A program made the translations under genes and the position numbers. Positions 1 through 64,000 of a stretch of 64,000 nt of DNA are shown here, piece by piece. Position 1 is the stretch's first letter. Each line of letters starts with the position of its first letter. The stretch covers positions 105,680 through 169,679 of the forward strand of contig CAIZWN010000068.1 in the NCBI GenBank assembly GCA_903936705.1, read 5' to 3'. The stretch is from an uncultured Myxococcales bacterium. GTDB taxonomy: Bacteria; Myxococcota_A; UBA9042; DTJE01. A model generated the notes under the pieces. That model saw only the letters and a list, made by a program, of their open reading frames with translations. It was not told the DNA's origin and did no database searches.

Positions 1-297
1 CATCGGGGCGGCGGGGATGCCGTGAGCGGTGCACAAAAACCAGCAAAGGGCAGCCGGGGCAAGTCCGAACGACGTGTAGTCGGCGAACGAGTCCATTTCC
101 ATTCCGAATTGACTTTGCACGCCCAATTTTCGCGCCAGCGTCCCGTCGACCTTGTCCAGAATTCCGCAGTAGACGATGGCCCACGCTGCGCCCTGGAAGT
201 GGCCCATCGCCGACATGGCAATAGACACCAGGCCGACGACGAGGTTACCCGTCGTGACCAGATTGGGGGCTGCAGCGGTGAGTCCGGACCGTTTCAT
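1..297 (-). CDS. pssA: CDP-alcohol phosphatidyltransferase (PssA-like), partial, runs off the left edge
   Basis: Not in the ORF track. Manual translation from ATG at 297: MKRSGLTAAAPNLVTTGNL...ILDKVDGTLARKLGVQSQFGMEMDSFADYTSFGLAPA. It carries the CDP-alcohol motif D-x2-DG-x2-AR-x8-G-x3-D-x3-D. Confidence 0.85.
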   Translation of the reverse strand, partial: MKRSGLTAAAPNLVTTGNLVVGLVSIAMSAMGHFQGAAWAIVYCGILDKVDGTLARKLGVQSQFGMEMDSFADYTSFGLAPAALCWFLCTAHGIPAAPM

Positions 298-374
298 CCG
301 GCCGATCGTAGGCGTCCATTGACTGGACGTCAACTTGCGTTGCTGCCTCGCTGGAAATGGTGCCGAACGGCGCC

Positions 375-812
375 TCACCCAGGCGGCACGGGCTTATCAC
401 GGAACGTCATGCGCAGTATGTTCCGGTCGTCCTCGCGACGGTAGGTGACGCTGTCCGACAGGGTGCGAACCAGATGTATCCCAAGGCCGCCAATCCCCCG
501 GTCCAGCAGGTCCAGCGAGGTGTCCGGCGGAGTTCTGGTCAGCGGATCGAAGGGGCGACCGCCGTCCGAAACTTCCAGCACGAAGGCGTCGTCGTCAACC
601 GAGCAACCGACAGAGACTTCCCCCTCGCCGTCCAGGTAGGCGTAATGGCAGACGTTGACGAAGACCTCTTCGACAACCAGTCGCAGCACGGTCAGCCTGT
701 GGGGCACGATAGCTGTGGCGACGGCGCACTCCTCGACGAAATCGGCCACCTGGTCCAACCGATCGACCCGGGAAGCCACGGCAAGGGACCTGTAATGCGA
801 GGAGTCCTTCAT
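375..812 (-). CDS. Anti-sigma factor / RsbW-SpoIIAB-type Ser kinase (HATPase_c_2)
   Basis: EEVFVNVCHYAY N-box, DGGRPFDP, GGLGIHLV G-box. Confidence 0.92.
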   Translation of the reverse strand: MKDSSHYRSLAVASRVDRLDQVADFVEECAVATAIVPHRLTVLRLVVEEVFVNVCHYAYLDGEGEVSVGCSVDDDAFVLEVSDGGRPFDPLTRTPPDTSLDLLDRGIGGLGIHLVRTLSDSVTYRREDDRNILRMTFRDKPVPPG

Positions 813-1144
813 GCCAGTCCGTCCAGGGCTGCAGCCACTGACTCGTCGATCGTCAGGATCGAGCCGAACCCCGAGATGTCGAATACCTCGCGCACCGTAC
901 CTCGCACGTTGGCGAACCGCAGCTGTCCGCCCTTGCTTCTCAGCAGTTTCGCGATCACCAGGATGCCTCGCAATCCCGCGCTGCTGACGTACTCCAGGCC
1001 GTCCAGGTTGATGACATGGCGCAAATTGCCCTGCTGGATCGAGGCGTTCAGCGTTGTTTCGAATTCGGGCGCCGTCACGGCGTCAAGGCGGCCCGAGACT
1101 TCCACCACTACAGCACCCCGATCGTTCCTGGTCCGAATGGCCAT
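809..1144 (-). CDS. STAS anti-sigma factor antagonist (RsbV/SpoIIAA-like)
   Basis: GRLDAVTA, LEYVSSAGLR with the phospho-acceptor Ser; start MAIRT follows a GGGGAAG RBS. Confidence 0.92.
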   Translation of the reverse strand: MAIRTRNDRGAVVVEVSGRLDAVTAPEFETTLNASIQQGNLRHVINLDGLEYVSSAGLRGILVIAKLLRSKGGQLRFANVRGTVREVFDISGFGSILTIDESVAAALDGLA

Positions 1145-1162
1145 CACTTCCCCCCAATGCAA

Positions 1163-3055
1163 TCAGGCATCAATCTTGTCAGCAGCCTTCCGTTTCCCCC
1201 GGGCTGGCAGCCCGGTCAGCGTGATCGCCATCATGGCTACGTCATCCGAGACCGGCGCGCCCTGCGTGAACCCGTCGATCGCCTGTCGCATGCCCTTGAT
1301 CACCGCCCGAACCGGCTGTCCCATCAAGCCGTTCAGCGTCTGCGTCGCCAGGTCCTCGCCAAAGGCCTCCAGCCGGATGTTCATCGCCTCGGTCACCCCG
1401 TCCGTGTACAGGAACAGCAGGTCGCCGGGGCGCATGACCGTCCTTGAGGACCGGTACTCGTGGCCAGCCATGCCTCCCATGACCAGGCCGGGCTGGACAG
1501 CCAGCCGGCCGAATCCGGCCCCGCCGACCGATATGAATGGCGGATTATGGCCCGCGCTGACGTACTCCAGGTCCCCGGTGTCCAGATCCAGGATGCCCAT
1601 GAACACGGTCACGAACATGCTTTCGTCGTTGTCGGCGCACAGCATCGCGTTAGCTTGGTTGAACACCGTTTCAAGCGACTTGTGGTGCATGGCCTGGTTA
1701 CGCAGGATCGTCATCGTGATGACCATGAACAGCGCAGCAGGGACTCCCTTGCCGGACACGTCGCCGATGCAGAAGCACAGGCGGTGGTCGTCCAGCAGGA
1801 AGAAGTCGAAGAAGTCGCCGCCGACCTCCTTGGCCGGCTCCATCGTCGCATACAGATCCACGTGCTCGATGTCGAAGAACGGAGGGAAGACCCGTGGCAG
1901 CATACCGGCCTGGATCTTGTTGGCCACGCGCAGGTCGCTTTCGACACGCTCCTTCTCGGCAGTCACCTTCTGCAGGTTGCGTATGTGATCCTTCAGATCG
2001 GCGGTCATCCGGTTGAACGCCTCGGCCAGCGCCTGGATTTCGTCCCCGGTTCGCACGTCGATCACGCTGTCGAGGTTCCCGGCCCGGACGCTTGCCACCC
2101 CCTCCTGGAGGGCACGCACCGGTTCGGTGATTCGCCGGGACAGCACGGTCACCACCAACAGCATTGTCCCCAGCATGGCGGCCATCAGCAGGAGTATCTG
2201 GCGCATCAGCACTTCCGGGCGCTTCATTAGTTCGGACTGCTGCACGCTGATGCCGAAGGTCCATCCCGGAGTGTACGGAATGGGGTTGAAGATCGCCGAC
2301 TGGGTTGTGCCATCGGGTCGCTTGAAGATTCCCTGTCCCGGTTGCCCTGCGACGATCCTGCGGCCGATCTCGTCCAGCCCCTCGTATCCGGACGCAGCCG
2401 AACGCAGCAGGTTCAATTTCAGAGGCAGGTTCTGGTCGCGATGTGCCACTATCGTGCCGTTGCCATCGGCCACCCAACCAGTGCCTCCCTGGCCGATGGA
2501 TATCGATTCGGTTATCTGGGACAGCCGTTTCAGTAGTACGGTGGCAGCCGCAATTCCGACGCGTTCCCCCTTGTCGTTGCGGACGACGCTGGCCACTACG
2601 AATACGCGCTCGCCCGTTGACTTGGACAGCAGTGGGGGGCTGATTACATCGTCCTGCCCCTGTTCCATTATGGCCTTGAAGTAGTCCCTGTCGGACACGT
2701 CACCCTCAGCCCCCATGGTTGTGGTGAAGTGGCCACGGTTGTTGGTGTAGAAAAGGATTTCAAAGTCAGGGTTGATTGCGTGCGCCCGTTCGATCAGATT
2801 CTTGCCGATGACGTCGAAGTCGCCCGACCGCATCACGTCCCTGTCGGCGATCGTCTTGACCTCGCTGCTATAGCCATGGATCAGGCGCCCGATCTCGGCG
2901 GATCGTGCCTTCAGGATTTCGTGCGCGAGGTCCTTGGTCAGGCCGACCACTGTTTCCTGGACGCTGGAATACGTCACCAGGGCAAAGACGACCAGCATCG
3001 CGCCGAGTATCCCGCCGAACCACACCAGCATCTTTGCGCGAAGGCTCAACTGCAT
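1163..3055 (-). CDS. Membrane PP2C/SpoIIE phosphatase with dCache and HAMP domains (RsbU-like)
   Basis: Two TM helices flanking a Cache-like region (RDYF), HAMP (GDEIQALAEAFNRM), EVGGDFFD, IGDVSGKG, YTDGVTEA, SDDVAM. Confidence 0.93.
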   Translation of the reverse strand: MQLSLRAKMLVWFGGILGAMLVVFALVTYSSVQETVVGLTKDLAHEILKARSAEIGRLIHGYSSEVKTIADRDVMRSGDFDVIGKNLIERAHAINPDFEILFYTNNRGHFTTTMGAEGDVSDRDYFKAIMEQGQDDVISPPLLSKSTGERVFVVASVVRNDKGERVGIAAATVLLKRLSQITESISIGQGGTGWVADGNGTIVAHRDQNLPLKLNLLRSAASGYEGLDEIGRRIVAGQPGQGIFKRPDGTTQSAIFNPIPYTPGWTFGISVQQSELMKRPEVLMRQILLLMAAMLGTMLLVVTVLSRRITEPVRALQEGVASVRAGNLDSVIDVRTGDEIQALAEAFNRMTADLKDHIRNLQKVTAEKERVESDLRVANKIQAGMLPRVFPPFFDIEHVDLYATMEPAKEVGGDFFDFFLLDDHRLCFCIGDVSGKGVPAALFMVITMTILRNQAMHHKSLETVFNQANAMLCADNDESMFVTVFMGILDLDTGDLEYVSAGHNPPFISVGGAGFGRLAVQPGLVMGGMAGHEYRSSRTVMRPGDLLFLYTDGVTEAMNIRLEAFGEDLATQTLNGLMGQPVRAVIKGMRQAIDGFTQGAPVSDDVAMMAITLTGLPARGKRKAADKIDA

Positions 3056-3189
3056 TCTCGCGTTGCAGACATGTCAAACGACCCGCAACAGTCGGGTCCA
3101 GGTCCTTGGCAGTATCAGGCGATGGCAAAATGGGGTCAAGCCACGGATGTAGGTGATTTCGATTGTTCTCCCGGACCCGGATGACATGT

Positions 3190-3954
3190 TCAGGTTGCGG
3201 GTGGACTGGCGAAGATACGGTACACGTTACGCCCGTCGCTTTTCGCCTGGTACAGCGCCTTGTCGGCGCACGCGATCAACAGATCCGAGGATTCGCCGTG
3301 TTCGGGGAAGAAGGCAATGCCGATGCTGACGCCGATGGATATTTCGCCGGCGCGTAACCGGAAGGGCTGTCCGATGGCCTCCAGTATGCGCCTGGCAAGC
3401 TCCTTTGCCGCCACTGGTTTCTCGATGTCGGGCACGACGCACAGGAATTCGTCACCACCAAGGCGGGCCACAGTGTCGTCCAGGCGCACACAGTCGCGCA
3501 TGCGCTGGGCCACCTGGCACAGAAGATCGTCACCCGCAGCGTGCCCCAGGTTGTCGTTGACCCACTTGAACCTGTCCAGATCCAGATAGAATACCGCAGC
3601 CTGTTTCGACGACTTGCGGGCCAGCGCCAAGGCCTGGTGCAGTCGATCCCGCGCTATGATCCGGTTGGGAAGCCTGGTCAGCGGGTCGTAGTTCGCCAGC
3701 TCCAGTTCGCGCTTCACGTTTTCCATGTCGGCAATCACGCATTCCAGCAGGAATTCCCGGGCCTCCAGTTTCACGACCATCCGTGCGAAGGCTTCGGCCA
3801 GCGAGGTGAACAGTGGCGGGTACTCGCGCCCATTGGTCATTTCCAGCAGTGACGGCACGGACTTGATATCCCCGGTGGTGGCGATGCGCTCGACCACCAG
3901 CAGGAAGCGGCGCAGGAATTCCTGATCCTGGGTCGTTGATGGATCGGGCATCAA
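3190..3954 (-). CDS. Diguanylate cyclase (GGDEF) with a short helical N-terminal input
   Basis: DPLTRLPNR, DLDRFK, RLGGDEF, RxxD I-site (RLDD). Confidence 0.92.
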   Translation of the reverse strand: MMPDPSTTQDQEFLRRFLLVVERIATTGDIKSVPSLLEMTNGREYPPLFTSLAEAFARMVVKLEAREFLLECVIADMENVKRELELANYDPLTRLPNRIIARDRLHQALALARKSSKQAAVFYLDLDRFKWVNDNLGHAAGDDLLCQVAQRMRDCVRLDDTVARLGGDEFLCVVPDIEKPVAAKELARRILEAIGQPFRLRAGEISIGVSIGIAFFPEHGESSDLLIACADKALYQAKSDGRNVYRIFASPPAT

Positions 3955-3971
3955 GACTCCCGTGAGGATGG

Positions 3972-5066
3972 CTAGGCCAGGTTGGCCATCAGCTTTTCGA
4001 TGTCGAAGTATTCCCGGTACAGCGACTGGATGGCTTCTATCTTGTCTAGGTCAGTGGACTGCGTCTTGACTGTCATGGACACGACTTTCGAGGCCACGGT
4101 GTAGGTGTCATCCTGCGATATCATCGTCGGGATGCTGGCCTTCTTGATGATTTCGAGGATGGCCGGATCGGGGCGAATGCCGCTGGTCAACAGGATGCCC
4201 GCGATCTTCGCGTGCTGGTCCCTTCCCAGCAGGTGGTAGTTGACGGCCACCAGGAGATTATCCGCCCGGTCGCCAGGCACGATGACCAGCGTGCCACGTG
4301 AGATGGCGCCGATCAGGTTCTGGGGCGCCATGGCCGCGATGGCGACGTTCTCGACGTACTCGGTCATCTCGTCTTCGCCGCTGAGGATTTCGGCGCCGAC
4401 CTTGCGGCATACCTGGTAGACGTGGGGCTTGGAAAGTACCGGACGAAATGGCACAAAGCCCAGGGATTCGAAGCCCTTGCGGGCAAGTTCCTGGGACAAC
4501 AGTTCCTTGATCTTGTCGTACTTGTCCGGCAGTACCTTGTTCAGCACGACGCCCACGATTCGTGCGCCCTCTTGCCGGAAAAGGGCGGCATTCATGACCA
4601 GTTCGTCGATGGAACTGCCGATCCCGCCCTTGGCCACCAGTACGACTGGGACATCCAGCGTCCGGGCCACCATCGCGTTGGAAAGCCCCAGGATCGATCC
4701 GACCCCCGCGTGCCCCGTACCTTCGACTACGACAACGTCCTTGTCCTTGGAGACCTCCTCGAACCCATTGACGATGTCGTCCTTCAGGTGGGCGTACTTT
4801 GCCGGGTCCTGCAGAAACTTGGTGGTGAAACCAGCGGGCGAGCATACCGGGCTCATGGGCGGCAGCTCGCCTGGCAGGTCGTAGATCAGCTTCATCAGCA
4901 GAGCGTCTTTGTCGACCTTGATCCCGTCGATGTCGATCGTCGTCTGTCCCACGGGCTTCATGAATCCGACGCGCAGCCCGGCAGCCTGGAACAGGTGAAC
5001 CAGTCCGATCGATGTGGTGGTCTTGCCTACGTCCTGTCCCGTCGCCGCTACGAAAACCGCCTTCAT
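3972..5066 (-). CDS. Phosphotransacetylase N-terminal-like protein (BioD-like P-loop + DRTGG)
   Basis: TGQDVGKTT Walker A, FMKPVG, VVVEGTGH, PGDRAD and GILLTSG (DRTGG-type); no PTA catalytic domain. Confidence 0.88.
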   Translation of the reverse strand: MKAVFVAATGQDVGKTTTSIGLVHLFQAAGLRVGFMKPVGQTTIDIDGIKVDKDALLMKLIYDLPGELPPMSPVCSPAGFTTKFLQDPAKYAHLKDDIVNGFEEVSKDKDVVVVEGTGHAGVGSILGLSNAMVARTLDVPVVLVAKGGIGSSIDELVMNAALFRQEGARIVGVVLNKVLPDKYDKIKELLSQELARKGFESLGFVPFRPVLSKPHVYQVCRKVGAEILSGEDEMTEYVENVAIAAMAPQNLIGAISRGTLVIVPGDRADNLLVAVNYHLLGRDQHAKIAGILLTSGIRPDPAILEIIKKASIPTMISQDDTYTVASKVVSMTVKTQSTDLDKIEAIQSLYREYFDIEKLMANLA

Positions 5067-5398
5067 GCCAGTTCCTCCAGCGCGCTTTGCCCGGACTTGA
5101 AGATCCGGAAGAGGTTCATGAACCCGGTCGAAGCCAGCACGTCCTTGACCCCGATCTGCAGGGATGCCAGACAGATGGAACCCTCGCTGACCCTCATCTG
5201 CTTGGCCCCGATCAGAAGGACCCGCAGCCCGGCGCTGCTGATGTAATCGACTTCGGCGAGGTCTATGACGATGCTGCGTTCACCACGTTGGATGATCCCC
5301 AGCAGGGTGGCCTCCAGCTGGGGAGAAGTCAGGGCGTCGATCCTTCCTTCGACGCGCAGGACAGCCACCTTGCCGCTTTTCTCTTCGGTCAGATTCAT
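5063..5398 (-). CDS. STAS anti-sigma factor antagonist
   Basis: GRIDALTS, DYISSAGLR; GGAGG RBS. Confidence 0.92.
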   Translation of the reverse strand: MNLTEEKSGKVAVLRVEGRIDALTSPQLEATLLGIIQRGERSIVIDLAEVDYISSAGLRVLLIGAKQMRVSEGSICLASLQIGVKDVLASTGFMNLFRIFKSGQSALEELA

Positions 5399-5468
5399 GA
5401 CGCACCTCCCGCCGGTACTCTAGCATTTTCGCGGGGGGGAACGATAAAAAGGCGTGGTTGTGTTGGCT

Positions 5469-5484
5469 TGGCATTGCGGTAGCT
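5469..5484 (+). promoter_or_regulatory. Possible sigma-54 -24/-12 promoter
   Basis: TGGCAT-TGCGG-TAGCT has correct GG-N10-GC spacing, about 250 bp upstream of the 5734 gene; mismatched -12 element. Confidence 0.25.
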
Positions 5485-5733
5485 TCACGTCGACGCGTAT
5501 TTTGATGCTGCAGAAGCGATGTTCGTTCCGGTCTGCAGTTGTCGCAATCGCATCGGCTTTCAGTCAGTGAGAACATTCTATGTTGCCGAACTATCTATCA
5601 TATTTCCGGAACGTGGATAAGCGCTATCCGGATTAAGGTCATAATCTAAGTCGATTCTTCTTCTCGGACTTGGTGCCAGGAAGGGGATCGGGGGATCACT
5701 TGACCGTGGGCACGTCGCATTTGGAGGTGGAAG

Positions 5734-6540
5734 ATGGTGAATCGATCAATGTACTGGATGGGTGCGGCCGCGGTGATGTTGAGCCTTGTGGCGTGTGATA
5801 CGGCCGGAATTGTCGAAGGCGGAACGGCTGCGTCGGCGCTGAAATCGGGCGGATCCGGGGAATTCAAGTTCCGGGGGCCGGCGGGGTTGCGAAAGCACGA
5901 CGGCAAGGCCTTCCACGACGACGGATTCTCGAAAGACAAGCCCGATGATTCTCACCCTGGGGACGACGACCCATGCAAGGTTGTCGCAACCAAGAAGACC
6001 GGCGACCGCGGGAGCCACGGACATTCCGGGGACGAGGTTCGGGGCAGGGCCGATCACCCGGACGTCAAGTCAAAGGACAATGTCGGCAAGGACGTTGACA
6101 GCGACGGGGATGACGACGGGGATGACGACGGGGATGACGACGGGGATGACGACGGGGATGACGAGGGTTGCGGTAGCGACGGCGGGCACAAGGTCGATGT
6201 CTGCCACCGGCGCCCCGGCTGCGAGAAGGGTCCCATCATCCTCTCGGTTGACGAGCACGCGGTGCCGGCCCACCTGGCCCACGGCGATTCCCTGGTGGAA
6301 CCCGAGGTTTGCGATGGGAGGGACAACGATTGCGACGGGATGGTGGACGAGGACAACGTCTGCGAGCCGGTGCCGGGCGAGGACGTCACGCAGCCGCCTC
6401 CTGGCGTAGACGTGGTCGAACCGCCGCCGCCTCCCCCGGAGGACGTGATCCAGCCGCCGCCCCAGGACGTCACGCAGCCGCCGTTGCAGGACGTGCCGCT
6501 GACGTGCCCGCCCGATCAGCAGTGCCAGGTCCAGGTTTGA
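5734..6540 (+). CDS. Acidic, His/Cys-rich lipoprotein with a MopE-like putative metal-binding motif
   Basis: Lipobox LVA-C; (DGDD)5; KVDVCH...AVPAHLAHGD; EVCDGRDNDCDGMVDE; Pro-rich tail; GGAGG RBS. Confidence 0.75.
   Translation: MVNRSMYWMGAAAVMLSLVACDTAGIVEGGTAASALKSGGSGEFKFRGPAGLRKHDGKAFHDDGFSKDKPDDSHPGDDDPCKVVATKKTGDRGSHGHSGDEVRGRADHPDVKSKDNVGKDVDSDGDDDGDDDGDDDGDDDGDDEGCGSDGGHKVDVCHRRPGCEKGPIILSVDEHAVPAHLAHGDSLVEPEVCDGRDNDCDGMVDEDNVCEPVPGEDVTQPPPGVDVVEPPPPPPEDVIQPPPQDVTQPPLQDVPLTCPPDQQCQVQV
6103..6162 (+). repeat. Perfect 12-bp tandem repeat GACGGGGATGAC x5 (encodes DGDD)
   Basis: Five identical units read directly. Confidence 0.95.
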
Positions 6541-6608
6541 GGTCAACAGGTCGTCGGACCCAACGTACCGTGAAATCCGTTAGAATCGGCAATGCAGACG
6601 GAGCGGAC

Positions 6609-7193
6609 ATGCGCACCAGACTGTTCGTTTTGGTACTTTCGTTCGCGTTGGCCTTTCCCGCCGTGGGACAAGAAATTCGTCGCGCGGGTAAAATGCCGGT
6701 CGTGGCTGGGGTGAGGGCTCCGGCGTTCGGGCCGCTGCCGATCCTTAACCGAGACGGGTCCGGGAGGACGCACCTGACGTTCGACGGCCCAGCGGCCGAT
6801 GACGGACGCGTGGTCCTGATTTCCTTCTTCGCGTTGTGGTGTGCCGGCTGCGTGAACGAGATGCCGATGCTGGCCGAATTGCAGCGCTCGTATGGGGAAC
6901 GTGGGTTGCAGGTGATAACCGTTGACATCGATCCGGCAGGCGCGGATCTGTCGCGGCTGCGGTCCCTGCTGTCTGCCAGCCGGGTGACATACCCTGTCGT
7001 GGCCGATCCGGAACAGGGCGTTCTGCGCCAATACCAGGGGCAGATGACCTCGCTGCCTGCGGTGTACCTGGTCGGTCCCGACGGCCGGGTGGAACTGGTT
7101 CACGAGGGGTTCGACTCCGAGGTCGGCCCCAGGCTGAAGGCTCTGCTGGACCGCCTGTTGCCGCCACAGCACGCCGAACGCAATCTGGATTGA
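6609..7193 (+). CDS. TlpA-family thioredoxin-like disulfide reductase, exported
   Basis: Signal peptide, FFALWCAGCVNEMP, cis-Pro LP; start moved to ATG 6609. Confidence 0.88.
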   Translation: MRTRLFVLVLSFALAFPAVGQEIRRAGKMPVVAGVRAPAFGPLPILNRDGSGRTHLTFDGPAADDGRVVLISFFALWCAGCVNEMPMLAELQRSYGERGLQVITVDIDPAGADLSRLRSLLSASRVTYPVVADPEQGVLRQYQGQMTSLPAVYLVGPDGRVELVHEGFDSEVGPRLKALLDRLLPPQHAERNLD

Positions 7194-7215
7194 CCCCAGC
7201 CCGCCCGGTGCCTGG

Positions 7216-8793
7216 TCAGGGGACTTTGCCGCGCGGGACGTACTGAAGATCTACATGGACAACAGGGGTGCCGGAGGTGAGTTCAGGCGCAGCCTGCCAG
7301 CCGATCTTGACGTCGCATGCTTCCACCAATCGGGTAAGGGCCTGCAATGCGGCCACGGGGTCGTCAAGGCCAGGGAGTTGCAATCCGTCGATCACAACGT
7401 CATCAGTACCGATACGCTCAAAATACAGGCGGTAGCCATCGGCCGAAATCGATGGGTCGGTGATCTTCAGGACCAGTTTCTCGATTACCTCGTCATGATC
7501 CTTCCCCTTTGACGACTTGGTTTCCTGGAAGGACTTTTGAATGAAGGCCAAGCCGGTTGCGGTTTCGGTTCCAGGGCACAAGGGACCTTTGAATGTGCCG
7601 GATGACGTCGTAGATTCGGAATTTTCCTCAGCATCCGAGTTGCCAGTAGTGCCAGCCTCACCCATCTTGAAATAGCGCGTGGTCGTGCTGAACAATTTTG
7701 TCCCCCTGGTTGCCGCCGACAATTGCGCCATTCCCAGCATCAAGGCCATCATGCGGGCAGAGGCTTCCAGCGCCTTGGGGCGGTGTGCAAAGCGTTCCAG
7801 AATACCAGTTCCCAAGGCTGAAACCTTCACCGGTTTTGCTGCCATGATGATTCCGGCCATGGCAAACGTTAATTGCCCCAGCCGTTTGAAATCATTGGCC
7901 TTGAAACGCAGGTTCAGATCCGTGAATTGCCGCTCACTATTCGGCGGCTGCTGTTCGGAAAACTCCTTGGTCGAGGGTGACGGATTTGTGGCCGTCCAGG
8001 AAATCTTGAGTTCCACCATCTTCGCTATCTCGACCGCTGCGTGTCCCAGTGCAATTGTCGCTGCGATAGCCGGATTGTAGGACTCGCCGATACCAATACC
8101 GCATGAGGCGGCAGGATCCTTTGATTTCGGGCAGCCATTATTGAACCATTCGGGTGCCTCCATTGAGCTGTCTGCCTTCATCTCTTTGGTCACATTGGGC
8201 ATCATGGGTTTTGGCCTTGCAACGGCCCCCTTGGCGATCGTCACCGGTGCGCTCCAAACCGCGTCGCCTTTTACTACCGTGACCTCGTATCGGCCCACAG
8301 GCAGCACCCAGCCGTCGGCAGGCATGTCGGAAAGCGGTTGGAGGCCCAGGTAGACCGAACCACCTGATTTTTCCACGATCATTCGACCGGTCACCGACGT
8401 CTTGAACTCCAGTCGCTGGGAGATTGGCCGCTGTGAATCCACCTCAACCGTCCGTGTCACCGGTTCGAAACGTCCGTCGATGTCGACCACCTCCAGCACC
8501 CGCTTGCCCGCGTCCAGTTTGCCCGACCAAGGTGTCCGACCCACGACGCTGCCATCCACTTTCAAATCGGCAGCTATGTCATCCCCGTCCGGCCCGACGG
8601 CTTCCACTTTCGACGTATCCTGGTCCTGATCAGAAGGAAGTTCGGCCACGCCTGAAACGGCACGCGGCCGGCTGTTCCGGTTCGACTGGCTGGATGTTTC
8701 CGTCGCAGTTGCAGGCTGCTTTCCTGCAGCAACAACCTGCGAGGGCAGCAGGACGGCCAAAAAAATCAGCGATATCAGCAGACGTGCTCCCAT
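7216..8793 (-). CDS. Secreted PEGA-domain protein with an LPP20-like region
   Basis: Signal peptide; ADLKVDGSVVGRTP and LPVGRYEVTV (PEGA); APEWF...CGIGIGE...ALGHAAVEIAK (LPP20-like). Confidence 0.6.
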   Translation of the reverse strand: MGARLLISLIFLAVLLPSQVVAAGKQPATATETSSQSNRNSRPRAVSGVAELPSDQDQDTSKVEAVGPDGDDIAADLKVDGSVVGRTPWSGKLDAGKRVLEVVDIDGRFEPVTRTVEVDSQRPISQRLEFKTSVTGRMIVEKSGGSVYLGLQPLSDMPADGWVLPVGRYEVTVVKGDAVWSAPVTIAKGAVARPKPMMPNVTKEMKADSSMEAPEWFNNGCPKSKDPAASCGIGIGESYNPAIAATIALGHAAVEIAKMVELKISWTATNPSPSTKEFSEQQPPNSERQFTDLNLRFKANDFKRLGQLTFAMAGIIMAAKPVKVSALGTGILERFAHRPKALEASARMMALMLGMAQLSAATRGTKLFSTTTRYFKMGEAGTTGNSDAEENSESTTSSGTFKGPLCPGTETATGLAFIQKSFQETKSSKGKDHDEVIEKLVLKITDPSISADGYRLYFERIGTDDVVIDGLQLPGLDDPVAALQALTRLVEACDVKIGWQAAPELTSGTPVVHVDLQYVPRGKVP

Positions 8794-8991
8794 CTGAACC
8801 CCGGCGTTCGAGGAGCCGGGAGGATAGCACTTCCTGTGCCCGGTTGTGTTCGTGCCTATAACCTCTGGGTGGCCTGCCCGGGTGGCGAGGGCGGGAAAGA
8901 CTGGAAATTCAATCAGTACGGACTATTCAGAAGTGGTGTCGCGTTGCCGTGGCGGGAAATCCGGCCAATAATTGGACGGAGTTGATCCTGA

Positions 8992-9930
8992 TTGTCGACG
9001 GCCGTTCGTGGTGGAGTACGGCGAATGTCCCGCGGACGGCGTAACTCATCGTTGGGCCAGTTATCGGCGCCGGGGCAAGGGCCGGATCGTGGGCCGGACC
9101 CGCCGAATGACCAGCCGGAAAGGATTCTTCGGACCTTGTCGGAGGGAAACGGACTGGATAATTTCATGTACGACGAGGCGTTCCTGGGGCGGGCTATCCT
9201 GCGGCGGCGGCAGGCGATCAAGCTCCCGGACGCGCTTTCCTACAACGAGTTCCTGTTGGCAAGCCCATCGGAAGCCTTGGCGCTGCGTGAATCACTGCGG
9301 ATCCATCACAGTGAGTTTTTCCGCAACCCTTTGACTTTCGACCTGCTGGAACACCGAATCCTGAATGGCCTGGTCGAAAGGAAGGAATCCTCCGGAGCAC
9401 CCGAAATCCGGGTCTGGTCCGCGGGATGCGCAGCCGGCCAGGAGCCGTATTCCGTAAGCATTTTATTGCAGGAACTGTCGGAGGCGCGGCAACGGCCGGT
9501 CCCGTTCCGCATCTTTGCGACCGACAGGGCCGAAGACCAACTTGTCCTGGCGCGTCGTGGCGAATACGACGCGGCGGCGGTGGGCAACGTCAGGTGGCGC
9601 CAGGTGAATCGCTGGTTTACGGGCAGGGGCAGTGCCTTTGTCATCGCGGAAGGGATCCGCGATCAAGTGGACTTTTCCGTCTACGACCTACTGGACGAAC
9701 GCGGCTGCTGTCCGCCGGCCAGCATCTTCGGCGAGTTCGACCTGATTCTGTGCTGCAACCTGCTGTTCTACTATCGATCGGAAGGCCGGAGGATCATCCT
9801 GAACAAGCTGCGCAGCTGCCTTGCCCCTGGCGGGTATGTCGTGACCGGCGAGGCTGAGCGCGAAATCCTGCTGGATGCCGGTTTCCTTCCCGCCGACGCG
9901 ACCGCGCCAATCTTCCAGGGACGGGGGTGA
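8992..9930 (+). CDS. CheR-type protein-glutamate methyltransferase (start uncertain)
   Basis: SEFFRN, IRVWSAGCAAGQEPYS, IFATD, FDLILCCNLLFY, LAPGG. Confidence 0.88.
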   Translation: MSTAVRGGVRRMSRGRRNSSLGQLSAPGQGPDRGPDPPNDQPERILRTLSEGNGLDNFMYDEAFLGRAILRRRQAIKLPDALSYNEFLLASPSEALALRESLRIHHSEFFRNPLTFDLLEHRILNGLVERKESSGAPEIRVWSAGCAAGQEPYSVSILLQELSEARQRPVPFRIFATDRAEDQLVLARRGEYDAAAVGNVRWRQVNRWFTGRGSAFVIAEGIRDQVDFSVYDLLDERGCCPPASIFGEFDLILCCNLLFYYRSEGRRIILNKLRSCLAPGGYVVTGEAEREILLDAGFLPADATAPIFQGRG

Positions 9931-12882
9931 TTGGTGAAGCGGCGGGACATTTCAATCGGTACGCAGACGGGGGTCGGCCTGTTCCTGATCCTGTCCATGG
10001 TTGCTGGCCTCGCCATCCTGTCTGCCATGCAGGGCTACTTGTTGTGGGGGCAGACCAGGGATCTGTACGAGCATCCATTGAAGGTTCGAAGCGCGCTGGG
10101 CGATTTGAGGACGGGCATCCTGGTCGCGGACCGTGGCGTACAGGGCTTGTTCGTGGTCGACACTGACGAAGTGCTGGCCACCGACTTGCAGGACGTCGAC
10201 GTTCACATTGCCGATGCTTCAAGGCAGTTCCAATTGATCCGAAGCGGTTACCTGGGGCCGTCCGTGGATGTCGATGATGCCAGCGATGCCTTTGCTCGGT
10301 GGATTGCCTCGCGCCATGAGACCATCCGGCTGCTGCGCACCGCAGAACGGGACGATGCCGCGGCGCGCAGTCGTAGTGGGGGTGCTGATGGCGTGCTGAT
10401 GGACGAACTGATGGCTCGCCTGGCAAAGATCGGCGACTTTGCCCTGCAGAAAGGGGATCAGTTCTATGTGGAAGCATTGGAGCGTCACGAATCGCTGAAC
10501 CGGCAATTGATCGGAATGATCGTCGCCATTCTGCTGCTGTCCATGCTGGTTGGCTGGGTCCTGATGAAGGCGATCAAGGAGCCAATCGCCGAGTTGACGG
10601 CTGCCGCCTTGGGGTTCAGGCATGGCCAGAGGGACGTCCGAGTCCGCTTTGCCTCGGCGAACGAACTGGGCGTACTCGCTGCGGCGTTCAACGACATGGC
10701 CGACCAGATCCAGGGCGAGGCGCTACGAAAGCAGAACGCGGCCGAGCTTGCGGACGTTCTGCTGCGCCAGATGGATCCGCGCGACTTCTGTCGCGAACTG
10801 CTTGCTGCGATCATGGTTCGGACCGGGTCGCAACTAGGTGCAGTGTACCTGCTGAACCAGGCCGGGACAGACTTCGAGTTGTTCGAGTCGGTCGGCATGA
10901 CCGTTGGCGGGCGGGCGTCCTTTTCGGCCTCGGGGATGGAAGGCGAGATTGGAGCGGCACTGGCGACGCGCCAGATCCAGCGTCTAAGCAGCATTCCTCC
11001 CGATACGCGCTTTGTTTATGCCGCGGCCAGCGGGCAGTTTCTTCCACGGGAAATTCTGACCATACCAATCGTGTCGGGCGACCTCGTAACCGCGGTCATC
11101 TCACTTGCCAGCCTGCGCGACTATCCGGAATCTGCGGTCTGCCTGGTCAATGATGTCTGGCTGGCAATGGCAGGTCGGCTGAACGCGATGCTGGACGAAC
11201 GGCGGATCCGTGCATTTGCGGTACGACTGGAGGAACAGAATCGCGAACTGGATCAGCAGACCACCGAACTGACCGGACAGAACACCGAACTTGAATTCCA
11301 GAAGCGACAACTGGACGAAGCCAATCGTTTGAAGAGCACCTTCCTGGCGAACATGAGCCACGAATTGCGCACGCCTCTGAACTCGGTGATCGCTCTGGCC
11401 GGGGTACTTGGTCGAAGGATGGTCGGGAAGTTGCCCGATGAGGAATTGGGATTCCTGGAAATCATCGGGCGCAACGGCAAGCACCTGCTGGCCTTGATCA
11501 ACGACATTCTGGATTTGTCTCGGATCGAGGCCGGCAAGGAGGAATTGAGGTTCGTCAGGTTCGACACAAGCGCCTTGGCTGCCGAGATCGTCGACATGGT
11601 TGGCCCCCAGGCGGCCGAGAAGGGGCTGGTCCTGCACAACCGGGTGGCCGCCGATCTGCCGCTGCTGGCAAGCGACCTGGACAAGTGCCGTCACATCCTG
11701 CAGAACCTGGTCGGCAACGCCGTGAAGTTCACTGAACAGGGAGAGATCGTCATCACGGCGACGGTCACTGGCGACAGGATGGCAATTGCAGTTGCCGATA
11801 CGGGTATTGGCATCCCGGAGGACCGGCTGGCGATCATCTTCGACGAGTTCCGTCAGGGCGACGACAGTACCTCGCGTCGCTATGGCGGCTCGGGGCTGGG
11901 CCTTGCAATAGCCCGCAGGTACGCCCGGCTGCTGGGAGGCGACGTATTGGTTTCCAGTGTTCCTGGAAGCGGCTCGCTGTTCACCTTGGACCTGCCGTTT
12001 ACGGATCGAGTATCCGACTTCGCCGATGCGCCAGCAACGACGGTCCCGCCGAGTCTTGGCCAGTTGCCGGCGGTTGCCGGCCAGGGGCAGGTCATTCTTC
12101 TGGTCGAGGACAGCGAACCGGCCATTGTTCAGATGACCGAAATTCTCCAGTCACAGGGGTATCGCGTCGATGTGGCCAGAAATGGCCGGGAAGGCATCGA
12201 GAGGCTTGCTGGAACCCTGCCGGACGCCATGATCCTCGATCTGATGATGCCTGATGTGGACGGATTCCAGGTGCTGCAGGAGATGCGCGCAGCTCCTAGG
12301 ACTCGTGAGGTGCCAGTGCTGATCCTGACAGCCAGGCACGTGTCCCGCGAGGAATTGAGCATTCTAAAGGGCAACCATATTCACCAGTTGATCCAGAAGG
12401 GGGACATTGACCGTTCGGGTCTGATGGCGGCCGTAGCAAGGATGGTTGCCCCCCTTGCAGCGGGAGCGCGGCAGGATCCGGCAACTCCGTTTTGCAAGCG
12501 TCGGCCGACCCGCCAGGGCAAGCCGCTGATTCTGGTGGTCGAGGACAATTTGGACAACATGCGAACCGCCAGGGCGCTGCTGGAAGACACCTACGAGATA
12601 ATCGAGGCAAGGGATGGCCAGTCCGCTGTCGACGAGGCCCGTCGGCGACTGCCGGACGTGATTCTGATGGACATCGCGTTGCCGGTTCTGGATGGCATCC
12701 AGGCGCTTGCCGTGCTGCGCCGCGACGAGATCCTGCGCGGCATCCCGGTGTTCGCAGTCACGGCCAGCGCGATGACTGGTGACCGCGAAAAAATCATGGC
12801 CCACGGCTTTGACGCCTACATATCCAAACCCATTGACCACGACCAGTTGATGAAGGCACTGTGCGAGGCGCTGGGAGGCTAG
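9931..12882 (+). CDS. Hybrid histidine kinase: 4HB sensor, HAMP, GAF, HisKA/HATPase, two REC domains
   Basis: FLANMSHELRTPL, NAVKFT, DTGIGI, GSGLGL; REC motifs VEDS/LDLMMP and VEDN/MDIALP. Confidence 0.93.
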   Translation: MVKRRDISIGTQTGVGLFLILSMVAGLAILSAMQGYLLWGQTRDLYEHPLKVRSALGDLRTGILVADRGVQGLFVVDTDEVLATDLQDVDVHIADASRQFQLIRSGYLGPSVDVDDASDAFARWIASRHETIRLLRTAERDDAAARSRSGGADGVLMDELMARLAKIGDFALQKGDQFYVEALERHESLNRQLIGMIVAILLLSMLVGWVLMKAIKEPIAELTAAALGFRHGQRDVRVRFASANELGVLAAAFNDMADQIQGEALRKQNAAELADVLLRQMDPRDFCRELLAAIMVRTGSQLGAVYLLNQAGTDFELFESVGMTVGGRASFSASGMEGEIGAALATRQIQRLSSIPPDTRFVYAAASGQFLPREILTIPIVSGDLVTAVISLASLRDYPESAVCLVNDVWLAMAGRLNAMLDERRIRAFAVRLEEQNRELDQQTTELTGQNTELEFQKRQLDEANRLKSTFLANMSHELRTPLNSVIALAGVLGRRMVGKLPDEELGFLEIIGRNGKHLLALINDILDLSRIEAGKEELRFVRFDTSALAAEIVDMVGPQAAEKGLVLHNRVAADLPLLASDLDKCRHILQNLVGNAVKFTEQGEIVITATVTGDRMAIAVADTGIGIPEDRLAIIFDEFRQGDDSTSRRYGGSGLGLAIARRYARLLGGDVLVSSVPGSGSLFTLDLPFTDRVSDFADAPATTVPPSLGQLPAVAGQGQVILLVEDSEPAIVQMTEILQSQGYRVDVARNGREGIERLAGTLPDAMILDLMMPDVDGFQVLQEMRAAPRTREVPVLILTARHVSREELSILKGNHIHQLIQKGDIDRSGLMAAVARMVAPLAAGARQDPATPFCKRRPTRQGKPLILVVEDNLDNMRTARALLEDTYEIIEARDGQSAVDEARRRLPDVILMDIALPVLDGIQALAVLRRDEILRGIPVFAVTASAMTGDREKIMAHGFDAYISKPIDHDQLMKALCEALGG

Positions 12883-12893
12883 AGAGGGGGACC

Positions 12894-14132
12894 GTGCACG
12901 CCGACAGACTGACGATTCTGGCCATAGATGACACCCCGGACAATCTCACGGTCCTTGGCGCCGTGCTGTCCGACGTCCTGCCAGGGTGCGTCCTTGTTAC
13001 CGCGCATGACGGCATCAAGGGGATCGAACTGGCGCTGGCCGAAGACCCGGACGTGATCCTCCTCGACATTGTCATGCCTGGAATGGACGGCTTCGAGACC
13101 TGCGCAAGGATCAAGAGCGACGACCGTCTGCGGGACATCCCCGTCGTTTTTCTGACCTCGCTGCGGACCGACCGGTTCAGTCGCATCAAGGCCGTCGATG
13201 TCGGCGCCGAGTCCTTTCTGGGCAAGCCCCTGGACGAGGTCGAACTGGTGGCCCAGATCCGTGTCATGGCAAAACTGAAGTCGGCTTCGCGCGCCCGGCG
13301 GCTGGAGCGTGACGAACTGGCCAGGCTCGTAGCCGATCGCACGCGGGCACTGGAACAGGAACTCGAGGGGCGAAAGCGGGTCGAAGCCGAGCTGCGGGAG
13401 CGGACGAAGGAGGTGCTGGAACAGAACGCCGAGCTGGAGAGGTTCACGTACACGGTATCGCACGACCTCAAGAGCCCGTTGGTGACAGTCAGGACCTTCC
13501 TGGGCTATCTCGAACAGGACCTGGAATCGCAGAATTCGGACCGTGTGGCGGCAGACATCAAGTTTGTCCTTGCCGCCACGAAGAAGATGAACTGCCTCCT
13601 TGACGATCTGTTGCGTCTGTCGCGTATCGGGGCAATGGTGGTTTCACCCGAGCATGTCCCACTGAAGGTGGTAGTCGCCGAAGTGCTGGAACTTCTGGCA
13701 GGACCTATCGCTCGGAGAGGCGTTTCCATCGAAGTTACCGACGAGCCGCTCATTCTTTCCGGCGATCGGCCTCGACTGGTGCAGCTGTTTCAGAATCTCC
13801 TGGAAAACGCGGTCAAGTACATGGGAACGCAGCCGATGCCATGCGTACATGTCGGCGTAAAGAAGATCTGGGGTCAGGACGCGTTCTTCGTGCGCGATAA
13901 CGGAATCGGTATCGATTCTCGACACGCTGGCAGGATTTTCGTACTCTTCGAGAAACTTGACCCCGATTCCGCTGGCACTGGGGTGGGACTGGCGCTGGTG
14001 CGGCGGATCGTGGAGGTCCACGGCGGTTCCATCTGGATGGAATCGGCCGGTGTCGGCCTGGGGACTACCTTCCTCTTCACCCTGGCGGGGACTTGCACGG
14101 CCGAAGCTCACCTAGGGGACAATTGTTCCTAG
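12894..14132 (+). CDS. REC-histidine kinase (response regulator fused to HisKA/HATPase)
   Basis: IDDTPDN, LLDIVMPGMDG, VSHDLKSPL, NAVKY, DNGIGI, GTGVGL; GTG start after GAGGGGG. Confidence 0.92.
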   Translation: MHADRLTILAIDDTPDNLTVLGAVLSDVLPGCVLVTAHDGIKGIELALAEDPDVILLDIVMPGMDGFETCARIKSDDRLRDIPVVFLTSLRTDRFSRIKAVDVGAESFLGKPLDEVELVAQIRVMAKLKSASRARRLERDELARLVADRTRALEQELEGRKRVEAELRERTKEVLEQNAELERFTYTVSHDLKSPLVTVRTFLGYLEQDLESQNSDRVAADIKFVLAATKKMNCLLDDLLRLSRIGAMVVSPEHVPLKVVVAEVLELLAGPIARRGVSIEVTDEPLILSGDRPRLVQLFQNLLENAVKYMGTQPMPCVHVGVKKIWGQDAFFVRDNGIGIDSRHAGRIFVLFEKLDPDSAGTGVGLALVRRIVEVHGGSIWMESAGVGLGTTFLFTLAGTCTAEAHLGDNCS

Positions 14133-15268
14133 TCCACTCGTTTGCTGAACCGCAGCCCGGCAGCGATCAGGATGACCACCCCGAACACCGCCAGCGCCGC
14201 GAAGTCAAAGGACAAATCGGACAGGGATGCGCCCTTCAGCAGGATGCCCCTGAGTATTTCGACGTAGTAGCGAATGGGGTTCAGGTAGGTCAGGGGCTGC
14301 AGCCAACGGGGCATGTTCTCGATGGGCGTCATTACGCCCGACAGCAGAATCCCGGGCATCATCACCGAGAAGGCAGCCAGGAAGGCCTGCTGCTGGGTCT
14401 TTGCAGCGACCGACAGGAACAGTCCCAGGCCGACAGTCGACAGGATGTACAGCAGCGTGCCAAGGGCCAGCAGCAGCAGTGACCCGCGCACCGGCACGTC
14501 GAAGACCCATGCGCCGACCGTCAGCACCAGCAGCACGTCAAAGCAGCCGATAATCACGAAGGGCAGGACCTTGCCGAGGATCAGTTCCCAGGCACGCAGG
14601 GGTGTCACGATCACCTGCTCCAGGGTTCCCAGTTCGCGCTCGCGAGCAAGGTTCATTGCCATGACGATTGTGGTCACGATCAGCAGGATCATAGCGGCAA
14701 CGCCAGGCACCATGAACAGGGCGCTTTTCATCCGCGGGTTGTAGAAGACTCGGACCTGTGGCAACGGTCGAGCGATGGTTCGTTCCACCTGCGTCAGGCC
14801 ACGAGCTAGCTCAAGGCGCTCGCGCATCACTCCGGCGGAAATCGCCTCGATGGCTGCAGTGGCGGATTCCCGGGCAAAGCGGCCATACAAGGGATTCGAG
14901 CCGTCAGCCAGGATCTGGATCGCGACATGATGACCCGACAAAAGGTCCGTTGCGTATCCTCTCGGGACCACCACGGCCACCTCGGCACGGTTCGACCGGA
15001 TGTCCTCGTGGGGGCGCAAGCAGTCGGTGGCAGGCCCGATGTCCAGAAACGACTGGTCGGCCGTCATCCGGCGCAGAAGTTCTCGTGACTCGGTGGTGCC
15101 GTCGAGATCGCATGTCACGGTCTTCAGGTGTTCGACCTCGAAATCGACGGCGAACCCGAAAATGATCAGTTGCATCACGGGTGCGATGATCAGCATCGGC
15201 ATCATCCGGCGGTCGCGGGAGACCTGCCGGATCTCCTTGCGCATCACGGCCATCAGCCCAGGTGTCAT
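14129..15268 (-). CDS. ABC-2 type transporter permease (YbhR-like)
   Basis: RKEIRQVSRD, ARERELGTLEQVIVTP, LSGVMTPIENMP; the ORF-track 5' extension is spurious. Confidence 0.92.
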   Translation of the reverse strand: MTPGLMAVMRKEIRQVSRDRRMMPMLIIAPVMQLIIFGFAVDFEVEHLKTVTCDLDGTTESRELLRRMTADQSFLDIGPATDCLRPHEDIRSNRAEVAVVVPRGYATDLLSGHHVAIQILADGSNPLYGRFARESATAAIEAISAGVMRERLELARGLTQVERTIARPLPQVRVFYNPRMKSALFMVPGVAAMILLIVTTIVMAMNLARERELGTLEQVIVTPLRAWELILGKVLPFVIIGCFDVLLVLTVGAWVFDVPVRGSLLLLALGTLLYILSTVGLGLFLSVAAKTQQQAFLAAFSVMMPGILLSGVMTPIENMPRWLQPLTYLNPIRYYVEILRGILLKGASLSDLSFDFAALAVFGVVILIAAGLRFSKRVD

Positions 15269-16422
15269 GCCACCCTCCGCCGGAAGCGTTTGGTCGCGAT
15301 TGCCAGGACCAATACCGAAAATACGGCCATCGCCAGCAGGTTGGGCCACAGCACGGAAAATCCGCTTCCCTTCAGCAGCACGCCACGCAGGAACGTCACG
15401 AAATATCGTGACGGGAATATCGACGCAATCACCTGCAAGGGCATGGGCATGCGTTCGACCGGAAACAGGAAGCCCGACAGCAGCAGCGAAGGCAGCAGCG
15501 AGGACAGCGCGCCAATCTGGGTGGCCACCTGCTGGCTGTGAGCAATCACCGAAATGAACAGGCCCTGTGAAAGAACAGCGACCAGGAACAGCAGCGTGCC
15601 TGCCGCCAGCAGAAAGGGGCTGCCGGCCAGCGGAAGGTCGAAGGCGACGGCGCCGACGGCCAGGACCAGCAATGCCTGCACGATGCCCATTGCCAGGTAG
15701 GGCAGCAGCTTGCCTAGTACCACGTCCAGACGGCCGACAGGTGTCGCGAACAACTGTTCCAGATTGCCTTGCTCCTCCTCGCGGGCCACCGTCAGCGCGG
15801 TAAGCAGGACTCCTGCGATTGCCAGGATGAACGCCATCAGACCGGGGACAAAGAAGATTGAGGACTTGAGTCCCGGGTTGTACAGCAGGGTCACACGGGC
15901 CTCGATGGGCGATGCAGCGGCGGGGCCTGCGATGCCGGCGGCCCAGTTCCTGAGCAGCGCGGACATCGTGCCCATCACGCCACCAGCCTTCGAACCGTCG
16001 CTGCCGTCCAGCAGGATCTGAAGGGGGGCCGAGCGCGCTGCCGCCAGATTGGCAGCAAACCCTGGCGGGATCACCAGGGCAGAGGACACCTCGTTTTTCC
16101 GGAACCAAGAGTCCACGTCGTCAGCACTATCGGGGGTAGCCGCCAGAAGAAATTCGCCGGAAGACGTCAGGGATTCCCGTAAATTCCGCGACACGGGCGT
16201 CCGGTCGTAGTCAACAACCGCCAATGGCGAGCGGTCCAGGTCGAAAGAGATTCCGTATCCGAAGATCAGCAGCAGGACCACCGGAAGTCCCAGCGCCACA
16301 TACAGGGTCATGGGGTCGCGCGACACATGGGCAACCTCCTTGCGCGACACGGCCAGGGTGCGGCGCAGAAAGCGGCGTACGCGATGGGAAACCTGCGTCC
16401 GAGGCGTGGGGGTCTTGTTCAT
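15265..16422 (-). CDS. ABC-2 type transporter permease (YbhS-like)
   Basis: RKEVAHVSRD, AREEEQGNLEQLFATP, LSGFLFPVERMP. Confidence 0.92.
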   Translation of the reverse strand: MNKTPTPRTQVSHRVRRFLRRTLAVSRKEVAHVSRDPMTLYVALGLPVVLLLIFGYGISFDLDRSPLAVVDYDRTPVSRNLRESLTSSGEFLLAATPDSADDVDSWFRKNEVSSALVIPPGFAANLAAARSAPLQILLDGSDGSKAGGVMGTMSALLRNWAAGIAGPAAASPIEARVTLLYNPGLKSSIFFVPGLMAFILAIAGVLLTALTVAREEEQGNLEQLFATPVGRLDVVLGKLLPYLAMGIVQALLVLAVGAVAFDLPLAGSPFLLAAGTLLFLVAVLSQGLFISVIAHSQQVATQIGALSSLLPSLLLSGFLFPVERMPMPLQVIASIFPSRYFVTFLRGVLLKGSGFSVLWPNLLAMAVFSVLVLAIATKRFRRRVA

Positions 16423-17339
16423 CCAAGGCCTCCCTGCACTACGGCAAGAAAGACGTCATCCAGCGTCGGTTCGGCCACCTCGACCTGCAAGGATGGCGCG
16501 ACATTGCGTGCTGCTGACAGGACCGCGGGCAGGTGCGTCGCATCGACCCGGACACGAATGCCGCCCCCAAGAGACTGGACTGCGTGGACACCCGGAAGCG
16601 GCCTGACTGCCGCGCCAAGGAGGGCGGAATTGCCGTGCAGGATTCGGATCTCGCCGGGGGCGTGGGCTGCCTTCAGTTCGGCAGGCGTGCCAAGCACGGC
16701 CAGGTGGCCGGCCACCATCAGACCGACCCGACGGCAGTACTCGGCTTCGTCCAGGTAGTGCGTGGTCAGGAACACAGTGACCCCGGTTGCGACGCGGCGG
16801 CGCACCAGCGACAGGAATTCGCGGCGTGCTGCGGGATCGACCCCAGCGGTGGGTTCGTCAAGAAACAGGATCCGGGGGTCGTGCAGCAGTGCGTTGGCCA
16901 AAGCGACGCGCTGTTGGCGCCCTCCCGGCAGCGAGGATGTCATGGCTCGTCGATGATCTTGCAGGCCGACCTCTTCGATGACCTTGTCGATGCTGTCCCG
17001 CAGGCGACGGCCCGATAGTCCGTAGGCGCCACCAAAGAAGTCGAGGTTCTCGGCGACGGTAAGATCCGTGTACAGCGAGAATTTCTGGGACATGTAGCCG
17101 ATGTGGCGCTTTACGGCTTCGGGATCCTTTGCGACGTCGAAGCCTGCCACCAGAGCCGTGCCGGTGGTCGGGGCCAGCAGCCCGCAAAGGATCCGAATTG
17201 TCGTGGATTTGCCGGCGCCGTTTGCTCCCAGGTAGCCGAAAATCTCGCCCTGGGGAACTTCGAATGAAACGTCCCGAACCGCGTGGAAATCCCCGAACGA
17301 GCGGCCAAGGTTCCTGCATTGGATGATGGCGTCGCTCAC
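16419..17339 (-). CDS. ABC transporter ATP-binding protein (YbhF C-half-like)
   Basis: GANGAGKST, YMSQKFSLY, LFLDEPT, TTHY. Confidence 0.94.
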   Translation of the reverse strand: MSDAIIQCRNLGRSFGDFHAVRDVSFEVPQGEIFGYLGANGAGKSTTIRILCGLLAPTTGTALVAGFDVAKDPEAVKRHIGYMSQKFSLYTDLTVAENLDFFGGAYGLSGRRLRDSIDKVIEEVGLQDHRRAMTSSLPGGRQQRVALANALLHDPRILFLDEPTAGVDPAARREFLSLVRRRVATGVTVFLTTHYLDEAEYCRRVGLMVAGHLAVLGTPAELKAAHAPGEIRILHGNSALLGAAVRPLPGVHAVQSLGGGIRVRVDATHLPAVLSAARNVAPSLQVEVAEPTLDDVFLAVVQGGLG

Positions 17340-18277
17340 GTCGCCTCCCCGCCAGGTTCCCGGGCTGCGCGGGAAAGGAACAGGTCCTCGAAACCAGGCG
17401 TCAAGCGACGGACGTTTGCCCCGGCCGCCTCGAGGTCGGCGGCTACGCGATCTGCCTCGCCGCCTTGCACCACGATCCGCAATCCCGAACCCAGTGGCGT
17501 CACGGCCTCTACGACGTCGCCCGCCTGTACCAGCGCGGACTCCAGCGCCTCCATCCCTTCGGGCGAGGCAGGTTCGACGCGCAATACAACGTCGGAGAAC
17601 CCTGCTACCAGGTCCGCCGGCCGGCCCTCCAGTACCAGTCGGCCACGGAAAGCCAGGCCGACCATCGAACAGCGCGCCGCCTCGTCCATGTACGATGTGG
17701 TCACCAGGATCGCCATTCCTTGCGACATGAAGTCGGCCAGAAGGTCCCAGAGCTCGCCGCGCGAAACAGGGTCCACTCCGTTGGTTGGTTCGTCCAGCAG
17801 CAGCAGGCTTGGCTGATGCAGCAGCGCGCAGGCCAGGGCCAGCTTCTTGTACATGCCGCCAGACAGCGCGTCGGCGCGCCGATCTCCGAAGGCAGCCAGG
17901 CGCGTGATGCCCAGAAGACGTTCGCGTCGCTGGTTGAAAGTCTTGCGATCAAGACAGAACAGGTCGCCGAAAAATTGCAGGTTCTCGTCTACCGACAAAT
18001 CACGGTACAGGCCGTATCGTTGCGGCATGTAGCCCAGTCGCTCGCGCACGCCCGACCCCGGTTCCAGCGGGTCCAGGCCGTCGATTCGTACGGTGCCCTC
18101 GTTGGCCTCAAGAAGTCCTGCCAGGGCGCGTACGGTGGTGGTCTTTCCGGCGCCGTCGGGACCAACCAGCCCGTACAACTGGCCAGGGCCGACCTCGAAG
18201 GACATGCCGTTCAGCGCGAGTGTCGCTCCGAAGTGGTGTTTCAGGCCTGACACGACGGCGATAGGTGTCGATTCCAT
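17336..18277 (-). CDS. ABC transporter ATP-binding protein (YbhF N-half-like)
   Basis: GPDGAGKTT, LSGGM, LLLDEPT; start MESTP overlaps the upstream stop. Confidence 0.93.
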   Translation of the reverse strand: MESTPIAVVSGLKHHFGATLALNGMSFEVGPGQLYGLVGPDGAGKTTTVRALAGLLEANEGTVRIDGLDPLEPGSGVRERLGYMPQRYGLYRDLSVDENLQFFGDLFCLDRKTFNQRRERLLGITRLAAFGDRRADALSGGMYKKLALACALLHQPSLLLLDEPTNGVDPVSRGELWDLLADFMSQGMAILVTTSYMDEAARCSMVGLAFRGRLVLEGRPADLVAGFSDVVLRVEPASPEGMEALESALVQAGDVVEAVTPLGSGLRIVVQGGEADRVAADLEAAGANVRRLTPGFEDLFLSRAAREPGGEAT

Positions 18278-19338
18278 CAGGATCCTGTCCCGCCCGCGTT
18301 TGTCGGCACCAGGCGGACCTCCACCGGCATTCCCACACGCAAGGCCCCGTCCGGGTTGTCCAAAGCCGCCTCGACAGCATAGACCAGTCGATCGCGATCG
18401 CTGCGTGTCTGGATGGTTCTGGGTGTGAATTCGGCCTCGGGTGAAACACGGCGGACGTGCCCCGTGAAGACCCGGTCCGGCCATGCATCGGCAACCACCT
18501 TGACCGCTTGCCCTGGGGCAACCTGCCCCAGGTCGGCGTTCGCCACGTAGAACGTGACTTTCGCGTCCCTGGCGTCGGTGATCTCGTAGAGCGTTGCGCC
18601 GGGCATTACCACCTCGCCGGGCTCCCTGGCCCGTACGGTCACCGTCCCGCTAACGGGTGCGACGATCCGGCATTCGGCCTGGAGCACCTTGGTTCGAGCC
18701 AGGGTTGCTTCGGCTGCGGCAACCTGGCCTTCGGCCACGCGCACCTGTTCGCCGGCCGCGGTGGCTTGCAAACTGGCGGCCTTGGCCTGTTCGCCAGCGG
18801 CGTCGGCCATTTCGACGGCGGCGGCCTTTCGTCGCGACAAATCCTCGGTAGCGGTGTCCAGGTTCTCGCGCTGGGCCGCTGCCATGACGCCGTCTGGCTC
18901 AAGGCGTGCCGCCCTGGCTGATTGCCGCCGGGCGTTCGTCGCCTGGGCTTCCACGGAACCTACGCTTGTCTTCTGGCTGCGGGCCTGCCGTTGTGCCGCC
19001 CTGCCCGAGAACGCCACTGCCTCGGCCTGGGTCCTTGCGACCAAGGTCTGGGCTCGCGCGGCATCCAGGCGCGCCTGGGTTTCGGCCACCAGAGAGTCCG
19101 GTTCGGAACAATCCAGGGTTGCCAGCAGTTGACCGCTAGTGACCATATCGCCTTCGCGGACCAGCATCGTTGAGATCCTGGCACCCAGGCGGGCCGACGC
19201 CTGGACGCGAGTTCCTTCGACTATCCCGGACGAGCCGGGAGGTCCCTTCTGCCGTTCGCCCTGACGCGTGACCTTCACGGCCAGCAGTGTCGCCAGGGCC
19301 ACGGTCAGCACGACCAGGACGATGATGAAGCGTTTCAT
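18277..19338 (-). CDS. HlyD-family periplasmic adaptor (YbhG-like)
   Basis: N-terminal TM, VREGDMV, IVAPVSGTV, AEFTPRTIQT, GMPVEV. Confidence 0.92.
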   Translation of the reverse strand: MKRFIIVLVVLTVALATLLAVKVTRQGERQKGPPGSSGIVEGTRVQASARLGARISTMLVREGDMVTSGQLLATLDCSEPDSLVAETQARLDAARAQTLVARTQAEAVAFSGRAAQRQARSQKTSVGSVEAQATNARRQSARAARLEPDGVMAAAQRENLDTATEDLSRRKAAAVEMADAAGEQAKAASLQATAAGEQVRVAEGQVAAAEATLARTKVLQAECRIVAPVSGTVTVRAREPGEVVMPGATLYEITDARDAKVTFYVANADLGQVAPGQAVKVVADAWPDRVFTGHVRRVSPEAEFTPRTIQTRSDRDRLVYAVEAALDNPDGALRVGMPVEVRLVPTNAGGTGS

Positions 19339-20003
19339 CAGGCAGTCTCCTCTTCCGGCGACTGGGCCGGTGTTGATGGCCCTTTCAGGATGCCGTGCAG
19401 GAAGATATCTGCCGCCGTAGCGGCAATGAGATTGATGACCTCGGGCGACCTAGGGCCGACGATCTGGGAGGCCACCGGGTAGGCCAGTTGGTAGAACATC
19501 AGCGGACCCATCATGACGACAAGCGATGCTCGGAGGTCAACGTCCCGCAGCATCCCACGGTCCTTGGCGTGCTGCAGAACAGCAAGAGCAGCCGACTGGT
19601 TCAGGCGCACAGGCTCCAGCAGATCGGCCACGACGGGGCTGTCCTCTCGCAGCAGTTCGGCGAAAATCAGCCGGAAGAAATGGCTGTTGGAATCAAGTTG
19701 ATGGGCCATTTTCATGATGAATTCACGCAGGCGTTGGGGTGACGGAGCCCCACCGGAATCCATGGAAATAATCAGTTCACGGATGGCTTCGATGTGCGGC
19801 CGGACAACCTCGCGCAGCAGGCCTTCCTTCGAACCGAAGTAGTACTTGATCAGTGAAAGGTTGCATCCCGCCTTGGCTGCTATGGCGCGGGTACTGGTTC
19901 CGCGGAAGCCGTGGGCGGTGAATAGATCTCGGCTGGCGTCCAACAGACGCGACCGGGTGTCATCGTCCCTGCGTGGTGTCGTTTTTGGGCTTCTAGATGT
20001 CAT
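19338..20003 (-). CDS. TetR/AcrR-family regulator (CecR/YbiH-like)
   Basis: HTH LLDASRDLFTAHGFRGTSTRAIAAKAGCNLSLIKYYFGSKEGL; start 20003 or 20039. Confidence 0.92.
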   Translation of the reverse strand: MTSRSPKTTPRRDDDTRSRLLDASRDLFTAHGFRGTSTRAIAAKAGCNLSLIKYYFGSKEGLLREVVRPHIEAIRELIISMDSGGAPSPQRLREFIMKMAHQLDSNSHFFRLIFAELLREDSPVVADLLEPVRLNQSAALAVLQHAKDRGMLRDVDLRASLVVMMGPLMFYQLAYPVASQIVGPRSPEVINLIAATAADIFLHGILKGPSTPAQSPEEETA

Positions 20004-20037
20004 CGCCGGATGATTCCACTTTCTGTCGGTGGTTGTC

Positions 20038-20053
20038 AATCAAACGATTGATT
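20038..20053. promoter_or_regulatory. Putative TetR operator palindrome AATCAA-ACGA-TTGATT
   Basis: AT-rich inverted repeat with 6-bp arms directly upstream of tetR in GC-rich DNA. Confidence 0.7.
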
Positions 20054-20162
20054 ACTTGCGGCGGATGGTGCTGTCTGGAACAAATCCCAGTCTTGCCCTG
20101 TCCTGCGGTCTCCGTACAATCGGGCGCACGGTCGGCAACTTCGGCCGAAGGAGGCAGGCAAC

Positions 20163-21326
20163 ATGTCGGAAGCGACCTCGGTGCTGGGAACGTTGGTGCA
20201 GGCAATGCTGGAGGGTATCCGGGACGGGCGTGTGGCCCGGGTCGTTCAGGGGAAGCTGATGCCAGACCTGCAGGCGGCCCTGGAAGAGGGGTTTGTAGAC
20301 AGGTTCCTCGAGCGTCTGGGCGAGGATGCCGACGAGTTCGGAGAATTTCCAGATGAGGTCGTTCATTCGGTCGATGACGCGTTTTCCTGGGTTGCGGACG
20401 AGCGCCCCCAGTTCCGCGACCAGGCCTCAGAGGCCGTCGCGCTGATTGTTGGCGGCTTCATCGACAAGAAGCGCGACGAGATTCTCGAGGCAATGAGGCA
20501 GGCAGGCGAGGGGCCGGACGGCGATCGCGCAGGCAGGATGGCGAAGGTCGAAGCGGCCATGGCCGATTTGGCACTGGGGCGAAAGGCCTTGGACGATCTG
20601 CCGGCGCGGGCCGAGGCGGCCTCGCTGGACGCGATTCTCGAACCCGCGGTTGTCCTGTTTGAAAAGGCCCGTGACCTTCTGGAGGAGGTTGCGCTGGATG
20701 ACGGAATACTCGGGGTGCCCGAGGGCGCGTTATCGGCAAGGGACCGTATCAGGGATGTCTGGATGGCCGAGGTCGAACTGTACCTGGCTGCGGTCGACAA
20801 GTTTGGTCGTCCGTTGGACAAGTCCGACGTCGTGACGTTTGAACAGCAACCATATCTTCTGGACGCAATCGTGGCGCTTCAGGAGGCCTTGACCTTGCGG
20901 ATCGAGGCCGCGGATCTTTTGCGGTTGGCCCGCCTGCGCATGGCCAAGGGCGACATTGGAGAGGCGAGGGCGCTGGTTGTTCGGATCAGGGAAATGGATC
21001 CGGACCAGGGACTTCTTGACGAGGCGGCGTCGCTGGACGAACGCCTGTCGGCCTCGTCCCCATTGAGCAGTGACAAGCGTTGCTTCATAGCTACGGCCGC
21101 AGCCGGGGAACAAGCGCTTGAGGTCCAGACCCTTCGTGCCTGGCGCGACAAGGTGCTGGCAGGATCGCGCGCCGGACGGTCGGCCATCTCGGTCTACTAT
21201 CGTTTTTCCCCCCCAATTGCCGGCATGATCAAGGATTCCCGGATTGCCAGGAAGACCGTCAGGTCGCTGGTCGTCGTGCCCATGGCGAGGCTGGCGAACA
21301 TCTGGATGAATCGTCTGCCGCATTGA
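20163..21326 (+). CDS. Helical protein with a C-terminal CFI-box-CTERM domain
   Basis: KRCFIATAA...EVQTLRAWRDKVL...GRSAISVYYRFSPPIA; TPR-like helices precede it. Confidence 0.8.
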   Translation: MSEATSVLGTLVQAMLEGIRDGRVARVVQGKLMPDLQAALEEGFVDRFLERLGEDADEFGEFPDEVVHSVDDAFSWVADERPQFRDQASEAVALIVGGFIDKKRDEILEAMRQAGEGPDGDRAGRMAKVEAAMADLALGRKALDDLPARAEAASLDAILEPAVVLFEKARDLLEEVALDDGILGVPEGALSARDRIRDVWMAEVELYLAAVDKFGRPLDKSDVVTFEQQPYLLDAIVALQEALTLRIEAADLLRLARLRMAKGDIGEARALVVRIREMDPDQGLLDEAASLDERLSASSPLSSDKRCFIATAAAGEQALEVQTLRAWRDKVLAGSRAGRSAISVYYRFSPPIAGMIKDSRIARKTVRSLVVVPMARLANIWMNRLPH

Positions 21327-21336
21327 CTCATCCTCG

Positions 21337-23250
21337 TTGGCCTTGGTCCTTACGTCGCCAGCTTGGCGGGTGCGATCCGGCCCCCCTATACTGGCCGGGC
21401 GTTCGCACAGCAGGACAGCCTTGCCGTCCGGAACACAGTATTGTTTGCGCTGCCAGCGGACCTACGGGCCCGACCAGCCTTTCTGCCCCCTGGACGGTGT
21501 GCCGTTGCGGCCGATTCGCCAGGAGTTGCCAGGGGTAGGGACCATGGTGCATGGTCGCTATCTGGTGCGATCCCTGGTTGCCGATGGCGGTATGGGCACG
21601 GTTTTCAAGGCGGCTGACATACGTGAAAGGCGCGAGGTCGCCCTGAAGATCCTGAAGCCCGCATTGGCGGCCAGGGAAACCGCGATCGGCCGGTTCTTTG
21701 TCGAGGCTCGTGCTGCTGGCCGTTTGCGCCATCCGAACGTTGTCGAGATGTTCGATTTCGGCGTGTCACGCGAAGGCTGGTTGTTTCTTGCGATGGAGTA
21801 TCTGCCAGGAGAGACGCTGGCCGATCGGATAGGCCGTCAGGGTCGATTGTCGGTTGGCGAATCGGTGATGGGGGCAATGGGAATTGCCGAGGCCTTGATC
21901 CACGCGCACCAGCACGGGGTCATCCACCGGGACCTGAAACCGGAGAACGTCGTGCTGGTCGACTGGGACCGCGAGGGAGCCTTCGTCAAGGTTCTGGATT
22001 TCGGAATAGCGGCAATAGCGGATTCCCCCATTCGCGGCGCCCTTCATCGAGGCGAGGTGTTGGGCACCCCGGCATACATGAGTCCCGAGCAGGTTCGCGG
22101 CGACGTCGTTGATTCGCGCAGCGACCTGTATTCCCTCGGTGTGCTGCTGTTCGAGGCTCTGTCCGGAAGTCCCCCCTTCCCAGGGTTCTCGGCCGTTGAG
22201 GTCATGCGGCAGCACCTCGCCGAGGCGCCTCCACCCCTGCCGGCACTCGTGGTCCCCCCCGAGGCATGGCGGAGGCTGGAGGCCCTCGTGGCGGATCTTC
22301 TGGAAAAGGATGCGACAAGCAGGCCCGATTCGGCATCGGACGTGTTGGGGCGCCTGCGCGCTGTGCTGGACGTTCTTGCGCTGGACCGTGCCAGGGCGTT
22401 GGATTCCGGATTGCTGGGCGAGGTTCTTGCGCCGTTGCAGACTCTGGTGCCGTTCCACGAGCGTCCGACCATGGACTCGGTATCCCTGGGGCTTTCGGCG
22501 GACGCGTCGTTTCACGGCAGCCCGACGTTGCTGCTGTCCGATGGCGGTCTGATGATGGCATTGGATTCCCCGTCGGCTCCAGGGGTTCGGCTGCAGCTGG
22601 CCACCCTTGGCCCCCGTATCGAGGTTCCATGGACGCTGGCTCCTGTCATCCTGCCGGTTGATTGCGCGCCGATCCGTTTGATTGAACCCCAGGCGCAGAA
22701 ATCGGTTGATGTCGAGATATCGCTGGTGCACATAGAACTGGATCTTGCCCCCGAGAGCGGTCGTGGAGCATCGCCCAGACAGTGGTTCATGCCCGAGATG
22801 GAGGCGTTCGAGTCAGCGGCCATGGCCGCCGGCGGGTGTATCTGCTTCGACTCGGGTGACGAGGTTCGCCTGGTTTTCGGCCTGTACGATCAGGCCGACG
22901 AACCCTGGATTCCGGCCATGCAAGCGGCGGCGGACATCATCGCGCGGGCCAGGCGTTTTGCTGCCGGAACAGGCGTGCCGGTTTCCGTCCGAATAGGCGT
23001 CTGCACCGACACGGTCTCGCGTCGCACCGCCAATGTCGGCTCGCCCGATCACGCGCTTCGCGGTTCGGCGGTCGACCTGGCTGTTCGCCTGGCGCGCATG
23101 GCCTTGAAGGACCAGATCGTGCTGGACGAAAGAACCCGCGCGCAGACCCGTCGCGCCTGGCCATTCGAAGACCTGGGCCGGGTCAAGGTACGTGGCCGCG
23201 AGCATTTGACCCGCATCTTCGGTCTGACCGGTCTTCGACTGGCAGGGTAG
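21337..23250 (+). CDS. Ser/Thr protein kinase with an N-terminal Zn-ribbon and a degenerate class III cyclase-like C-terminus
   Basis: CLRC..CPLDG; GGMGTVF, VALK, HRDLKPEN, DFG, GTPAYMSPEQ; C-terminal VRIGV...GSAVDLAVRL...KVRGR. Confidence 0.88.
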   Translation: MALVLTSPAWRVRSGPPILAGRSHSRTALPSGTQYCLRCQRTYGPDQPFCPLDGVPLRPIRQELPGVGTMVHGRYLVRSLVADGGMGTVFKAADIRERREVALKILKPALAARETAIGRFFVEARAAGRLRHPNVVEMFDFGVSREGWLFLAMEYLPGETLADRIGRQGRLSVGESVMGAMGIAEALIHAHQHGVIHRDLKPENVVLVDWDREGAFVKVLDFGIAAIADSPIRGALHRGEVLGTPAYMSPEQVRGDVVDSRSDLYSLGVLLFEALSGSPPFPGFSAVEVMRQHLAEAPPPLPALVVPPEAWRRLEALVADLLEKDATSRPDSASDVLGRLRAVLDVLALDRARALDSGLLGEVLAPLQTLVPFHERPTMDSVSLGLSADASFHGSPTLLLSDGGLMMALDSPSAPGVRLQLATLGPRIEVPWTLAPVILPVDCAPIRLIEPQAQKSVDVEISLVHIELDLAPESGRGASPRQWFMPEMEAFESAAMAAGGCICFDSGDEVRLVFGLYDQADEPWIPAMQAAADIIARARRFAAGTGVPVSVRIGVCTDTVSRRTANVGSPDHALRGSAVDLAVRLARMALKDQIVLDERTRAQTRRAWPFEDLGRVKVRGREHLTRIFGLTGLRLAG

Positions 23251-23285
23251 GGCGCGTCGGGAAGTCTTGACCAGCACGACAATCG

Positions 23286-24020
23286 TCAGGAAGCCAGCCG
23301 CATCGGACGGTTGCAGTGGGGGCATGGCACTCGTCCCATGGCCGTCTGGCGCGTGCGTGGCAGGCGAACACCGCAGGTGTCGCAAATCAGGAACATCTTT
23401 ACGTACGACGAGCGCCGATCTCCGTCGTCGCGACCGGAAGGACCCCGAAACTGCGGCGTGGTCGCGGGAGCGGGGTCTCCGTGCGGGAACGTTGGGCCGT
23501 CATCGTACCCCGGGGGCGGCGCATTCACGTAGCCGGCAGGCGGACCGTTCTCCAGCGCCGCCTCGGCCGGGGTCGGTGCGGCGCTGGTCATAGGTCCTGT
23601 TGCAGCAGCGACTGCGCCGGCAACGAAGGGTGGTTCGGCAGGTAAATCCATTCCCAGGGCTACCAGAACGGCTCGCCGGATGGCTCGGATCGCCCGCAAC
23701 GCATCACCAGAGGATCCCTGCGCGGGGTTTCCCTTGCCTGGAGTGCCGTGCGCCGCCAGTGCCTCGACTGCCGCCGCGACCTCGGACAGCCCCTCGCACT
23801 TGCGGATTTCCTGGTACACGCGAGCCAGGTCCCACATCGGGTTGGCCTTTACGGCCATCGCCTCGCACAACCCTCGCAGGAATTTTTCGGCCGCCTGGGC
23901 CGAATGATACTGGGCCATCGATGACCCGCCAGGTCGCCTGGCAAGGGTCGCAGCATCCACAAGATCCTCGTCGGCCTCGGCAAGCCAAGCCGCCACATCA
24001 GCATCATCAAGCGTCTTCAT
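23286..24020 (-). CDS. HEPN-like domain protein with a C-terminal Zn ribbon
   Basis: WLAEADEDL...YHSAQAAEKFLRG (HEPN N-terminal pattern); CDTC-x16-CPHC. Confidence 0.7.
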   Translation of the reverse strand: MKTLDDADVAAWLAEADEDLVDAATLARRPGGSSMAQYHSAQAAEKFLRGLCEAMAVKANPMWDLARVYQEIRKCEGLSEVAAAVEALAAHGTPGKGNPAQGSSGDALRAIRAIRRAVLVALGMDLPAEPPFVAGAVAAATGPMTSAAPTPAEAALENGPPAGYVNAPPPGYDDGPTFPHGDPAPATTPQFRGPSGRDDGDRRSSYVKMFLICDTCGVRLPRTRQTAMGRVPCPHCNRPMRLAS

Positions 24021-24088
24021 TTCTCCAGGAACTCCACCGTCAGCCGGCCGGATTGTACGCTAAATCGTGGCAGGCCGCGAAGCGCCTA

Positions 24089-24937
24089 CTAAGTCGGGGG
24101 ATTGTTCGGGTCTCCCAGGCAGCGCTCGAACGTCGTCGGGAAGGGTGGCACGGTGCCGTCAGGGTTCACTATCACGCAGGCGATGGGCAGTGTGCGGGTC
24201 AGACCATCACAGCCATTTTCCTGGACCGTGATCATGTCGGAGCCCAGCACCTGGAGGCAGTCCATGGGCTGGCACGAACGCCCCCCGAATCCCATCGTGG
24301 AGTGGTAGGAGTTGAAGTTATTGCCATCCAGCGTGAAGGTCACAAAGTCGTTGTGGTGGTTGCCACCCCAACTGTAGGCTGCGCCATCGACCTTGGCCAC
24401 GACGTCGTCGAACGACGTCCAGAAGCCGTCGGTCACGTAGGTGCATCCCTTCATCCCCTCGCATTTTTCGGGAGATGCCTGCACGTAGAAGCACCCCTCG
24501 GTCGCGCCGTACTTGAAGGTGCATACGTGATCGGTTTGCGGCATGTCCTGCGTGGTGGCAGGGTCCCCCTCGAACATCGGTGCGAACGGGACCGTCATGA
24601 TCTGCGGGGCCCGGAGGTCAAACCCGCACGGCGAGGTAATCGGCGTCACGTCGACTGGAACATCCATCTGGATATCGATTGGCAGGTCCGCGGGGACATC
24701 AGGCGCTATCGTGTCAACGGGCAGGTCCGAAAGTAGATCGGTTGGCAAATCGGCCGGAACTTCGGCCGGCACGTCAACAGAATTCGGGTCAACGCCCGGA
24801 TCGCCCGCTTCGGCCGGAACGTCCGGAGTAAAAAGATCCCGCGCGTCCCCCCCGCCGGAGGAATCGCACGACACCACGGTCAAAAAAGCGACCATCAGGA
24901 TACCCAGGCATCCACGCATCGAAAGCCTCCTGTCCAC
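24089..24937 (-). CDS. Hypothetical Cys-rich lipoprotein with an Asp/Pro-rich linker
   Basis: Lipobox VVS-C; DVPAE/DLP repeats; C-terminal domain with about 11 Cys. Confidence 0.7.
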   Translation of the reverse strand: MDRRLSMRGCLGILMVAFLTVVSCDSSGGGDARDLFTPDVPAEAGDPGVDPNSVDVPAEVPADLPTDLLSDLPVDTIAPDVPADLPIDIQMDVPVDVTPITSPCGFDLRAPQIMTVPFAPMFEGDPATTQDMPQTDHVCTFKYGATEGCFYVQASPEKCEGMKGCTYVTDGFWTSFDDVVAKVDGAAYSWGGNHHNDFVTFTLDGNNFNSYHSTMGFGGRSCQPMDCLQVLGSDMITVQENGCDGLTRTLPIACVIVNPDGTVPPFPTTFERCLGDPNNPPT

Positions 24938-25085
24938 GCGTCACGCCGGTGATTGTACCGTTTTTTCTGCGGACGTTGTGGTTTCTGTTGCGGTGCCGGG
25001 TGGATCATGGAACGGGACACATGGGTTCAGCGATCCCGTATGATTCGTTCTGCCAGCCGAGCCGAACTTTGGGGAGGGAACATTC

Positions 25086-27539
25086 ATGACCGATGCTCCA
25101 GGGACCGTCACCGTTCGGATTCTGCTGGGACTTTTTTGGGTATTCGCGTCCTGCAGTGACCAGGAGGCTGCTGCGCCTGCTGCATGCGGACGACTTTCCG
25201 TCGCCCTTTCGGACTTGGCCGGTGGCGCTCCTACCCTCTTCCAGGTCCTTGTTGATCCGGGTGGCGACGGGTGGCGGTCGGTTGACTGCTCGCCTGGTGG
25301 GGTGCGGGCCGAGGGATCAACTTGCAAAGGCGGTGTCGCGACCCTTCCGCTGGCGGTCGTTGCCAGCATAGGTCTGACCGTCAAGGCGCCCGGGTACCGT
25401 ACGGTTAGGACGACCGTGGTGCCACGGTGGGAAGTTCAGTCAGACGCCGCCGCCGCGGTCGGATGCGGCGGACATGTCAATGCCGCAACCCTCGATGTGG
25501 CCCTGCTTGCCTTGCCGGTACCGGTCGTCACGGCCGACTACCGGACGGGCTTTGCGACTGACGGGGGGCTGGAGAGTTTTGTCAGCCAGGCGTACCAGGC
25601 CGCCGATGACATGGGTCCCGCCCAGGTGGTGAAGTTCTTCATCGAGGGGCTCGACGGCGAAATCAACGTGTTTTTCCAGCACACGGTGAAGCATCCGTTG
25701 CACTACGACTTCGTGCGCACCGTATTAAAGCGGGCCGTCTCGCTGGCGGAGTTCGAAAGGACGACCTACCACGGCGCCAGCCGGACCCAGATGGCCGGCA
25801 GCCTCATCTGGCGGCCCGACCTGCGTGTTTCCATCGATGGCGTCAATGTGGCCGGCGTGATGACCATCGAGTACTTCCCGAACGACGATCTGACCCCAGC
25901 GCTGGCCACCAGTGCCTTCGAGGCGCTCCAGGAACGCCTTCCTTTCCTGGCGCTGACAGGGCCGGGACCACGCCTGGTCTATCTGCCGCCAGGGAACGTC
26001 CAGGAGGTGCAGGCCAAGGACGCTGCCCGGGACCTGGCCGTGGCCGGAGTGTCGTGGACCTCCCGCAGCACCCTGTATGCCGGCGTGACCGAGCAGCGTC
26101 TGAATCCTGGTGTGACGTTCGGCACGCTTCGGAAGTTCACGCCCGAGGAACTGCCTACTGCTGCCGTGTCCTTCAGGGACATCGTCCTGCTTACCCGGCT
26201 GCCGAACGACCTGCCGCTGGTTGGAGGGACCATCACGGAGGAGCTCCAGACGCCACTGGCCCACGTGAATGTCGCAGCCCGGGCTCGTGGCACACCCAAC
26301 CTTGCCTTGCTGGGGGCATCGACCGACCCCAGGGTGGCCCCGTTCCTGGGGATGCGGGTCAGGTTCGAGGTCAAGCGTTCGGAATTCACGATCCGGGAGG
26401 CCACCGTCGAGGAAACCGACGCCTTCTGGCGCGATCGCCTTGACCGTCCGCCGATTGCTCCGGTTTTCGACGTTGGCCGCGATGGGCTGATCCCTTTCGC
26501 TGACCTGGGCTTTGATGACGCCGCAACCGTGGGTGTGAAGGCTGCAAACCTGGCCGAGATGCTGGGTATCCTGCCGGCAAACGTGCCCGACGGGTTCGCC
26601 GTACCCTTCCACTACTACGACACGTTCGTGACCAGTGCGCAGGTGACTCCAGAAGCATGTGTTGCCGCAGGGGCCGACTGCCAGGTGCTGGGTCTCGACA
26701 CCACGATATGCAGTCGTGTCGAGGCCTTTTGCAAAGGTACCACCGCCTTGAACGTGGCGTCGCTGCAGGCGTTGATCACAAGTTTGCAGGAGGACCCGGA
26801 GGTCGCCACGGACTCGGTTTTGCGCAGCGCCCTTCTGGCCGCGGTCCGCTTCCTGTTCTGTTATCTCCCAATGGACCCGGCCTTTGCCACCGCCCTTGAC
26901 GATCGGGTGCGCCAGCAGTTCGGCGCGATCAAGGTGCGTCTGAGGTCAAGCAGCAATGCCGAGGATCTCCCGGACTTTTCGGGTGCCGGCTTGTACACGT
27001 CAATCGGCGCGACACTTGGCTCGAAGCATCCGCCATCGGCTCGGATCTGCGAAGTTTGGGCCTCGTTGTGGAACTGGAAGGCATACGAGGAACGGTCCTT
27101 CTGGAACGTGGTCCACGCGTCGGTTCGGATGGGTGTAGGCGTTCACAACGCGTTCCCGGACGAACAGGCGAACGGCGTCCTGATCACCCAGAACATCGCG
27201 GACCCGTTTGCGGTTGGGATGTACGTGAACATCCAGAAGGGCGAAGTATCGGTCACGAACCCCGAAGGAAGCGAGACGCCTGAGGTTTTCACGATCGTGC
27301 CCGGTCCTGCCGGGGTCCAGGTGGCACGTCAGCGGTTTTCGAGCCTGTCACCGGTCACGCCCCTGTTGACCGACGCTGAGGTCCTGGCGCTGTACAAGGC
27401 CGCAGCGAAAGTCCAGACGCACTTTGCCCCGCTGTACAAGATGCCCGAATACAACCTTGCGCTGGACATCGAGTTCAAGTTTCACGGCCCGAATCGGGAC
27501 CTGATAGTCAAGCAGGTCCGGCCCTACCGGGTGCAATAG
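25086..27539 (+). CDS. Lipoprotein with a PEP/pyruvate-binding (PPDK N-terminal ATP-grasp) domain
   Basis: Lipobox FAS-C; GVKAANL, VPDGFAVP, RLRSSSNAEDLPDFSGAGLYTS, VWASLW, DIEFK, KQVRP. Confidence 0.82.
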   Translation: MTDAPGTVTVRILLGLFWVFASCSDQEAAAPAACGRLSVALSDLAGGAPTLFQVLVDPGGDGWRSVDCSPGGVRAEGSTCKGGVATLPLAVVASIGLTVKAPGYRTVRTTVVPRWEVQSDAAAAVGCGGHVNAATLDVALLALPVPVVTADYRTGFATDGGLESFVSQAYQAADDMGPAQVVKFFIEGLDGEINVFFQHTVKHPLHYDFVRTVLKRAVSLAEFERTTYHGASRTQMAGSLIWRPDLRVSIDGVNVAGVMTIEYFPNDDLTPALATSAFEALQERLPFLALTGPGPRLVYLPPGNVQEVQAKDAARDLAVAGVSWTSRSTLYAGVTEQRLNPGVTFGTLRKFTPEELPTAAVSFRDIVLLTRLPNDLPLVGGTITEELQTPLAHVNVAARARGTPNLALLGASTDPRVAPFLGMRVRFEVKRSEFTIREATVEETDAFWRDRLDRPPIAPVFDVGRDGLIPFADLGFDDAATVGVKAANLAEMLGILPANVPDGFAVPFHYYDTFVTSAQVTPEACVAAGADCQVLGLDTTICSRVEAFCKGTTALNVASLQALITSLQEDPEVATDSVLRSALLAAVRFLFCYLPMDPAFATALDDRVRQQFGAIKVRLRSSSNAEDLPDFSGAGLYTSIGATLGSKHPPSARICEVWASLWNWKAYEERSFWNVVHASVRMGVGVHNAFPDEQANGVLITQNIADPFAVGMYVNIQKGEVSVTNPEGSETPEVFTIVPGPAGVQVARQRFSSLSPVTPLLTDAEVLALYKAAAKVQTHFAPLYKMPEYNLALDIEFKFHGPNRDLIVKQVRPYRVQ

Positions 27540-27563
27540 CCGTGTTCTGACGTGGGGGCCGGT

Positions 27564-29435
27564 CTATTCGTTCGCGCCGACGAACCCGAAGAATCGGCCT
27601 GCCCAGTAGGGCAGCAGGTAGCCCGACGGGATCATCGCCTGCGTCGGATCGGCACCGCACCCCCCGCGCGAGTATGGGCTGCCCCACCACGGGAACAGCG
27701 ACGCGCATCGTTCCTCGATGGGAATCGGTTGGTCGGTCAGGCTGCCGTGACGATCTGACGTGCAGGTTTCCGGGTGGTCCGTCGTGTCCCGTGCCACCAG
27801 GATGTTCGTTTCGGGATACGCCTTCAATGTGCACAGGCCATCATCGATCAGTGAGGCGGCGCGCGTTTCGTCGATCAGCTTCCCGAATGTCCCCGTGTCG
27901 CCGGCTTCAAGCATGGCAGCCAGAAGGAAGTTCCAGTGGGGATTTTGCTCGGCCCACAAGTCCTGTCCCGTCGCATCCGGCCCCCGCGTGTTCTTCAGAA
28001 ACGCCGCCCGATAGTTCGCCCTTAGGGCCGGGTCGCCTTCCGCGAACATGAGGATCACGTAGTTCAGCAAGACCATGTTCACGTTGTCGTAGTTGTTCAA
28101 CTGGCAGCCGAGGGTCAACCCAAGGTTCTCGGCGATGTAGGTTCGGTAGTCGGCCGGAGCTTCGAACTCGGTAGGCTGGTTGATGCACTGCAGTTCCCCA
28201 TTCATCTGCAGCAGGCAGTTGAACATTGCTTCGCGGAGTTTGGGGTCTTGCGTTGCGGTCAGCCCCGATCGCGTGGCAGCCAGCGCGTGCAGCGCGTTGA
28301 AGCCCGGGAACTCGTCCAGCGACAGGGCATAGTAGGACCCGTACCGAGTCGGCATACCGTCGAAATCGATAAGGTGGTAGGCATTGTTGACCAGGTGCGT
28401 GGCCAGGGCACCGAGCACCTCCGCGGCCATAGCCTTCAGTTCGGCGTCATCGACGATCGAGAAGATGATTGCGGCGGCAAAGTTGTGGCCCGACGACTCG
28501 TCCTTGCTGCAGTTGCGCTGCCAGCACATGTTGGCGTACGCCAGATCGACGCAGTGAGCTGGGTCGTCCTTGACCATGGCGCCGGATCCGCCGCCTGCCG
28601 CGGGATCCCAATACCAACTGCAAGCCTGGGCATCCAGTTTTACCCATCGGTTCCCGACGCGGTCGATTGGCTTGGCGTACTCCTCGCCGTCGGGGGGGCA
28701 TGCATCGCCGGGGATGCTGTTGTCCCGGTACTCGCGGGCGAATAGCCCCTGCACGCCGGTGATCTGCATTGCGTGGTACAGCCCCGTGAACGACCGTTTC
28801 AGGGTGTCCAGGGCCACGGGATCCTTTGTAACCGCATAGCGAAATGCCTGGGACGCGACGAACAGGCTGGACCACAGGCCGTGGTTCTCGCCGTACTGGT
28901 AGAGGGCCACATTTGGAATCTGGTCGTCGGGGACGATCCCCGTAGGAACAGCGGCTTCCAAAGTGACATCATGCACCAGCGAGAACGGGCGCACCGAGGC
29001 GGGTACCAGATGCACCTTGCCGCCTATCCAATCGTAGTACTCGGCCTTCTGCTTCAGTGTCTTTGCGGTCGGGTTGTGCGGCTTTGTACATGCTGGGGCC
29101 GACGCCGGCTTCCAGCGGGATGCCAGGTCCCAGCCGGGGAACGTGGTCGGGGCATCGACCCCCTGGTCGCCGACAGCCAGGTCGTTCGGTATGTCCAGCA
29201 GATTCGGCACGTCCGAAACGTCCGGCACGACGTCTGGGAGGGGGCTGTCGTCCTTGCCCTCGGTGACATCCGTGTCCGACGCACCCAGGTCCCCCGTAGG
29301 CACCTCAACGCCAGTGTCAGCGGCAAGGTCCTTTGTAGATGAACCCCCGCAGGCCAGACCTGCGCAAATCAACATTCCGATCACTGCACATGCAAACCGG
29401 CACATCATCCGTTCCTCGCAACGCGGTGGGGGCAC
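27564..29435 (-). CDS. Hypothetical lipoprotein, possibly a helical-barrel enzyme
   Basis: Lipobox LA-C-GG; acidic linker; ENHGLWSSLFVASQAFRYAVT, GLFARE, SKDESSGH, YLLPYWAGR. Confidence 0.7.
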   Translation of the reverse strand: MPPPRCEERMMCRFACAVIGMLICAGLACGGSSTKDLAADTGVEVPTGDLGASDTDVTEGKDDSPLPDVVPDVSDVPNLLDIPNDLAVGDQGVDAPTTFPGWDLASRWKPASAPACTKPHNPTAKTLKQKAEYYDWIGGKVHLVPASVRPFSLVHDVTLEAAVPTGIVPDDQIPNVALYQYGENHGLWSSLFVASQAFRYAVTKDPVALDTLKRSFTGLYHAMQITGVQGLFAREYRDNSIPGDACPPDGEEYAKPIDRVGNRWVKLDAQACSWYWDPAAGGGSGAMVKDDPAHCVDLAYANMCWQRNCSKDESSGHNFAAAIIFSIVDDAELKAMAAEVLGALATHLVNNAYHLIDFDGMPTRYGSYYALSLDEFPGFNALHALAATRSGLTATQDPKLREAMFNCLLQMNGELQCINQPTEFEAPADYRTYIAENLGLTLGCQLNNYDNVNMVLLNYVILMFAEGDPALRANYRAAFLKNTRGPDATGQDLWAEQNPHWNFLLAAMLEAGDTGTFGKLIDETRAASLIDDGLCTLKAYPETNILVARDTTDHPETCTSDRHGSLTDQPIPIEERCASLFPWWGSPYSRGGCGADPTQAMIPSGYLLPYWAGRFFGFVGANE

Positions 29436-29480
29436 ACTTTACGTTGTCGGTGGGATTGAACGCAACCGGGTTCTGGTGGT

Positions 29481-30674
29481 TCAGTGTGGGTAATCCTGGA
29501 TTTGCACGGACGTGGACTCGACCCTGTCACGCCCGCGCTTCTTGGCCAGGTACAAGACCCCGTCGGCCGCGAGGTAGGTTTGCTCGAGCGAGGCCATCGT
29601 ACCTGGTGCCACGACAGCCACACCGAAACTGGCCGTGACTCGAATCGCTTTCCCGTTGCTTAGAACCTGCGCTTGGCCAAGATTTTCGCGCAGGCGGTTC
29701 ACCAGCGCAATTGCGGCAACCTCGTTGGTTTGGGGCAGCAGCAACATGAATTCGTCGCCGCCAAAGCGGGAAACGACGTCTGACTTGCGCAAGCCGTCCA
29801 GCAGGACATGGGCAACGTTCTGCAGCACATCGTCACCAACCGGGTGCCCGTAGGTATCGTTGATCTCCTTGAAGCGATCCAGATCCACAAGGACGAGGAC
29901 GGTTACAGAATCATGTCTGGCGGCGCGAATCAATTCCCTGCGAGCCAGGCGCGAGAACTCGCGTCGGTTGAAGAGGCCTGTCAACGGATCGTTTTGTGCC
30001 AGCGCCTCAAGCTGAGCCTGCTTCAGTTCCAGAGACTCGCGATTGAGGTGCAGCGCCCGTTGCAGCAGCAGGTTGGTCGTGTGATTGTGCCACAGCAGGA
30101 TGGCAAGAAAGATTGCGATGATCGTGGCAGCAAACATGTTGCCCTGGTTGCTTAGGACGATAGCGTCAACGGGCTGGGTCATGGTCATCCCGACGCACCC
30201 GATCACAAGAAGACAAGAGAACAGAACGATGGCATGCTGCGGTCGTATCAGAAATATGGAGCTGATTGCCGTGGTGCCGATCACGAATGGCGTGATGCTG
30301 GGGGTCGTCCACTGGTCGATGACGGCCAGCGAAACGGCAAGAAGTGCCATACCCGTGATGCCGGTCGCCACAAGGACTTGATCCTGCAGCCGACGTTGGG
30401 GTCGGTGAAGAGACCGGTGTGCCAGCAGTGCCAGTAACGCGCACAGCACGCCCGATGCCATATGGACGAATAGAACGCCATCGCGCCAGCTTGCTTGCTG
30501 AGGATCGAGTGTCGCCTCGCTGAGGTCGAACCAGAGCATCTGGACGACGTTGATCAACAATACGGCTAAAGAGGCTGCTCGAAGTCGGCCCAGGTTTTCA
30601 CGGGCGCAATCCCCCGCCGCGAATGCTTCCTCGTTGACAAGGTTCCGCAAATGCATGCGGGCGCGCGGCAGCAA
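29481..30674 (-). CDS. Membrane diguanylate cyclase (about 6 TM + GGDEF)
   Basis: DPLTGLFNRR, DLDRFK, RKSD I-site, RFGGDEF. Confidence 0.92.
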   Translation of the reverse strand: MLPRARMHLRNLVNEEAFAAGDCARENLGRLRAASLAVLLINVVQMLWFDLSEATLDPQQASWRDGVLFVHMASGVLCALLALLAHRSLHRPQRRLQDQVLVATGITGMALLAVSLAVIDQWTTPSITPFVIGTTAISSIFLIRPQHAIVLFSCLLVIGCVGMTMTQPVDAIVLSNQGNMFAATIIAIFLAILLWHNHTTNLLLQRALHLNRESLELKQAQLEALAQNDPLTGLFNRREFSRLARRELIRAARHDSVTVLVLVDLDRFKEINDTYGHPVGDDVLQNVAHVLLDGLRKSDVVSRFGGDEFMLLLPQTNEVAAIALVNRLRENLGQAQVLSNGKAIRVTASFGVAVVAPGTMASLEQTYLAADGVLYLAKKRGRDRVESTSVQIQDYPH

Positions 30675-30898
30675 CGGCAGTCTTGCAGTGGTAACCGTGT
30701 CGTCAAGTGTTCCGATTATTCAATCTCCTGATGCAAAGATTTTGCAGGTAATGGTCGATGCGGGTCAACTGTGCAAGCTAAATGCTTGTGCCGGTTTGGG
30801 CTTATTGCTTGCTTATCGGTTGATCGCGCGCGGGTCGTGGGGTTGGCACCGGTCGGTGGTCCGGCCTAGGATCTTGTTCGTGGCGCGTGTGACGGGGA

Positions 30899-33328
30899 AT
30901 GGGACTCATGGGATCCAGGTGTGCACCGGCATTGTGCGCGATTGCCGCGATTGTCCTGGCGTCGTCCGTTGCCGGCGCGGCGGAGTACCCCGATCTGTGT
31001 GTTGGTCCCGGCGCTCCGTCGGCATCGAGTTGCCCCGATGGACTGATATTCGAAGGTTGCTGCGACGCAAGGGGGCGGGTTGTCTGGTGCGAATCGGGCC
31101 TGCTGTACTGTTCGGACTGTGCGGGCCAGCCGTCCGCGGTTCGGGAATGCGGCTGGCTGTTGTACGACAATCGCGGTCGTCCGGCTGACTACTATGCCTG
31201 TGGAGGCAAGGGCGACGACCCGACGGGCGTCCATGTTCGGGAATGTTCCCTGCCGCCGCTGCCGGACGTCAATCCCGAGCCCGCGCCCGAATTGCAGCCC
31301 GAGCCGGCTCCTGACGTTTCGGAACCTTCCCCGGACGTGATCGGACCGATACCCGATGTTCCGGAACCGTTGCCAGAATTCGTCGAACCGGTGCCCGATG
31401 TCATCGAGGCTTCGTACGATGTCGCCGAGGTATCGTCTGACGTGGCCGAAGCATCGTCCGATGTCGCGGAGGCCTGGTCCGATGTGGCAGAGGCATCGTC
31501 CGACGTCGCCGATTCGAACCCCGAGATCGTCGAGCCGCACGCGGATGTCCCCACCCCACAGGATCCTGGGCCGGACGTGCCACCCGCCGACACCGACGAT
31601 GTGACGAACGGGGAGGCGTCCCCCGATGGCGCACTTCCGTCAGATTCGGGGGAGATCGATTTCCAGGAAACCGATGCAACCGATGAAACCTCCGATACCG
31701 ATACCGATGCCGTGCCCGACGAGACCCAGGATAGGGGGCGGTTGCAGGGAGGCATGACCTGTGCGGCCGGCGGCATCCGTGGCGCCCCCGACGTGTCCGG
31801 GCTGCTGGCGATTAGTGGCGGGCTTCTGTTGCTGATGCTGTGTCTGGGGTCGATGCGGTCCGGTGATCGAGGCGGTCGGGGTCGGCGGTTCAGGTTGCCC
31901 ATGGGAACGGCAGGCATTCTGCTGGTCCTGGTCGTCCTGGGAATCCTGTTCCTGCCGTCCCGAACGTGGGCCGAGGATCGCGTCGAGGACCTGTCGGGCC
32001 GGCGCTACAGCCTGCGATCTGGATCGCTGGGCATCCTGGGCACCGACACCGGCCGGACTTTGGCGTTTCTGCAATACGAGGCCGGATTGGTTCTGGGATA
32101 CGCATCCCGATCGATCGTCGAAACCAGGGACAAGAAGGTTGTTCGCACCTGGCTAGGGCCGCGGTTCGAAGGCGAACTGTGGGGTGCCGTCGGTGTGTTC
32201 CCGCGGATCGACATAGGGTTGTCATTGCCTATCACCTGGTGGCAGGACGGAACCCGGTCCGATGGTTCAAGGGCGTCCCGGACAGGCATCGGCGACCTGT
32301 CGATCGTCCCGCGTTTTACGCTGATGGACGAAGCGAAGGGCGCCGAGGCGACCCTGGGCCTGGTCGTCGAGATTGTCGCGCCCACGGGCCGACGTGGCAC
32401 CTATATGTCGCTGGGGACTTTTCAGACGGTCGGCAAGTTGGCGATGTCCAAAAGCCTGTCGGGCATCACGATGGGATTGGACCTCTGGTACCGCTGGGTC
32501 CTGAGGGCGGTAAATGCCTGGAACGTGAAGGACGCCGACCAGTTGGGCGCCTCGTTTGCCCTGCAGTACGAATTTCCCTGGCTGCCATTGCAGCTTGCGG
32601 CCGAGGTGAATCTGGCGGTCCCGTCGACGCGCCCGTTTTTCCGCAAGGAAGAAATCGCATCCGAGGCACTTGGGGGCGTGGCGTATCGCATCGGTCCCTG
32701 GCGGGTTCGCGTGGCTGGCGGTGGCGGTATCGCCCCGGGTTTCGGCGTGCCACGGGCGCGATTCCTGGCGTCCGTCGATTACACATCGCCCGTCCCGGTA
32801 AAGAAGAAGGTGGAAACACCTGCGACACCGCAGCCTGTGACGCAAGTCCAGCCCGAACCTGTGCCGGTGGCGGTCGAGCCTGCGGTGGTGAAGCCCGAGG
32901 TTACCGAGCCCACGCCTGAGGCACCCCCTGCCGCTCCCGAGCCTCCGGTTCCTGCGGCGCAGCCGGCTTTACCCAAAACCGAGTTGCCGGAGTCGGTCAA
33001 CCTCCTGTTCGGCGCCGGTGAATTCCGCGTCAGTGAACGGTATGCGGACGTCCTTGACCGCGTGGCACAGCAGGTTCGCCAGGACAACCGAATCGTTGGG
33101 GTCATGATCGAGGGGCACACGTCAATACCAGGATCCGCTGATCACAATCTGCGGCTGTCGGGGCGGCGGGCCGAGAGTGTGCGCCGCGCCCTTGTGGATC
33201 GTGGCGTGCCGGTGCGCAAGGTGCATACTCGCGGCCTGGGCGCGACAATGCCCGTGGCCTCAGGACTGACTCCCGAGGCGAATGCCCAGAACCGTCGGGT
33301 TCAAATCGTGTTCCAAGTCGGAGATTGA
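30899..33328 (+). CDS. OmpA-family protein: Cys-rich N-domain, acidic repeats, internal MYXO-CTERM-like segment, beta-barrel, OmpA C-domain
   Basis: Signal peptide; GGMTCAAG + TM + RR; amphipathic strands ending GFGVPRARFLASVDY; IEGHT, NLRLSGRRAESV, NRRVQI. Confidence 0.85.
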   Translation: MGLMGSRCAPALCAIAAIVLASSVAGAAEYPDLCVGPGAPSASSCPDGLIFEGCCDARGRVVWCESGLLYCSDCAGQPSAVRECGWLLYDNRGRPADYYACGGKGDDPTGVHVRECSLPPLPDVNPEPAPELQPEPAPDVSEPSPDVIGPIPDVPEPLPEFVEPVPDVIEASYDVAEVSSDVAEASSDVAEAWSDVAEASSDVADSNPEIVEPHADVPTPQDPGPDVPPADTDDVTNGEASPDGALPSDSGEIDFQETDATDETSDTDTDAVPDETQDRGRLQGGMTCAAGGIRGAPDVSGLLAISGGLLLLMLCLGSMRSGDRGGRGRRFRLPMGTAGILLVLVVLGILFLPSRTWAEDRVEDLSGRRYSLRSGSLGILGTDTGRTLAFLQYEAGLVLGYASRSIVETRDKKVVRTWLGPRFEGELWGAVGVFPRIDIGLSLPITWWQDGTRSDGSRASRTGIGDLSIVPRFTLMDEAKGAEATLGLVVEIVAPTGRRGTYMSLGTFQTVGKLAMSKSLSGITMGLDLWYRWVLRAVNAWNVKDADQLGASFALQYEFPWLPLQLAAEVNLAVPSTRPFFRKEEIASEALGGVAYRIGPWRVRVAGGGGIAPGFGVPRARFLASVDYTSPVPVKKKVETPATPQPVTQVQPEPVPVAVEPAVVKPEVTEPTPEAPPAAPEPPVPAAQPALPKTELPESVNLLFGAGEFRVSERYADVLDRVAQQVRQDNRIVGVMIEGHTSIPGSADHNLRLSGRRAESVRRALVDRGVPVRKVHTRGLGATMPVASGLTPEANAQNRRVQIVFQVGD
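31397..31513 (+). repeat. Degenerate 21-bp tandem repeat, about 5.5 copies (DVAEASS)
   Basis: DVIEASY/DVAEVSS/DVAEASS/DVAEAWS/DVAEASS/DVAD. Confidence 0.9.
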
Positions 33329-33404
33329 ATAGCGCTTCCCAAAACCTGCGTGGCGACGAGTCGAGACACTGATGGAAGATCCGCGGCGCGCGTGCAATTG
33401 GATG

Positions 33405-34673
33405 TCAGCAGAAACCCTTGAAGTAGTCCTCGTTCTGCATGACGGGCTGCATCCAGTCAGCGACACGTAGATCGGCAACTGTCGAACCGACCATGCCGAT
33501 ATCGTCCATCTCACCCAGTTCCAGGAACCGCGCCATCTGGAGTGCCTTGATGTCCGCGGCTGGGATGTTGATGATGGCCGCGACCGTAGTATCGATTGCA
33601 ACAAGGTCGTTCCCGGCCAGCGCGAAATACCGTCCCGCCGTGTTGCGGTTCTTCATGTGAATGGTACGGCCGTCGTTGACCGGCGCCATATGCGGGCCGC
33701 TGCCCTCCAGGCAGATGGAACCGTCGACGATTGCGAAGTCTTTGTAACCGTTGTCCTTGCGCCACTTCACCATGTCGATGAAGGACCCGGAAACCCCGGC
33801 GTCATCGATGCCGTGGCAGGCCATCTTGTCGTAGGCCACGTGCAATCCGCACCTGGAAATACCGTTGCCGTGCAGGTTGATCGAGGCGGCCCCAAAAAAG
33901 TTCTTCATGGAGGCGGACATGCGTGCCCACTGGTGCGTCTTGATTACCGGCATGGATATGATGTGGTCGGCCAGGGCAAAAGCCTTCCCGATCGAGATGC
34001 CGTCCTTGACCAGATCGCTGGTCGAGGCAGACGGGATGACCTGCCATTCGTTCGTGGCATTCAGGCAGATCAGTTCGACCCGCCCGGCACCGTAAACCGA
34101 CAGCAGACGGTCCACATCGGCCTTCAGGTTCGTTGCGCCTTCGATGGAATTGCCGTCGACGAAGGTCACGGTGTCCCACTCCCAGGACTCGGTCTGCGAA
34201 CCTTCGCCGATGATCACTTTCGCCGCTCCGGCTTTCAGGCACTGCTCGGCGACGCCAAGGACCAGTTCGGGCTTGGTGACTTCGCCGGTGTTGGGGTTGA
34301 AGCCAACGCCAAACGGCTCCATGCCGAGGGCTACAAAATTCGGCTTGATGAAGACAGTCTTGTTCGCCAGCGCCGTGCCGGTAAAGCCCAGGGCTTCCGC
34401 TGCCTGCATGCCCATGCCGTGGAGTTCCGTAAGGGAGGAACCCAGGACTGCGAACACGGTAGCGGCATGGACCACGGGTACGTCCGCCGGTACTTCAGCT
34501 GGGACGTCAACCAGGACATCAGCCGGGACGTCAGCCGGCACATCTGCCCCCGGAAGGTCCCCGCCGTCCTTAACCCCGGAGTCACACCCCAGGTTCAGCA
34601 GGGCAGGGGTCGCCAGGGCCGCTGCCATGCCCGCTACACCACGTTTCAGAAGATCGCGCCGACTGATGGACAT
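33405..34673 (-). CDS. DUF362-domain protein, Tat-exported lipoprotein
   Basis: MSISRRDLLK (Tat), LNLG-C lipobox, FIKPNF, IGEGS, MPVIKTH..SMKNFFG, VDG..LEGSGP, DLVAID; GGAGG RBS. Confidence 0.88.
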   Translation of the reverse strand: MSISRRDLLKRGVAGMAAALATPALLNLGCDSGVKDGGDLPGADVPADVPADVLVDVPAEVPADVPVVHAATVFAVLGSSLTELHGMGMQAAEALGFTGTALANKTVFIKPNFVALGMEPFGVGFNPNTGEVTKPELVLGVAEQCLKAGAAKVIIGEGSQTESWEWDTVTFVDGNSIEGATNLKADVDRLLSVYGAGRVELICLNATNEWQVIPSASTSDLVKDGISIGKAFALADHIISMPVIKTHQWARMSASMKNFFGAASINLHGNGISRCGLHVAYDKMACHGIDDAGVSGSFIDMVKWRKDNGYKDFAIVDGSICLEGSGPHMAPVNDGRTIHMKNRNTAGRYFALAGNDLVAIDTTVAAIINIPAADIKALQMARFLELGEMDDIGMVGSTVADLRVADWMQPVMQNEDYFKGFC

Positions 34674-34716
34674 CGTAATCGCCTCCGCATATGGAAAATC
34701 AGCATCAACCTCGATT

Positions 34717-35139
34717 TCAGGGCACGTGGCAGGACTTGCAGGAAAGGGGATCCGGGAAGCCTTCGCTGCTGTGCGGGGTGTGGCATCCCGAGCAGGGTGG
34801 GGTGCCGCTGTGGCCGGCAGGGGCCCCGTTCTTGCCGTGGCATCCGATGCAAAGGTACGGGTCCTTGCCGTCGTTATGGTCGTCGGCAGTGTGGCAGTCC
34901 CAGCATTTTGGGTTGCCCCAACCAGAGTGTGTGTTTTCAAGAATCAGTTTCGTCGCGCCAGTGACTGTATCGACGCCCAGTTCCCTGGCGACGTCCGGCG
35001 CAACGCCTGGATCGACGAGGGTGTCGTTGTCGGCGATGACATCCACGGGAGTCGTTTGATCGGTCCCGGTCGTGCTGGCAGAGTCGCAGCTCAACCCAAG
35101 GGTTACCACCAGCAACAGTGCCCACAGTGGTCGGCGCAT
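34717..35139 (-). CDS. Small tetraheme cytochrome c lipoprotein with an ApbE flavinylation motif
   Basis: Lipobox LGLS-C; DTVTGAT; CWDCH, CIGCH, CSGCH, CKSCH; AGGAGA RBS. Confidence 0.88.
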   Translation of the reverse strand: MRRPLWALLLVVTLGLSCDSASTTGTDQTTPVDVIADNDTLVDPGVAPDVARELGVDTVTGATKLILENTHSGWGNPKCWDCHTADDHNDGKDPYLCIGCHGKNGAPAGHSGTPPCSGCHTPHSSEGFPDPLSCKSCHVP

Positions 35140-35262
35140 TGGTGTCTCCTGGAAGGAGGGCAACTCGATTCCCGAGACAGAGTTTCTGGACACACCCATC
35201 ATTCGTCAAGTACTTTTTAAACTGATTGGTCTAAAATCCGTCAGGGTTCGAATGGAGGCGAC

Positions 35263-36954
35263 ATGCGAAAGACACCAGATGGCTCCCTTGGAAATGTTTC
35301 AAAGTCCACCACCCGCCGCGGTTTCCTGCAGAAATCCGCCATTGGTGCCCTTGCGATCGTCGGGACGCGGGCGCTGGCCGGCTGCGATGGCGGGACGTCC
35401 GTGACCGGCGACCTGCCCGGCGACACGACGGGCGATACACCTGGCCAGATCACGTGGTCTTTCGATCGCGAGGCTGACGTCGTAGTCATCGGGTCCGGGA
35501 CGGGCCTGGTCGCCGCTCTGGTGGCCGCGGTGAAGGGCGCCAAGGTTCTTGTGCTGGAGAAGTCGGCTGCTACCGGCGGTTCGACGCGCCTGTCTGGTGG
35601 TGTTGCGTGGATCCCGAACAACCCGGTCATGAAGGAGGCCGGGATCGAGGACAATCGCGCCGATGCTTTGGCCTACGTGCGCAAGATGTCCAAGGGGCAA
35701 TCCGAGGACGCCCTCCTGGAAGCCTTTGTCGACAAGGGGCCGGAAATGGTGGCCTTTGTAGGGTCGCAGACGGACATCGGTTGGCAGGTCACTCCGCTGC
35801 TGGGCGACTATCACACCGATTGGCCAGGGGCACGCTTCTCTGGGCGCAGCATCGGCCCGACCGAGGGTGATGCTTTCAACCAGGGCCCGATCCTCATCGA
35901 CAGGCTGGAATCGGCGATGAAGGCTGCGGGAGGGGAAGTTCTGCTGAACGCACCTGCGAAAAAATTCATTACACGGACGACTCCGGCCGGAGGCCTCGAA
36001 ATCGTCGGCGTCGAGGCCGAGGTCGATGGGGCACGGATTCGCATCCGGGCGAACCAGGGCGTGGTGCTTGCGGCTGGCGGCCTCGACTGGGACTTCGAAC
36101 GGAAGCGTCATTTTCTGCGTGGGCCGACCGAGTACACACTCGGGCACCCAGGCAACACAGGCGACGGCCTGCGTATGGCCATGGCCGTTGGCGCGGACCT
36201 GCGTAACATGAACGAGTGTTGGGGTGGTGTCGTGTTTGCCGCTGAAACCGCCGCCGCCATGGCCGAGGGCAAACCAGCCAACATCAATGCCATGGCTCAC
36301 CGTCGCATGCCGGGGTGCATCACCGTGAACCGGTATGGCGAGCGTTTTTGCGACGAGGCCAGTCCCTACGACCCGGCCTGGTTGTCCTTCTTCCGCTGGG
36401 AGAACTGGGGTGACCTTCGGGACCGGAACCTGCCGGCGTTCTTCATTTCCGACAAGAAGATGCGACCCGACACGACTGTAGGCGTGCAGAAGGCGGATAC
36501 GTTGCGCGAACTGGCCGGCCTTTTAAGTATTGACCCGGATGGGCTGGAAGCCACGGTCGCGGCATTCAACCTGGCCGCATTGCAGGGCAAGGACCCGATC
36601 TATCATCGCGGCGAAAGCGCGTATGAAATGGGCTACGGCCCGACCCTGGCGCCGATCGAAAAGGCCCCCTTCTACGGTGTCGAGTGTGCTCCTGCGGATC
36701 TGGGTACCTGTGGCGGCGCTCGTGTCAACGTCAACGCCCAGGTTCTGGACACCGATGGCCTGGTGATCCAGCGTCTGTACGCGGCCGGGAACAGTTCTGG
36801 TGTCGGCGGACCAGGTGCCGGCTATGGTGGCGGTGGCGGTACCATAGGTCCCGCGATGACGTTCGCGTACATTGCCGGAGGCGTGGTTGCCGACCAGGAT
36901 CGCCTGGTTCTTGAGGGTGACGGCGCCAGCCCCGTGGACGGTGCCGCAGGCTAG
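35263..36954 (+). CDS. Tat-lipoprotein FAD-binding oxidoreductase (FAD_binding_2; KstD/flavocytochrome c flavin subunit family)
   Basis: TRRGFLQ, LAG-C, DVVVIGSG, GGSTRLSGGVAWIPNN, NTGDG, GERFCDE, DLGTCGG, LYAAGN, GGTIGPAMTF. Confidence 0.9.
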   Translation: MRKTPDGSLGNVSKSTTRRGFLQKSAIGALAIVGTRALAGCDGGTSVTGDLPGDTTGDTPGQITWSFDREADVVVIGSGTGLVAALVAAVKGAKVLVLEKSAATGGSTRLSGGVAWIPNNPVMKEAGIEDNRADALAYVRKMSKGQSEDALLEAFVDKGPEMVAFVGSQTDIGWQVTPLLGDYHTDWPGARFSGRSIGPTEGDAFNQGPILIDRLESAMKAAGGEVLLNAPAKKFITRTTPAGGLEIVGVEAEVDGARIRIRANQGVVLAAGGLDWDFERKRHFLRGPTEYTLGHPGNTGDGLRMAMAVGADLRNMNECWGGVVFAAETAAAMAEGKPANINAMAHRRMPGCITVNRYGERFCDEASPYDPAWLSFFRWENWGDLRDRNLPAFFISDKKMRPDTTVGVQKADTLRELAGLLSIDPDGLEATVAAFNLAALQGKDPIYHRGESAYEMGYGPTLAPIEKAPFYGVECAPADLGTCGGARVNVNAQVLDTDGLVIQRLYAAGNSSGVGGPGAGYGGGGGTIGPAMTFAYIAGGVVADQDRLVLEGDGASPVDGAAG

Positions 36955-38069
36955 GGCCCGGTCGACCTTTTGCCTTCCGATTCACGATGCAAATCAGGAC
37001 CGTGCGAATAAAGCTGGGCCATCCTTCGGGACACACGCTGGACCATCACGCCGTCTTCCCCGCGTAACAGCAGCAGCACGCCGGCTCCCGGCAGGGACTC
37101 GATCAGGGCAAGCCCCTCGTCCGGCGGCAGGACTGCCAGCGCGGTTGCCAAGGCGTCAGCCGTAGCATTGGGCCAGTCACCTCCCTCGATGACGACGGTC
37201 ACCCCCATAAGGCGGGTGTCGACGGGCTGGCCAGTACGCGGGTCGAAGATGTGATAGTAGTCCCGTCCCGCGATGCGCACCGGCTGTTCATAGTTCCCAG
37301 ACGTCGAAATCGCGATGCGCGTGGCGGCAGTCACGACCCCCAGCATGCCCGTCGCGGACCGCGGATCTCGCACCCCTACGCGCCACGGGAGCCTTTCGGG
37401 GGATGTCCCGAAGGCGCGGACCTCGCCGCCAACCTGGATCAGGCCCGACAGGGCGCCCCGCGACTCCAGGAGTTCGGCGGCCCGATCTACCGCGAAGCCC
37501 TTTACGATGCCTCCAAAGTCCAGCGATACCGGTGGATCCAGGGGTTGGATCGTTCCTTCTTGATCCTGGACCAGCCGCTGCATACCAACGCGGGCCAACG
37601 CCAAGGCCAGGTCGTCCGGAGGCGGCGGAACCCCGTCGCGGACCGCTCGCTTCCACAGTTCCTTCAACGGCCAGACTGTCACGTCGAAGGCCCCAGAGGT
37701 CCTGTTCCATGCCTCCCTGGACAATCGAATCAGCAGGGTCAAAAGAGGCGACGGAGCGAACGTTCGTCGTCCGTTCTCGCGGTTGAAAAGGCCGACCTCC
37801 GAGGTCGGGTCGAACGGGTTGCACGTGCTACCGGTGCGACGAATCTCGTTAAAAGCATCGTCCATCAAGGCTGCACCTTCGGCGGCGCGGTCCGGGGGCA
37901 TTGCGAAACGCAGGCGCGCCGGGATACCTACCCACAGATTTTCCGAGCGATCAGACCACGCCAATGCAGGGGCAGCGGGCTCTTGGACAAGCCTGTAGAC
38001 GATGAACAACAGTGCCAGTCCACAAAGAATTGCGACGACCAAAATGGCCACGCGCTTGCCTGATTGCAT
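36951..38069 (-). CDS. apbE: FAD:protein FMN transferase ApbE
   Basis: SEVGLFN, GAFDVTV, LDFGGIVKGFAVD, GGEV, WRVGVRDP, STSGNYE, HIFDPRTG, ADALATA; N-terminal TM. Confidence 0.93.
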   Translation of the reverse strand: MQSGKRVAILVVAILCGLALLFIVYRLVQEPAAPALAWSDRSENLWVGIPARLRFAMPPDRAAEGAALMDDAFNEIRRTGSTCNPFDPTSEVGLFNRENGRRTFAPSPLLTLLIRLSREAWNRTSGAFDVTVWPLKELWKRAVRDGVPPPPDDLALALARVGMQRLVQDQEGTIQPLDPPVSLDFGGIVKGFAVDRAAELLESRGALSGLIQVGGEVRAFGTSPERLPWRVGVRDPRSATGMLGVVTAATRIAISTSGNYEQPVRIAGRDYYHIFDPRTGQPVDTRLMGVTVVIEGGDWPNATADALATALAVLPPDEGLALIESLPGAGVLLLLRGEDGVMVQRVSRRMAQLYSHGPDLHRESEGKRSTGP

Positions 38070-38101
38070 CGGTACCTCGTTATCGCCCGGTGGGTTCCGG
38101 G

Positions 38102-38968
38102 CTACCTGCCTTCCTCCAGTTCCCGGTGCGTGACCGAAACGGCGTGGCCATCGGTTCGCAGGGCATCGGCAGCCGTCACGGCCAGCGCGACCGACCGGTG
38201 CTGGCCGCCGGTACAACCGAAGGCAATCGTCACGACAGGGCGTTCCTCGGCCTCGTGCATCGGCAGGGACGTGCGAAACAGGTCCAGGACCCGGTCCCTG
38301 AAGACGGCCCATTCGGGCTGTTGCTCCAGAAAATGTCGAACCTCCGGATCCCTTCCGGTCAGGGGGCGAAGTTCGTCAACGAAATACGGGTTGGGCAGGC
38401 CGCGACAGTCGATGACATAGTCAGCCTCTCGCGGGACACCGTTGCGGTACCCGAACGACATGACCACCACGCCCGTCCGGCGCGACCGCTGGGGGTCCCA
38501 CGCCTGCATCACGCGCGCCTTCAGTTGGTGCACGTTCAGGGACGTCGTGTCAATTATCCAGGCGGCCTGCTCCTTCAGCGGTTCCAGCAGTTGACGTTCA
38601 AGAGTCAGCGCCGCTGCCAGCGAGCCAGTCTCCGATTCCAGCGGGTGTCGCCTTCTGGTTGCCGAATACCGTCGCACCAGCGACTCGTCGGCGCAGTCCA
38701 GGAACAGGATTTCAACGAGGTGCCCCGTAGCCCTGACACCGGCCAGGGCTTCCGGGAAGGCATCAAGGAACAGGCGTTCCCTGACATCCACTCCCAGGGC
38801 CACCCTGCGGACCTGTCCATTCGCCTCGGCCAGTGCCAGAAACTTGTCCAGCATCACCAGCGGAAGGTTGTCGATGCAGAAGAAACCTAGATCTTCAAGG
38901 GCGCGGATTGCGGTGGATTTTCCCGATCCCGAAAGCCCAGTGACGATGACGACGTGGGAGGTGTTCAA
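38102..38968 (-). CDS. rapZ: RNase adapter RapZ
   Basis: VTGLSGSGKS, CIDNLP, TRRRHPL, SFGYRNG, GCTGGQHRSV; TTG start. Confidence 0.93.
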   Translation of the reverse strand: MNTSHVVIVTGLSGSGKSTAIRALEDLGFFCIDNLPLVMLDKFLALAEANGQVRRVALGVDVRERLFLDAFPEALAGVRATGHLVEILFLDCADESLVRRYSATRRRHPLESETGSLAAALTLERQLLEPLKEQAAWIIDTTSLNVHQLKARVMQAWDPQRSRRTGVVVMSFGYRNGVPREADYVIDCRGLPNPYFVDELRPLTGRDPEVRHFLEQQPEWAVFRDRVLDLFRTSLPMHEAEERPVVTIAFGCTGGQHRSVALAVTAADALRTDGHAVSVTHRELEEGR

Positions 38969-38990
38969 CGTGCCTCGCTTCAGGCCGAGA

Positions 38991-39296
38991 TCAGGCCCTT
39001 CCGGTCCGGCGATCGTGAACCATGTCCTTCCGTTTTTGCAACTGGCGTTCCAGTTTGTCCAGTACGACATCGATCGTCGGATACAGGTCCGTGGTCTTCT
39101 CGGTGCTCTTGAATACCTCGCCCTTGGTTGTTACGACGACTTCCATGACCGTCCATGCCTTCTCGGTCGTAAGTGTAACCCTTGCATCGGAGGTGGGGCC
39201 CGCCAGTTTCTCGAACCTCTTCTCGATCTTGTCCAGGATCAGTGCCTTCAGATCATCGGAGGCATCGAACTGGCGAAGAACGAAACTTACCTGCAT
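38991..39296 (-). CDS. hpf: Ribosome hibernation promoting factor (short HPF/RaiA)
   Basis: DLYPTIDVVLDKLERQLQKRK; directly downstream of rpoN. Confidence 0.88.
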   Translation of the reverse strand: MQVSFVLRQFDASDDLKALILDKIEKRFEKLAGPTSDARVTLTTEKAWTVMEVVVTTKGEVFKSTEKTTDLYPTIDVVLDKLERQLQKRKDMVHDRRTGRA

Positions 39297-39441
39297 GACG
39301 GACTCCTTGCATGTCGGTCCGGCGTCCAACAACGCGGCCGGCCGACTCCAGCCCCGAGGATGCCGGGGCTAACCTTTGGGGAACACGCCTGCATCCGGAT
39401 GGTCGCAGGCGGCCCGCGGGGCGTTACGTACCCGCCCCGAA

Positions 39442-40941
39442 CTACACCAACTCACGGCGCCGCGACGATGGCAGGACACCGAGGACATCCCGGTATTTGG
39501 CCACCGTCCGACGCGCAATCACGATATTTTCACGACGCAACTTTTCGACGATTTCCTGGTCCGACAACGGGTTGGTCGAGTCTTCTGCCTCGATCAGCGC
39601 CTGGATGCGCGACTTCACGCTGGCCGAGGATTGGTCCTCTCCGTGAACGCTTCCGATGCGGCTGTTGAAGAAGTACTTCAGTTCGAAGATGCCGCGTGGG
39701 GTATGGACGTACTTGCTGGTCGTTACGCGGCTGATGGTGGACTCGTGCATGCCCACGTCCTCGGCCACGTCCCTGAGTACCAGCGGACGCAGGTGCGTCA
39801 CGCCGTTGTCCAGGAAGTCCCTCTGGAATCGCATGATGCTGTCGGTGACTTTCCTTATTGTGCCCTGGCGCTGATGTATCGAACGGATCAGCCACATTGC
39901 CGCGCGCAGTTTTTCCTGGACAAACTCACGCGCATCGCTGCGCGCTCCGCCGCCCAGCGCTGCTTCGTAATATGGGCTGATCTTCAGCTTGGGCAGGCCG
40001 TCCTCGTTCAGGACGGTGATGTAGTCGTTACCCACCTTGTACACGTACACGTCGGGTTGGACGTAGACGACCTCGTCGGTCGCGAACGCTCGCCCTGGAC
40101 GTGGATCCATGCCGACAACCGTATCGACCAGGATCTTGACCTCGTCCAGTGTGCACTTCAAACCGCGCGCGATGGCCTTGAAGTTCTTGCGCTCGAGATC
40201 TGACAGGTGGTTTTCCAGCAGCAGCCGCAGTCGCTCGTTGTCGGGGTGGTGATGTCGCGCCTGGATCAGCAGGCAGTCCCTCAGGTCACGAGCGGCAACG
40301 CCCACCGGGTCAAACGACTGGACTCGCAGCAGGATCGTCCTGACAAATGCCTCGTCGGAACTGGTTCTGGCCGCAATCTCGGCCTCGTCTACGTCCTGAA
40401 GATAACCGTCCTCGTTCAGGTTGCCGATGATGAACGCCCCGACCTCACGGCCCATGTCGTCGAGGTCGGAAAGCTGAAGCTGCCACAGGAGGTGGTCGCT
40501 GAGGCTGCTCTTGCGACTGATGGTCGACTCGATGGAAGGGTAGTCATCGTTCGATATCCGCAACTCCGGTCCGGACGAGAAGCGGTTATAGCCCTCGACG
40601 AACCTTTCCCAATCGATGCCCTCGTCCGGGTGCGTCGGCGATTCGTGGGGGCCGTCATTGCCCGATTCAAGAGGGTCCGCGACGGCCTTGGGCGGCGCTT
40701 CAGCGGGTGCCGGCTCGCCGACGTCCCCGCCTTCCCGGGCGGTGTCCTGGTAGGAAAGGTTGTCCTCGCCCGAGCCGTCCTCTTCCAGGACGGGGTTCGA
40801 GTCGAGCTGCGTGCGGATCTCTTCGGCCAGCTCCAGCCGGGACAACTGCAACAACCGGATGGCCAGTTGGAGTTGGGGAGTCAGGACCAGCTTCTGCAAG
40901 AGCTTTAGACTCTGCTCCTGCCGAATTTCCATCGCTGCCAT
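39442..40941 (-). CDS. rpoN: RNA polymerase sigma-54 factor
   Basis: LTPQLQLAIRLLQL, HESTISRV, ELKYFF, RpoN box ARRTVAKYR. Confidence 0.97.
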   Translation of the reverse strand: MAAMEIRQEQSLKLLQKLVLTPQLQLAIRLLQLSRLELAEEIRTQLDSNPVLEEDGSGEDNLSYQDTAREGGDVGEPAPAEAPPKAVADPLESGNDGPHESPTHPDEGIDWERFVEGYNRFSSGPELRISNDDYPSIESTISRKSSLSDHLLWQLQLSDLDDMGREVGAFIIGNLNEDGYLQDVDEAEIAARTSSDEAFVRTILLRVQSFDPVGVAARDLRDCLLIQARHHHPDNERLRLLLENHLSDLERKNFKAIARGLKCTLDEVKILVDTVVGMDPRPGRAFATDEVVYVQPDVYVYKVGNDYITVLNEDGLPKLKISPYYEAALGGGARSDAREFVQEKLRAAMWLIRSIHQRQGTIRKVTDSIMRFQRDFLDNGVTHLRPLVLRDVAEDVGMHESTISRVTTSKYVHTPRGIFELKYFFNSRIGSVHGEDQSSASVKSRIQALIEAEDSTNPLSDQEIVEKLRRENIVIARRTVAKYRDVLGVLPSSRRRELV

Positions 40942-40972
40942 TCAATCCTTGCTGGCTATCAGATTCAACGAG

Positions 40973-41827
40973 TCAAAATATATCGCCGGGGGCCGTCCTT
41001 GTAAAGGAAGCCGCATCTTGAGGGCGCGGCCTGCCGCCCTTTGGTCGGGCACCCCGGATCAAACTCGCCACTTCACCAGCGGTTGGCCTGCTGGCAGGTG
41101 AAGGGTCCAGCATGGCGGCCAGAACCGTCGAAATCCCGGCTGGTGCGTTTGAGGCGAGACGAAGTATGGCGCCGCCGGCATGGCATTCCAGGACCTTGGC
41201 CGGTGACGATGCGCTGCGCCAAGGAAGCGGTCCGGTCGCGGCAGACATGGCCACCAGACCCAGGGAGAACACTTCGGATGCCGGGGTTGAAGGCTCGCCT
41301 TCCAGGACCTCGGTGGCGAAATACGGAAGCGTTCCGACCAGCAATAGCCCGGGTGGCGGAATGAGGCAGACCGGTTCAGCCCGGACGTCCAACCATATGG
41401 CCCTGTTGGCCGGGGTAAGGAGAATGTTGCCCTGTGACACGTCGCCGTGGAGACGCGGCGCTCCAGAGCAGCGCCTGTGCAGCCAGTCAAGCCCACCGGC
41501 ACAATCGAGAACGACCTGGAACCAGCTGTCACGAGTCAGCGGCCCGGTCTTCAGTACCTCGCGCAGCGTTTTTCCACCTGCCAGCGAAAACACGTGACAG
41601 TCAACCCCATCATCATCGCGGAATTGATGAAGGAATCTGGCCAGTCTTGGGTGGCGAACAAGGGCCAGAACCTGCGGATCCGGAGGTGGCGGCCAGGGCG
41701 ACTCGGGCGGCAGCGGCAGGTAGCGGCGGACCACGACCTGGCGGCGACCCATGCGCGCAGCCCAGACTTCGACGGACGGCTGGAAGGACAGCGGTCGAAG
41801 CAACTTGATTTCGCCGTCAACGCTCAC
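40973..41827 (-). CDS. Degenerate Ser/Thr kinase-like protein (probable pseudokinase)
   Basis: HPRLA, HGDVSQGNILL, GTLPYFATE, SEVFSLG, RPTA; VAxK Lys and DFG are altered. Confidence 0.75.
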   Translation of the reverse strand: MSVDGEIKLLRPLSFQPSVEVWAARMGRRQVVVRRYLPLPPESPWPPPPDPQVLALVRHPRLARFLHQFRDDDGVDCHVFSLAGGKTLREVLKTGPLTRDSWFQVVLDCAGGLDWLHRRCSGAPRLHGDVSQGNILLTPANRAIWLDVRAEPVCLIPPPGLLLVGTLPYFATEVLEGEPSTPASEVFSLGLVAMSAATGPLPWRSASSPAKVLECHAGGAILRLASNAPAGISTVLAAMLDPSPASRPTAGEVASLIRGARPKGGRPRPQDAASFTRTAPGDIF

Positions 41828-41924
41828 GATGACTCCAGATAGTCAGCAGGAACCCGGTTCGTATGGCAAATATGATAATCGGGAATACGGCGCAAATGTT
41901 TCAGTCGGTCGGTAGGTCGGTCAG

Positions 41925-42980
41925 CTAGCTGGACTCCAGGTCCTTGATCTGCTCGTACAGTTTGCGGATGGCTCGCGACGGATCGCGGGGGATTTCCACT
42001 TCTACGCGCACCCACAGGTCGCCCCGGGTGCGGGCACCAAGTCGCGGCATGCCCTCGCCATGGATTCTGATGGTGTCCCCTGGCTGGCTGCCCTTTGGGA
42101 TATCGACCTTGACGTTACCCAGGATGCCATCAATCTCGATCTTCTTGCCCAGAACGGCGTCCGCAACCGATATGGTTCTGTCGTGAACCAGGTCGTCACC
42201 CTCGCGGCCGAATCTGGGATCCTCGCGAACGCCGACGACGACATAAAGGTCCCCGGCCGGTGCGCCGGTGTCACCCACCCCGCCCGCTCCGTTCACGCGG
42301 AGAGTGTTGCCCGAGTCGATCCCGGCCGGGATGCGAACCTTGATTGTCTTTTCGGTAGTGGTGTGTCCCGTGCCGCTGCACTTTGCGCAGCGCTCCTTGA
42401 TGATCCGGCCAGCCCCGTGACAATTCGGGCAGGTCGTCGTGATCGTGAACAGGCCTTGGTTGTGGGCGATCCGGCCGTTGCCGCGGCACGCAGGGCAGCG
42501 TTCCGGACCAGACCCTTCCGCGGCGCCGGTCCCGTGGCATGTCGAACACGCCTCGTCCCGGCTGATGCCGATCTCTTTCTCGATTCCGGTGGCGGCTTCT
42601 GCCAGTGTAACGACCACCTCAACCTGCTGGTCTCGACCCTTGCCGCGCCTTTGGCTTGACTGGCCGCGTCCTCCGAAAAGGTCGCCCAGCCCGCCGCCGA
42701 ACATGTCCATGAAGTGCGAGAATATGTCGGACGCCGAGGTGTCGTAACCCCGTCCCTTCAATCCTGCCTCGCCGAAGCGGTCATAAACCTGGCGCTTGTC
42801 CGGGTCCGAAAGGACGTCGTACGCCTGGGCGGCGGCCTTGAACTTGTCCTCTGCCTGGGGATCGTCGGGATTCTTGTCGGGGTGGAACTGGACTGCCAGA
42901 CGGCGGTAGGCCTTCTTGACCTCCTCCTTGTCGGCGTCGCGTGGAACCCCAAGAATGGCGTAGTAGTCGCGGTCAGCCAT
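41925..42980 (-). CDS. dnaJ: Molecular chaperone DnaJ
   Basis: [13 protein letters not shown] region, four CxxCxGxG repeats. Confidence 0.96.
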
Positions 42981-43099
42981 GGCCGGCAATAAAGGGCATT
43001 CGTTGGCGTGCTGTCAAGGGCATGCAGGAAATTCTTGAAAATGAAGATGTCCCAGCTTGCGACTTGTAAGGCTGGATGCCTTCCCGGTGGCAGGGCGAC

Positions 43100-43128
43100 T
43101 TGACGGCTAATAATCGTTTGATTAAGGT
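43100..43128 (+). promoter_or_regulatory. Sigma-70-like promoter of the tolC operon with an embedded TetR-operator-like site
   Basis: TTGACG-17 bp-TAAGGT; spacer contains AATCGTTTGATT, identical to the reverse complement of 20038..20049. Confidence 0.6.
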
Positions 43129-43206
43129 CCCTGGGATCAACGCCGGTCCATGCTGCGGGGCCGCCGATTCGGAGGATTTCCGATGATCGCCGAGAGGGAG
43201 GAACCC

Positions 43207-44589
43207 ATGCGATTCATGAAATGGGTGGTGCCGTTGCTGGCATTCATGATGGGCGCCTTGCCGGCCGCTGCCCAGGTGCGTCAGGTCAGCCTCGAAGAGG
43301 CCGTTCGCCTGGGCCTGGAACACTCTCCGGAAATTCGCATGGCGCGGCCGGACGTGGCCAAGGCCGAAGAAGAGAAGCTGTCTGCCGGCCTGGCGATGGG
43401 TCCGCGCCTGGGGATTGAGGCGGGTATCCAGTACTGGGACCATGCGACCAAGGTCAAGCTGATCGACGCGGGTTCGATGACCCTGACGGCGGATCAGATT
43501 GCTGCGATCCAGGGCTTGCTGGGTGATGGATTCGTCAGCCTGCTGTCCAAGCTGGGCGACCCGATGGAGACCCAGAAGCGTGTGACCAGTTCCTTTAATA
43601 TCCAGGCGGTCCAGCCGCTTACGCCATTGTATTCCCTTGCCTCGCTGTACAGGATGCAGGGGGCTGCTCTGGAGGCGACCAAGCTGGAGGTTGTGGCCAA
43701 GCAGCAGCAGGTGAAGTTCCGTATTGCCGACACGTTTTTCAAGCTCATGTCGGCACTCAGGCTGACCGAGGTGACCCAGCAGGCAGTCGAACAGGTTCAG
43801 GCTCACCTGAAGACCGCCAAGGCATACAACGAGGCCGGTCTTGTCGGGCGCGACGACGTTCTGCGTGCCGAAACGATGCTGGCGAAGATCGAGGACCAGC
43901 ACAATCAGGCGCTTTCGGGCGTCGCGATGGCGCGGGCTGGCCTTGCGGTTCAGATGGGCATCTCGTGGTCCACGATGCTGATGCCCGTTGGCGATTATCC
44001 CGACCCGCCTCCCGAGATATCGCTGTCCGAGGAAAAGGCGATGGACAAGGCGCTTGCCCAGCGCCCCGAGTTCGGTGCGGTCGAGTGGCGTGGCCGGATG
44101 GCCGACGAGGGTTACCAGGCATCGATCGGTGCGCTGATCCCGACGATTGCCGGCATCTTCCGATATACCAATTTCCGGGGCAGCACTTTCCAGCGTGAGA
44201 ACAGCTACTTTGTTGGCGCCGTGCTTACCTGGAACTTCTTCGACTTCGGTCGGGACTTTCTGAAGATGAAGTCCGTGGGTCACGATGTCGAGAAGGCGCG
44301 TGAGGGGCTTTCCGGTGTCCGGGACCAGATTCGGCTGGACGTCAAGCGGGCTTGGCTGGACATGACGACTGCCCGTTCGTCGCTGGCCTACAACCGTTCT
44401 GCCATCGTGTCGGCCGACGAAGCGCTGCGTGTCGTGACGAGGAAGTACGAGGCATCCACCGCAACTTCGGTCGAGGTGCTGGACGCACAATCCGCCCTTA
44501 ACCAGGCTCGGGGCGGTTATGCCGTCGCGCTGTACACCTACTATTCCGCCTACGCGAATATCGAGCGGGCCACCGGCGGCGCGATGTAG
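43207..44589 (+). CDS. TolC-family outer membrane efflux protein
   Basis: Signal peptide, SLEEAVRLGLEHSP, YNEAGL..DVLRAE, RPE, YEASTATSVEVLDAQ. Confidence 0.9.
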   Translation: MRFMKWVVPLLAFMMGALPAAAQVRQVSLEEAVRLGLEHSPEIRMARPDVAKAEEEKLSAGLAMGPRLGIEAGIQYWDHATKVKLIDAGSMTLTADQIAAIQGLLGDGFVSLLSKLGDPMETQKRVTSSFNIQAVQPLTPLYSLASLYRMQGAALEATKLEVVAKQQQVKFRIADTFFKLMSALRLTEVTQQAVEQVQAHLKTAKAYNEAGLVGRDDVLRAETMLAKIEDQHNQALSGVAMARAGLAVQMGISWSTMLMPVGDYPDPPPEISLSEEKAMDKALAQRPEFGAVEWRGRMADEGYQASIGALIPTIAGIFRYTNFRGSTFQRENSYFVGAVLTWNFFDFGRDFLKMKSVGHDVEKAREGLSGVRDQIRLDVKRAWLDMTTARSSLAYNRSAIVSADEALRVVTRKYEASTATSVEVLDAQSALNQARGGYAVALYTYYSAYANIERATGGAM

Positions 44590-44649
44590 ACTCAGGCGCG
44601 GTTCGATATCTTTTGGCGATGGTGCCTTCAACCGGTAGGCTTCTGCCCA

Positions 44650-45390
44650 ATGAAAACCGGATTCGTTGCTGTCTTTCTGCTGCTGGCCTTTTCGGTCCAT
44701 GCCGGATTTGTCCGTGCGGGTCAGCCCGCAGGTGCGACAGGCAAGTCCTCAAAGGTGGAGCAGCCGGTTTTGGTCCAGCCGCTGCCGTCGGGTCCCTCGG
44801 CCGGCGGTGCCGTTTCCGGCGGACTCGTGGCGAAGGTCCAGGCGTTCTACGAACGCACCACCGATTTCAAGGCATCCTTCCAGCAGGTTGTGAAGACTCG
44901 CAGCCCACGTCGAACCTTCACCCGTTCCGGGACTGTGTGGTTTCAGCGTCCCGGAAAGATGCGCTGGGACTACCTGGTTCCCGACAAGGTCCACTACATC
45001 AGCGATGGCGAAGTGCTGTGGTCCTACGACGTTCAGGAGGGCATCGCGTACCGCCTGCCGGTCAAGGACTCGGAACTCTACCAGGCGCTGGGTTTCCTGA
45101 CCGGTACCGCACGTTTGACCGATGCGTTCAATGCAACCGAGTTGCCGGCCACAGCGGCCGGGCTGGTTCCGGTTCTTCTGTCCTCGCGGCAGCCATCCTC
45201 GTCGTTCAGGTCGATCACCTTGTTCGTCAATCCAGTGTCCGGCGAGACCAGCGAGACCGAGGTCGTCGACCCGATCGGCAATGTCAGCCGCGTGCGATTC
45301 GATGGGGTATCTTTGGGAAAGTTGCCGACGGCTGGCTTTTCCTTCACGGTACCTGCGGGTGTTCGGGTACAGGACCTGGGGTCACCATGA
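44650..45390 (+). CDS. lolA: Outer membrane lipoprotein carrier LolA
   Basis: DFKASFQQ, GTVWFQRPGKMRWDY, ISDGEVLWSYD, FTVPAGV. Confidence 0.9.
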   Translation: MKTGFVAVFLLLAFSVHAGFVRAGQPAGATGKSSKVEQPVLVQPLPSGPSAGGAVSGGLVAKVQAFYERTTDFKASFQQVVKTRSPRRTFTRSGTVWFQRPGKMRWDYLVPDKVHYISDGEVLWSYDVQEGIAYRLPVKDSELYQALGFLTGTARLTDAFNATELPATAAGLVPVLLSSRQPSSSFRSITLFVNPVSGETSETEVVDPIGNVSRVRFDGVSLGKLPTAGFSFTVPAGVRVQDLGSP

Positions 45391-46736
45391 ACACGTCCGG
45401 CAACACCGGACGCCGACGCCGCGCGTCGTGCGGCAGCGTCTGCGCCATCACATTGGGGTGCCCGCGCAATCGTGTGGATACTGAAGTGATGCTGGGGGAC
45501 CTTCTTTCGGCTGGGTACGCCCTGGCGGAACTGCCAGAGGATGCCGACGTGGTCCTGGTCAACACCTGTGGATTCCTGGTCGATGCGCGCAAGGAGTCGG
45601 TCGCCGTCCTGCAGGAAGCTGCAAGGGCATTGAGGCCAGGGGGCCGGCTGGTGGCTACCGGATGCATGGCAGAAAAATTCCGGCACGAGATCGAATCAAG
45701 CGTGCCCGAGGCCGAGGTGCTGGCCGGGGTGCGGGATCTGCTGGCGCTGCGGGGGCGCCTGGAAGGAAATCCCCGGACCGGGCCTGCGGTGTCACCGACG
45801 GCTGCCAATCCCCGCCTGGTGACGACGGGTGCGAACCTGGCCTACCTGAAGATCAGCGAGGGCTGCAACCGCCAGTGCTCGTTCTGCATCATTCCGCGGA
45901 TTCGTGGGCGCCAGCGCAGCAGGCCGGTGGATGACGTGGTTGCCGAGGCGCTGGCCCTGGCTGGCAGCGGGGTGCGCGAGATCGTTCTGGTTGCCGAGGA
46001 CCTTTCTCACTGGGGTGCCGATCTGCCGGACGCCCCGCGCCTGGCCTCCCTTGTGGGACGATTGGCCGATGCCGTTCCGGAAGGGACGTGGCTGCGACTG
46101 ATGTACGTGTACCCTCGGGACATCGAGGATGAACTGTTGGACTTGATGGCAGGCCACCCTGCGGTTCTACCGTACCTGGATCTTCCAGTGCAGCATGGCG
46201 ATGACGGCGTGTTGCGGGCCATGCGTCGCGGGACGACTGCCCGCGCGCTGACCGGGCTGGTGGACCGGGTACGGGCGCGCGTGCCAGGGGTCGTTCTGCG
46301 AACTACCTACCTGATCGGCTTTCCGGGTGAGGACGACGCGGCGTTCGAGAACCTGCGTCGGTTTGCCCAGCAGACGCGGTTCGAAATGGCCGGGGTGTTC
46401 GCCTTCTCGCCGGAACCTGGTGCCCGGGCAGCCCTTCTGCCAGGGCAGGTGCCGGCAACCGTGAAGCGCCGCCGCAAGTCAATCCTGGAGGACGACCTGT
46501 CCGGCATCGCGGCACAGGCCAGGGAGTCGCTGGTAGGACAGGTTCATGCAGCGGTTGTCGAGGTGCGCACTGGCGGTTTGACCGAGGGCCGTCTGTGGTT
46601 CCAGGCGCCTGAGGTCGATGGATGCGTCCGGATCTCGGGCGGGAAGTTGTCCCAGGGCGATCGCCTGGACGTGAAAGTCACCGGTTTCTCGGGCAGCGAC
46701 TTCGAGGCCCGCCCGGTCGGCCGTGGAAAGGCGTGA
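45387..46736 (+). CDS. rimO: Ribosomal protein S12 methylthiotransferase RimO
   Basis: LGCPRNRVD, VNTCGF, TGC, YLKISEGCNRQCSFC, RLMYVYP, QAPEVDG. Confidence 0.94.
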   Translation: MNTSGNTGRRRRASCGSVCAITLGCPRNRVDTEVMLGDLLSAGYALAELPEDADVVLVNTCGFLVDARKESVAVLQEAARALRPGGRLVATGCMAEKFRHEIESSVPEAEVLAGVRDLLALRGRLEGNPRTGPAVSPTAANPRLVTTGANLAYLKISEGCNRQCSFCIIPRIRGRQRSRPVDDVVAEALALAGSGVREIVLVAEDLSHWGADLPDAPRLASLVGRLADAVPEGTWLRLMYVYPRDIEDELLDLMAGHPAVLPYLDLPVQHGDDGVLRAMRRGTTARALTGLVDRVRARVPGVVLRTTYLIGFPGEDDAAFENLRRFAQQTRFEMAGVFAFSPEPGARAALLPGQVPATVKRRRKSILEDDLSGIAAQARESLVGQVHAAVVEVRTGGLTEGRLWFQAPEVDGCVRISGGKLSQGDRLDVKVTGFSGSDFEARPVGRGKA

Positions 46737-46738
46737 TT

Positions 46739-47401
46739 ATGGGAACCGATATTCTTGACGGTATCGACGGCATTCTCTTTGACCTGGATGGCACCCTGGC
46801 CGATACGTTCCTGGACTTGCGGACGGCTGTGAACCACGTGCGCGGCCAGCGAAGTCTTCCTCCGCTGCCTCTGGACGTCGTGATGTCACATGTCGGAAGG
46901 GGCGTTGGCTCGCTGGTGGCGGGGGCGTTGCAGGCCGATGATCCGGTGATGATCGCCCAGGGGATCGACGCCTTCCGCACGTACTACGCGGCGCACCTGC
47001 TGGATGAAACGCGGGCATATCCGGGAGCGGTCGATGCCGTGGCCTCCCTGGTCGGGCGGCGGCGCGCAGTCCTGTCGAACAAGCCCGAAGCCATGACGCG
47101 ATCAATCGTCGAGGGCCTCGGGTATCGTCCGTATCTTGATGGCGCCTGGGGAGGCGATTCGTTCACGGTCATGAAACCTGACCCTGCCGCAATTCTTTCG
47201 GTTCTGGCGATCATGGGTGTATCGCCGGACCGGGCGCTGATGGTGGGTGATTCGGATGTGGATATCGAGGCTGCCAGACGCGCCGGCGTGCGCTCGGCAC
47301 TTGTTCGTACGGGACTCTGGCGTGCCAGTGTGATGCCGCCCGATGTCGTTGTCGAGAATCTTGCCGAACTGGTTAATCGGCTTGACTCTGCCGCTCGATA
47401 G
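46739..47401 (+). CDS. HAD hydrolase, phosphoglycolate phosphatase-like
   Basis: FDLDGTLAD, SNK, KPDP, VGDSDVD. Confidence 0.9.
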   Translation: MGTDILDGIDGILFDLDGTLADTFLDLRTAVNHVRGQRSLPPLPLDVVMSHVGRGVGSLVAGALQADDPVMIAQGIDAFRTYYAAHLLDETRAYPGAVDAVASLVGRRRAVLSNKPEAMTRSIVEGLGYRPYLDGAWGGDSFTVMKPDPAAILSVLAIMGVSPDRALMVGDSDVDIEAARRAGVRSALVRTGLWRASVMPPDVVVENLAELVNRLDSAAR

Positions 47402-47409
47402 TGATAAAC

Positions 47410-47530
47410 ATCCGCGCCTTTCGGTTTCGGCCGAGCCGGGCGGTGACCGTCGTCTCCCGCCCCATCGCCCACGGTGGGTGATTCGGTCCGGACCGGGCTG
47501 CATGCGGCCCGAAGGGGAAAGGTCCAGGAG
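47410..47530 (+). promoter_or_regulatory. Structured 5' leader of rplY (possible L25 autoregulatory RNA)
   Basis: About 130-nt GC-rich leader with complementary segments (CCGTCG/ACGGT, ATCGCCCAC-G-GTGGGTGAT hairpin, GGGCTGCATGCGGCCC) before the AGGAGG RBS. Confidence 0.4.
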
Positions 47531-47537
47531 GAACACA

Positions 47538-48230
47538 ATGGAACACGTGCAAGTCAAAGCGAAATCCCGGACGGTCGTCGGCAAGGGATACGCGCGCAAG
47601 ATACGTGCGCTGGGCTACCTGCCCGCGGTCCTCTACGGAGGAACCGAGGGAGCCGTCCCGCTGGTGGTCGATCCGAAGGTCATCTCGGGCATCCTGAAGA
47701 GCCACACTGGCCGAAACACCGTGGTTCGACTGCAGGTCGAGGGTGACTCTGCCGGTGAATGCATCGCGATTGTTCGTGACTTCACCGTTCATCCGGTCAA
47801 GCGCACACTGGAACATTGCGATTTCCTGCGGGTTAACGACCAGACCGAACTGCTGGTCAAGGTGCCCATCAAGACGATCGGCAAGGCCGAGGGCGAAAAG
47901 CTGGGCGCGCGCCTGAATATCGCGATGCGCCAGGTAACCCTGAAGTGCAAGGCCGGCGCCGTGCCGGACGCCATCGTTATCGACGTTACCCCCTTCCAGG
48001 TGGGCCAGTCGATGTCGCTGTCCCAGCTTCCCCTGCCCGAGGGAGTGCGTGCGGTGTTCATCAAGGACAACGCCGTGGTGACCGTGAAGATCCCGCGTGC
48101 GGAAAAGGAAGAAGAAACAAAGGTGGCGGAAGGCGCTGCGGCGACCGAAGCTGCTGCTCCGGCGGCTGGTGCCGCGGCTCCTGCGGCGGCCGGTGCGGCC
48201 CCTGCTGCGGCCAAGCCCGAGAAGAAGTAG
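47538..48230 (+). CDS. rplY: 50S ribosomal protein L25/Ctc
   Basis: GKGYARKIR..GYLPAVLYG, HPVK..LEHCDF; Ala-rich tail. Confidence 0.95.
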   Translation: MEHVQVKAKSRTVVGKGYARKIRALGYLPAVLYGGTEGAVPLVVDPKVISGILKSHTGRNTVVRLQVEGDSAGECIAIVRDFTVHPVKRTLEHCDFLRVNDQTELLVKVPIKTIGKAEGEKLGARLNIAMRQVTLKCKAGAVPDAIVIDVTPFQVGQSMSLSQLPLPEGVRAVFIKDNAVVTVKIPRAEKEEETKVAEGAAATEAAAPAAGAAAPAAAGAAPAAAKPEKK

Positions 48231-48302
48231 GACCTTCCTGGCCTGGCGGCAGCGAACCTGTCGTCAAGCCCGGTCGTTTTCATTTGAAACCTGGGGCGCT
48301 TC

Positions 48303-48938
48303 GTGAAGCTGGTCTGCGGGCTCGGCAACCCGGGCGCGTGCTATGCCCGGACGCGGCACAACGTGGGCTTCATGGCCGTCGAGGCCTTTGTTGGCCCTCT
48401 GTCTGCAGTGTTCGGCGAGCGGTGGCAGGCTCGAACGGCAATCGTCTCGCCCGGTGGCGTAGACGTGCTGCTGGTGCTGCCGCAGACGTTCATGAACCTG
48501 TCCGGCCTCGCAGTCGATGCGGCGGCAAGGTTCTTTTCAGTCGAACCGATCGATGTGCTGGTTGTGCATGACGACGTCGATCTCCCGCTGGGCCGCGTGC
48601 AGGTCAAGATGGGGGGCGGCGACGGCGGGCACAACGGGATCCGCTCGATCATCGAGGTAATGGGCACCCCGGATTTTCCCCGCATTCGCGTGGGGGTGGG
48701 GCGCCCGGATGACGCGGAACCCGACATGGTGAACCACGTGCTTTCTCCGTTTCGTACGGAGGAGCTGTCGGTTCTCGACGAGGCCCTGAAGCAGGCCGTC
48801 GAGGGAATTAGGGAGTGGGTCGTCGGGGGGGTCCCGAAGGCCCAGAACCGGGTGAACCGCAGGGTTCGCCCGGCGAAGCCTTCTTGCCCGGGGGACGAAA
48901 GCCACCCCGGGCCGCAAGACCGGAAGGAGGTTGAATGA
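48303..48938 (+). CDS. pth: Peptidyl-tRNA hydrolase
   Basis: GLGNPG..Y..TRHNVGF, PQTFMNLSG, HDDVD, GGHNG. Confidence 0.96.
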   Translation: MKLVCGLGNPGACYARTRHNVGFMAVEAFVGPLSAVFGERWQARTAIVSPGGVDVLLVLPQTFMNLSGLAVDAAARFFSVEPIDVLVVHDDVDLPLGRVQVKMGGGDGGHNGIRSIIEVMGTPDFPRIRVGVGRPDDAEPDMVNHVLSPFRTEELSVLDEALKQAVEGIREWVVGGVPKAQNRVNRRVRPAKPSCPGDESHPGPQDRKEVE

Positions 48939-49474
48939 GTGCCGAGAGGAAATTCACGAAGTACGAGACTGTGATCGTCACTCGTACGGACGCGGGGCAG
49001 GAAGCCCAGAAGCGCCTGTACGAGAAGATCCAGGAACTCGTGCAAAAGGTCGAGGGGCATCATCTCCGCTTCGAGCTATGGGGCAAGCGGCGATTGGCGT
49101 TCCCGATCAAGAAGTGCCTGAAGGGTGTCTACCTTTACCATGTGTTCCTTTCGGGGGACACGTTCATCCGGGACCTTAACCGGATGCTGAAGCTGAACCC
49201 CATCGTTCTTCGCTACATGACCATCGTTCTGCAGAACGACATCGACCTGGCCACGTTCGATTTCGAGAAGGAGCGTCTGTTCGACAGCCTCCCGACCGAC
49301 TCGGATGACCAGGGGGATCGCTCGCGTTCGACCACCGGCTGGGACTCCGAGTTCCAGGGCCGCGGCGAGGGCAAGCCGGATTCCGAGGATGACGACGACG
49401 AGGACGACGAGGACGAGGAAGGCGGCGAGCGTCGGAAGGGCAAGGGCCGCGACGAGGACGACGAGGAGGAATAG
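48935..49474 (+). CDS. rpsF: 30S ribosomal protein S6 with a long acidic tail
   Basis: YETVIV, WGKRRLAFPIKK, VLRYM; upstream of rpsR. Confidence 0.93.
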   Translation: MSAERKFTKYETVIVTRTDAGQEAQKRLYEKIQELVQKVEGHHLRFELWGKRRLAFPIKKCLKGVYLYHVFLSGDTFIRDLNRMLKLNPIVLRYMTIVLQNDIDLATFDFEKERLFDSLPTDSDDQGDRSRSTTGWDSEFQGRGEGKPDSEDDDDEDDEDEEGGERRKGKGRDEDDEEE

Positions 49475-49477
49475 ATC

Positions 49478-49750
49478 ATGCGCAGTACGCGACCCGACAA
49501 GGGTACCGACAAGAAGAAGCGCCGCGGACCGCCGCGCCGGAAGGTTTGCCCCTTCTGCGCGGACAAGAACGCGCGAATTGACTACAAGAATCCGGCGGCC
49601 CTCAAGCGGCTGGTGACCGAGCGCGGCAAGATCGTGCCTCGCCGTATTTCGGGCGTGTGTGCCCGTCACCAGAGGCAGGTCGCCCTGGCCATCAAGCGGG
49701 CGCGCCACATCGCCCTGATGCCGTACGCCGCCACCGGCGCTGCGGCGTGA
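49478..49750 (+). CDS. rpsR: 30S ribosomal protein S18 (Zn-binding type)
   Basis: [29 protein letters not shown]. Confidence 0.97.
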
Positions 49751-49769
49751 TAAGGGAGGAGGTGGAGCA

Positions 49770-50213
49770 ATGAAAGTAATTCTAAGCCAGGACGTTGAAC
49801 AGGTTGGAAAGGCCGGAACTGTCCTGGAAGTCGCCGATGGGTTTGGTCGCAACTATCTGATCCCCCGTGGGTTTGCCTTGCCGGCGACGGCCAGGTCCAT
49901 CAACCAGGTGGAACACCAGAAGCGTATCGTGGCCGATCAGATTGCCAAGAACCGCAAGGATGCGGAGGGTCTGAAGGCGCGTCTGGAGGACGTGGCGTGC
50001 AAGATTACGCGTGAGGCCGGCGAGGAGGACAAGCTCTTCGGGTCGGTCACGGTGCGTGACATCGCGGACGTTCTTGCGGAAGAAGGCTTCGAGATCGATC
50101 ACAGAAAGGTGATCCTGGACCAGCCGATCAAGCACCTGGGCGTGTTTACCGTCGAGGTGAAGCTGGCCACCGATGTTGTGGCAAAGGTCAAGGTCTGGGT
50201 CGTCGCGAAGTGA
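49770..50213 (+). CDS. rplI: 50S ribosomal protein L9
   Basis: MKVIL, VADGFGRNYLIPRG, KLFGSVT. Confidence 0.97.
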   Translation: MKVILSQDVEQVGKAGTVLEVADGFGRNYLIPRGFALPATARSINQVEHQKRIVADQIAKNRKDAEGLKARLEDVACKITREAGEEDKLFGSVTVRDIADVLAEEGFEIDHRKVILDQPIKHLGVFTVEVKLATDVVAKVKVWVVAK

Positions 50214-51025
50214 CGCTCCCCCGCGTTCTGGTTCCAGATCGGGCCGTGCGGTCCGGCTGGGACGTCGTGCCTTCCGTTGCTACACTGCATCATCTTTGCG
50301 TGGTTTTGAGGTTGAAACCTGGTGATGGAGTCCTTCTCGTCGACAAGGATGGGGTCGCCTGGGATGCAGTGCTTGTTTCCGGTCCTGAAGGCAGCTTGCT
50401 GCGGGTTGGCGACAGGTCCAGCAGCGAGCGGGTGGTAAGGCAGGCGGTCCGATGGACCCTTGTTCTTGCGCTGCTGAAAGGCGACCGAACCGAGTGGGCA
50501 ATCCAGAAAGCCACCGAGGCGGGAGTGGCCGACGTGGTTATCGTGGTGTGCGACAGGTCGGTCCCCAGGCCAGCGGGCCAGGATTCAGGGCGCCGTACCG
50601 AACGTCTGCGCAAGGTGGCAATCGAGGCGACCAGGCAGACTGGTCGAGCCTCTCCGCCGAAGGTTGACCTGGTCTTTTCGGTTGATGAAGCAATGCAAGT
50701 GCTGGCTGCTGACGACATGCTGGTTGGGGACAGTCCGGAGATGTCAGTTCCCTTGCCAGAGTCTCTTGGTCTCGTCCGGCCGCGTTATGTCTTGGACGAG
50801 ACACCCGGCACTTTATCGCTGGCAAAGTTGCTTGCCGCAGGGCAATCTGCCGGTGGTGCGGTACTGGCGGTCGGTCCCGAGGGTTCTTTTTCGGATCGCG
50901 AGCACGCCTTGTTGTCGTCAGTTGGGTTTGTTCGCGCTGGCCTGGGGCCAAGGGTGCTGCGCGCCGAAACGGCGGCAATCACCGCGGTCATTGTTGCCCA
51001 GACAGTCGTTGGCGACATGAAATAG
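50210..51025 (+). CDS. rsmE: 16S rRNA m3U1498 methyltransferase RsmE
   Basis: HHLCVVLRL, IQKATEAGV, VGPEGSF, LGPRVLRAETA. Confidence 0.93.
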   Translation: MTLPRVLVPDRAVRSGWDVVPSVATLHHLCVVLRLKPGDGVLLVDKDGVAWDAVLVSGPEGSLLRVGDRSSSERVVRQAVRWTLVLALLKGDRTEWAIQKATEAGVADVVIVVCDRSVPRPAGQDSGRRTERLRKVAIEATRQTGRASPPKVDLVFSVDEAMQVLAADDMLVGDSPEMSVPLPESLGLVRPRYVLDETPGTLSLAKLLAAGQSAGGAVLAVGPEGSFSDREHALLSSVGFVRAGLGPRVLRAETAAITAVIVAQTVVGDMK

Positions 51026-51034
51026 GGATCTGGA

Positions 51035-51529
51035 ATGGAACTGAGAGTCGCCACACTGACCCGTCGGCTGGCAGCAGGTCTGCTGGATCTGGTGCCGGTT
51101 GCCGCCCTCGCGGCCGGCGTGGTGCTTTGGTGGCTGCAGCGACATCCCGGCTATCTGCCGCCGCGGTATTGGAACGGTCTTGATTATCTGGTTGATCTCG
51201 TGAATACCAGGCCGGAGCTTTCAGTGCTGGCGGTGGTTTCCTTTGCAGTCTGCTACGTGTCCTGGGAGACGGTTTGGACCGCCTGTATTGGGGCGGCGCC
51301 GGTTGCCCGTGTGCTTGGGATCAGGATAGTTTCGACGCCGGGACGCCGTATCGGGTTCGTCAGGGCGCTAGTCAGGGCGATTTTGTCCCTGCTGCTGGCA
51401 GTTGCTGCGGGTATCGGCCCGGCCTGGGCGTTGATCAGCGGACGCCGGCGAATGCTGCATGATATACTCTGCGGCTGCTTGGCGGCCGAAGGTCCGCTGC
51501 CCGCCTCCTCGAGGATCGAGGAGGAATGA
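51035..51529 (+). CDS. RDD-family membrane protein
   Basis: RRLAAGLLD...ARVLGIRIV...RRMLHDIL. Confidence 0.85.
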   Translation: MELRVATLTRRLAAGLLDLVPVAALAAGVVLWWLQRHPGYLPPRYWNGLDYLVDLVNTRPELSVLAVVSFAVCYVSWETVWTACIGAAPVARVLGIRIVSTPGRRIGFVRALVRAILSLLLAVAAGIGPAWALISGRRRMLHDILCGCLAAEGPLPASSRIEEE

Positions 51530-51548
51530 CACCAAAGAGGTGAATCGC

Positions 51549-52397
51549 ATGAAATACCCCCGATTTGACGTCGGCATGTCGGTAGTGCTGCCTGCAGCTT
51601 TTCTTTCGGCAATTCTGGCCGTATCGACCGCGATGGGGGCGAATCCGCTTCCGCCGCGCGTGCCAGGTGGGCGCGAGGTACCGGCAGAGTCCGGCATTCA
51701 GTCGTACAAGGGCAAACTGGTTGATGAGGCCAGCAAGCCGATCAGTGGGATTTTCCCGATGACCTTCGACCTTTACGCCGGACTCAAGTCGAAGAAATCC
51801 GTATGGTCCGAGACCATGTGGGTGGCCGTGGATCGCGGTATCTACACGGTTCACCTTGGGGCGTCTAAACCCCTGCCATCCCGATCGGACCTGGACCGGA
51901 TGGTCCTGGGCGTAAACGTACGAGGTGTGGGTGAACTGGTGCGCGAACCATTCGTCCCAGCCGATCTTCGTCCGCCTGTGCTGACGGCAGGTTCCCTGCG
52001 CGGGGCGATTCCATCGTCGATGCCTGCCAGCGGAGGGCCGTCCGCTGGGCCTTCAGGCAAAGCCGCGGCTGGCGGTGCCGCGAAGTATGCCGACACCGCC
52101 GGGTATGCAGTCGAGGCCGACCATGCGAAAAACAGCGACCGTCTTTCGAACCTGACATTGGACGAGGTTGTAAAGCGTGCCGCCGACGAGGCGGGGGGCG
52201 GTTCTGGTGGCGGGGGAGCAGCAGGCGGCAAGCTTCGTATCGGGGCATCCAAGCGATATGGCGGCCGGATTGGCGGAAGCGGTGGCACTGCCGAGTACAA
52301 CGAGTCCTGTCCGAAGGGCTTCGTGATGACGGGTATTCGTGGTGGTTTCGGGAACATGATCGATTCCGTCCAGATAATCTGTTCGCCTCTAGAGTGA
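51549..52397 (+). CDS. Secreted fibre/adhesin-like protein with a jacalin-like C-terminal motif
   Basis: Signal peptide; SYKGKLVD..KPISG..MTFDLY..VWSET..V..GIYTVHLG; YADTAGYAVEADHA; GGSGG..CPKGFVMTGIRG..IDSVQIIC. Confidence 0.6.
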   Translation: MKYPRFDVGMSVVLPAAFLSAILAVSTAMGANPLPPRVPGGREVPAESGIQSYKGKLVDEASKPISGIFPMTFDLYAGLKSKKSVWSETMWVAVDRGIYTVHLGASKPLPSRSDLDRMVLGVNVRGVGELVREPFVPADLRPPVLTAGSLRGAIPSSMPASGGPSAGPSGKAAAGGAAKYADTAGYAVEADHAKNSDRLSNLTLDEVVKRAADEAGGGSGGGGAAGGKLRIGASKRYGGRIGGSGGTAEYNESCPKGFVMTGIRGGFGNMIDSVQIICSPLE

Positions 52398-52447
52398 AAC
52401 TGGTTCATCAGGGAAGGTCCATGCCGGGCGCCCCGAAGGAGGATCAC

Positions 52448-54220
52448 ATGACCGAGGATCGAAGAACGCATACGTGCGGGGACCTGCGATTGGCCGACGC
52501 AGGGCGTGACGTCCTGTTGATGGGTTGGGCGGCCAGTGTTCGGGATCACGGAGGCTGCGTTTTCATCAACCTGCGGGACCGTTACGGCATTACGCAGATC
52601 AAGGCAGATCAGACGGTAGCGCCCGAGGCTTTTTCGCTTGCTACGGGCATCAAGATGGAATCGGTGGTGCGCGTTCATGGGCGCGTTGCTGATCGTGGGT
52701 CGAATCGGAACCCCAATCTTGCGACCGGCGAAATCGAAATCGAGGCTGCGTTCCTGGAGGTTCTGAACCCGGCCAAGCCGGTGCCTTTCACCATCGTCGA
52801 TGATGTCGATGCTTCCGAGGTGACGCGGCTGAACTACAGGTACTTGGACCTTCGCCGGCCGGTGCTTGCGAAGAATCTGATCTTGCGCTCGAAGGTTGCT
52901 CGCTTGACCAGGGAATTCCTGGACGCGCAGGGCTTTCTGGAGATCGAGACGCCCATCCTGTGCAACCCGACTCCCGAAGGCGCCCGCGACTTCCTGGTTC
53001 CGTCGCGGGTGCATCCGGGGGACTTCTACGCCTTGCCGCAATCCCCGCAGACCTACAAGCAGATCCTCATGGTTGCGGGCTTCGACCGGTACTACCAGAT
53101 TGCGCGCTGTTTCCGTGACGAGGACCTGCGTGCCGACCGCCAACCCGAGTTCACGCAAATCGACATGGAGGTGTCGTTCGCGACGCCGGAATTGATGTAC
53201 GAATTGATCGAGGGAATGCTGGCTACCATCTGGAAGGGCGTGTTCGACCTTGACCTTCAGCGGCCTTTCCCGCGCATGCCGTATTCCGAGGCCATGGAAA
53301 AGTACGGTTGCGACAAGCCTGACTTGCGGTTCGGTATGCCCATGGTGACGATTACCGACGTGGTCGCCGCTTCGGGCTTCAAGGTGTTTGCGGACGTTGC
53401 GGCGCGCGATGGCGTGGTGACGGCCTTGCGTGTGCCCGATGCCGAATCGTTCAGCCGCAAGGATCTGGATGGCCTGACCAAGGTGGCGACGGACAATGGC
53501 GCCAAGGGGCTTGCCTGGTTCAAGATCGGCGCGGAGGAGTGGTCTGGGTCAGCTGCCAAATTCCTGAATCCGGAAGAAAAGCAGGCGATTCGTGACAGAA
53601 CCGGTGCCGGCGTGGGCGATCTGCTGCTGGTGGTTGCCGACGACGCTGGTCCGGCCCGCCAGGCCCTCGGCGCAGTGCGGCTGAAGGTCGGGGATCGCCT
53701 TGGGCTGCGTGAAGCCGGGAAGTGGTCGTTCCTGTGGGTCGAAAACTTTCCGATGTTCGAGTGGGATGCCGGCGAGAATCGGCCCGTCGCTGTCCACCAC
53801 CCGTTCACCAGTTGCGTGCCCGAGGACCTGGACCTGCTGGAGACCCAGCCTCTGAAAATGCGGGCGCGGGCCTACGACGTGATCCTGAACGGGACCGAAC
53901 TTGGAGGCGGGTCGATAAGGATTCATAGACGCGATGTGCAGGCGCGGGTTTTCAAGGCATTGGGACTGACCGAGGAGGCCGCCAAGACCAAGTTCGGGTT
54001 CCTTCTGGAGGCGTTCGAGTACGGGGCTCCGCCGCACGGTGGCATTGCCCTTGGTCTGGATAGGTTGATCATGCTGCTGACGGGCGCGTCTTCCATCCGC
54101 GACGTCATAGCGTTCCCGAAGACCACCAGCGCCACGGACCTCATGACGGCATCCCCGTCGGCGGTTGATCCCGGGCAGTTGCGCGACCTTCATCTCGAGA
54201 TCAGCAAGTCCAGCAAGTAG
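52448..54220 (+). CDS. aspS: Aspartate--tRNA ligase (RDHGG suggests the non-discriminating type)
   Basis: RTHTCG, YRYLDLRR, PEGARDF, LPQSPQ, CFRDEDLRADRQPEFTQ, GAPPHGG, IRDVIAFPK. Confidence 0.97.
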   Translation: MTEDRRTHTCGDLRLADAGRDVLLMGWAASVRDHGGCVFINLRDRYGITQIKADQTVAPEAFSLATGIKMESVVRVHGRVADRGSNRNPNLATGEIEIEAAFLEVLNPAKPVPFTIVDDVDASEVTRLNYRYLDLRRPVLAKNLILRSKVARLTREFLDAQGFLEIETPILCNPTPEGARDFLVPSRVHPGDFYALPQSPQTYKQILMVAGFDRYYQIARCFRDEDLRADRQPEFTQIDMEVSFATPELMYELIEGMLATIWKGVFDLDLQRPFPRMPYSEAMEKYGCDKPDLRFGMPMVTITDVVAASGFKVFADVAARDGVVTALRVPDAESFSRKDLDGLTKVATDNGAKGLAWFKIGAEEWSGSAAKFLNPEEKQAIRDRTGAGVGDLLLVVADDAGPARQALGAVRLKVGDRLGLREAGKWSFLWVENFPMFEWDAGENRPVAVHHPFTSCVPEDLDLLETQPLKMRARAYDVILNGTELGGGSIRIHRRDVQARVFKALGLTEEAAKTKFGFLLEAFEYGAPPHGGIALGLDRLIMLLTGASSIRDVIAFPKTTSATDLMTASPSAVDPGQLRDLHLEISKSSK

Positions 54221-54253
54221 TCCCGGTTCACCCGCCGTAGGTCCTGACGACTG
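54220..54253. repeat. 34-bp direct repeat, copy 1 (GTCCCGGTTCACCCGCCGTAGGTCCTGACGACTG)
   Basis: Identical to 55829..55862. Confidence 0.95.
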
Positions 54254-54317
54254 CGCATACCGCTTCCCAACGCAGTTGCAGCGTCACGCTCCAGCGGCCA
54301 TCAAACACGACGCACTC
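54228..54317 (-). pseudogene. Remnant 3' end of a YfhO-type gene
   Basis: Translates ...LQLRWEAVCAVVRTYGG* versus ...ILRWETLSSVVRTYGG* in the intact gene; in-frame TGA upstream. Confidence 0.75.
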
Positions 54318-54342
54318 TCAGCCCCTTGCCGCATCCGGGCTG

Positions 54343-54372
54343 TTGAGTAAACTTGCTTAGTACATTGAGCAA
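54343..54372. promoter_or_regulatory. AT-rich inverted repeat upstream of the AAA ATPase gene
   Basis: TTGCTTA-GTACAT-TGAGCAA plus an extra TTGAGTAA half-site. Confidence 0.45.
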
Positions 54373-54386
54373 AATGCGGAGAGTCC

Positions 54387-55583
54387 ATGCAACTACCGGA
54401 ATTCAAGCGAGAAGCCTTTGTCCAGCTTTGCCGGCGACTGGCCGAACCCAGACGCTTCTTGCAGGCACTCACGGGGCCCCGGCAGGTGGGCAAGACCACG
54501 CTGGTGCTGCAGGTGGTGAACGACCTGGGTCTGCCTTACCACTACGTCTCGGCAGATCTCCCCGCGCCGCCCGGACCGGAGTGGGTGGCCGTCCACTGGG
54601 ACCAGGCCCGGCGCACCGCGGGCCAGTCGGGGACGTGCGTGCTGGTGCTGGACGAAGTGCAAAAGGTCGATCGTTGGTCGGAGGTGGTCAAGGCGCATTG
54701 GGACGAGGACGCCCGGGAAGGGCGGGATGTTCGCGTGGTTCTTCTTGGATCTGCCGCATTGATGGTCCAGCACGGGCTGGCCGAAAGCCTGGCGGGCCGG
54801 TTCGAGTTGCTGACATTGCCGCACTGGTCCTTCGCGGAATGTGAGGCGTGCTTCGGGTGGGACCTGGACCGGTACCTTTACTTTGGGGGGTATCCCGGGG
54901 CCGCGACCTTGGCGGGCGAGGAGGACCGTTGGGCAGCGCACGTGCGCGACGCACTGATTGAAACGACCCTTTCGCGGGATGTGCTGATGCTGAACCCGGT
55001 CCACAAGCCGGCGTTGCTGCGACGGATGTTCGCTACGGCCTGTGCCTACGGGGGGCAGATCCTCAGTTATCAGAAGCTTGTCGGCCAGTTGCAGGATGCC
55101 GGAAACACCACGACGCTGGCCCACTACCAGCGCCTTTTCGAGGCGGCCCACCTATTGGTCGGCGTGCCGAAGTGGCACGGTCTATCCACCCCGGTGCGGG
55201 CTTCGTCGCCGAAGTGGCTGCCGCTGAATACGGCCCTAATGACGGCGGCCTCGCGGCGCTCTTTTGATGCCTGGCGCGAGAATCACGAGGCCTGGGGCCG
55301 GTTGGTCGAGGTGGCCGTCGGGGCGCACATCGTGAACACGGGACATCACGATGGTCTCGCTGTCCATTATTGGCGCGAGGGCAACGATGAGGTGGATTTC
55401 GTGGTGGTGCGCAATGGGGTCCTGTGGGCGATCGAGGTGAAGAGCGGCCCGGCAAAGGACCCATTCCGCGGCTTGAAGGTGTTTGCGCGACGCTATCCAG
55501 GCACGCGCACGCTTCTGGTGGGGCCGGGTGGGGTCCCGTTGCAGGAATTCCTTTGCAGGCCGATCGGCGCGACGCTTCGATGA
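54387..55583 (+). CDS. AAA_14 ATPase + DUF4143 (PD-(D/E)xK-like C-terminus)
   Basis: GPRQVGKTT, LDEVQ, LGSA, ESLAGR, GGYP, YWR..DEVDFVV..IEVKSG. Confidence 0.92.
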   Translation: MQLPEFKREAFVQLCRRLAEPRRFLQALTGPRQVGKTTLVLQVVNDLGLPYHYVSADLPAPPGPEWVAVHWDQARRTAGQSGTCVLVLDEVQKVDRWSEVVKAHWDEDAREGRDVRVVLLGSAALMVQHGLAESLAGRFELLTLPHWSFAECEACFGWDLDRYLYFGGYPGAATLAGEEDRWAAHVRDALIETTLSRDVLMLNPVHKPALLRRMFATACAYGGQILSYQKLVGQLQDAGNTTTLAHYQRLFEAAHLLVGVPKWHGLSTPVRASSPKWLPLNTALMTAASRRSFDAWRENHEAWGRLVEVAVGAHIVNTGHHDGLAVHYWREGNDEVDFVVVRNGVLWAIEVKSGPAKDPFRGLKVFARRYPGTRTLLVGPGGVPLQEFLCRPIGATLR

Positions 55584-55828
55584 GGGCGTCCAAGGCTTTC
55601 GGATATTTGGGCCGCGTGGCTCCGCTTTTTTTACTCCCTGACGCAGCTACGAGTCTTGACGCAATTGCGGGATTAGTCGCACCGAACCATCTCCCCAACC
55701 GGAGTTCTCGAGTGGACGACGCTCCACTCCAGAAAGAGCCTCTGGCAGAAATCGACGTCGCTACGGCGGCTTCCGTGAGTGATCCCCAGGCGCTTCGTCA
55801 GGTTATGATTTCAGTGCGTTTGCCAACC

Positions 55829-55862
55829 GTCCCGGTTCACCCGCCGTAGGTCCTGACGACTG
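55829..55862. repeat. 34-bp direct repeat, copy 2, spanning the stop codon of the YfhO-type gene
   Basis: Identical to 54220..54253. Confidence 0.95.
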
Positions 55863-58395
55863 AACTCAGCGTTTCCCATCGCAGTATTACCGACATGCAG
55901 GCCCAGCAGACGAGTGCCATGATGACCAACGACAGGACCAGGCTGCTCTCGGCCTGCTGGTTCGGCGAATTGACCGGTTGCGCCACCAGGCAGGAGGGTG
56001 CACGGCCGTTGCGTGCCACAAAGAATGCCTCGATTGCCAGCAGGGCAAGCAGCAGGGCCAGTGTGGCTGCCGACAGCGCGCCGCCCAGGTACACGGCTGC
56101 CGGGCCATAACGGAATTCCACCTCGTGACGTCCCTCGGGGACGGGCACCGCGCGGAACACACTGTTGGCTCGAAGGATCGGTGTTGGCGTGCCATCGACT
56201 GTGGCTGTCCATCCGCTGGAGTACGAATCCAGCAGCATTACCAGGCCGTCCGCTGCCATGCGGGCATCGATGACTACCCGTTCGTCCTCGTAGACGTCGA
56301 TGTCAACCTTGGACGAGTCTTCGAAAGGAGGCTTTGAGAGGGGGATGGGCGGCATCGATTCAAGGATCGCCTTCATCCTAAGCTGGCGGCCGGTCACGAC
56401 GCGTGCCCCAGCCTTTGCCTGGCTGGAGACAACCTCGACCTGGTGAACGGCGAAGGCTCGGGGCAGCGCAGTCGGATCCTCGAAAACCATGACGGGTGCG
56501 TCCGCAAGAACCGAAACCGAGTCGGCGTGAATAGCGCTGGCATTCGGCGTTACGGTCCAACGGCCTCCAAGGGCGGCAAGGGAACGTCGTGGCTTGTCAT
56601 GCAGGTCTTTGTAGACGTCAAGGAAGGCCGACTGCATAAGGGGAAGGATGCCGTCAACCGCGGGAAGGCCGAAGACCATCGGGAGGCTGAATTCGAGTCC
56701 ATCGATCGGCGCTGCCGGCAGGTCGTTGCGCAGCCAGCCCGATTCCAGGTAGGGTCTTGGGGCGTTGCGGAATACGACGCGTCCGAGGTACGCCTGCATC
56801 CCGCAGGGAGGTTCAGGGCACTCGGCATCGCGGATGGCTGTCACTGTGGCCGGTTGGTCCCAGTAGGTCGGGTCGGTCGAAGGCACCTGGCGCACTCCGA
56901 AGTCCGCTACCGGGACGGCAACGGCGGCCACGACCATTGCGATTCCAGCAGTCCTGAATCGGCGGGCCAGCAGGACTCCCAGAATTGCGGCCACCAGGGC
57001 CAGACCGGCAATGGTGGAATCGCGCACCAGTTCGATGGCAAGCGGGTTGGTCGGTGGGATGCCACGCTGGTATGTAACCAGCAGGATGGACATGGTCGCG
57101 ACCACGACTGCGACTGAGGCGATGACAACGTGGCGAACCCGTGTTCGGCCGGACAGTACGGCATCCAGTCCAGCGGCCGCCAAAGTCGCTGCAAAAAACG
57201 AGATCTCCGCATCCAGCCTGTTCGGAAACCTGAGTCCGCGGAGGAATGGAAGCCGGTACATGGAGGGAACGCCTACGGTCAGCGGCCCCATGGCCACCAG
57301 GGTCATCAGCAGGCAGAAGGCGGCCAGAGCCAGCGTCCAGCGATCGCGGCGAACAAGAACGGCCAGCAATCCCAGAAAGACGGCGGCCGCCCCCAGAAAC
57401 AGGTCAGGCCCCTGTCGCAGCGAGTTGCCAGGGTAGAGCCATAACGTGCCGTTCCCCGTTGTGCCGATAGCTGATGGCACGACGGCCGACGCAAGGGACT
57501 GGATGCTTTCATGCGCCGACATCTGGGCTTCCAGGGAATTTCCGGCTGCCCGCACAGACCCCGATGCCAGTTCAAGGATCGGCAGAACGTGGACCATCCA
57601 TAAACCGCAGGCCAGCAGCAGAGCCAGGGACACCGCTGCAATCATTCTAGGTTTGTCACCGGGTTCCCTGGAGGTCCCGCCAAGCGCCCGAACGACCCCC
57701 CAAAGCCCGATGGTCGAAAGGCCCTGGACCGTCGACTGCGGGTGACCGCACATTGCCATCGTTCCGCCGATTCCGGCAAGCACGACGAAATCGCGAAGAC
57801 GCCCCAGCGCGAACAGTCGCTCGACCGCCCAAAGGCCCCAGGGCAGCCATGCGACGGCCTGGACCAGGTTCAGGTGCGCATGGTGCATCGCCAGATGGCC
57901 CGTCAGCGAGAAGGCGATGCCGCCGGCAAATGCCGCGGGACGACCGACAAAACGCCTGAGGAACAAGCCGGTCCCGGCCGCAGCAAGGGAACAATGCAGA
58001 ACGAAGGAAAGCCCAACGGCCCACCATGCGGGAAGCAAGGTGAATAATACCCAGTTCGGCGGGTACAAAGGGCCCGCCTGTCCCTCGGCAAACAGCGGGA
58101 AACCAAGGTATATGTCGGGAGCCCACAGCGGGAATCGCCCGTCCGCCCATGCCTGGCCGAAGAACGAGCGGATTGGGACATGCAGTTCCGTTATGTCATT
58201 GAAGTACAGCGTCTGCGCGCCGGTCGCAATCGAGGCATGCACCAGGATTGGCAGCAGCACCAGCCCAGTGAAGAACGCAATATCGATCTGGCGATTCTGT
58301 CCGGCAAATCCGGCGAAAGTCGAACATGCCCGGCTTGCCGTGCTTGAATGCGACGCACTGGTGCTCTTCACAACTGAGGCCGTCAGGTGTCCCAC
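55837..58395 (-). CDS. YfhO-family GT-C membrane glycosyltransferase-like protein
   Basis: FPLWAP..LGFPLFAEGQ..LYPPN, GHPQ, RFPNR, ALPRAF, GWTATVDG..ILRAN..FRAVPVPEGRHEVEFRY; many TM helices; start uncertain. Confidence 0.88.
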   Translation of the reverse strand: MGHLTASVVKSTSASHSSTASRACSTFAGFAGQNRQIDIAFFTGLVLLPILVHASIATGAQTLYFNDITELHVPIRSFFGQAWADGRFPLWAPDIYLGFPLFAEGQAGPLYPPNWVLFTLLPAWWAVGLSFVLHCSLAAAGTGLFLRRFVGRPAAFAGGIAFSLTGHLAMHHAHLNLVQAVAWLPWGLWAVERLFALGRLRDFVVLAGIGGTMAMCGHPQSTVQGLSTIGLWGVVRALGGTSREPGDKPRMIAAVSLALLLACGLWMVHVLPILELASGSVRAAGNSLEAQMSAHESIQSLASAVVPSAIGTTGNGTLWLYPGNSLRQGPDLFLGAAAVFLGLLAVLVRRDRWTLALAAFCLLMTLVAMGPLTVGVPSMYRLPFLRGLRFPNRLDAEISFFAATLAAAGLDAVLSGRTRVRHVVIASVAVVVATMSILLVTYQRGIPPTNPLAIELVRDSTIAGLALVAAILGVLLARRFRTAGIAMVVAAVAVPVADFGVRQVPSTDPTYWDQPATVTAIRDAECPEPPCGMQAYLGRVVFRNAPRPYLESGWLRNDLPAAPIDGLEFSLPMVFGLPAVDGILPLMQSAFLDVYKDLHDKPRRSLAALGGRWTVTPNASAIHADSVSVLADAPVMVFEDPTALPRAFAVHQVEVVSSQAKAGARVVTGRQLRMKAILESMPPIPLSKPPFEDSSKVDIDVYEDERVVIDARMAADGLVMLLDSYSSGWTATVDGTPTPILRANSVFRAVPVPEGRHEVEFRYGPAAVYLGGALSAATLALLLALLAIEAFFVARNGRAPSCLVAQPVNSPNQQAESSLVLSLVIMALVCWACMSVILRWETLSSVVRTYGG

Positions 58396-61095
58396 CTATT
58401 TAGTGATGTAGCTGGCAGTAACGGCGGTCGTGGCGGCCGTGGTCTTCAGTGTGACGGTGACCAGGTCCGCGTCCGCGTGTACAGTCGTCGCCTGCGAAAC
58501 GTCGGAGGCGTCGGTCGTCTTGATGTCCAATGATGCACCGCGCTGGACAAGGAAGAACAGGCGCGTGATCCTTCCTGGGACGGCCTTCGTGAACGCTATC
58601 GAGCGAATGCCGTCGGTTGTCGCCGAAGCTTCTTCAAGCACACCCGCACCTCCCATCAGGTGCCGGTCGGTCCCCAGGAACACGGGCGCGGTGTCCAGAT
58701 CGGTGACGTCGCGCGCCAGAATCAGTCTGCCCGACCGCGCTGTCATCGTGACGTCCACGTCGCCTGCCCGAATCGCCTTGTCATCGGCATCGACCAGCAA
58801 CGCGCCGTCGATCAGGTCCAGCATTGCCCGGACTGGCGAGGGGCCGGCAGTGCCCGAACTGGTGTCGGGAATCGATGGGATTCGCAGGGTCCGGTCGCTC
58901 TCGTCCATGTCCTGCTGGGCCGGAATGTCGCGGTTTTCTCCCCAGTGGAACAGGCCGTACACGTAGTACATGCCGCCAAGGGCGTGCAGGGGCACTCGCC
59001 ACAGTTCGGGCCAGCGTTTCTGGAACAGGTCCAATGGCTCGGGCAGCAGCGGCAGCGGCGGGATCATCCGCTGGACCAGTTCCAGCGCCTCGGGGTGAGA
59101 CTCCATGAAGGTGAACGATTCGCCAAGCTTGACGAAGCCTCCGAACAGCGAGGCCCACAGGCCGAAGGCGCGTGCCTCGTTCGAGGCAAGACCCTGTGTG
59201 TCGCGGAAGAACAGTAGATCCGGATGGTTGGACCACACAGTGTTCCCCATCCAGTACCGGTGCGAGGCCGACAGAACGGTGGCCTTGATGCCCTGATCGA
59301 ACGGCGACGAAGTGACGCCCCAGCGCGGCATGTTGTCCAGAGTCAGGCGCATTCCGTCGGCTATGCCATAGTTGACTCCGGTACCTGACACGACCATCAG
59401 GAACGTTTCTGGGCCGATCGTCTCGCGGATGACCTCCAGCGCATCCTTGTACAGGGCAAGGCCGCTCTTGCCCTGGGTCTTGTAGTTTGTTCCAAACATC
59501 GAATAGACACTGAAGTCCAGCTTGATGAACCTGAAGCCCCAGTCCTTCGTGATGCGTCCGTAGATCTCGCGCAGGTAGGCTTTCACCTCGTCGTTCGAAG
59601 GGTCCAACGCCCGGTAGTCCGAGTTGGCGCCCAGCGCGACACTGCCGAATTCGTCCAGTTCCAGCAGCCAGTCGGGGTGCGCAGTCGTAATCGGCCAGTC
59701 CTTGTGCACCCTGAACGGCGCCGTCCAGATGCCAGGCAGGAATCCTGCCGCGACAATCTGCTTTGCCATCCAGGCAAGGCCGTCCTCGCCGCCGTGCATC
59801 GGGAACCTCACCGGGTCGGTGGTCCAGGCGCCGTCGTCCTTCTGCCAGCCGTCATCAAGCAGGAAATAGTCCATACCGTATGGCAGGAAGTCCCGCGTCG
59901 CCGCTTCCAGGTTCTGGAGGATGAAGGTTTCGTCGATGCCTTGTCCGGCGCCTCCAGACCCGAATCCTCCGCCCCAAGAGTTCCAGGACGACGGAGGTGC
60001 GGCTGGCGGGGGTTTCCCGTTGAATGTTGCGATAGCCCGACCGAATCGCAGGAGGCTCTGGTGCGAATCCATGGAAATATCAACGTAGGCGACGTCGGAT
60101 GAAAGGGTTCGTCCGGCATCAAGGCCTGCGACGGGTGCAAAACGGTTCCGGATCGAGAACAGCGACAACCCCTCGACGCCGTCGATCATTACCGCTTTGC
60201 CAGGTACCTGGTCGGTCGAGACGAGGCCAACGGCACGATGGGTGGTCACGAAACCGGCGACGACACACGATTTCGCCGCGGTACAGACGGCTGCGCTCCA
60301 GTTGGATGCCAGGCCGGCGCCAACCATTCCGCCTGGGTTCTCGCCGACCATCTGTGCGTCGGCCTTGAAGTCCAGAACCAGTTCGCTGCCGTTGTCGACA
60401 AGGACGGCGTCGGGCGTTCCGGGTCCCAGGTGCAACGTCGAGTTGCCGGCAAAGTCCACAACCACCGGCCGAATCTCGCTGACCGTAACATCCTGCGAAA
60501 ACGGCATTGCCACGATGGTTCTGAAGGTGACCGCCGGGGTTTCGCGGTGCAGGCTGATGAACGTCGCCACACCTCCGATCTTGTTGGTCGGTACGGCGTC
60601 GAAGCGAATGATGACGGCCTCGCCCAGCTCGTCGGGTGCGTTGATGACCTGATACTGAATGCGGGGGCCAGGGTCCGACGAGGCAATAACCGTGTCAAGA
60701 CCTTGTACCGTGAGGAATGCCTCGGATCTGCCGTTGATGATGCCGTCCCGGCCGGGAACGACACCCAGGTCGAACGTGCCGCGGACCAGGTCGTAAGCCA
60801 GGGTCACGACGCCGTTCGAGACGGTCAACTTGTCGCCTTCCTCGACAGGGTAGAACGGCCCCGACGGCACGTCCTCGATGGAATCGACACCGCCCATGTC
60901 AGGCGAGCCTTCATCCGGTGAAATATCGGGTGGCTGAATGTCCTGTAGAATATCGGGGGTTCCATCGTCGGGAGCCGTTTCGGTGTCGATAACCGTGTCG
61001 GTTCCCGGATCGGTTCCGTTCGAGCTCGAGGACCCGCCGCAACCGAACATCAAAGCCGCTGCCAGTATCGTTGTCCGGATGAACCATCGTTTCAT
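58396..61095 (-). CDS. Alpha-galactosidase-like glycoside hydrolase (GH36/GH27 clan D), lipoprotein
   Basis: Lipobox FG-C; SWNSW, FLLDDGWQ, PGIWTAPF, FIKLDF, MRLTLD, NHPD. Confidence 0.85.
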   Translation of the reverse strand: MKRWFIRTTILAAALMFGCGGSSSSNGTDPGTDTVIDTETAPDDGTPDILQDIQPPDISPDEGSPDMGGVDSIEDVPSGPFYPVEEGDKLTVSNGVVTLAYDLVRGTFDLGVVPGRDGIINGRSEAFLTVQGLDTVIASSDPGPRIQYQVINAPDELGEAVIIRFDAVPTNKIGGVATFISLHRETPAVTFRTIVAMPFSQDVTVSEIRPVVVDFAGNSTLHLGPGTPDAVLVDNGSELVLDFKADAQMVGENPGGMVGAGLASNWSAAVCTAAKSCVVAGFVTTHRAVGLVSTDQVPGKAVMIDGVEGLSLFSIRNRFAPVAGLDAGRTLSSDVAYVDISMDSHQSLLRFGRAIATFNGKPPPAAPPSSWNSWGGGFGSGGAGQGIDETFILQNLEAATRDFLPYGMDYFLLDDGWQKDDGAWTTDPVRFPMHGGEDGLAWMAKQIVAAGFLPGIWTAPFRVHKDWPITTAHPDWLLELDEFGSVALGANSDYRALDPSNDEVKAYLREIYGRITKDWGFRFIKLDFSVYSMFGTNYKTQGKSGLALYKDALEVIRETIGPETFLMVVSGTGVNYGIADGMRLTLDNMPRWGVTSSPFDQGIKATVLSASHRYWMGNTVWSNHPDLLFFRDTQGLASNEARAFGLWASLFGGFVKLGESFTFMESHPEALELVQRMIPPLPLLPEPLDLFQKRWPELWRVPLHALGGMYYVYGLFHWGENRDIPAQQDMDESDRTLRIPSIPDTSSGTAGPSPVRAMLDLIDGALLVDADDKAIRAGDVDVTMTARSGRLILARDVTDLDTAPVFLGTDRHLMGGAGVLEEASATTDGIRSIAFTKAVPGRITRLFFLVQRGASLDIKTTDASDVSQATTVHADADLVTVTLKTTAATTAVTASYITK

Positions 61096-61225
61096 GACAT
61101 CCTCTCAAGCGGGTCCGGGCGTACTGTACCACCGACCGATTGAACTGGCAGCCCCTCAATCACCCCTGGCCCGATTGACAGGCGGCCCCCTGTGCCCTAG
61201 GCTTTCGGCGACTTCGGAGGCAATC

Positions 61226-61702
61226 ATGAAGCGTTCGATCCTCCCGGGAATCTGCTTTCTGGCGATGGTTTCCTGCGGTCCCAATTACATCGTGAACACC
61301 AAGGTAGAGGACACCCCGAACAATCGCCTGATCGCCGACCTGGTGGAACACTACCGGGAGGCGATTCAGCAGCGGGACGTTAGTGCCCTGAAGGAGATCG
61401 TTTCCAGGAAGTACTTCTCGAATGCAGGGACGACTTCCGAGGCAGGGGACGATTACGGGTACGAACAGCTGGAAAAAAGGGTTCTTCCGATGCTTCAGGA
61501 GAACGTCAAGTCGGTACAGTATACCCTCGTTCTAAAGAAGATTACCTTCATGGGCGAGACGCGTGCCGCGGCGGAATTCGAGTACCAGTACAAGTATTTC
61601 TACGTCGAAGCCGGCAAGGAGCGCTGGTCGGCCCGCAACGATTACAACAAGCTGGAATTCGCCTTGGAAGACGGCGTTTGGCGCATTACCAGCGGACTGT
61701 AG
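61226..61702 (+). CDS. Lipoprotein with a probable NTF2/SnoaL-like fold
   Basis: Lipobox MVS-C; YREAIQQRDVSAL..VSRKY; EDGVWRITSGL; GGAGG RBS. Confidence 0.72.
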   Translation: MKRSILPGICFLAMVSCGPNYIVNTKVEDTPNNRLIADLVEHYREAIQQRDVSALKEIVSRKYFSNAGTTSEAGDDYGYEQLEKRVLPMLQENVKSVQYTLVLKKITFMGETRAAAEFEYQYKYFYVEAGKERWSARNDYNKLEFALEDGVWRITSGL

Positions 61703-61752
61703 ATATCCCCGACAAGGTCAACCCGGACGGTGAAGGTGGATCCGAGAGGCGT

Positions 61753-62313
61753 CTAGACGCCGGTCCCGTACGTGTTCGGGATGCAGAATTTGTAGGTGCA
61801 GGACTTGGCGGCAGCCTCGTCTGGCAGGCATTTTTCATTCACGCAATCGGCGTCAACTTCGCAAGACTTCCTGCTGGTTTCGCAGAACAGTTGGGCCTCG
61901 CAACGCGACCATGGCGAACTGGTCGTACATTCCGAGTCCAGGGTGCATGCCACCTTCAGACTGAGGATCTTGCGGCAGGTCGTGTCGGTCGGGCACGAGG
62001 ACCCGTTGCACGGAATAGTGCAGAACGCGACGCCCACAGAACTGACCGGCTGGGTGTCGGCGACCGCCTTGCTTTCGAACATGACGCACGGGCCATCGTT
62101 GCACTGGGGGTGATCCCTGACCACGCACGAATCGAAGCAGTAGACGCCTTCATCGGTACACTGATTGCCGGTGGCTTCGATAGCAGACTTGCAGTCGGAC
62201 TGCATCCGCTGAGTCATCGCGCATTGCTCGAAGACATCTTTTGCAGGACAGGCGATGATCAGTACCGAGAGCATCGCCCCCCCAAACATGACTGCAAAAC
62301 GGCTGGCTGACAC
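61753..62313 (-). CDS. Cys-rich lipoprotein (CglC-like segment)
   Basis: Lipobox IIA-C; about 20 Cys; QCNDGPCV...AFCTIPC...C. Confidence 0.65.
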   Translation of the reverse strand: MSASRFAVMFGGAMLSVLIIACPAKDVFEQCAMTQRMQSDCKSAIEATGNQCTDEGVYCFDSCVVRDHPQCNDGPCVMFESKAVADTQPVSSVGVAFCTIPCNGSSCPTDTTCRKILSLKVACTLDSECTTSSPWSRCEAQLFCETSRKSCEVDADCVNEKCLPDEAAAKSCTYKFCIPNTYGTGV

Positions 62314-62378
62314 CGGTCACCTCCGAGGAATTCGACCCCTCGCATTGTAGCCGAGGGGGAGGTCAGGTCAAGCGCGGG

Positions 62379-63704
62379 TCAAATACAGTCTTTCAGACGA
62401 TCGAAATCGGCGTCAGTTCGCTGTTCTGTAACCGCAATCAGCAGGCAGTCTGCCAGCTCGGGAAAGAAGCGGCCCAGATCAAGACCGGGGACCACTCCGC
62501 GAGTCGAGGCGCGTGCCGTAACCTCGGCGGCGGTCCCGGAAAGTCGAATCACGAACTCGTTGAATGTCGGACCGGCGAAAGGCAGCGATACGCCGGGCAG
62601 GCTGGACAGTTGGGCCTTGAGCATCTCGGCCCGGTGGTGGTTCCATTGTGCCAGTCGGACCATGCCGCCGCGGCCCAGCAGCGACAGGTGTATGGCGACA
62701 GCCAGAGCGCAAAGCCCCTCGTTCGAGCAGATGTTCGACGAGGCCCGTTCGCGGCGGATGTGCTGCTCGCGGGCCGCAAGGGTCAGTGCATAGCAAGGGC
62801 TCCCGTTTGCATCCTTGGTTTGCCCGATCAGACGTCCGGGCATCGCCTTCACGAACGGCTGCTTGACCGCAAAAAAACCGACGTACGGCCCGCCCCATGA
62901 AAGGGGTAGACCAAGCGACTGGCCCTCGCCAGCAGCAAGATCGGCGCCAAGATTGCCAGGGGGTTCGATAAGTCCGAAAGCAAGCGCCTCGGAAAATGTG
63001 GCAACCAGAAGTGCGCCGGAGGCATGGGTGACGTCGGCTATGGCCTGCATGTCCTCGACGATGCCAAGAAAATTCGGCGACTGCAGTACGACTCCGCCGA
63101 CGTCTGGCGCCAGGGCAGCCTTTAGCGCCGCGATATCCGTTGCGCCCGATCCGTCAAACGGGACCTCGATGACATTGTCATGGCCCACGTAGCTGACCAG
63201 GACGTCGCGGTACTGGGGATGCACGGCTCGCGACACCAGGACTTTCGGGCGCCGGGTCTGTCGCACGGCCATCAGCGCCGCCTCGGCGCATCCGGTCGAG
63301 CCTTCGTACATCGAGGCGTTCGCCACGTCCATTCCCAACAAGGACGCGACCATCGTCTGGTATTCGAACTGGGCCTGCAGGGTTCCCTGCGATAGTTCGG
63401 GCTGGTAGGGCGTGTACGAGGTCAGGAACTCGCCACGGGAGGTCAGGTGGTGCACCGCCGCCGGCACGTAGTGGTCATAAGCTCCGGCGCCCAGGAACGA
63501 CAGGGCGCCGCAGCCGGAATTGCGCTCGGACAGGCTGCGCGCATAGGCAAGCACCTCGGCTTCGGACAAGGCTTCAGGTAGATCCAGGCTGCCTGCAATC
63601 TTGAATGCTTCCGGGATCGCCTGGAAAAGGTCGTCCAGCGATGCCACGCCGATGACCTTCAGCATCTGCGCAACTTCTGCGTCGGTATGCGGAGTGAAGT
63701 CCAT
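62379..63704 (-). CDS. gcvPA: Glycine dehydrogenase subunit 1 (GcvPA)
   Basis: FLGAGAYDH, EFLTSYTPYQPELSQGTLQ, NASMYEG, PGRLIG, REQHIRRERASSNICSN. Confidence 0.96.
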   Translation of the reverse strand: MDFTPHTDAEVAQMLKVIGVASLDDLFQAIPEAFKIAGSLDLPEALSEAEVLAYARSLSERNSGCGALSFLGAGAYDHYVPAAVHHLTSRGEFLTSYTPYQPELSQGTLQAQFEYQTMVASLLGMDVANASMYEGSTGCAEAALMAVRQTRRPKVLVSRAVHPQYRDVLVSYVGHDNVIEVPFDGSGATDIAALKAALAPDVGGVVLQSPNFLGIVEDMQAIADVTHASGALLVATFSEALAFGLIEPPGNLGADLAAGEGQSLGLPLSWGGPYVGFFAVKQPFVKAMPGRLIGQTKDANGSPCYALTLAAREQHIRRERASSNICSNEGLCALAVAIHLSLLGRGGMVRLAQWNHHRAEMLKAQLSSLPGVSLPFAGPTFNEFVIRLSGTAAEVTARASTRGVVPGLDLGRFFPELADCLLIAVTEQRTDADFDRLKDCI

Positions 63705-63762
63705 CGCGCCGACCTCCTTGCCTGGAAATGATGGCGAAACTGACGACACAAGGAAGCGGGCG

Positions 63763-64000
63763 TCAGCCCTCCTCGTCGTCCAGTTTACCCAGCAGTTCCT
63801 CGTAGTCGTCGGCGCTCAGAAGTTCGTCGATCTGCTCGAGGTCCTCGACCTCGATGCGGATCAACCAGCCCTCTTCGTAGGGGTCCGTGTTGATCACCGC
63901 CGAGTCGTCGTTCAGGAGTTCGTTGACTTCCAGAACAACCCCGCTGACCGGCGCGAAGACCTCGGTGGAGGCCTTCTGAGAATCGATCATGCCGACGGGC
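63763..64000 (-). CDS. gcvH: Glycine cleavage system H protein, partial (5' end beyond the window)
   Basis: IDSQKASTEVFAPVSG (lipoyl-Lys), EVNE, INTDPYEEGW. Confidence 0.92.
   Translation of the reverse strand, partial: PVGMIDSQKASTEVFAPVSGVVLEVNELLNDDSAVINTDPYEEGWLIRIEVEDLEQIDELLSADDYEELLGKLDDEEG

Follow-up and report, generated by a model that had tools for sequence, protein, structure and literature searches.

We describe a small tetraheme cytochrome c, predicted to be a lipoprotein, that carries a bare seven-residue ApbE-type flavinylation sequon, DTVTGAT, immediately ahead of its heme domain. We propose that this segment acts as a natural, domain-less ApbE "flavin tag" and that the protein would be a periplasmic, lipid-anchored carrier of one FMN and four hemes; the probability of this reading is put at roughly 0.6. 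The gene lies in a 64,000-nucleotide stretch of DNA from an uncultured Myxococcales bacterium, called the window below. The gene and its parts are as follows.

34717 to 35139, minus strand: tetraheme cytochrome c gene (P0002), stop codon included (ORF 34720-35139), recognized by its ORF, translation, four CXXCH motifs and homologues.
35086 to 35139, minus strand: signal peptide ending in Cys18, with Asp at +2; a lipoprotein signal as predicted from the sequence.
34978 to 35085, minus strand: acidic Pro/Gly/Ala-rich tether, residues 19-54, variable in both sequence and length (AF2 pLDDT 54-66).
34951 to 34971, minus strand: ApbE-type sequon D57-T-V-T-G-A-T63, with Thr63 as predicted FMN acceptor (motif as in section 8 of PMC12052999).
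34927 to 34929, minus strand: His71, a non-CXXCH His invariant in 86 sequences and a probable distal heme ligand.
34891 to 34905, minus strand: heme motif 1, CWDCH, residues 79-83.
34837 to 34851, minus strand: heme motif 2, CIGCH, residues 97-101.
34780 to 34794, minus strand: heme motif 3, CSGCH, residues 116-120.
34726 to 34740, minus strand: heme motif 4, CKSCH, residues 134-138.

The protein is 140 aa long, counted from the Met of MRRPLW. Its N-terminus reads MRRPLWALLLVVTLGLSC, followed by DS, and the segment around Cys18 has the features of a lipoprotein signal; this Cys never varies in the close family and is conserved at 90% or more among 86 wider relatives. Between Cys18 and Asp57 lie 38 residues with a net charge of -7 that are rich in Asp, Pro, Gly, Ala, Ser and Thr. 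Both the motif and the description "tetraheme" given in the initial annotation were confirmed: the minus-strand codons at 34951-34971 are GAT ACA GTC ACT GGC GCG ACG, or D-T-V-T-G-A-T at residues 57-63 of the ORF, and CXXCH motifs start at residues 79, 97, 116 and 134. Directly after the sequon comes K-L-I-L-E-N-T-H71-S-G-W and then heme motif 1, so that His71 stands 8 residues from Thr63 and the first heme Cys comes 15 residues after the sequon. Together with His71, the residues His88, His110 and His123 (each at least 90% conserved in the 86-sequence alignment) make four extra His for four hemes, a pattern that suggests bis-His ligation of the class III (c3/c7) type. Scores against the corresponding Pfam models PF14537, PF14522 and PF02085 were 19.3, 18.5 and 17.3 bits, below the respective gathering cut-offs of 25, 24.8 and 22.9. 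The signal peptide and the four c-type heme motifs point to a periplasmic location.

The fold was modeled with AF2 using the 86-sequence alignment (mean pLDDT 79.5), which was preferred to a model from a 17-sequence alignment (mean pLDDT 43.7). Mean values for successive ten-residue blocks were 68, 66, 63, 63, 54, 57, 80, 95, 94, 94, 96, 95, 93 and 95: confidence is low for residues 19-60 (57 for residues 51-60), rises to 80 for residues 61-70 and stays at 93-96 for residues 71-140. Isolated beta-bridge residues are present at positions 56 and 63. In the model, the confident fold begins at about residues 61-66, which would place Thr63 at the N-terminal edge of the folded cytochrome. The initial annotation had set the motif in a linker; it does follow the acidic stretch and precede heme 1, but it sits at the edge of the fold rather than in mid-linker, with His71 only 8 residues further on. 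The cofactor-free model has no identifiable flavin pocket.

The further claim, that an FMN_bind domain would not fit here, stood up. From Cys18 to the first heme Cys there are 60 residues, mostly of low complexity, as against about 77 positions in the FMN_bind profile and about 120 aa in the structural core of FMN-bind1 (section 5 of PMC11334425). FMN_bind (PF04205) gave no match to the whole cytochrome at E<=0.1 or to residues 19-78 alone at E<=10. At the latter threshold, residues 19-78 also lacked any match to the other flavinylated domains that have been described (FMN_bind 1/2, NqrB/RnfD, DUF2271, DUF3570, Flavodoxin_4 and FMN_red were all included), and at the former the whole protein matched cytochrome models alone, weakly. 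Sequence comparison with the PDB found no meaningful relative (best E 0.037 over 24 residues). Structural searches with the AF2 model returned 0 matches in the PDB by Foldseek and 0 of 48,161 chains with Z>=2 by VIA-align; note that for so small a heme-shaped fold these results indicate neither novelty nor kinship. The ESM Atlas gave c3/c7-type leads alone, with scores of at most 0.86. A word-index search found no longer, fused form of the window-type cytochrome, which is weak evidence.

All five constrained positions of DTVTGAT fit D-x-x-[S/T]-G-A-[S/T] as given in section 8 of PMC12052999. The regular expression D..[ST]GA[ST] has 25 matches in the genome's six-frame ORFs of at least 100 aa (5.11 million residues), where about 41 are expected from composition; this corresponds to an expectation of roughly 8e-6 for each residue and 0.001 for a protein of 140 aa. 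A lone match in the cytochrome could be chance and is not significant by itself. The sequon rises above chance because it is conserved and because distant relatives have it again at a fixed position. A search by word index gave 16 close homologues with 48-94% identity, making 17 sequences with the query. HMMER, run exhaustively against 1.84 billion cluster representatives (50% identity), gave 119 matches at E<=0.001. The initial annotation had proposed an alignment of homologues as a check on its reading, and the motif came through it: D[TA][VIT][TS]GAT[KR] is kept in 17/17 close homologues, with the two x positions free and the preceding linker drifting in sequence and length, and the canonical sequon occurs 20-26 residues before heme 1 in 8 of the 119 distant representatives (P0006, P0018, P0019, P0020, P0024, P0097, P0103 and P0120). 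The mean frequency of the majority residue is 0.43 in the linker (residues 19-54), 0.88 across the motif (residues 55-64) and 0.81 in the core. A second sequon-like match in the window, at about 59,935 on the plus strand and one of the genome's 25, was discarded since its ORF runs antisense to a real gene of 899 aa.

Thr-rich segments beside tethers are common targets of other periplasmic systems, and Thr60 or Thr63 might be the site of a different modification or of recognition (O-glycosylation, a sorting signal) instead of flavinylation. We regard this as very improbable: the match to the ApbE motif is complete, and we know of no other system that reads D-x-x-T-G-A-T.

The cytochrome gene is flanked by two genes with which it forms a conserved trio, and apbE lies close by.

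33405 to 34676, minus strand: DUF362 protein (PF04015, 1.2e-21), whose twin-arginine signal (SRRDLLK) is followed by Cys and by an acidic tether rich in Pro.
35263 to 36954, plus strand: KstD-like FAD_binding_2 flavoenzyme, 563 aa, with twin-arginine TRRGFLQK and lipobox-like LAGC (PF00890, 2.8e-58).
36951 to 38072, minus strand: ApbE FAD:protein FMN transferase with an N-terminal hydrophobic anchor (PF02424, 7.5e-67).

The trio of FAD_binding_2, cytochrome and DUF362 genes is conserved in 8 distinct loci: the window, G119 (L001/L056), G074 (L002/L057), L005, L006, G354 (L058), L007 and G016 (L059). In the window, the cytochrome and DUF362 genes share a strand, the latter lying 43 bp downstream, and the FAD_binding_2 gene is divergent from the cytochrome gene. 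The flavoenzyme has no cytochrome or FMN_bind domain of its own. Its best PDB match is 7p18, a 3-oxosteroid 1-dehydrogenase (1.6e-57), and all NCBIfam KstD-type models score far below their cut-offs; by sequence it appears closest to 3-ketosteroid delta-1-dehydrogenases, and we call it KstD-like. Sequence comparison with the PDB gave no relative for the DUF362 protein; DUF362 and the N-terminal domain of LarA belong to one Pfam clan, according to PMC11770544. All three proteins have a Cys after the signal, then Asp, then an acidic tether, and they are probably co-anchored on one membrane. Asp at +2 causes inner-membrane retention in E. coli, a rule that may not hold in this phylum.

Two of the eight loci, L007 and L059, have an altered gene order and a cytochrome without the sequon, which reads VEAETHATP at that place (T-H-A-T-P is given for L016/L007). 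A six-frame scan of 16-20 kb at these two loci found no D..[ST][GSA]A[ST] anywhere. At four motif-type loci, the cytochrome site is the sole match to this pattern in the six-frame ORFs of 14-20 kb. Comparison of FAD_binding_2 proteins from motif-type and motif-less loci (5 versus 2) showed no type-specific insertion in the mature enzyme that would mark docking of a flavin. Because the sequon-less trio belongs to a nested lineage, the module works without the site, and a flavin would not be indispensable to it.

To place the motif in the wider family, representatives were pooled with proteins from genome loci to give 163 sequences, in which some proteins appear twice because both sources supplied them. 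Of the 163, 146 show the signature H..[WF]...CXXCH. Among these 146, 25 have the canonical sequon, 28 have [ST][GSA]A[ST] at a fixed spacing of 12 and 93 have neither; composition alone predicts about 0.03 canonical matches, as estimated from the regular-expression frequency in the genome. Where the sequon is canonical, acceptor and His are spaced by 8 in the clade of the window (by 9 in P0010) and by 10-12 elsewhere. With duplicates removed, the consensus of the first group is V-D-[TA]-[VI]-T-G-A-T-K-L-[IM] (n=24) and that of the second is V-D(17/26)-A-[VI]-T-S(23/26)-A-T-P(26/26)-G-V (n=26).

Trees were built on the cytochrome core with the motif excluded. A FastTree overview took in all 131 rows; the IQ-TREE analysis used 69 of the 131 (all motif-bearers and 24 chosen motif-less rows) and 82 columns, and left many forks unresolved. 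One IQ-TREE clade (support 95/89) unites 20 canonical and 6 motif-less rows, the latter as a single nested group (97/86) in a subclade with four canonical rows (97/84). Canonical P0097 joins the clade with Ser in place of Gly at moderate support (85/79), and P0103 falls beside that clade, unresolved; these placements argue that Gly-type and Ser-type sites are equivalent. The tree fits a single site that toggles between Gly and Ser and is secondarily lost in one sub-lineage, with a midpoint root that does not prove the direction. The Ser at the Gly position of the sister clade departs from the published motif, and we counted it against the flavin-tag reading, together with the VEAETHATP of a relative of the motif-less lineage; a structural element that happens to look like a sequon would account for both.

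The same alignments bear on whether V-D-x-x-T-G-A-T-K is instead an unmodified structural or docking element of the N-terminal cap, its likeness to an ApbE sequon being coincidental; it might, for example, be a short hairpin covering heme 1 or touching the flavoenzyme. The segment abuts the fold (pLDDT 80 at residues 61-70, beta-bridge residues at 56 and 63), relatives have non-Gly versions (T-S-A-T-P in 23/26, T-H-A-T-P in L016/L007), orthologous modules without the motif exist and, as described below, linkage to apbE is not conserved. Against this, one would not expect a structural element to hold constant precisely the D, S/T, G, A and S/T that ApbE reads in 24 distinct sequences while leaving the x positions free, and 93 of 146 family members fold without the motif. 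The flanking pattern of a hydrophobic residue, D, A or T and another hydrophobic residue also fits VDAMTGAT, the FMN_bind site of the genome's own NosR-like protein. We judge the structural explanation unlikely, though a good deal less so than either of the two readings that invoke another modification or a relic.

The relic reading would make the sequon a functionless remnant, left over from an FMN_bind domain since lost or from a flavinylated ancestor. It draws on the loss that the tree implies in one nested, trio-keeping lineage, and on the resemblance of VEAETHATP to a decayed site. The codon differences speak the other way. Pairwise comparison of the five fixed codons (D, T, G, A, T) across six loci (the window, L001, L002, L005, L006 and L058), 75 codon pairs in all, gave 27 synonymous differences and 0 non-synonymous ones. 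Because these counts stand beside a freely drifting linker, they indicate that the sequon is under present-day purifying selection at the protein level. Residues 19-78 also hold no trace of FMN_bind at E<=10, and a relic appears to us highly implausible.

The initial annotation took the nearness of apbE, whose end lies 2 kb from the sequon, as support for flavinylation, and this argument did not hold. The gene sits downstream of rpoN, hpf and rapZ and is the only match to ApbE in the whole genome (P0136, 100% identical to the window's ApbE). ApbE was not found in the flanks of any of the 7 other trio loci, as far as these were retrieved, in L001-L011 apart from the window's own copy, or near family members in 13 other genomes (18 regions, each of at most 20 kb). 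In four relatives the ApbE orthologues are elsewhere, with neither rapZ nor the flavoenzyme within 1.5 kb. Linkage of apbE to the cytochrome is not conserved, and adjacency in this genome only is weak evidence for guilt by association, the approach by which DUF2271 and DUF3570 were found. Co-occurrence across genomes has no power here because, of 401 genomes from the phylum, 334 have ApbE, among them G016 with its motif-less cytochrome; the numbers are small and the genomes too closely related. For the record, ApbE was found in all motif-bearing genomes that were looked up in that list, and the motif-less G092 and G385 were not among the ApbE matches.

Other ApbE clients in the genome, which is 96% complete, are few. 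One FMN_bind domain was found, in a 1235-aa NosR/NapH-like membrane protein, and searches of the genome for NqrB/RnfD and for DUF2271 found none; a DUF3570 search gave no match either, but neither did its control. Genes for cytochrome c assembly occur in the genome as well. As ApbE is encoded there and both proteins are predicted to be exported, cytochrome and enzyme would occupy the same extracytosolic compartment. The minimal heme-FMN hybrid carrier that the initial annotation had proposed is strengthened by the conservation of the motif and the absence of FMN_bind, and weakened by the apbE context and by the sequon-less nested trio at L007 and L059.

If Thr63 is flavinylated, the following sequence of events can be envisaged. 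The protein would be exported by Sec, cleaved and lipidated at Cys18, and so held on an acidic tether of about 36 residues. The cytochrome c maturation system would attach four hemes to the CXXCH motifs, with His71, His88, His110 and His123 as distal ligands. Membrane-anchored periplasmic ApbE would then move FMN from FAD to the Thr63 hydroxyl as a phosphoester. The FMN would be held by that bond and the surface of the heme domain alone, 8 residues from a heme ligand, and may pack near the heme ligated by His71. As a fifth redox center, it could connect the heme chain, which moves single electrons, with the two-electron chemistry at the FAD of the KstD-like flavoenzyme, which is co-encoded, predicted to be Tat-exported and co-anchored, and would work with the DUF362 protein. 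Electrons might pass from substrate to FAD, to FMN and hemes, and on to the respiratory chain (dehydrogenase mode), or in reverse; the dehydrogenase mode is favored because the flavoenzyme is KstD-like. Note that the need for FMN is not evident, since enzymes of the FccA type, as described in PMC8238504, pass electrons from hemes to FAD without it.

Several known systems approach this arrangement. ApbE reads D-x-x-[S/T]-G-A-[S/T], and seven residues are enough, according to PMC12052999; in sequon mutants described there, Thr to Ala abolishes flavinylation, Asp to Ala has a minor effect and Gly to Ala leaves about 50%. The engineered "flavin-tag" of Tong et al. 2021, as summarized in that review, consists of 7 residues and works best at a terminus. 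It resembles the present case in that a bare D-x-x-[S/T]-G-A-[S/T] on an unrelated protein suffices for ApbE. It differs in being artificial, whereas the cytochrome sequon would be its counterpart in nature, kept by selection and serving in redox chemistry.

FMN_red offers a natural comparison (Huang et al. 2024, mSystems, PMC11334425). That paper adds Flavodoxin_4 and FMN_red to the ApbE substrates and places the FMN_red site on an unstructured C-terminal extension, where flavinylation was verified and found to need Ser/Thr. In both proteins the sequon lies on an extension outside a compact flavinylated domain and beside a redox domain, and both are extracytosolic (by prediction for the cytochrome). 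However, FMN_red as described there has a non-covalent flavin pocket that receives the tethered FMN, while the cytochrome has no known flavin site and its extension is N-terminal.

Meheust et al. 2021 (PMC8238504) list FMN_bind, DUF2271 and DUF3570 as ApbE substrates and state that rarer substrates are still unidentified. Cytochrome and FMN_bind domains are presented there as interchangeable electron inputs of fumarate-reductase-like enzymes: Shewanella FccA combines a tetraheme domain with FAD_binding_2, and UrdA and Listeria FrdA combine FMN_bind with FAD_binding_2. Like those systems, the trio has a periplasmic FAD_binding_2 enzyme that would be fed by a tetraheme cytochrome or by ApbE-attached FMN. 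Unlike them, it would unite both inputs on one small separate lipoprotein without an FMN_bind fold, and its enzyme is KstD-like and not a fumarate or urocanate reductase such as FccA, UrdA or FrdA. In contrast to FccA, cytochrome and FAD_binding_2 are here the products of separate, divergent genes and do not form one polypeptide. The same source predicts a multi-flavinylated RnfG with a multiheme cytochrome domain in Christensenellales, which is alike in that a single polypeptide is predicted to carry c-type hemes as well as covalent FMN. That RnfG, as described, has complete FMN_bind domains and is part of Rnf, whereas the search of the window's genome found no NqrB/RnfD. A full-text literature search for flavinylated cytochromes found nothing beyond PMC12052999, PMC8238504 and PMC11334425.

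If the flavin-tag reading is correct, the cytochrome would represent a new, domain-less class of ApbE substrate on a c-type cytochrome and a type of electron carrier not described before. Flavinylation by ApbE and multiheme cytochromes, treated as interchangeable alternatives in PMC8238504, would be joined on about 80 folded residues, and a heme chain passing one electron at a time would be fitted to two-electron flavin chemistry with no domain dedicated to the task. Such clients would help to explain genomes that carry ApbE with few recognizable substrates. The cytochrome would then probably be one face of a larger unannotated family, and it would point to a wider set of unannotated periplasmic flavocytochromes with KstD-like and CrtI-like partners in uncultured Myxococcota-type bacteria.

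A broader and more tentative proposal, which we think somewhat doubtful, is that the whole cytochrome family uses ApbE-attached FMN as an additional redox center without a flavin-binding domain. It would do so in two groups, stand-alone lipoproteins with D-x-x-T-G-A-T and periplasmic CrtI-like flavocytochromes with V-D-A-[VI]-T-S-A-T-P. Were this so, the substrate range of ApbE would extend beyond the six described domain classes, a natural sequon would tolerate Ser at the "Gly" position, and the surface of a heme domain could seat a flavin. Flavoenzymes and heme wires would then be joined by an adaptor, built into the cytochrome, between two-electron and one-electron transfer. About a third of the sampled family members (53 of 146) fit the proposal. 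Many cytochromes of the second, T-S-A-T-P, group are fused to an Amino_oxidase/CrtI-like flavoprotein, not to FAD_binding_2.

All three trio proteins (the DUF362 protein, 33405-34676; the tetraheme cytochrome, 34720-35139; and the KstD-like flavoenzyme) carry a signal followed by a Cys, an Asp and a Pro-rich acidic tether, and a twin-arginine signal is found in two of them. Because the flavoenzyme (35263-36954) combines a twin-arginine motif with a lipobox-like LAGC, its sequence suggests that the trio includes Tat-exported lipoproteins. Two neighbouring regions of the window were compared with those of relatives:

30899-33328, an 809-aa protein in which a long stretch of acidic repeats is combined with a beta-barrel segment resembling Phenol_MetA_deg and with an OmpA domain at the C-terminus
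36951-40941, minus strand, rpoN, hpf (Ribosomal_S30AE), rapZ and apbE, the last directly downstream of the other three

The gene for the OmpA-domain protein adjoins the trio in the window and is not kept as a neighbour at the relatives' trio loci. The ApbE orthologues in four relatives do not adjoin rapZ.

Elsewhere in the window's genome (G000), loci that encode proteins with an ApbE sequon include the following:

L060, G000:C84:23581-24099, a predicted lipoprotein of 172 aa with the sequon in its C-terminal part
L061, G000:C22:15946-19653, a 1235-aa open frame of three joined parts

The L060 sequon is complete and lies close to the C-terminus (terminal sequence HGVDAMTGATMMNREAE). This protein had no match in Pfam or NCBIfam and, judged from its sequence, is a candidate second ApbE client in this genome. 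The N-terminal part of L061 is polytopic and weakly resembles polyamine aminopropyltransferase. It is joined to an FMN_bind domain with the site VDAMTGAT and to a membrane part that is NapH/NosR-like (Fer4_5). No other FMN_bind domain was found in this genome. At the membrane, the L061 protein might serve periplasmic carriers as an electron donor or as an acceptor.

The tetraheme module of the window cytochrome also occurs in one chain with an Amino_oxidase/CrtI-like domain, in periplasmic flavocytochromes of ∼610-710 aa (loci L026-L034, L039 and L041; proteins P0084, P0087, P0112, P0124 and P0126). Their best PDB match is 4rep, a gamma-carotene desaturase, and their public annotation is generic (“NAD(P)/FAD-dependent oxidoreductase”). 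These proteins contain V-D-A-[VI]-T-S-A-T-P, located exactly 12 residues ahead of the conserved His. One larger protein (P0103, 1238 aa) has the canonical sequon DDVSGAS together with the tetraheme module and an Amino_oxidase domain, and additionally contains seven more CXXCH motifs and a lamin-tail domain.

Two variants were observed within the cytochrome family. In the homologue from the relative's trio locus L005 (P0008), a partial extra site, LDTVTGND, lies in the linker 16 residues upstream of the true VDTVTGAT, as if a small duplication had occurred there. Heme motif 1 is CX4CH rather than CXXCH at loci L006 and L015/L058 and in proteins P0010 and P0019, the versions being CWNSGCH and CWGDGCH.
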